Shown here piece after piece: positions 1 through 20,000 of a DNA stretch of 20,000 nucleotides. The stretch lies in the IMG/VR virus record IMGVR_UViG_3300021256_002084. One strand, 5' to 3'. The position numbers were made by a program, and so were the translations under genes. Origin of the DNA: an uncultured virus (IMG/VR IMGVR_UViG_3300021256_002084) (taxonomy: Duplodnaviria > Heunggongvirae > Uroviricota > Caudoviricetes). The notes below the pieces were generated by a model that saw only the letters and a program-made list of their open reading frames with translations, was not told where the DNA came from and did not search any database. Within the stretch, counting starts at the first letter, position 1; every line of letters begins with the position of its first letter.

Positions 1-433
1 AAGCATAAAGAGAAAAGACGTCTGGACCAGAACCGTTGAATACGCCTTGAATCATCGTTGAGAATATCCTGTCAGCATCTTTGTCTGGAATCGCTTCGAC
101 GAAATGAATAAGATATGGGACGTTTATCCATGTAGAAAGATTTGTGCGGAAAATATAATCGTACTCAAGACCTATCATATCCAAAGCCTGGAATGTGAGT
201 CTCGTCTTGTCCCAAGTATGATCAATATCATCATTACAAGGGACGCTTATCTTGTGATTCGTTCGACTGATATGTACTTGGTCATCAGACGATGCTGTGT
301 ACGTCCAGAAGTCTACATTCTCGTAAACTCCGGCCAATATATGCTTAGCATAGCACTGCTCACGAATCATCGCTTCCTCAACACGGAAGAATTCTTCGTT
401 GCATCCCATTGCCAATATAAGAATCTTCTTCAT
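1..433 (-). CDS. Putative glycosyltransferase (GT31/galactosyltransferase-like); runs off the window edge
   Basis: Manual translation from ATG 433: MKKILILAMGCNEEFF...PCNDDIDHTWDKTRLTFQAL...EYDYIFRTNLSTWINVPYL, open to base 1. YDYIFRTNxSTWIN resembles the GT31 ydyilKtDdDtfvn region; lies directly downstream of another GT gene. Confidence 0.6.
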   Translation of the reverse strand, partial: MKKILILAMGCNEEFFRVEEAMIREQCYAKHILAGVYENVDFWTYTASSDDQVHISRTNHKISVPCNDDIDHTWDKTRLTFQALDMIGLEYDYIFRTNLSTWINVPYLIHFVEAIPDKDADRIFSTMIQGVFNGSGPDVFSLYA

Positions 434-471
434 TAAAAATGATACTCTCTTTTCTTGAAATAGTTACATAA

Positions 472-2778
472 TCATCTACGCTTATGACTATTGTACTGAA
501 AACGCTGATCGCGGAATAACGGTTCAAAAGAAGAAACTTTAATACCGAGTTTCCACAGAACGTAACTCAATGACATCTAATCTCTGTGACTATACTTTCT
601 CAGTACTTCGGCCCACATATCCATCACTTTCCTGACTTTATCCGTATTCTTACGCACTATCACATTCGTCTCGTGTAATCCATAGTGATGCGGGAACTGT
701 TCTTGTCTGTAGAAATCAAGCTGCGGATTCAAATTATTCCAAGTATCTTTCCTGTACTTTACAATTGCTTCAGCCTCGTCGTATATACAGTCTCTCTTCG
801 GATGTTTGGTGATGACGACATCATCGTCTGCTATCTTATCGACGAACTCATCGAGATTGCATTTGATAGTCAGGTTGCCGTCGACCCAAAGACATATATC
901 ATAGTTCTCAAGGAACTCATACGGCTTGATTTTGATGATGCGCTGCTTCTTGATGATTGAGAGACTTTCGTCGTTCGCTATAGATTTCGGTAACGGACGT
1001 ATCTCCCAGACTTTTGACGTGAAATTAGTCTGATCCGTAAAGCAGACGTATCTCCATCCTGGCGTCACTACCAGAGGTTCTATCAATGCATCATATTTTC
1101 CAGTAATGCAAGTATAGCATATCTTGATTGAGGTTTCTTCTCTCCTCATAAGACGTCCTTTCTATATATTAATATCGTTTATCTTGTTTCCCGTCGTATT
1201 TACATCACACAGACGGTCGCTCTTTGCAGACTTTGTCGTATATGGTCGCATAGAACGGTAATCGGGAGTTCCGACGACACGCACATTACGCTCATTCTCT
1301 ATAATCTTGAGCAATATGTCATCTGTCGTAATGTAATCGTAGATATCTTCTTCTTTTATATCTTCAACGTGAAGTATGTTAGCGGGATAAAGTACGCCAC
1401 CGACGCCAGTAGCGAACAAATCGAAAGAAGGAACCGACTTGTCCTTAGACTGGAATATCCAATCTCCGTAGTTTTTCGGAGTTATTCCGTCTTCTTTATA
1501 AGTGATACAATGACAACGGCACGCACAGACAGTATTCGGATATTCGACGTGCGTACGATACAAATCCTCTATCATCTTAGAGTAATAGTGTTGATCATCG
1601 TCTACTGTAATGATGACAGCATCTTTGTACTTCATCATAGCCGGATAATACTTCAAGTGGGGACGATAGTTCTTTTCATATATGATTATTTCTACTTTGC
1701 CCTCACGCTGAAGTTTAAGTATAGAATCAGGAACATATTGTTTATCGTCTTTGTATATGCTCAATACGACTAATTCTGGTTTAATGGTCTGCTGTGTTAA
1801 TATCTCTCTGATGACATTCGGTGCATCATTCTTCAGTCTCTCCCCGAAAGATGTCAGAGATACGATAATGCGTTCGGTCACTTCGACTTTACGCTTCATC
1901 GATGAGAGAACGCCAGTTCGTCTCGCAGGATTGATAGGATTTCTCTGAGGAAACTTCAAATCAGTAGTTTTGTTCCAGTAATCAACAAACTCTTGCTTGC
2001 CCATATGAATTCCCCAAGGATAACGGCCCAGACGTTTATGCCACAGTTCTGGATTGTTATCAATAGCGAATTCAACCGCAGTTTTAACATCAGTATTCTC
2101 GTGTACATTATATAATATATAAGAAATATACTGATCCTCGACAGTCTTGAGACGTTCGTTGCGTTTCAACCCAGAATCGGGTTTTAATATGTCAATCATT
2201 CTCTAAACCTTTCTGAGAGACAACCCACCATTTCCGCACGCTTCTTCTGGAATTCCTATAGAAGATGCGTATTCTTTCGTCCATGGCGCACCGATGTACG
2301 TCTTGTCCATAGCAACAAAATGCTTCAAGTCGTCAGCAGTTCCGAATATGTAAGCATCGAGTTGCAAGATGAGGATATACTTCCAGGCAGTGAAATGCTT
2401 ATAGAAGTCAGCAGACAAAAGCATATCCGAATATGAGTTCTTCCCGATGAAGTTTCTTGAAGGAAGTCTGAGATACTGCAATTCGACTCCAGATGCAATG
2501 GAATTGTAAACATCAGCCCTCAGAAGTTTGGGACATACAATACAGATGTCGAAATACTTACCGAGTTTCTCAACATTGTTCTTCAGATTCATCTGCTCGA
2601 ATTCTAGAATCCTGTTAGTGTACGCAGGGATGACTATCAGACACTCTGAATTTTTCTTGGGTTTAATAATATCATTCGTCTATAGCGGAGCAACAGTTCC
2701 AGTAAAGTCGTTGTACGACTATCCTGTATTTCCAACAGACGATTTGTACACATTATAGAATTCTTGAAATGAATGCAT
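472..2778 (-). CDS. 768-aa multidomain glycosyltransferase (DUF5672-like + GT-A domain + DUF616/TOD1-MUCI70-like); 5 in-frame TAG=Gln
   Basis: Track ORFs 2203-2592, 1162-2199 and 577-1149 share one frame and each ends in TAG (2203, 1162, 577); two more TAGs at 2680 and 2719. ATG 2778, TGA 472-474. Motifs: LIVIPAY..ILQLDAYIF..YIGAPW..GNGGLSLRKV(Q)RM..EDQY; IIVSLTSF..ITVDDD..TGVGGVLYP..DDI; YTCITGKYD..WVDGN..HPKRDCIYDE..SHRD(Q)MSLSYVLW. Confidence 0.85.
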
Positions 2779-2794
2779 TGAAATGTAAGAAACT

Positions 2795-2812
2795 TCGATT
2801 TTAATTATTTAT
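2795..2812 (-). promoter_or_regulatory. Putative late promoter ATAAATAATTAAAATCGA
   Basis: Identical 18-mer at 17485-17502 in front of a fibre-like gene; core resembles the T4 late promoter TATAAATA. Confidence 0.6.
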
Positions 2813-2842
2813 TTTCAAAAGTTGTGCATTTTGTTTATAAAC

Positions 2843-2876
2843 AAAAAAGAGCAGTTCCTTTGCCAGAATCTGCTCC
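2843..2876 (-). terminator. Intrinsic terminator after GIY-YIG gene
   Basis: Minus strand GAGCAGATTCT-GGCAA-AGGAACTGCTC followed by TTTTTT. Confidence 0.65.
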
Positions 2877-2976
2877 GAGGAAATATATAATATACCCGGC
2901 CAAGGTTGGAATTTTCTTTCCTATAGATGGGACAAATATATTTATCAGAGAACGAAAATGTGAAAATTGAATTTTC

Positions 2977-3870
2977 TTAAATGATTGTTCTTTCCGTTTC
3001 CCATTCAACTGCCTTGTGCCCGCCGGTCACAAGAATAGCAGCCTCATCCAAAGAGCCGACTGTCGTTCCGATTCCGACTGTATAGTTTTGTTCGTCGATG
3101 ACTACATTCGGAACTAACATATGAAGTTCGTCTATGTTCACATCATCTGCTATCTTCGTGTTTCCCAAGAACATATAACGTCCGTCGTTGAGTTTTATGC
3201 ATTCTGCGTAGAAGTCTGGACCTTTCAGCACGTGCTTCTCTATGATGCTTTCTTCTTCGTCGAAATCGTCTTGATAGTCAGAATCATTACGAACAGCGCT
3301 CAATTTATGATTACTGAGAGATATGCGTTTTGAACGGGGACGCTTGATGTTCTGCGTAAGAGCGAATCTGCGCTTCGTGTATATCCCATTGAAACCGGCA
3401 TACTCAATCATCATCATATAGTCATTGAAAACATCACGCATCAAGACTTTCTTATCGGGAGACAGATACGGTTCTTCTGGAATACTACGATTCTCCATCA
3501 GTTCAACATCACCTTGTTCAATTGCTTGAATGATAGCCAGATACTCAAGATACATAACCTCAGACTTCTCGAACTAGCCAACTGAACGTGTCAAAACACA
3601 AGCGTCTGAGAACTCACGATGTTTCTATATATGCTGCAAAATACGCTTCGACGCATCGCCAGTCTAACCGATGTATATCGAGCGTTTTTCTCCGCGAGTT
3701 TCCGGCCATATGAGCGTATATAGAGCAGCTTGCTTGATATGACTGCACTTACGTATGTAGTCTTGGTCGTATGAAATCAAGACAGTCATACACAGTTGTT
3801 TCTCCGGATAGACATACACACGAGTCTAGTCCGGACGTCCGTTAATCAAATAGCCGTCGATTTTAATCAT
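2977..3870 (-). CDS. GIY-YIG nuclease with C-terminal DUF4357 (RAMA-like) domain, 297 aa; 4 in-frame TAG=Gln
   Basis: Read-through from ATG 3870: MIKIDGYLINGRPD(Q)...AALYTLIW...SIYIG(Q)TGDASKRILQHI(Q)KH...EVMYLEYLAI...ENR; C-terminus GSLDEAAILVTGGHKAVEW. TAGs at 3826, 3664, 3625, 3574; stop TAA. Confidence 0.75.
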
Positions 3871-3879
3871 ATGATCCGA

Positions 3880-4167
3880 TTATAGATATTTCTCGTCGTT
3901 TACTGAAAATGAGAACTCGGTTTCGTGGTCGTGATCAACTACAAGTCTACGTGCTGGAGCATCTTCTTTACCCTTTACGCATCCGAGATACATACCAAGT
4001 GTGCCGTAGCGCATTTGAAATTCAGAACACTCGTAATATTCGTTGCCTTTTGATGTTGCAAGTTCTGCGGCTATACGACCGTTTATCTTGTTCTGAAAGT
4101 AGCGTTGTTTGTCATTGGAGTGAGCTGGTTGAAAGTTCCACTCAATCGTATGAAATGTACTGTACAT
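3880..4167 (-). CDS. Hypothetical protein, 95 aa
   Basis: ATG..TAA ORF ending 9 bp upstream of the GIY-YIG gene; ATAAATA at 4194-4200 upstream. Confidence 0.7.
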   Translation of the reverse strand: MYSTFHTIEWNFQPAHSNDKQRYFQNKINGRIAAELATSKGNEYYECSEFQMRYGTLGMYLGCVKGKEDAPARRLVVDHDHETEFSFSVNDEKYL

Positions 4168-4292
4168 ATATTTCTCTCTTCTTGGGTTTTCCTTATTTAT
4201 TATTAAATATATTCAATGTTGGACAAAATTTGTGATTTTGTATTCAAAAAGATTTAATTAATGTTAATGAAATGAATTTTGTTCTCTGATTA

Positions 4293-4324
4293 CTTGCACA
4301 CTTAAAGATAATTTCTTACCTTTG
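4293..4324 (+). promoter_or_regulatory. Bacteroidetes primary-sigma promoter (-33 CTTG, -7 TACCTTTG)
   Basis: Matches TTTG-N19-21-TAnnTTTG with a 20-nt spacer; 30 bp upstream of ATG 4355. Confidence 0.75.
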
Positions 4325-4354
4325 TGCTCACAAAGAAATTAATACAATAAGCAT

Positions 4355-5251
4355 ATGATTGAAGAGTTCAATTCAGAAAAGAGACAACGCCAGATTGACG
4401 AATATCTAGCGGCCGATTACAAAATCGGAGATATGGTCCAGGTACGCGGAAAAGACTTGCTGTCGAACACATCTCAAGACTCAGACGCATGGAACAACTT
4501 AAATGTCGTCGGCATTCAACCGGACGGCAAACTTGAGTTGCGTCGCAGCGGCTATCGTCCCAATGATTATCACGGAGAACTGAACATCATTGACCCGAAA
4601 GAAGTCGAAGTCAGGAAAGACTGTTTCAAAATCGGAGTCAATCCATTCCCGGAAAAGGATTGGATGTCTTGCGTTCGTACGACCGGCTACGGATTCAGCC
4701 ATATCTACTTCAAAATAGGAGAAATTATCAAGAACAATAATGTCGCAAACACTATCAACGGCATTGACGTTTTTGAATATAACTTCAACCCATATGTGAT
4801 TGATAGCGACGGCAAGAAACTCTACTACCAGAGAAATTATGTCTGGACGCTAGAAGACGAGCAAGCATTTATTGAATCCATTTACAATAATCTCAGTCTC
4901 GGAACAGTCGTTTTGAGAAAACGTTCGTATAATTACGTGAAGAGCCAGGCAGAGAAAGGAAACAAAGAAGTGGGATACTTTGATGTCGTTGACGGCAAGC
5001 AGCGTCTACACACATTAAAACGCTTCTTAAACAATGAGTTTGCTGATATGCACGGAAACTACTTCGGTGATTTCTCAACATATGCTCGTCGTATGTTCTC
5101 TCAGGATCCAAACGGATTGAACGTCTTGGAGATTGAAGAAAAAGCGACAGACGAAGATGTGTTGAGAGTCTTTATGAACGTGAACTACTCAGGCAAGCCA
5201 ATGTCAAAGGAACATCTTGAATACGTGCGTTCGTTATTTAAGAAAATTTAA
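4355..5251 (+). CDS. DUF262 (GmrS-like, ParB/Srx fold) domain protein, 298 aa
   Basis: YQRNYVW..FIESI..VVDGKQRLHTL..FMNVNYSGKPMS are the three DUF262 signature motifs. Confidence 0.85.
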   Translation: MIEEFNSEKRQRQIDEYLAADYKIGDMVQVRGKDLLSNTSQDSDAWNNLNVVGIQPDGKLELRRSGYRPNDYHGELNIIDPKEVEVRKDCFKIGVNPFPEKDWMSCVRTTGYGFSHIYFKIGEIIKNNNVANTINGIDVFEYNFNPYVIDSDGKKLYYQRNYVWTLEDEQAFIESIYNNLSLGTVVLRKRSYNYVKSQAEKGNKEVGYFDVVDGKQRLHTLKRFLNNEFADMHGNYFGDFSTYARRMFSQDPNGLNVLEIEEKATDEDVLRVFMNVNYSGKPMSKEHLEYVRSLFKKI

Positions 5252-5272
5252 CAACATTAACAATAAGCAGAT

Positions 5273-6016
5273 ATGAAGATTAAAGAGATTTACGAAAACA
5301 TCATTGCTTTTCTGATTGAGAACTTTACAGCAATATGTGAGAAGTTCGAGAAAGCATCAAAGATGACTGAAGAAGTCAAGCGAATTTCTGAGAACATAAA
5401 GAAAGACATTGATACTCTCTGGAAGTCAATGCAGCAACATCGTCAGCATGAGGGCACACGATATGTCTTAGTCAATCCGGATGGGGAACTTGACGGTTAT
5501 TTCTTCAACGACCAGGACTACGACTCAAAGTTGCGTGAGTTCTATACTACAGCAGACATCAAAGCCGGAGAACGTCTCTATATGGTCAACAACTACTATG
5601 AAGAAAAGACGTTCATCGTTTGCTATCGCATCTATAGTCCTTCAAAGAACACGATGTTCCTCGAAGTAAAGGAATATAATAAAGACAAGAGTTATGCGGA
5701 TCCAGACTGGTGCTACACTGAAGAATTCGACAAGTGCGTTCGTAAGATGGCTGCTGACGAAGCCTATACAGAACGTGCAAAAAGAGACTTCAAGAAGTAT
5801 CATAACTGCGACGAAGAGAACGAAGACGAAATAGAGAAAGAGTTTGAAGAGCGCAAACTTGACTTAGTCGCCTGGCAGATTGCTGATCAGATTGATAAAG
5901 AGCATCGCACATATCTTCAGTTCGATTGTATCAAATATCGTGTACAAGCGATTCTTTATAAAGATGCCGGAAAAGAATGGCATAAACCTCATCGTTGGGA
6001 GTACTCCGAATTCTAA
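5273..6016 (+). CDS. Hypothetical protein, 247 aa
   Basis: Long ORF 21 bp after the DUF262 gene, followed by a terminator; no motif recognised. Confidence 0.8.
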   Translation: MKIKEIYENIIAFLIENFTAICEKFEKASKMTEEVKRISENIKKDIDTLWKSMQQHRQHEGTRYVLVNPDGELDGYFFNDQDYDSKLREFYTTADIKAGERLYMVNNYYEEKTFIVCYRIYSPSKNTMFLEVKEYNKDKSYADPDWCYTEEFDKCVRKMAADEAYTERAKRDFKKYHNCDEENEDEIEKEFEERKLDLVAWQIADQIDKEHRTYLQFDCIKYRVQAILYKDAGKEWHKPHRWEYSEF

Positions 6017-6034
6017 ACTTCTTCCATATTAAGC

Positions 6035-6080
6035 AAAGACGCCAGGAATCACGAAAATGATTTCAGCGTCTTTTTCTTTT
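6035..6080 (+). terminator. Intrinsic terminator
   Basis: AAAGACGC..GAATCA-CGAAAA-TGATTT..GCGTCTTT followed by a T-tract. Confidence 0.7.
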
Positions 6081-6089
6081 GTCCGCATA

Positions 6090-6117
6090 AACTATTCTAG
6101 TTTTCTTGAGTACAATA
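6090..6117 (+). promoter_or_regulatory. Putative phage 'middle' promoter variant AACTATT-N14-TACAATA
   Basis: Same spacing as copies at 14147, 14239, 17530, 18010. Confidence 0.45.
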
Positions 6118-6120
6118 AGT

Positions 6121-7377
6121 ATGATAAGCAGAAATAATACAAATACACAGGATACGAACAAGATTAAAGTATTTACGGCATTCTCAGGATATGACTCCCA
6201 GTGTCTCGCACTAAAGAGACTCAAGGACGAACATCCAGATTTCGACTACGAACTGGTCGGATGGTCAGAAATCGAGCCGAATGCTATCAAGGCACATAAC
6301 ATACTTTTCCCAGAAGCAGCAGACAAAAATCTCGGAGACATTGCTAAAATCGACTGGACGCAAGTTCCCGATTTCGATCTCTTCACTTATAGTAGTCCAT
6401 GCACCGACTTCAGTTTAGCCGGTTCTTTAAGCGGAGGCGAAGAAGGTAGCGGAACACGAAGCAGTCTTCTTTGGGAGTGTCGCAGATGCATTGAAGCCAA
6501 ACGACCCAAGTACTTATTGCTTGAGAACGTACAGAACCTCGTCAGCAAGCGATTCTTCGACTTGTTTTGTAAGTGGATAGACACAGTCAACGCTTTCGGG
6601 TATGAATCGTTCTGGACGACACTCAATGCCAAAGATTTCGGAGTTCCTCAAAACCGCGAAAGAGTGTTCTTAGTCTCAATACGCAAAGACTCTGAAGAAG
6701 AGAAAATCTCATTCAACTTCCCGAAACCTCTCAAGGTGAAGCCCGATGTCAAAGACATCTACGAAAAGCAAGTCTCCTCAGAATATGACATCGACTACAA
6801 GAAGATGATAGCGTGGGTCGCTAACAACCAGCAGAAAATCTTGGAGTATATATCAGAACGAAACAATATGGATATTTCCGAGATAGAAATAACAAATCCG
6901 GAAAACATCAGTATAATCTATAAAAGCAATACACAAGAAAGCGATATGCAGAAGAAAAAGAACAACCTCACTGAAGAAGAGCAGCAGTTGCTGGAAGAAC
7001 AGGAAGCAGAGCGTGAACTGGAAAGCGCAGAACTCTCTGACTTCGACGATTCATTCAAGCCTACAGTTCTCAGTGAGGAAGAGAAAAGACGTCCAGTTAA
7101 ACCGGTCATCGAATATCTGACTGAGGAAGACAAGAAGATACGTGGAAATGACAAATGCATCAAGATTATCCCTACGCCGACTCGAAGCGACGGATCTGCG
7201 CCCACACTGATGGCTACGGGTTATCAGTCAGCAGACTATAAGAACTTCTATTCAGTGGGACACTTCCCGAAACTTGGCGTCTTCGAAGTATGGCATCATA
7301 ATCCGAAGAAACTTCGCAAGAAAGCAAATAAGACAGAAACATCAGAAGAAATATCTAACACAAACACACTTATATAA
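6121..7377 (+). CDS. DNA (cytosine-5)-methyltransferase, motifs I-VIII plus variable region; motifs IX-X apparently missing
   Basis: FSGYDSQ (motif I variant), GDI, SSPCTDFS, ENV, QNRERVF; no RxLTxRE or GN(S/A) motif before TAA. ATG 6121 preferred over TTG 6106. Confidence 0.85.
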   Translation: MISRNNTNTQDTNKIKVFTAFSGYDSQCLALKRLKDEHPDFDYELVGWSEIEPNAIKAHNILFPEAADKNLGDIAKIDWTQVPDFDLFTYSSPCTDFSLAGSLSGGEEGSGTRSSLLWECRRCIEAKRPKYLLLENVQNLVSKRFFDLFCKWIDTVNAFGYESFWTTLNAKDFGVPQNRERVFLVSIRKDSEEEKISFNFPKPLKVKPDVKDIYEKQVSSEYDIDYKKMIAWVANNQQKILEYISERNNMDISEIEITNPENISIIYKSNTQESDMQKKKNNLTEEEQQLLEEQEAERELESAELSDFDDSFKPTVLSEEEKRRPVKPVIEYLTEEDKKIRGNDKCIKIIPTPTRSDGSAPTLMATGYQSADYKNFYSVGHFPKLGVFEVWHHNPKKLRKKANKTETSEEISNTNTLI

Positions 7378-7394
7378 TTGATGTATCAAACATC

Positions 7395-7440
7395 AAAAAA
7401 GAACGACTCTTGATATACGATCGAGAGTCGTTTTTTATTT
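7395..7440. terminator. Bidirectional intrinsic terminator between convergent genes
   Basis: AAAAAAG-AACGACTCTTGAT-ATACG-ATCGAGAGTCGTT-TTTT. Confidence 0.8.
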
Positions 7441-7457
7441 GTCAGTTATAAGACAGT

Positions 7458-8087
7458 TTACCCGAAGTCCACAATGAAATTCCCGTCACCGTATTTTCCG
7501 TAATGCTTACGAATGCGCTCGGCAAGTTCTGGCGTCAAGTCTCCATATACCATCTTCTCTCTCGGAAGACTGAAGTCCATTATAATGTTCTTCCCGTCTT
7601 GCTTACATAAGAAATCAATCAGGCTATCGACATCAGTAAACACTTCGTCATCGTGACAGATGCGGCAACGGAAAATCTCTTCTTTGTCACAATTCATAAA
7701 CAGAACCGGACCGTTGCCATCGATTTCTGCAATATCGATATATGCGTCTCCACCGTACATATCATTAGACATAAAGTCGTCCCACTTCGCAAGTTCCTGT
7801 ACGTTCATTTCACCAGCACGAACCTTGCTGAACATATCTATTCCTTTCTTGTACATATCGTGCAAGCGTGAATACTCAGCCTTAGAACTGCGCTGTTTAA
7901 TCTCACTCTCACTCAGGCCGATGTCACGCAGATAGCGATACATCTTGTCATTGTACCAGGCATAGAAGTCCTCATAAGACTGAGAATCTTTCTCTTTCAG
8001 ATTCTTAATCTCTTTGTCGAGCCAAGCGTTCAATTTCTCTTTCGGAATCAAGTCAGCTCTGTATCTGCTCCATGTCCATTCACTCAT
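7458..8087 (-). CDS. Hypothetical protein, 209 aa
   Basis: ATG..TAA ORF, last gene of a co-directional array. Confidence 0.8.
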   Translation of the reverse strand: MSEWTWSRYRADLIPKEKLNAWLDKEIKNLKEKDSQSYEDFYAWYNDKMYRYLRDIGLSESEIKQRSSKAEYSRLHDMYKKGIDMFSKVRAGEMNVQELAKWDDFMSNDMYGGDAYIDIAEIDGNGPVLFMNCDKEEIFRCRICHDDEVFTDVDSLIDFLCKQDGKNIIMDFSLPREKMVYGDLTPELAERIRKHYGKYGDGNFIVDFG

Positions 8088-8120
8088 AACTATATAATGT
8101 CTTAATCATTGTTGTTTGAC

Positions 8121-8588
8121 TTAATGTAACTCGTGCGTTATCTCGCCTCTCTTCGGGTAGTCGTCCAGATGAACTGTATTATTTATGATGTTCAGCATCA
8201 CTTTCTCTTCCGGAAAATCTGGGACGAAAGTCATAATGTCAGCATCTGATGGCATATAACCTTCGAAATCAATCACAACAGGCTCTGTCATCAGACTCAT
8301 TATCTTATTAATCTTTTCGGGAAACTCTCGGAAGCAAGCACTCGAAGATACAGTCCCGGAAGCAAACTCGCCACTTATTGTGTCTATCGGACGGTCATCC
8401 ATAAACATAATTCGCTTCAAGTCACTGACAGCGCTGAAGAACAACTGCTCAACAGTCATATCGCTGTCCTCAAAATACTTGTTCTTATTGCCTTTCGTCA
8501 CTACAGCATCGTAGAGGCATTCCATCACTGCAAGAGCTGCACTTTGCTTGTTCTTGATATACTTGAAATCTAATCTATACTTTTTCAT
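8121..8588 (-). CDS. Hypothetical protein, 155 aa
   Basis: ATG..TAA ORF in tightly packed array. Confidence 0.8.
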   Translation of the reverse strand: MKKYRLDFKYIKNKQSAALAVMECLYDAVVTKGNKNKYFEDSDMTVEQLFFSAVSDLKRIMFMDDRPIDTISGEFASGTVSSSACFREFPEKINKIMSLMTEPVVIDFEGYMPSDADIMTFVPDFPEEKVMLNIINNTVHLDDYPKRGEITHELH

Positions 8589-8603
8589 CTTTATTTGTCT
8601 TTA

Positions 8604-8786
8604 TTATGTTTGTCTTAACTGAGTTCCCGATACTGTGTCCAACAAGACTTTAAACGCGGCTTCATCTCCTATCATATCATAGAGTTCTTCAGCGTCCTTG
8701 ATAGTCTTTGCATAAACTTCCTCCCACTTGTCGTTCTTGTCACAGTAGGAGATGCAGTACCGGTCTTTCTGAGTGTTCTGAGCCAT
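8604..8786 (-). CDS. Hypothetical protein, 60 aa
   Basis: ATG..TAA ORF filling the array with short gaps. Confidence 0.7.
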   Translation of the reverse strand: MAQNTQKDRYCISYCDKNDKWEEVYAKTIKDAEELYDMIGDEAAFKVLLDTVSGTQLRQT

Positions 8787-8788
8787 TT

Positions 8789-9100
8789 TTAATTATCTTT
8801 ATATTGATACGGTACGCCGTTAATCTTCTTAATGTTGTGCTGAATGACGCATTCTTCTTTCTCTCGTTTCATTGGAGTTCCGTCTTTCTTGCAAACTTTC
8901 CCGTAGTACGCCATCTGCGGCATATCCCAAATGTGAACCCCGAATCTCTCAACTCAAATCAACCGCATATGATCCTCGACTAAGTCACCGATTTTCACAG
9001 GATTGTTCGACAAAGCATACTTCTTAGCGAGAACTTTCAAAGCACTCTCGCATTCAGCCTTTATCCTTTTGATCTCGCTGTTGTATTCTTCTTTAGTCAT
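8789..9100 (-). pseudogene. 103-codon phage gene interrupted by one in-frame TGA (8954-8956)
   Basis: MTKEEYNSEIKRIKAECESALKVLAKKYALSNNPVKIGDLVEDHMRLI*VERFGVHIWDMPQMAYYGKVCKKDGTPMKREKEECVIQHNIKKINGVPYQYKDN; the frame fills the gap between neighbours exactly. Confidence 0.65.
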
Positions 9101-9438
9101 AACTCTTTAATATATAATCATTATTTCATATTCTCGTTTTTCCAATTAGCAAAATGATGTGCAACATATCGTATCAGTTGCGCCTTAGATTGAAAATTCA
9201 TAAATTCTTTCTCATTTCGAATCATTTGTTCAATTTCATCTTCTAATATAGAGTTTTTGACTATTTCAGCAGCATCAATCCTATTTAAAGTTTCATAATC
9301 TTTCTCTTGCTGACATTTAGAAACATATTCAGCAAAACACTTAATACCTTCAAAAGTCAATTCTACTTTAAAATCGACACTTTCTGTATTGAAATACTTT
9401 TTTATAATATATTCTAATTCTTCTTTAGTCATAACTCT
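9085..9438. repeat. 22-bp direct repeat ATTCTTCTTTAGTCATAACTCT at 9085-9106 and 9417-9438
   Basis: Identical sequence covering the leader and MTKE(E) start of two adjacent genes. Confidence 0.85.
9121..9432 (-). CDS. Hypothetical protein, 103 aa (AT-rich)
   Basis: ATG..TAA ORF in array; visibly lower GC than neighbours. Confidence 0.75.
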   Translation of the reverse strand: MTKEELEYIIKKYFNTESVDFKVELTFEGIKCFAEYVSKCQQEKDYETLNRIDAAEIVKNSILEDEIEQMIRNEKEFMNFQSKAQLIRYVAHHFANWKNENMK

Positions 9439-9557
9439 CTTATTGTATTTTGCATTATCGCTGCAATATTATGAATTCTGTTCATATCTTGAACAGTTTC
9501 CGCACGAAGATAATCGTCTGTGAGTTTCTTCAAATTTAACACTACTACTCTATTCAT
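9429..9557 (-). CDS. Small hypothetical protein, 42 aa (not in ORF track)
   Basis: MNRVVVLNLKKLTDDYLRAETVQDMNRIHNIAAIMQNTIREL; ATGA overlaps with both flanking genes. Confidence 0.6.
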   Translation of the reverse strand: MNRVVVLNLKKLTDDYLRAETVQDMNRIHNIAAIMQNTIREL

Positions 9558-9805
9558 AACATCTTTTTCTCTCTTAGCCAATCGTACAAATCTTCTACTC
9601 GATCCATAAGTTTTATGAACTTGTTATTACAGTAGTCGTCCTCTTTCAGTAAACTGAACTCGCCGTTCTTTATGAAACTATAAGGAATATACAGGGGATA
9701 CTGCACAAACATCAGGAAAACAGAAACAAGAAACCCAACCACTCCGAACGGAATGATTAACCCGATGAATATCACTAATGCGATGAATCTATTTAAGTAT
9801 ATCAT
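9554..9805 (-). CDS. Small membrane protein, 83 aa
   Basis: Long hydrophobic N-terminal stretch FIALVIFIGLIIPFGVVGFLVSVFLMFV. Confidence 0.75.
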   Translation of the reverse strand: MIYLNRFIALVIFIGLIIPFGVVGFLVSVFLMFVQYPLYIPYSFIKNGEFSLLKEDDYCNNKFIKLMDRVEDLYDWLREKKML

Positions 9806-9823
9806 AATATCTCTGTTTAATGT

Positions 9824-10222
9824 TTAGTCGTCCATCGGGTTATGATAGTTAATCACTTGTCCGTCGTCGGAAGAAATCTCATGACCGTCCCAGTTCAGAG
9901 AAACGGTGAAGTAGTTCCCATAGTCACCCTTACACTTCACTTTGAGTTTATCAGGCACGTACTCGTCGATGAAACGTTTCAAGAACGTCTCATTGTTACG
10001 CAAGTACATCTTGTACATATCATCGTCGTGCTTTGCTTCCATAGCACGAATTTTCTCTTCATACTCAGCCTGCTTGGATTCGCTCTCCTTTCTGACATCT
10101 GAAAGAGTCTTCTCTAGTTGCTCGATCGCGTCTTCGCGGCTGATGATGATACTAATCAAGTCTGACTTAGTCAAGCCATTAGACAGCCACTTGCGTCTCT
10201 TCTCTTCATCTTCCTTCTTCAT
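9824..10222 (-). CDS. Hypothetical coiled-coil protein, 132 aa
   Basis: ATG..TAA ORF; E/K-rich helical N-terminal half. Confidence 0.8.
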   Translation of the reverse strand: MKKEDEEKRRKWLSNGLTKSDLISIIISREDAIEQLEKTLSDVRKESESKQAEYEEKIRAMEAKHDDDMYKMYLRNNETFLKRFIDEYVPDKLKVKCKGDYGNYFTVSLNWDGHEISSDDGQVINYHNPMDD

Positions 10223-10229
10223 AACCTTA

Positions 10230-10610
10230 TTATTTCATTAATAACCCAGAAAGAACTGCTTTCTCATCCTTCATCTTATTCAGATAAATTTCCGTTTCCT
10301 TAATCTTGACGTCAAGTTTCGAAATAACAGCCTCGATATGCTTTCTCGCAGCTTCGACGCACGCTTCTCTAGATGTTCCGTAAATGTCATATAATTGAGA
10401 CGACTTCGACTTCGAGAATGACGACACCGGAATACTAATCTTACCCAAAATGCCTTCAGCGAAGGTATAGTGTTCCTTAGTATCCTCGTCTAACGTCCAG
10501 TCTTCTTTCATCACATATTCTTCGACGCCGTCAGTCAAGTACCACTTGCTGATATAGAAAAGCGAGTCGCCCGCTTTCAAGTCTCTGAACTTCTTTTCTT
10601 TTGTAGCCAT
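10230..10610 (-). CDS. Hypothetical protein, 126 aa
   Basis: Start moved to ATG 10610 (MATKEKKFRDLKAGD) because the longer track start lies inside the promoter. Confidence 0.8.
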   Translation of the reverse strand: MATKEKKFRDLKAGDSLFYISKWYLTDGVEEYVMKEDWTLDEDTKEHYTFAEGILGKISIPVSSFSKSKSSQLYDIYGTSREACVEAARKHIEAVISKLDVKIKETEIYLNKMKDEKAVLSGLLMK

Positions 10611-10636
10611 ATTTCTTCTGTTTAACGATTGTACTG

Positions 10637-10668
10637 CAAAGGTACGAAAAGTTCTTGAACCACACAAG
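10637..10668 (-). promoter_or_regulatory. Bacteroidetes primary-sigma promoter driving the small-gene array
   Basis: CTTG-N20-TACCTTTG on the minus strand, 26 bp upstream of ATG 10610. Confidence 0.75.
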
Positions 10669-10794
10669 CATTAAAAGAAAGAACTTTCAGATTTTAAGTT
10701 TATTTAACATAGATTGAAATCAAACAAATCAACTAATAGACAAAAACACATTTCTCAAGTACAATTATAGACAAAACATATATAAAGTATAGAT

Positions 10795-11574
10795 ATGAAG
10801 GACTTAATCAAAAAGTATATCGACAACCTCAACATTACGAGGTTCGTTATCAAAACTGAAGACGGTAAGCATAAAGAGGTTGAATTCAAGATGAATCTTG
10901 AAACTAATGAAGATATATGTGTCATCTCAGACACACAACCAGGTTGCAAAGAAGGTTCATATATATCAATAAACAGCACAGAACAGAAATATACACTCGA
11001 CAATATTCCAGACGATGTGTTTGAACCCTTACTCGTAAGATTAAGAGAAGAGAATATCAAGCGAAAGAAAATGATTAAAGAACATCCAGAAATAAAAGTT
11101 ACAGACTATGCTATACTATTGCCTGAGATTGAAGTAGATGATGTTCTCGAAGAACCCTTCAGGACAGCATTCATTAATAAAGCATCTATTGACTACAAAG
11201 TAGATTCGAAATCCAGGAACAACGATCATAAATACGTTAAGGAAGAACTTGGACTTGAATGCAAGATGGCTGGAGACTGCACGTACTATGCACCAGGATT
11301 ACGAGGATTCTCACTCTCAAGTTACGGAGATTGGGGAACGTTCTATACAGATGATGCGACTTGGGCAGAAAAGAAGATATTCCTCGATATGATAAAGAAG
11401 AAGTACATCACTCCTTGGAGAATCAGAATATATGTTCACGAGCAGAACGGAGAAGTCGTATCTTGTGACTATGACGCTGAAGAAAACACCTGGAAGAAAT
11501 GGGCAAATGAGCAGTGGTCGGAAGTCGAAAGTCCTTTCATCAATAAGCAGAAAACGGCTAACAATAACATATAA
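10795..11574 (+). CDS. Hypothetical protein, 259 aa
   Basis: ATG..TAA ORF ending 2 bp before the MTase; weak promoter match GACAAAA-N14-TACAATT at 10739-10766. Confidence 0.8.
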   Translation: MKDLIKKYIDNLNITRFVIKTEDGKHKEVEFKMNLETNEDICVISDTQPGCKEGSYISINSTEQKYTLDNIPDDVFEPLLVRLREENIKRKKMIKEHPEIKVTDYAILLPEIEVDDVLEEPFRTAFINKASIDYKVDSKSRNNDHKYVKEELGLECKMAGDCTYYAPGLRGFSLSSYGDWGTFYTDDATWAEKKIFLDMIKKKYITPWRIRIYVHEQNGEVVSCDYDAEENTWKKWANEQWSEVESPFINKQKTANNNI

Positions 11575-11576
11575 TA

Positions 11577-12830
11577 ATGTAGAACTAGAAAAAGAGAGTG
11601 CTGTCGCTCTTCTCCGGTGCCGGAGGTATGGACATTGGATTTGAAGGGAACTTTATAGCACCGAGAAAATCAATAGTCCCGCTATCACTCATCGCCGCTG
11701 AATAGTCATCATTAGAAACTCAGTACACATTCGTCGAACCGACATCATTCCAGACAGTCTTTGCTAATGACATCAATCCGTCAGCAAAAGCAGCGTGGTG
11801 CCGCTATTTCAAAAAGAACTACGGCTACCAACAAGACACATATCATCTCGAATCAGTCGTCGACCTAGTCAAAAGACACTAGTCCGGAGAATCGGTCTTT
11901 CCGTCAGACATAGACGTTGTAACCGGAGGATTTCCATGTCAGGACTTCAGCACAGCGGGCAAGCGACTTGGCTTCAACTCTAACAAGAACGATTAGGGAA
12001 CACTCAGAGAAAGCGTCTCTGAAGAATCAAGAGGGAAACTCTATTACTGGATGAAACAAATCATCGACATCGTCCAGCCGAAAGTCTTCGTAGCAGAGAA
12101 TGTCAAAGGACTCTTGTCAATGGACGATGCGGCAGACATCATAAGAAGAGACTTCAGCGAGTCCGGTTACATCGTCTTGAAACCGAGACTGCTCAAAGCT
12201 TGGGAGTACGGAGTTCCAGAATCAAGAGAGCGAGTCATATTCATAGGACTGCGCCAAGATTCGTTACGAAACCAAACGCTGAGAGCAATCACAGACCAAA
12301 ATGAACTCATAAAGACAATAGAAAAGAAGTTCAACCCTTATCCACGTCCCACACACGGACAAGGACATCTCTCGCCCATAGTCTGCTGTCGTGACGTTCT
12401 CTCCCATCTTCTAGAACCAGATGACGCTGCTCTCGACGACCTCTCTCACAAGACCTATTCAAAAGCAAAGTATCTCGGAAAAGGAAAATAGGGACAGACA
12501 GAAATCAAATGGGACGGGCTCGCACCAACAATACGCTCAGAACATCACGGCAATATAGAATATCGTCGCTTGAGCGCAGAGCACGGAGGACTGATGAGTG
12601 ATGAACTCGCTGCCGGTCTCCAGGAACGCAGACTCACACCACGTGAATGTGCATTAATCTAGACATTTCCTCCCGATTATGAATTCGTCTTCAATAATGA
12701 ACAGGCTAAAGAAAAAGTCTCACGAAGCGATGCTTACAAACTCATAGGAAACGCTGTTCCTCCTGTCCTCGCATACAAGATTGCAAGACGTCTTGAAGAA
12801 GTCTGGGACGATTTGTTCCTTGATAAATAA
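11577..12830 (+). CDS. DNA (cytosine-5)-methyltransferase, M.BepI-like (probably CGCG), 417 aa; 7 in-frame TAG=Gln
   Basis: M(Q)N(Q)[48 protein letters not shown](Q)[29 protein letters not shown](Q)TFPPDY..IGNAVPP. TAGs at 11580, 11586, 11703, 11880, 11994, 12489, 12660. Specificity inferred from remembered similarity to M.BepI. Confidence 0.9.
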
Positions 12831-14125
12831 TGTATATGAGACGCACATTCGATTTCAGCACTATAGAAAATCAGTTAACTGGAGAAGCAATCAACGAAGA
12901 TTTCTTCGACGACTTCAGTAATAGCATTATCAATAAGGACAACTCAAGACGAGTCGTCGACGATAATGCTGCTATCGTCTATTCGCAGAGGATGATATTG
13001 ACACTGATGCTTCATCACTCATCATCGTGCAGACACAGTATCGAAGAATTCGTCGAAAGAATAGACACTATCGTCAATAACTGCCGTGCGATTGAGAGCG
13101 CGTCGATAATCAAACTCAGACTTCAGAATCAAAAAGACAAGAATGACGAACGTCCTGAGTTTGAATACGGAGATTTCCCGAAAGAAAAAGACTATCTTTA
13201 TAAATATGCTTCACGAGGCAGTGAACTCAACAGCATATATCCGTTTATCTGCGTCTTCTTCATTATCTCATACGAACCGGTTGATAAAATTGACTATCGC
13301 TCTTTCGTAAAGCATTGGGAAAAGATGATGGACACCTTGGGTAACAAACTCCCGATATGTACGGCTCCTGAAGTCGGGCAGACAAGCGGAGATTCTGTCT
13401 TCTTGATGTTGGTAAGTGAAGATACGAATAAGCACTTAGACGCTCATCTTTCTGCTTTCGGAACTACAAAGCCGTCCGACTATGCGGATGCTTATAAACT
13501 GTTGTATGATGACGATAGTGTAGTGAGCGAAGAAAACGTAGCACTGGAAACATACAAGGCAAAGTTTAACGTAAGAAACTTCGTCAGCAAGATAAAGAAT
13601 CACATCGCTATGGATCCGACCAGCCCGATGGACGTCACATACAAGACATCATCGTGGATTGCAGAGAATACACTGCTGGTGAAACTTAATGTAGAGCCAC
13701 TGAAGTTCGACGTCATTGATGTGAAATTCTTGTATACGATTCTACGCAACTATTTCTTCAATTTGATTCCAGATATTCTGAGAAAGAACTGTGCGATTGG
13801 AGTCGCAGTGACTTCAGAAGCCGGCTGGTACGGGGAGAACAACAAGTCTGCTGAGTTCGGACGACCCCCAGGCCCGATAACTGCGTCAACCGGAACGCAG
13901 ATTTCGAACGTCGCACGTCCGGAAAACGTTCCGTTGTACAATAACGGAAAAGAATACAAGACCAATCGCTTTGTAGAAATCGAGTATCAGAAGAACAATG
14001 CTCGCTGTTATGTGCTTATTCCAAGTAAGAACGGATACTTGGTAAAGAACTGGGAAAATTTGTCTCTCAAGTATCCAGACCTTATGAAAGACGCTTAGCC
14101 TTTCCTGGAAATAAGATTGGATTGA
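12830..14125 (+). CDS. Hypothetical protein, about 431 aa, possibly virion-internal; 1 in-frame TAG
   Basis: Track ORF ends at TAG 14096; read-through adds QPFLEIRLD to TGA 14123-14125. GATAAATA at 12822-12829 upstream (true start may be ATG 12836); N-terminal INE-DFFDD resembles an (I/L)-x-E prohead protease site. Confidence 0.75.
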
Positions 14126-14146
14126 AAATTATTCGTCCAAACTCTA

Positions 14147-14174
14147 AACTAAATCATAACTTCGATATATAATA
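14147..14174 (+). promoter_or_regulatory. Putative phage 'middle' promoter AACTAAA-N14-TATAATA, copy 1 upstream of suppressor tRNA
   Basis: Exact motif and spacing repeated at 14239 and 17530. Confidence 0.65.
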
Positions 14175-14238
14175 ATATAGAGAGAAGAAAGAAACTCATC
14201 AATACTAATTTGGTGAATAATTTCTTCTCCGAATAGAG

Positions 14239-14266
14239 AACTAAATTCGAAAACGAGAATATAATA
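14239..14266 (+). promoter_or_regulatory. Putative phage 'middle' promoter AACTAAA-N14-TATAATA, copy 2 upstream of suppressor tRNA
   Basis: Exact motif and spacing. Confidence 0.65.
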
Positions 14267-14351
14267 ATTAGAAGAGAAAGTAAAGTTAAAATAAAAACAA
14301 GCGAGCCTAAAGTAAAATTTTAACGAAAGTTCGTAACTGATTGAAAATCAG

Positions 14352-14424
14352 TGGGATGTAGTGTAAGTGGTAAACACGGGATTCTCTAAAAGTCCAGTTC
14401 TGAGCCCGAACCTCAGCGTCCCGA
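14352..14424 (+). tRNA. Amber suppressor tRNA, anticodon CUA (tRNA-Gln-like), no encoded CCA
   Basis: Acceptor TGGGATG/CGTCCCG, D stem GTGT/ACAC, anticodon stem GGATT/AGTCC with loop CT-CTA-AA (14386-14388), T stem CTGAG/CTCAG with loop CCCGAAC. Confidence 0.9.
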
Positions 14425-14431
14425 CAAAGAA

Positions 14432-14463
14432 GAAGCGAGAGATAAAATCAAATCTCTCGCTTC
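14432..14463. terminator. Perfect 12-bp hairpin after the suppressor tRNA (terminator or processing stem)
   Basis: GAAGCGAGAGAT-AAAATCAA-ATCTCTCGCTTC. Confidence 0.65.
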
Positions 14464-14495
14464 AATTATTTATAATTCTTATATGTGTTATTTCT

Positions 14496-14603
14496 TTACT
14501 AACTCAGAAAGACTGCTTGCTTGTGGTTATAAAAAGTATCTTTAGTCAAATTGTATTTCTTAGCATAGTCTTTCGCAGAAATTCTGTTCTTAACGAAACC
14601 AGA
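14496..14603 (-). pseudogene. Start-less helix-turn-helix-like gene remnant
   Basis: SGFVKNRISAKDYAKKYNLTKDTFYNHKQAVFLS(Q)*; preceded by in-frame TAA, no start codon. Confidence 0.3.
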
Positions 14604-14612
14604 TTATCTGTT

Positions 14613-14647
14613 AAAAAAGAAACTCTCCGAATTATCGAAGAGTTTCT
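14613..14647 (-). terminator. Intrinsic terminator of the 673-aa gene
   Basis: Minus strand AGAAACTCTTCGA-TAAT-TCGGAGAGTTTCT-TTTTT. Confidence 0.75.
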
Positions 14648-14670
14648 AATTATTGTTTGATAAAGAGTTA

Positions 14671-16692
14671 TCAGTTCAGTACTTGCCAAGTCAAAGCTGC
14701 TGTAATCTGCTCTTCTACGAATACAGAAGTATCGGCAGTCTTTGCAATACCGTTTGCATGAGTGCTGTAGTCACCATAAGTAACTGTAACACTTTCGTTC
14801 TTAACAATACCATTAGTTTCGCTGATAACAGTCTTAACGAATCCAGCGCCATCAGAAGCGCTTGCGTCTGCCACATCATTAGCCAAATCGAGTGCCTGAA
14901 TTTCTGAGTCAATATAACTCTTTGTAGCACCAGTTGTTGCGAGACCATCAGTCTGAGAAGTGGAATCATAATCACCGAATACGGCTGTCAGAGAACAAGA
15001 AGAGTCAAGCAACTTACCATCAACGATACCAACCTTGTAGCCGATGAAGTTAGAAGAGTCTTTCTTCTCAACTTCTGAGTCGAGACCATTGAATCCTTGT
15101 TCAGCGATTGTATCGATATAGTTTTTAATCGGAGCAATTGCATCTCCTACGAGCAGACCTGATGTTGATGTCAATGAAGGCTCGTCGCCAGTATTATCGA
15201 ATGTGACAGTTGCTTTAGTAGCAGTAACGCCAATAGCAGTTACTTTACCGTCTGTTTCAGAAAGTGTGATGCCAATAGAACCATCGAGTGTATTGACAGA
15301 GAGTTCTGCATCCATACCAGCGATAGCAGTCTCAATAGCACTTACAGAAGTATCAAGACGATCAATAGAAGAATCAATCTCAACGTCCTTAGCCTTCAGA
15401 GCAGCGATAGAAGAGTCAATCTCAACGTCCTTAGCCTTCAGAGCAGCGATAGAAGCATCGATCTCAGTGTCTTTAGCTTTCAGAGCAGTGATAGAAGCAT
15501 CCTGCTCTTCATCTTTAGCCTGGAGATTATCGATAGAAGCATCGACATCAACGAACTTCTGAACAAGAGCAGTTTCAACGATTTCCAGAGATTGAGTAGA
15601 ACCATCAACAGTCTTTGCGCCAACAGTCAGATCCACATAGGTCTTTTCGGTCGAAGTCTTATTGATGCCCTGAAGAGCAGTCTCTGCGAGAGCAACAGCA
15701 GCCTTAGTCTTGTCAGTAGCAGCAACATTGATATGCTTCTTATCAGTATCGTCAACAGAAGCGTCAACATAGTTGTCACCAGAAGCGCTTACAGCCAAAT
15801 CCGTAGTCTTTGAATCAACATATTGCTTAACCTTCAAAGCATCTGCTAAACCAGTATGAGTAGCATCAGCAGTAGAAGGATCCTGCATCTTAGTGTCAAG
15901 AGTAACAGTAGATGCATCGAGAGTGGCATTCAAGTAAATTTTAGAATCATTGCCGATGAAAACATCGTTAATGTCAATCAACTTCTGCAAGTTGACTTCT
16001 ACTTTGGTGTAAGTTGTAGGATCATTAGGATTATAAACCTTACCATTACCGAAGCGGAGCTCGAGGATGTTAGTATCCTGATGATAAATAGAATCCTTCA
16101 AAACACCGTCACCAACAATATCAGAAACGTTAATCGAACTCAGAACAGTATTGCTGTTGTCACGAAGAGCAATAGTAGCACCAGTTGTACCTTCTTCTGC
16201 AATGTAAGCAATGTTCAGACCAGTCTTCAGATACTTGTTAACAGAATCAATGAGGATTGTCTGACCGTCAACTTTCACATCAGCAGTTCCGTTAGTGATA
16301 GCAATGGTATTAGAATTAGTGAAGTAATCCTCAAAATAAGCCTTTGCAGCAGCAGCGTTAACTACATCGAAAGTAATAGTATCAGTAGCCTTGGTTGAAT
16401 CGTTGAAGAAAGTAACTGTGATAGTATTCTCGCCAGTTTTGCCGTTATTTACAGCAGCATACGTAACGTCAAGAATCTTTGAAGAAACAATTGAGTTACC
16501 AACAGCGATGATACCAGTGCCTGCGTTAGCACCAGTACCAGCCCAGAAAGTAATAGTACCTTCGTCAGCAGTACCGACCTTAGCAACATTTTCTGTGTAT
16601 GCGAACTTTACTGTCTGAGCGCCAGTAGCTGCGCCGAACAAACCTGCACCGTTTACATAATTCAGAAGTGTTTTCTTAGAAAATTTTTCCAT
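14671..16692 (-). CDS. Putative virion fibre/structural protein, 673 aa, with central coiled coil
   Basis: T/S/D/A/G/V-rich beta segments plus DASIAALKAKDxEI repeats; TATAAATA at 16726-16733 upstream; TGA-TAA stop. Confidence 0.75.
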   Translation of the reverse strand: MEKFSKKTLLNYVNGAGLFGAATGAQTVKFAYTENVAKVGTADEGTITFWAGTGANAGTGIIAVGNSIVSSKILDVTYAAVNNGKTGENTITVTFFNDSTKATDTITFDVVNAAAAKAYFEDYFTNSNTIAITNGTADVKVDGQTILIDSVNKYLKTGLNIAYIAEEGTTGATIALRDNSNTVLSSINVSDIVGDGVLKDSIYHQDTNILELRFGNGKVYNPNDPTTYTKVEVNLQKLIDINDVFIGNDSKIYLNATLDASTVTLDTKMQDPSTADATHTGLADALKVKQYVDSKTTDLAVSASGDNYVDASVDDTDKKHINVAATDKTKAAVALAETALQGINKTSTEKTYVDLTVGAKTVDGSTQSLEIVETALVQKFVDVDASIDNLQAKDEEQDASITALKAKDTEIDASIAALKAKDVEIDSSIAALKAKDVEIDSSIDRLDTSVSAIETAIAGMDAELSVNTLDGSIGITLSETDGKVTAIGVTATKATVTFDNTGDEPSLTSTSGLLVGDAIAPIKNYIDTIAEQGFNGLDSEVEKKDSSNFIGYKVGIVDGKLLDSSCSLTAVFGDYDSTSQTDGLATTGATKSYIDSEIQALDLANDVADASASDGAGFVKTVISETNGIVKNESVTVTYGDYSTHANGIAKTADTSVFVEEQITAALTWQVLN
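15365..15546. repeat. 42-bp coding tandem repeat, about 4.3 units
   Basis: Units begin ATAGAAG at 15365, 15407, 15449, 15491, 15533; 14 aa = two heptads. Confidence 0.9.
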
Positions 16693-16774
16693 AATTAAAT
16701 TTTAAACGTTTAAATTTTATCGTTTTATTTATAATCTCTGTATTTATCAATATCGGAAGATGCGCAAATCCGGA

Positions 16775-17485
16775 TTATTGAACGTTGCGGACATCCTCAA
16801 GCAAATCGTGTACATCTTTCCAGACTGTACATACATCTCCCTTGTCTGCTTTCCTGTTCTCCAAATCAGCAATTGCATTAGCAGTAGCAAGTTCAGCATC
16901 AGAAAGGTCTTCAGCCAGAGTAGATACATCACTATGCAGAGTGCTTGCATCAACATACAGTTCAGCAACTTCTTCTTTCAGAGCATCAACATCATCTTTG
17001 AGAGTCGAGATGTCAATGTCACCGAACAAATCCTCACGAACCTTGCCAAGCAACTCGTCATACTTTACGCTGACAATGAAGTTCTTCTCGTTTTCCGGAT
17101 CAGCAACGATTCCGATATAGTCACCCTCTGAGTATGTAATCGGTTCTTCCGGTTCGGGCTGCGCTGCCTAAATCATCTGCTCAACGAGAGAAGCATCTAC
17201 AGTCTTGAAAGACTTCTCAGCCACGTAACCCTCGTCGTTTACATACTTCACCAGGACTGTCTTCTCTGTATCACCAGATATAGTCAGGTTGAGAACCTTA
17301 GAACTATAAAGTTTTCCCTCGATGTATGTCACACCGAAGTCGTTTTCTGCATCATATCCGAAGTTCACACCACCGATAGTGCGATCCTCGTATGCCTGAT
17401 GTATAGTTCCACGGCCAAAGGAAATCTTTACTTGTCCGTCGGCACCGTAAATGTTATTTTCTTCCATGTTATTATATTGAATCAT
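16775..17485 (-). CDS. Putative fibre-associated protein, about 236 aa (or 230 aa from ATG 17467); 1 in-frame TAG
   Basis: Track ORFs 17168-17485 and 16775-17053 join through TAG 17168: EQMI(Q)AAQPEPEEPITYSEGDYIGIVADPENEKNFIVSVKYDELLGKV; C-terminal coiled coil. Confidence 0.8.
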
Positions 17486-17502
17486 CGATTTTAATTATTT
17501 AT
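17485..17502 (-). promoter_or_regulatory. Putative late promoter ATAAATAATTAAAATCGA
   Basis: Identical to 2795-2812. Confidence 0.6.
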
Positions 17503-17529
17503 CGTTCTATGCTCCAGTCAAAATTGAAA

Positions 17530-17557
17530 AACTAAACCCTACTTGAAAGGTATAATA
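17530..17557 (+). promoter_or_regulatory. Putative phage 'middle' promoter AACTAAA-N14-TATAATA
   Basis: Exact motif, upstream of gene at 17607. Confidence 0.65.
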
Positions 17558-17606
17558 AATAGTTAATGTCACTAGAATCATTCTCTAAAATATATAATGT
17601 AAAGCA

Positions 17607-17993
17607 ATGTCTCAGATAAACTACAACGATACAGACGAACTGATACGCTTCGAACATCAGATATATCTGAATTCTCTATTAGAAAGAGAAAAGATGAACG
17701 CTGGAGCAACACCAGACAGAACATTCGCTAGCGCACAAATCGACGAACGAATCTCTAATAAAGCATCATCTTCAATTACTGTTTCTAAAAGTACACCAGG
17801 TCGTTTTGCGATGAAGAGAAAGAAAGAAGTATCTGACAGACGAAACGTATACAACACAGAGAATGACATTATCTGCATAGATGCATCCGACATCAAAACA
17901 GAAAACGTCATCACAATCTATTGTTATATCATATTCGGGAATTTGAGACGCTTTTGTTCGGGTCTTTGGAGAAAATTATTTCCGAACGATTAA
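17607..17993 (+). CDS. Hypothetical protein, 128 aa
   Basis: ATG..TAA ORF between two promoter motifs. Confidence 0.65.
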   Translation: MSQINYNDTDELIRFEHQIYLNSLLEREKMNAGATPDRTFASAQIDERISNKASSSITVSKSTPGRFAMKRKKEVSDRRNVYNTENDIICIDASDIKTENVITIYCYIIFGNLRRFCSGLWRKLFPND

Positions 17994-18009
17994 AGATCAA
18001 AAATTTCCA

Positions 18010-18037
18010 AACCAAATAATAAATACCGAGTATAATA
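18010..18037 (+). promoter_or_regulatory. Putative phage 'middle' promoter AACCAAA-N14-TATAATA upstream of uvsX
   Basis: One mismatch to the motif, identical spacing. Confidence 0.6.
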
Positions 18038-18116
18038 TATAAAGTGATAATACTATCTCAGTACTCAATGTCACTTAATTTAAAAAACGACAAAAATTAT
18101 TTTATATAAGATAATA

Positions 18117-19379
18117 ATGGCTAAGAAAACCGTAAAGAAAGAGGGCGCCCTGCCCGATCCTATGAAAATGATGTAGAAAATCGATAAAGACGTTGAAGTC
18201 ATCGAAGATTCTGCATATTCTAATATTGAGGACTGGATTTCATCCGGTAACTATATTCTCGATGCTTGTGTATCTGGAAGTTGCTTTAAGGGTATTGCGC
18301 CAGCTGGTCGTGTGACTACACTCACTGGAGACCCAGGAACCGGTAAGTCTTATCTGGCTTGTTCGTTTGCTCGTGAAGCACAGAAGAAAAACTACACTGT
18401 ACTTTATCTTGATAGTGAAGGTGCTATAGACAAGGCTTTCGTATCAAGACTCGGTGTAGACACATCAAAGTTATTAATCAGACAAGTAAGCACTGTTCTT
18501 GAAGTTTCTCAGATTATTTTGAATCTGTGCCGGGAACTCGAAGCACAGGAAGAAGAGTACGGAGAGCACAATAAATTCGCTATCGTGCTTGACTCGCTCG
18601 GAAACTTGTCAACACAGTCAGAAGTAGAGAATACTGCTGCCGGTGAGAACAAACGAGACTTGAAGCGTGCGCAAGACGTCAAGCAGTTGTTCAGAACTTG
18701 TACGACGCCTATCGCAAGAATGAAGATTCCTTTCGTAGTGATTACTCACCAATATGCATCTATCGGTAGTTATGTGCCTACCAACATTGCTTCTGGTGGT
18801 TCCGGATTGGGTTATAACTCTAGTGTAACACTCGAACTTAGTGTCTCTAAACTTGCTGATAAAGCAAACGACGCTGCTGCTGCAAAAGCCGCAAATGCTG
18901 AAGACGTTGTAAAGACTGGCGTAACTGTGACAGCAAAACCGAAGAAGAGCAGATTCACCATTCCTCGTAAAGTACGTTTCCAGATTCCATATTATAAGAA
19001 GCCAAACCCATATGTCGGTCTTGACGGATTTGTGGGAGATTTCGAAAAGAGCGGAATATGTCGTGGCGTATTGCTGAGCGAAAAAGAGTATAGCAAACTG
19101 TCTGACGCTGATAAAGCAAAAGTATACGTTTTCGAAAAAGACGGTCAGACGCTGTACTGTCAGCAGAAAGATACTGCTCGTTCAATTGTCGTAAAACACT
19201 TGGGTGAAGCAATTCCTATTCCTGACTTGTTCACTGATAAAGTATTCACAGAAGAATATCTGCACTGGCTGGACGATAACGTCATAAGACCGGCATTTGA
19301 ACTTCCCGACCAGAACGCTTTCGATGATGTCAAAGAAATCGAAGACTTAATCGAGGTCTCGTCTGAGGAAAATGAGTAA
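18117..19379 (+). CDS. uvsX: UvsX/RecA-like recombinase, 420 aa; 1 in-frame TAG at codon 20
   Basis: ATG 18117, TAG 18174; WISSGNYILDACVSG..Walker A GDPGTGKS, YLDSEGA, Walker B IVLDSLGNL, SGGSGLGYNSS, KSRF. Confidence 0.9.
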
Positions 19380-19492
19380 ATTGAATTTTGACTATTTTAG
19401 TCATAGATAAATAATTTACTGAGACGATTAAACTATTTTCGATTTTTACCGTCAAAGTAATTAGATAAATAATAAAATTGATTCTTTTAAAG

Positions 19493-19591
19493 ATGCAACA
19501 CAGACTGTTCAACATAGCGACCACATCAACAGCGAATGATAATAATACATCATCCGCAGATGAACGCTGCGTACTGTTGGGACGTCTATAA
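19493..19591 (+). CDS. Putative 32-aa leader peptide
   Basis: MQHRLFNIATTSTANDNNTSSADERCVLLGRL*; downstream of GATAAATA (19406, 19464); its 3' end overlaps the antiterminator arm. Confidence 0.5.
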   Translation: MQHRLFNIATTSTANDNNTSSADERCVLLGRL

Positions 19592-19617
19592 CGGAATACT
19601 ATAATGCTGAATAATAT

Positions 19618-19657
19618 AGTCCGGATGTCCCGAAAAAGACGTCCGGATTTCTTTTTT
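19618..19657 (+). terminator. Intrinsic terminator (putative attenuator) upstream of tRNA cluster
   Basis: AGTCCGGATGTC-CCGAAAAA-GACGTCCGGATT-TCTTTTTT. Confidence 0.8.
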
Positions 19658-19688
19658 CGCATAACGGATGTAAAAAGTTGCTGAAAAG

Positions 19689-19720
19689 TTTGCATATTTC
19701 AAATTTAATTTGTAATTTTG
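19689..19720 (+). promoter_or_regulatory. Bacteroidetes primary-sigma promoter upstream of tRNA cluster
   Basis: TTTG-N20-TAATTTTG, a perfect consensus match. Confidence 0.75.
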
Positions 19721-19783
19721 CAGCGTTTTTGAGAGACTAAATATAAAAATGAAGATATAATCTTAGAGAAGATTAAGAAATAT

Positions 19784-19855
19784 GGCCCGTTCGTCTATCG
19801 GTTAGGACGTGAGATTTTCATTCTCAAAAGAGCAGTTCGATTCTGCTACGGGCTA
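19784..19855 (+). tRNA. trnE: tRNA-Glu (TTC)
   Basis: GGCCCGT/ACGGGCT acceptor, TGAGA-TT-TTC-AT-TCTCA anticodon arm, TTCGATT T-loop. Confidence 0.95.
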
Positions 19856-19865
19856 CGAACTTAAT

Positions 19866-19939
19866 GGTGTGTTAGTTCAGTTGGTTAGAATGCCTGCCTG
19901 TCACGCAGGAGGTCACGGGTTCGAGTCCCGTACACACCG
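19866..19939 (+). tRNA. trnD: tRNA-Asp (GTC)
   Basis: GGTGTGT/ACACACC acceptor, CCTGC-CT-GTC-AC-GCAGG anticodon arm, TTCGAGT T-loop. Confidence 0.95.
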
Positions 19940-19947
19940 CTGTTAAT

Positions 19948-20000
19948 GCTTGCGTAGCTCAGTTGGTTAGAGCACCTGACTGTTAATCAGGGGGTCGTTG
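19948..20000 (+). tRNA. trnN: tRNA-Asn (GTT), truncated by window end
   Basis: GCTC/GAGC D stem, CCTGA-CT-GTT-AA-TCAGG anticodon arm. Confidence 0.9.

Follow-up and report, generated by a model that had tools for sequence, protein, structure and literature searches.

Can a tRNA that has lost U54 and U55 from its T-loop still decode a reassigned stop codon for a phage? The question is raised by a gene for a tRNA with a CUA anticodon, tRNA(CUA), at 14352..14424 (+ strand) of a 20,000-nucleotide stretch of DNA from an uncultured virus (IMG/VR record IMGVR_UViG_3300021256_002084), the whole of which is called the window here. The T-loop of this tRNA (14405..14411, + strand) reads CCCGAAC, with C54 and C55 in place of U54 and U55. 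These uridines are described as universally conserved and structurally central (PMC7912444), their roles being the U54-A58 pair and the G18-U55 contact (PMC7912444).

The tRNA(CUA) gene and its glutamine-like body

The gene, 73 nt to A73, is recognized by ARAGORN, Rfam and a family alignment as a tRNA, predicted to be a Gln-type amber suppressor. ARAGORN calls it at 14352-14425 with anticodon CTA, its "Pyl" label being due solely to the anticodon. The acceptor stem TGGGATG/CGTCCCG contains U1.G72, G2-C71 and G3-C70 and is followed by the discriminator A73; the D arm is GTGT-AAGTGGTAA-ACAC, with G18 G19 present; the T stem is CTGAG/CTCAG, the variable loop has 4 nt and no CCA is encoded. The anticodon (14386..14388, + strand) lies in the 7-nt loop CTCTAAA, with U33 and a purine, A37. 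All 21 stem pairs are standard pairs, and C56, G57, A58, G53-C61, U8, A14 and G18 G19 are canonical. The cloverleaf, the CUA anticodon and the U1.G72, G2-C71 and G3-C70 pairs reported in the preliminary description are therefore confirmed by the sequence, by ARAGORN and by Rfam. The T-loop given there, CCCGAAC, is also real; it had been described as T-Psi-C replaced by CCC, and the replacement concerns U54 and U55, C56 itself being normal. The T-Psi-C motif (U54, U55) is absent, as C54/C55 in the window and the related metagenome locus L025 and as C54/U55 in locus L029 (T-loop CTCGAAC) and in X2, an independent DNA run. The gene is still classed as a tRNA, every other test of sequence and structure having been passed.

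In a search confined to the 301 nt of 14250-14550, tRNA(CUA) scores 42.4 bits against RF00005 (E 5.8e-8, model positions 1-71; gathering score 29), compared with 54.8 and 72.4 bits for the neighbouring tRNAs. Two Rfam scans of the whole window, one at the gathering threshold and one at an E-value threshold, both omit it, probably because the speed filters depend on conserved T-loop sequence. The family cloverleaf, drawn from 15 sequences (tRNA(CUA) and 14 phage CUA or Gln tRNAs), has 99% of its cells paired and compensatory changes at 16 of its 21 pairs, a level reached by none of 500 shuffles. A custom covariance model of 15 related tRNAs, applied to the 20 kb with filters off, returned beyond the known cluster just two low-scoring matches (12.4 and 11.3 bits); neither this model nor ARAGORN finds a second CUA tRNA within the window. 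Minimum free energy folding was dropped as a discriminator of alleles: it gives a non-cloverleaf for the C55 allele (-19.5 kcal/mol, z -0.96) and a cloverleaf-like fold for the U55 allele (-18.6 kcal/mol), and the canonical tRNA of locus L006 is given a non-cloverleaf as well.

In the 15-sequence alignment tRNA(CUA) groups with phage CUA tRNAs and with tRNA-Gln(UUG/CUG). It shares with the phage tRNA-Gln U1, G2-C71, A73, a D arm of GTGTAA/GTATAA and a variable loop of 4 nt, in line with the earlier impression of a Gln-like molecule, and its acceptor stem opens with the same six bases, TGGGAT, as that of Lak tRNA-Gln(CUG). What sets the lineage apart from the other aligned sequences is C54 and an additional G in the D-loop. 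G3-C70 and G10 are present. The rule for E. coli GlnRS is G73 and U1-A72, from which tRNA(CUA) departs (A73, U1.G72). On these sequence features tRNA(CUA) is probably of Gln type, and its body, with a predicted Gln identity, makes it the natural candidate for reading TAG.

TAG as a sense codon and the affiliation of the phage

Does the phage use TAG as glutamine? The window holds 19 in-frame TAG in six of its 18 ORFs, and with TAG taken as sense, TAA closes 14 and TGA three of the 17 complete ORFs; TAG is therefore a sense codon. Reading through it fuses fragments into ORFs of 768, 297 and 417 aa, namely a glycosyltransferase-like ORF (DUF5672 and TOD1/MUCI70; five in-frame TAG; 472..2778, - strand), a 297-aa ORF (four; 2977..3870, - strand) and a C5 DNA methylase (seven; 11577..12830, + strand). 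The methylase matches PF00145 in full (2-323 of 324) solely under TAG readthrough. Aligned with its best 120 database homologues (57-65% identity, several of them named Prevotella or Prevotellaceae), it has TAG at two positions, aa 305 and aa 362, that are Q in 120 of 120 homologues each. At aa 102 the homologues have Q in 46 and N in 47 of 120, and the TAG at aa 2, 4, 43 and 140 fall in variable columns that are mostly N, K, E and M, respectively. The two Gln-invariant positions support the reading of TAG as Gln, and on this alignment TAG is taken to mean Gln in this phage; the single TAG of the UvsX gene, at a variable position, carries no information on its meaning.

The codon for the invariant Gln 362 (12660..12662, + strand) is CAG in L025, L029 and X2, and the TAG of the window strain, a carrier of C55, looks like a recent CAG-to-TAG change. 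It is an indirect sign that this strain continues to decode UAG as Gln. The argument is silent on which tRNA does the decoding, and it could be weaker if the methylase is dispensable. Within the same 9 kb as this TAG-rich methylase lie a TAG-free C5 DNA methylase (4355-7377) and a protein (4355-5251) whose N-terminal domain is GmrSD.

The preliminary description had assigned the code switch to tRNA(CUA). With TAG read as Gln, and as the only CUA tRNA in the 20 kb and one of probable Gln type, it is the natural candidate for this role.

The phage was placed near the Lak megaphages by its UvsX/RecA-like recombinase (18117..19379, + strand, one in-frame TAG). The protein is 54-55% identical to those of Lak-A1, Lak-A2 and Lak-C1 (genomes of ~540 kb), with 54.7% identity over 98% of the query in tblastn for Lak-A1 and Lak-A2, and 56-61% identical to those of three IMG/VR contigs (53-135 kb, CheckV 10-24% complete). 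These identities indicate that the window comes from a distant Lak-like megaphage; its G+C content is ~40%. Prevotella-type hosts form part of the best explanation given below and would, with it, be probable. A blastn search of phage records with 13000-16000 gave no match to a close relative. IMG/VR searches with two neighbouring proteins found no relatives, and exact tRNA patterns retrieved there either nothing, a chance match in a coding region (L001) or the already known tRNA of G001. The lineage-specific pattern occurs in none of 185,579 species genomes.

Lak phages read TAG as Gln, as the window phage does, and encode 24-56 tRNAs per genome (PMC8346664); a TAG-suppressor tRNA, in one or two copies, is present in 38 of 51 Lak genomes (PMC8346664). 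The suppressors of Lak-A1 (MK250016.1) and Lak-B2 (MK250021.1), which use code 15, resemble tRNA(CUA) in a probable Gln type with U1, G2 and A73, in the 4-nt variable loop, in the lack of an encoded CCA and in standing apart from the main tRNA clusters. They differ in the T-loop, TTCGAGT, and in U1-A72, whereas the window lineage has C54 with C55 or U55, U1.G72 and an extra D-loop G. An ochre-reading UUA tRNA with a canonical T-loop was also seen in Lak-A1 (L038:105-177 (-)) and Lak-B2 (L046:128-200 (+)); such a tRNA is encoded by all Lak genomes (PMC8346664).

Suppressor tRNAs of code 15 phages are well known (10.1101/2021.08.26.457843; PMC8346664; PMC9523058). For recoded gut phages the proposal is that a phage-encoded suppressor changes the code of some of the genes (10.1101/2021.08.26.457843), with which the TAG in six of 18 ORFs of the window can be compared. 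The same source suggests that non-canonical suppressors may escape detection, and tRNA(CUA) is a mild case of such a hard-to-detect suppressor, missed by whole-window Rfam and found by ARAGORN.

Genomic surroundings and variation among strains

The gene stands 5.36 kb upstream of a cluster of canonical tRNAs (19784..20000, + strand), which bears out the isolation of about 5.4 kb noted earlier. The cluster comprises tRNA-Glu(UUC) (19784-19856) and tRNA-Asp(GUC) (19866-19940), both called by ARAGORN, and a third tRNA (tentatively Asn, 19948-20000) detected by Rfam and cut by the window end; all have TTCGA T-loops, and ARAGORN counts three tRNA genes in the window in total. A hairpin with a 12-bp stem lies 8 nt past tRNA(CUA) (14432..14463) and is terminator-like on both strands. 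Among three strains its stems vary at 0 of 24 sites and its loop at 6 of 7, the pattern that a selected terminator structure would show.

Upstream, a block at 14250..14291 (+ strand) has no differences in the window, L025 and L029 and is a possible promoter; X2 departs from it at 14254, 14287 and 14290. Exact ATATAATAAT motifs occur near the gene at 14259, inside this block, and at 14167. The motif is enriched across the window (15 matches, 2.7 expected) and was rejected as a clear promoter, some copies overlapping start codons. Sigma-70-like matches in 14000-14800 number 4, against 2.4 +/- 1.5 in shuffles, and are not above chance. Of the promoters and 3' hairpin that the gene had been said to own, the hairpin therefore stands, and the promoter matches are at chance level.

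Straight after the hairpin, L025 (31-1488 (+)) and L029 (2077-3926 (-)) carry an insert that is absent from the window, where the junction would fall near 14588-14600. It is ~2 kb long in L029, in which both ends are visible. Its product is a GIY-YIG homing-endonuclease-like protein, 479-485 aa long and 86% identical between the two loci; the L029 insert additionally encodes an HU-like protein of 128 aa. Further downstream, a 673-aa ORF (14671-16692 (-)) is free of TAG and has no Pfam or PHROG match. Contigs from two RNA runs of different studies (X3, X7) cover 14686-16500 of it, both starting at 14686, beyond the tRNA, and running to the end of the stretch compared (16500); total-RNA contigs rarely hold tRNAs, so this coverage is uninformative on expression of tRNA(CUA). 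The ORF also contains an internal repeat around 15320-15550, marked by a depth spike and double placement.

A pattern scan of metagenome contigs with positions 54-56 left free yielded 22 loci. Four strains were compared closely, namely the window together with X1, L025, L029 and X2, the wider comparisons being with contigs selected by pattern. The Logan contig of X1, a possible source of the window, equals it over 12500-15403 with no differences. With 96.2% identity to the window across 2548 bases, L025 has an identical 74-base gene with CCC, whereas L029, 94.8% identical over 2053 bases, differs in the tRNA solely by CTCGAAC. The 722-base contig of X2 shows 13 differences from the window, 11 of them in 13921-14351 and one in the tRNA (14406 C>T). 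C54 is thus present in four of four strains, and position 55 (14406..14406, + strand), the sole variable site of the gene, is a strain polymorphism, with C in L025 and in the window and X1 and with T in the other two, L029 and X2. In more distant members of the family positions 54 and 55 are both U, which makes C54, followed by C55, the derived states. X2 shares flank states with L025 at 14292, 14293, 14305 and 14318, yet has U55 as in L029. The allele at 55 is out of step with the flank markers, which requires recombination or repeated change; gene conversion around the GIY-YIG element could be the source of the mosaic distribution.

Is the gene maintained? In the three-strain alignment (substitution columns) 1 of 73 sites varies in the tRNA, compared with 15 of 224 in the upstream spacer and 29 of 162 in the downstream spacer, or 44 of 386 in both non-coding flanks; the tRNA is lower at a one-sided Fisher p of 0.003. 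Between the two C55 carriers by themselves (window, L025) the figures are 0 of 73 and 14 of 389 (p 0.087), which is suggestive only. On this low variability relative to the flanks, the gene is probably maintained by selection.

The same data bear on a rather unlikely alternative, that tRNA(CUA) is a weak or decaying spare copy, drifting while decoding is left to a canonical CUA tRNA in another part of a genome of ~500 kb. Sequence is known for the 20-kb window only; two CUA tRNAs occur in four of the 22 metagenome loci (L015, L016, L019, L024), and Lak genomes have one or two suppressor copies (PMC8346664). The changes themselves affect two of the most conserved tRNA positions, and the Rfam score lies below those of both neighbours. 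However, neutral-like substitution and broken stems, the marks of a pseudogene, were not what was found: flank divergence among the four strains is 4-15% and the tRNA has no further substitution, its 21 stem pairs and the other tertiary positions have all been kept, and the terminator stem is conserved. The decaying copy suggested in the preliminary description is accordingly disfavoured by the count of 1 in 73 variable sites.

The T-loop variants and their meaning

How unusual is the T-loop? The tally covers 103 distinct tRNA sequences (among the 125 called in loci L001-L031 and the window) and 61 ARAGORN calls in regions fetched from Lak-A1 and Lak-B2, and TTC starts the T-loop in 150 of the 164. 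In the window and loci there are 96 TTC, three ATC and one each of TCC, TGC, CCC and CTC; the 30 calls from Lak-A1 have 27 TTC, two TTT and one ATC, and the 31 from Lak-B2 have 27 TTC, three TTT and one TCC. The preliminary description had proposed comparing the T-loops of CUA tRNAs in particular: 17 of the 20 distinct ones in the window and loci have TTC, the others being one TGC, one CCC and one CTC, and the Lak suppressors have TTCGAGT. C54 appears in two of the 164, both from the window lineage, and C54 together with C55 is found nowhere else in the tally.

C55 by itself does recur. The tRNA-Gln(UUG) of Lak-B2 (L043:3706-3777, MK250021.1) has the T-loop TCCGAAT, with 100% identity over the surrounding 171 nt among nine records, Lak-B1 to B9; its Lak-A1 counterpart has TTCGAGT. 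Alleles of a megaphage tRNA-Val(UAC) differ only by U55C, with TCCGAGC in L010 (6219-6294 (-)) and L017 (7500-7575 (-)) and TTCGAGC in L013 (5624-5699 (+)). The C55 tRNAs retain G18. Deviations from the T-loop consensus are uncommon yet recurrent in megaphage tRNAs, and these sequences suggest that U55C seems to be tolerated in them. The Lak-B tRNA-Gln(UUG) and the tRNA-Val have C55 only, whereas the tRNA(CUA) of the window has C54 and C55. Eukaryotic initiator tRNA, in which A54 pairs with A58, is also off the U54 consensus (PMC7912444). A full-text literature search found no paper describing T-loop variants of phage suppressor or megaphage tRNAs, and the part of a review on tuning tRNAs that was available is silent on positions 54 and 55 (PMC11231383).

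Several other unusual tRNAs were seen in the same set. Five Lak tRNAs (Arg-CCU, Arg-UCU, Lys-CUU; L035, L042, L043, L048) have TTT T-loops, with U56, and all five have GA, not GG, in the D-loop, consistent with A19-U56 replacing G19-C56. A CUA tRNA of L023 (9985-10057 (-)) has the T-loop TGCAAGT, with G55, and the D-loop AATAGTTA, with A at the expected G18, which may be an 18-55 covariation. CUA tRNAs of 90-91 nt, in which a Gln-like D arm is combined with a long variable arm and an encoded CCA, occur at L010:9968-10057 (-), L012:384-474 (-), L013:1647-1736 (+) and L017:9942-10031 (-) and in L018, L021 and L030, on contigs dense in tRNA genes (as many as 27 within 20 kb). A further tRNA called by ARAGORN, at L017:3202-3275 (-), has 8 nt in its anticodon loop and the four-base anticodon tttt, and it resembles a frameshift suppressor.

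The most probable explanation of the locus, favoured with fair confidence, is that tRNA(CUA) is a functional, selectively maintained Gln-type amber suppressor of a Lak-like megaphage in which the changes at the elbow are tolerated. From the gene, its conservation, the distribution of its alleles and the use of TAG as Gln, we infer its expression, processing, charging and decoding, and the tolerance of its elbow, as follows. It would be transcribed as a short unit ending at the hairpin 8 nt downstream and matured by host RNase P and the host CCA-adding enzyme, the latter being invoked because no CCA is encoded. The host Gln-charging system would load it with Gln, and the charged tRNA would read UAG in the recoded phage genes.

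Loss of U54 means that no m5U54 can form, and loss of U55, in the C55 allele, that no pseudouridine 55 can. [quoted passage not shown] Given the central structural place of U54 and U55 (PMC7912444), some loss of function is expected. The elbow changes may then be near-neutral or mildly deleterious in a tRNA needed for one infection cycle only, and would be neither a designed feature nor decay; by analogy with C55 in the Lak-B tRNA-Gln(UUG) and the megaphage tRNA-Val, tolerance is the most likely account of them.

A quite doubtful alternative, which takes up the nuclease evasion raised in the preliminary description, is that the T-loop changes protect tRNA(CUA) from host nucleases that cut T-loops, the U55 and C55 alleles recording an arms race. 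CbCash, a CRISPR-associated Schlafen nuclease, cleaves tRNAs mainly at the T-loop UUC, 5' of U55 (PMC13462974), and its cleavage is abolished by single mutations of U54 or U55 (PMC13462974), the very nucleotides changed here; the sole variable site of the gene is thus a nuclease-critical position. Whether phage tRNAs are targeted is left by its authors as an open question (PMC13462974). Precedent comes from phage tRNAs that evade anticodon nucleases through loop mutations (PMC10264068), although those cases concern the anticodon loop, whereas tRNA(CUA) is changed at T-loop positions needed by CbCash (PMC13462974). T-loop evasion by a phage tRNA was not reported in the literature searched.

The allele at 55 does not track the flanks, X2 combining four flank states of L025 with the T55 of L029, a point in favour of this alternative; recombination beside the homing-endonuclease insertion could explain the incongruence equally well. 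Against protection, the tRNA-Glu, the tRNA-Asp and the partial third tRNA of the window keep TTC, as do 150 of the 164 tallied tRNAs, and guarding one tRNA would be no escape from a general T-loop nuclease. In a narrower and slightly less probable form, C54, with C55 in some strains, would be a counter-defence: loss of the UUC required by Schlafen-type T-loop nucleases would guard the single tRNA which the host, able to provide all the others, cannot supply and on which translation of the TAG-containing genes would depend, with position 55 still toggling.

To our knowledge, C-to-U editing of bacterial or phage tRNA T-loops has not been described. That CCC is a sequencing or assembly error, or that C54 and C55 are edited back to U in the RNA, is highly improbable: nothing speaks for error, and editing, which had been put forward and finds no support, is conceivable in principle only, while CCC occurs in the window, in the X1 Logan contig and in L025, and C54 in all four strains. 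L025 is independent and 3.8% diverged, which excludes the assembly error that had been named as a refutation of the original observation.

If tRNA(CUA) is the functional suppressor favoured here, the locus offers a concrete reason why suppressors appear to be "missing" in recoded phages: covariance searches accelerated by filters twice dropped a gene that the full model scores well above threshold. As the predicted decoder, it would be needed by the phage for 19 codons in the window alone. If instead the changes serve in counter-defence, T-loop-based evasion of a nuclease would here be met in nature for the first time, and bacterial translation would be able to use an elongator tRNA without m5U54 and pseudouridine 55.

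Few bases in biology are as conserved as U54 and U55, which bear the two most widespread tRNA modifications; one or both of them are gone from tRNA(CUA), an elongator-type tRNA that is naturally maintained. The series of alleles formed by C54/C55, C54/U55 and the ancestral-type U54/U55 gives a direct handle on how these positions contribute to folding, to processing by RNase P and the CCA-adding enzyme, and to charging, and likewise to the efficiency of suppression and to resistance against the newly described T-loop nucleases.

Follow-up and report, generated by a model that had tools for sequence, protein, structure and literature searches.

The DNA that we analysed, a stretch of 20,000 nucleotides (the window), is assigned by its sequence to a TAG-recoded, Lak-like Prevotella megaphage of an uncultured lineage, and positions 19386-19657, which lie between a recombinase gene and an array of tRNA genes, probably constitute a real, transcribed leader unit. 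The unit stands out by its sequence features, in-silico folds, motif statistics, low variation in one strain comparison and presence in an RNA library. We tentatively hypothesize, with more reserve than confidence, that it is a ribosome-sensed attenuator, which we define as a conditional terminator placed before the tRNA array.

Why phages carry tRNA genes is debated, and two of the proposals are codon compensation and escape from tRNA-targeting defences (PMC10264068). The timing of phage tRNA gene expression is likewise a matter of debate. If the attenuator hypothesis is correct, a switch that reads the speed of the ribosome and responds by transcribing tRNAs would put the oldest known logic of RNA regulation to a new use, and would connect translation stress with the supply of phage tRNA in a way open to direct test. 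A search of the literature at the level of abstracts returned no published case of attenuator control of tRNA genes. Even on a more modest reading, an uncultured megaphage lineage with an alternative code gains a small, defined transcription unit and a candidate for a phage promoter motif; transcription signals are little known in the Lak-like lineage, and the word 'promoter' does not occur in the available portions of PMC6784885 and PMC8346664.

Genomic context of the leader unit

The upstream neighbour of the leader is a gene for a RecA/UvsX-like recombinase (18117-19379, plus strand; 420 codons, with one in-frame TAG as a sense codon in the ORF read under TAG=Q), identified by a UvsX-like PHROG and by Pfam RecA. 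Its transcripts would also enter the leader. The encoded protein is 54-55% identical to the recombinases of Prevotella phage Lak; in this identity, in the use of TAG as a sense codon, in the presence of a suppressor tRNA and in its habitat, the gut of animals, the phage carrying the window resembles the Lak megaphages (PMC6784885 and PMC8346664). The stretch occurs in sequencing runs of 13 studies, and contigs of up to 751 kb bear a recombinase of the same cluster. An ORF of 121 aa on the minus strand (19333-19695), which matches no entry of PHROG or Pfam and was not found in the protein collection, was judged to be spurious.

Promoter-like motifs and RNA-library cover

Two copies of the motif GATAAATA, noted in a preliminary description of this DNA, are found at 19406 and 19464, where they prove to be parts of a longer, bipartite promoter-like motif. 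A motif scan against shuffled sequences places the first copy, P1, at 19386-19415 on the plus strand (TTTTGAC-N13-GATAAATAAT) and the second, P2, at 19443-19473 on the same strand (TTTTTAC-N14-GATAAATAAT). There are three copies of the bipartite motif in the window and matches in none of 200 shuffles, the motif having been defined post hoc. The third copy is divergent (17494-17523, minus strand); it is kept in the related locus L006 and occurs in similar form in L007, a 68% relative. The cores of P1 and P2 are identical in a strain variant, X3, and the bipartite motif is absent from Lak-A2. Membership of the GATAAATA motifs in this bipartite, promoter-like element makes it plausible that the leader is transcribed, and two such phage sites in tandem before a strong terminator would be sensible only if a short RNA, or read-through, matters. 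A scan of IMG/VR for the bipartite motif gave 63 single matches on unrelated contigs, none of them similar to the window and one with a nearby tRNA, and these were set aside as background.

A single 270-nt contig from the RNA libraries X15 and X16 covers 19481-19656 on the plus strand, which we regard as a putative transcript of the leader, running from P2 to the terminator's U tract. The match begins at 19481, 8 nt past P2, and ends in the U tract; RNA contigs cannot prove the ends of an RNA, and the remaining 94 nt, past 19656, are unlike the window. The X15 and X16 contigs are identical and probably derive from one data set, so that we count them as one RNA observation, at a depth of 3.7 and with carry-over of DNA possible. 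In the two RNA runs no contig covers 19307-19454 and none matches 19657-19676, which proves nothing at a depth of about 3.

These observations bear on a rival explanation, somewhat unlikely in our estimation, in which the unit is an independent small gene. Its product would be a structured RNA of ~176-235 nt, serving as a phage sRNA or as messenger for a peptide of 32 residues, with no regulatory link to the tRNAs, and the competing hairpin described below would be incidental or a feature of the folding pathway. The promoter-like sites and the strong terminator that bracket the unit, and a contig match of exactly 19481-19656, are what such a gene would display; the continuation of the contig for 94 nt past 19656 argues against it, though that sequence is unlike the window.

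The 32-codon reading frame

The ORF that had been proposed at 19493-19591 (plus strand) is present: it opens with ATG at 19493, closes with TAA at 19589-19591 and reads MQHRLFNIATTSTANDNNTSSADERCVLLGRL. It has no Shine-Dalgarno sequence, which is no argument against its translation because no gene in the window has one. An ORF of this length is nothing unusual in itself, and in codon usage it does not resemble the genes of the phage (log-likelihood ratio -3.0, compared with 9.5 +/- 4.9 for real genes), a point against the attenuator hypothesis. The peptide of 32 residues has no Pfam match, and an exact look-up in the protein collection found none; as with the codon usage, this counts against an independent small gene.

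The runs of presumed regulatory codons that were pointed out earlier are likewise in place, with Asn-Asp-Asn-Asn at codons 15-18 and Asp-Glu at codons 23-24. The argument that these are the sensed codons nevertheless proved weak: Asn, Asp and Glu together make up 7 of the 32 residues, which is the background of the phage (21% predicted from its own proteins; the probability of 7 or more is 0.53), and the one signal is the Asn-Asp-Asn-Asn run itself, a run of at least four such residues within 32 having p of about 0.045.

Terminator and competing folds

The terminator that had been claimed at 19618-19649 and the U tract after it is borne out by the sequence (19618-19657, plus strand): a stem of 12 pairs with an 8-nt loop (19618-19649) is followed by TCTTTTTT, with the U tract at 19650-19657. 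A G+C-rich stem-loop directly before a U tract predicts an intrinsic terminator, and of all terminator-like sites in the window this one ranks in the top three. It stands between the leader ORF and the tRNA genes, as the attenuator class requires.

Folding of the leader RNA gives a second, mutually exclusive hairpin. Its 5' arm, which we term region 2 (19577-19603, plus strand), comprises the last four codons of the ORF, the stop codon and 12 nt beyond; its 3' arm, region 3 (19615-19633, plus strand), doubles as the terminator's own 5' arm together with some of its loop. Both pairings of the preliminary description are recovered, namely 19577-19586 with 19624-19633 (10 pairs, two of them G-U) and an inner stem in which 19592-19594 pairs with 19621-19623 and 19598-19603 with 19615-19620. 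The computed energies are -19.1 kcal/mol for the antiterminator hairpin and -18.7 kcal/mol for the terminator stem. The minimum-energy fold is the antiterminator when the RNA ends at 19633 or 19637 and the terminator still lacks its 3' arm, and the full-length RNA folds into the terminator. Pairing with the 5' arm of the terminator gains the antiterminator -12.7 kcal/mol, a value matched by 12 of 1000 dinucleotide shuffles of 19493-19617 in a test that is post hoc, the region having been picked for looking like an attenuator. That the stop codon of the ORF lies within the arm that competes with the terminator is left unexplained by an independent small gene.

A further hairpin, hairpin A (19512-19572, plus strand), forms inside the ORF and carries the Asn-Asp-Asn-Asn codons in its loop. 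In folds of successive prefixes of the RNA this hairpin grows longer as 19502-19514 joins 19575-19588 (the 1:2 pairing), and the order of events is that region 2 (about 19575-19597) pairs first with upstream sequence, then with region 3 as the antiterminator (2:3), before the terminator forms (3:4). The geometry of an attenuator is thus real in silico and fuller than was claimed, since all three pairings, 1:2, 2:3 and 3:4, are found. The stability of the full-length RNA is unusual (z -3.4 to -4.5; none of 200 shuffles equally stable), which accords with a structured RNA as the product of a small gene; much of this score is owed to the terminator itself, and without it, over 19481-19576, hairpin A alone is not exceptional (z -1.36), a fall that speaks against such a product. 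A search of Rfam over 18000-20000 at E values up to 1 gave no riboswitch, T-box, leader or sRNA family, and nothing at all within 19425-19783; the matches obtained were three tRNAs, a sub-threshold YrlA overlapping them and a chance-level SCARNA7 at 19358-19424. The lack of an Rfam family is a further point against the small gene.

Masking parts of the RNA as a ribosome would gave a divided answer to the claim that translation sets the switch. A mask at the stop codon abolishes the antiterminator in silico (probability 0.000), and masks at Asn15, Asn18, Asp23 or Glu24 keep it, at probabilities of 0.87-0.97 before the 3' arm of the terminator is made; at equilibrium, however, the terminator wins in every mask scenario while the 5' region is free (0.997-0.999). 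The candidates for region 1 are 19481-19496 and 19502-19514, and the Asn/Asp/Glu codons (19535-19546 and 19559-19564) lie downstream of both, unlike in leaders of the trp/his type, so that a ribosome stalled at them would not cover region 1.

The mechanism that we propose would require promoter activity, translation of the ORF, termination, a switch and something for the switch to sense, all of which are predicted from sequence. P1 and P2 would start RNA near 19423 and near 19481, respectively; this RNA would carry the 32-codon ORF and end at the strong intrinsic terminator. On untranslated RNA, region 2 (19575-19597) would pair upstream and the terminator would form; a ribosome at the TAA at 19589 would cover region 2, and the terminator would form as well. 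With a ribosome held earlier in the ORF, nothing would keep region 2 from pairing with 19615-19633; the terminator would thereby lose its 5' arm, and RNA polymerase would read through. The conditional terminator would in this way set the run-on into the tRNA array both from P1/P2 and from the upstream recombinase gene.

A more specific form of this hypothesis, which we consider improbable, is that the Lak-like megaphage tests decoding by means of a leader-peptide attenuator: slow Asn, Asp and Glu codons would let transcription that starts at phage-type promoters read through into the tRNA-Glu/-Asp/-Asn array and so provide feedback on the phage's own tRNA supply. Host anticodon nucleases, or a mismatch between codons and supply, may be examples of what depletes those tRNAs. 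Less credible still is a conditional terminator to which ribosomes do not contribute: a protein, a tRNA, a small RNA or the speed of RNA polymerase would decide between 2:3 and 3:4, and the ORF would be irrelevant. The alternative folds, real in silico, and the weak codon match of the leader peptide would suit such a device; the Rfam search yielded no T-box or other riboswitch or leader, no binding motif was identified, and it would have to be mere coincidence that the stop codon lies at a point from which a ribosome ending translation would mask region 2.

Strain variation and relatives

In the X3 strain contig we observed one change in the 185 nt of the leader (19474-19658) versus nine in 126 nt of flanking sequence (19380-19473 and 19659-19690), a difference with p = 0.0016 by Fisher's test, from one strain comparison and with partitions chosen after the data had been seen. 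The sole leader variant, 19517 G>A, is non-synonymous (Ala9 to Thr); it breaks the G-C pair 19517-19567 of hairpin A, which counts against the attenuator, and leaves the 2:3 and 3:4 pairings untouched. An independent small gene, too, would be consistent with a leader that varies less than its flanks.

The preliminary description had proposed to judge the attenuator by conservation of the ORF and of the alternative stems in relatives, and we therefore searched for homologues of the leader. With blastn, a database of 50,697 phage records matched the tRNA part only, and the best hit among 60 fetched loci had an E value of 0.006 over 35 nt; exact-pattern scans gave no match in IMG/VR for three leader or tRNA-junction stretches and none in species genomes for the terminator. 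The 5' half of tRNA-Glu matched 41 IMG/VR loci, none with a related upstream region. That these searches yielded no leader homologue, and hence no sign of covariation or of a conserved frame, counts against the attenuator. A 16-nt match of 19738-19753 to the loci L003, L012, L013 and L014 was dismissed as chance: the window contains the sequence a single time, and a match also turned up in 92 of 200 shuffles.

Relatives whose recombinase is 85-89% identical have a terminator and a convergent gene in place of the leader region, a further point against the attenuator. Another rival explanation is that the region is an ordinary intergenic one, in which 19618-19657 would simply end transcription of the recombinase operon, chance in an AT-rich spacer would have produced both the ORF and the alternative pairing, and the tRNAs would be transcribed only from the site at 19689-19720. 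We think this unlikely. It is in its favour that a terminator directly follows the recombinase gene in L004, L005 and L001, that the ORF is unremarkable and its composition at background, that the 12/1000 figure is post hoc at a locus chosen for its attenuator look, and that conservation could be shown only among near-identical strains. Unlike in those relatives, however, the terminator in the window comes 240 nt after the recombinase stop codon, and two copies of a motif that is absent from 200 of 200 shuffles stand between the gene and the terminator; moreover, low variation relative to the flanks extends over the whole 185-nt leader rather than the hairpin alone, and RNA-library cover begins at 19481, with none at 19307-19454.

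The suggested search upstream of tRNA clusters in relatives was also negative. By a simple scan, no terminator-like site precedes the first tRNA in the two clusters of Lak-A2 examined, or in those examined in G004, a distant record whose kinship to the phage is unproven; the scan needs three G-C pairs and both genomes are very AT-rich, which makes this a weak negative.

tRNA genes and the downstream promoter-like site

All three tRNA genes that had been reported downstream are found on the plus strand: tRNA-Glu (TTC) at 19784-19856 and tRNA-Asp (GTC) at 19866-19940, both by tRNA prediction and Rfam, and tRNA-Asn (GTT) at 19948-20000, cut by the end of the window, by Rfam and from the anticodon loop as read from the sequence. 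The consensus for promoters of the Bacteroidota housekeeping sigma factor is TTTG at -33 and TAnnTTTG at -7. Between the terminator and the tRNAs, at 19689-19720 on the plus strand, where a host-sigma promoter had been suggested, a promoter-like site of this host type (TTTG-N20-TAATTTTG) has both elements of the consensus at the usual spacing. The match to TTTG-N20-TAnnTTTG is the single one in the 20 kb window, with 0.59 expected, and 87 of 200 shuffles contain at least one, so that by itself it is weak; a 25-nt core of the site is identical in a Bacteroidales genome, and contigs of other gut organisms pile up on 19690-19722.

Because the tRNAs have a host-type promoter-like site of their own, a switch in the leader could only add to their transcription and not gate it outright, for example when transcription depends on promoters of the phage type. 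A promoter-like site belonging to the tRNAs is also what one would expect if the leader were an independent small gene.

Comparison with known systems

Like the leader-peptide (class I) transcription attenuators of amino-acid operons such as trp, his, leu, thr and pheA, the leader has a short ORF and an intrinsic terminator before downstream genes, an antiterminator that shares a strand with the terminator, the 1:2, 2:3 and 3:4 pairings in silico, and a stop codon so sited that the antiterminator would have its 5' arm masked by a ribosome ending translation there. The leader differs from that class, in which no promoter lies between the terminator and the genes, by the separate promoter-like site after its terminator. 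Furthermore, tRNAs take the place of biosynthetic enzymes downstream, the codons presumed to be regulatory show no enrichment and form no long run, and the leader belongs to a megaphage whose host is one of the Bacteroidota.

Phage T4 offers a precedent for a small gene at such a place: its tRNA region contains small stable RNAs, of unknown function, that are processed from the tRNA precursor. The unit described here would similarly be a small structured RNA beside a phage tRNA cluster, but has promoter-like sites and a terminator of its own. Attenuators can also give rise to small RNAs, such as rnTrpL of Sinorhizobium meliloti (PMC6614838 and PMC7968998), and by analogy alone the terminated leader transcript could both encode a leader peptide and function as a stable RNA in its own right.

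The phage differs from the Lak megaphages in the 40% G+C of the window, and from Lak-A2 in having the bipartite motif and in having a terminator before tRNAs where the simple scan found none at the two Lak-A2 clusters. In common with the Lak megaphages, it has many tRNAs on the strand of the recombinase gene.

A terminator-bearing leader before the tRNA array

Upstream of the tRNA array lies a leader that contains a short open reading frame (ORF) and an intrinsic terminator, and all the features listed in the preliminary description were located in the window. Two GATAAATA motifs (19406 and 19464, plus strand) are followed by an ORF of 32 codons (ATG at 19493 to TAA at 19589-19591), with Asn-Asp-Asn-Asn at codons 15-18 and Asp-Glu at codons 23-24, and then by a terminator of 12 pairs (19618-19649) and TCTTTTTT. 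Downstream of the terminator are tRNA-Glu(TTC), then tRNA-Asp(GTC), and a third tRNA, truncated by the window end, whose anticodon loop is GTT.

The proposed antiterminator, in which region 2 (19577-19603) pairs with region 3 (19615-19633), has a computed energy of -19.1 kcal/mol, versus -18.7 kcal/mol for the terminator stem (3:4); the minimum-energy fold is the antiterminator for RNA cut at 19633 or 19637 and the terminator for full-length RNA. For comparison, 19493-19617 was dinucleotide-shuffled 1000 times with 19618-19637 held constant. The gain of the terminator 5' arm from upstream pairing, -12.7 kcal/mol, was equalled in 12 of 1000 shuffles (mean -6.0, sd 2.3), a figure that is post hoc, the finding having been picked for this very property; all 12 bases of the arm were paired upstream in 19 of 1000. 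When prefixes of the RNA are folded, region 2 pairs upstream first, either with 19502-19514, lengthening a hairpin inside the ORF that holds the Asn-Asp-Asn-Asn codons in its loop (hairpin A, 19512-19572), or with the 5' end at 19481-19496, including the AUG. The 2:3 antiterminator is the minimum-energy fold once the RNA end is at 19630-19640, and the terminator and the upstream (1:2) pairing are back from an RNA end of 19645-19650 onward. Pairings 1:2, 2:3 and 3:4 form, in silico, the complete four-region layout of classical attenuators.

It had been proposed that a ribosome at the stop codon masks the antiterminator, while stalling upstream allows read-through. Folds in which all RNA as far as the leading edge of a stalled ribosome was masked are consistent with this when the RNA is cut at 19637: the predicted antiterminator probability is 0.972 for a stall at Asn15, 0.963 at Asn18, 0.972 at Asp23, 0.865 at Glu24 and 0.000 at the stop. 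With RNA to 19649, the same masks give terminator probabilities of 0.78, 0.13, 0.81, 0.70 and 0.999, respectively; therefore, read-through would be possible via a kinetic preference only. If the mask is local (31 nt) and the 5' region is left unpaired by it, the terminator fold has a probability of 0.997-0.999 in all scenarios.

The ORF as a possible leader peptide

The suggestion that the leader is encoded in the tRNAs' own codons proved a weak argument. Asn, Asp and Glu account for 7 of the 32 residues, which is at background (21% in the window's proteins; P = 0.53 for at least 7), and a run of at least four such residues has a p of about 0.045. The codon-usage score of the ORF is -3.0, as against 9.5 +/- 4.9 for windows of real genes (0.4% as low) and -16.5 +/- 9.2 for out-of-frame windows; this low score is compatible with translation, because a leader peptide need not resemble a protein. 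The ORF alone carries little weight as evidence.

The layout would work like that of trp- and his-type leader-peptide attenuators; however, those have enriched regulatory codons inside region 1 and downstream genes that depend on read-through, whereas here the codon content is at background, the Asn, Asp and Glu codons lie outside region 1 and the tRNA array very probably has a promoter of its own past the terminator. Of the trp/his-type features, the 1:2, 2:3, 3:4 order is present in silico, and the codon enrichment, the codon placement and the dependence on read-through are not. A ribosome-sensed attenuator, with the short RNA as its terminated form, is favoured because the stop codon sits inside the arm competing with the terminator and because of this order of pairings; it is disfavoured by the three differences and by the lack of conservation evidence. 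We hold this reading tentatively, as the likeliest of those considered but at appreciably less than an even chance. It is quite improbable that the leader is a switch sensed by something other than the ribosome. No description of attenuation of phage tRNA genes was found among the titles and abstracts listed by literature searches.

Promoter-like sites on both sides of the leader

The two GATAAATA motifs are promoter-like in sequence. Each is the downstream half of a bipartite pattern, TTTT[G/T]AC-N12-14-GATAAATAAT, which has three copies in the window: P1 (19386-19415, plus), P2 (19443-19473, plus) and a third at 17494-17523 (minus). The pattern, derived from these same sites, has matches in 0 of 200 shuffles. 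Since the minus-strand copy ends 8 nt before an ATG at 17485, an mRNA from it would be leaderless or nearly so. This copy is retained in a related locus with a 99% identical recombinase (L006), and a similar form is present at the corresponding divergent position in another (L007, 68%); Lak-A2 has no copy of the bipartite motif. A related string, ATAAATAATTAAAATCGA, is common to the 17494 site and to a site (2778-2812, minus) upstream of a 768-codon, TAG-rich frame. Separately, an unrelated IMG/VR contig (L097, 601-772) has the bipartite motif some 55 nt ahead of a tRNA-Leu(TAA), a lone coincidence among 63 background hits.

A separate host-type promoter had been described downstream of the terminator. 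The site at 19689-19720 is the sole match in the window to TTTG-N17-23-TAnnTTTG, which we take to be the Bacteroides housekeeping promoter consensus; its 25-nt core is identical in one Bacteroidales genome, the MAG Candidatus Equimonas enterica, and 19690-19722 (33 nt) draws a pile-up of contigs from other gut organisms, to a depth of up to about 1200, versus about 12 for the phage. The phage thus seems to carry a host-like promoter at 19690-19722, and because of the identity and the pile-up we consider it very probable that a host-type promoter of its own serves the tRNA array. Leader-carrying contigs of the DNA runs X1 and X3 follow the window only as far as 19848-19856, within tRNA-Glu or at its end, with unlike sequence beyond; it seems that the make-up of the array varies between strains or that assemblies break at tRNA repeats.

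Strain variation and an RNA-library contig

An X3 contig spanning 18900-19848 has 13 substitutions and 1 deletion relative to the window. These fall in the recombinase gene (18959, 19292, 19334, 19355), between it and the leader but outside the motif cores (19399, 19422, 19434, 19460), in the leader (19517) and just past the U tract (19659, 19660, 19663, 19665 and the deletion at 19688). This amounts to 1 change over the 185 nt of the leader (19474-19658) versus 9 over 126 nt of its non-coding flanks (Fisher p = 0.0016, for partitions set post hoc). The leader substitution, G19517A, changes Ala9 to Thr and, in hairpin A, abolishes the G-C pair between 19517 and 19567, leaving 2:3 and 3:4 unaffected, and backs neither a coding nor a structural reading.

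The RNA runs X15 and X16 have identical contig tables, are probably one data set and are treated as one observation. Positions 95-270 of a 270-nt contig (depth 3.7) correspond to 19481-19656 with 2 differences, and the remaining 94 nt are unlike the window. The contig itself terminates at 19481, 8 nt past P2, and at the other side its match breaks off within the U tract, a notable agreement with the predicted start and stop of the leader, although contig ends are no proof of RNA ends and DNA carry-over is possible in an RNA library. Contigs of these runs also lie on the recombinase gene (19059-19294).

The short RNA may itself be the product, as an independent small RNA or mini-gene; we regard this as somewhat unlikely, and it is compatible with the attenuator, so that both may be true. 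The least comfortable reading is a plain terminator with a chance ORF. Against it stand the rare motif, present twice in the 240 nt that separate the recombinase gene from the terminator, the low variation along the entire leader and the fit of the RNA-library contig to the predicted bounds, and we consider it unlikely.

The phage and its relatives

The window belongs to a Lak-like, TAG-recoded megaphage. Its G+C content is 40%, and long frames are restored from fragments when TAG is read as sense: 472-2778 (minus; 768 codons from a start at 2778, five in-frame TAGs), 2977-3870, a DNA methyltransferase-like gene at 11577-12830 (plus; seven in-frame TAGs) and the RecA/UvsX-like recombinase gene upstream of the leader (18117-19379, plus; one in-frame TAG). 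A further methyltransferase-like gene is at 6106-7377; the two fall under PHROG 116/363. A tRNA whose anticodon is CTA (14352-14425), which makes it a TAG suppressor and which ARAGORN labels tRNA-Pyl, is directly followed by a perfect bidirectional terminator of 12 pairs (14432-14463). Together with the TAG-containing frames, this tRNA shows TAG to be a sense codon in the phage. None of 21 gene starts inspected in the window has a Shine-Dalgarno sequence. The stretch was found in runs from 13 studies, the organisms named being animal-gut metagenomes, and we infer a probable host among the Bacteroidota, of Prevotella type.

The closest named relatives of the recombinase are in Prevotella phages Lak-A1, Lak-A2 and Lak-C1 (54-55% identity, with 98-100% of the protein aligned). 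The contigs that carry members of its 90% cluster reach 751 kb; the protein itself, without any difference, is present on a 107.8-kb contig. Searching with the recombinase yielded 3 IMG/VR loci (56-61%) and 16 metagenome-contig loci (53-99%); no tRNA occurs in the DNA available for any of these 19 loci. L006 stops within the recombinase gene. In L005 (89%) and L004 (85%), a terminator about 10-15 nt from the recombinase stop codon is followed by a convergent gene, and a second X3 contig is similar to the window only as far as 19346; the leader and tRNA array are therefore non-syntenic in the nearest relatives reached. No leader homologue was found in phage records, fetched loci, IMG/VR or species genomes. 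The main tRNA cluster of Lak-A2 is on the same strand as its recombinase gene and about 16 kb downstream of it; in a simple scan of two clusters, neither had a terminator-like site ahead of its first tRNA.

In some relatives (L001/L002, 3001-4861; L016-L019; Lak-B records), the recombinase match stretches over 1861 nt although it aligns 417 residues, or takes in only residues 208-420 or 9-228, at two places in the record. This pattern suggests that related megaphages have recombinase genes that are split or carry an insertion, either an intron or an intein.
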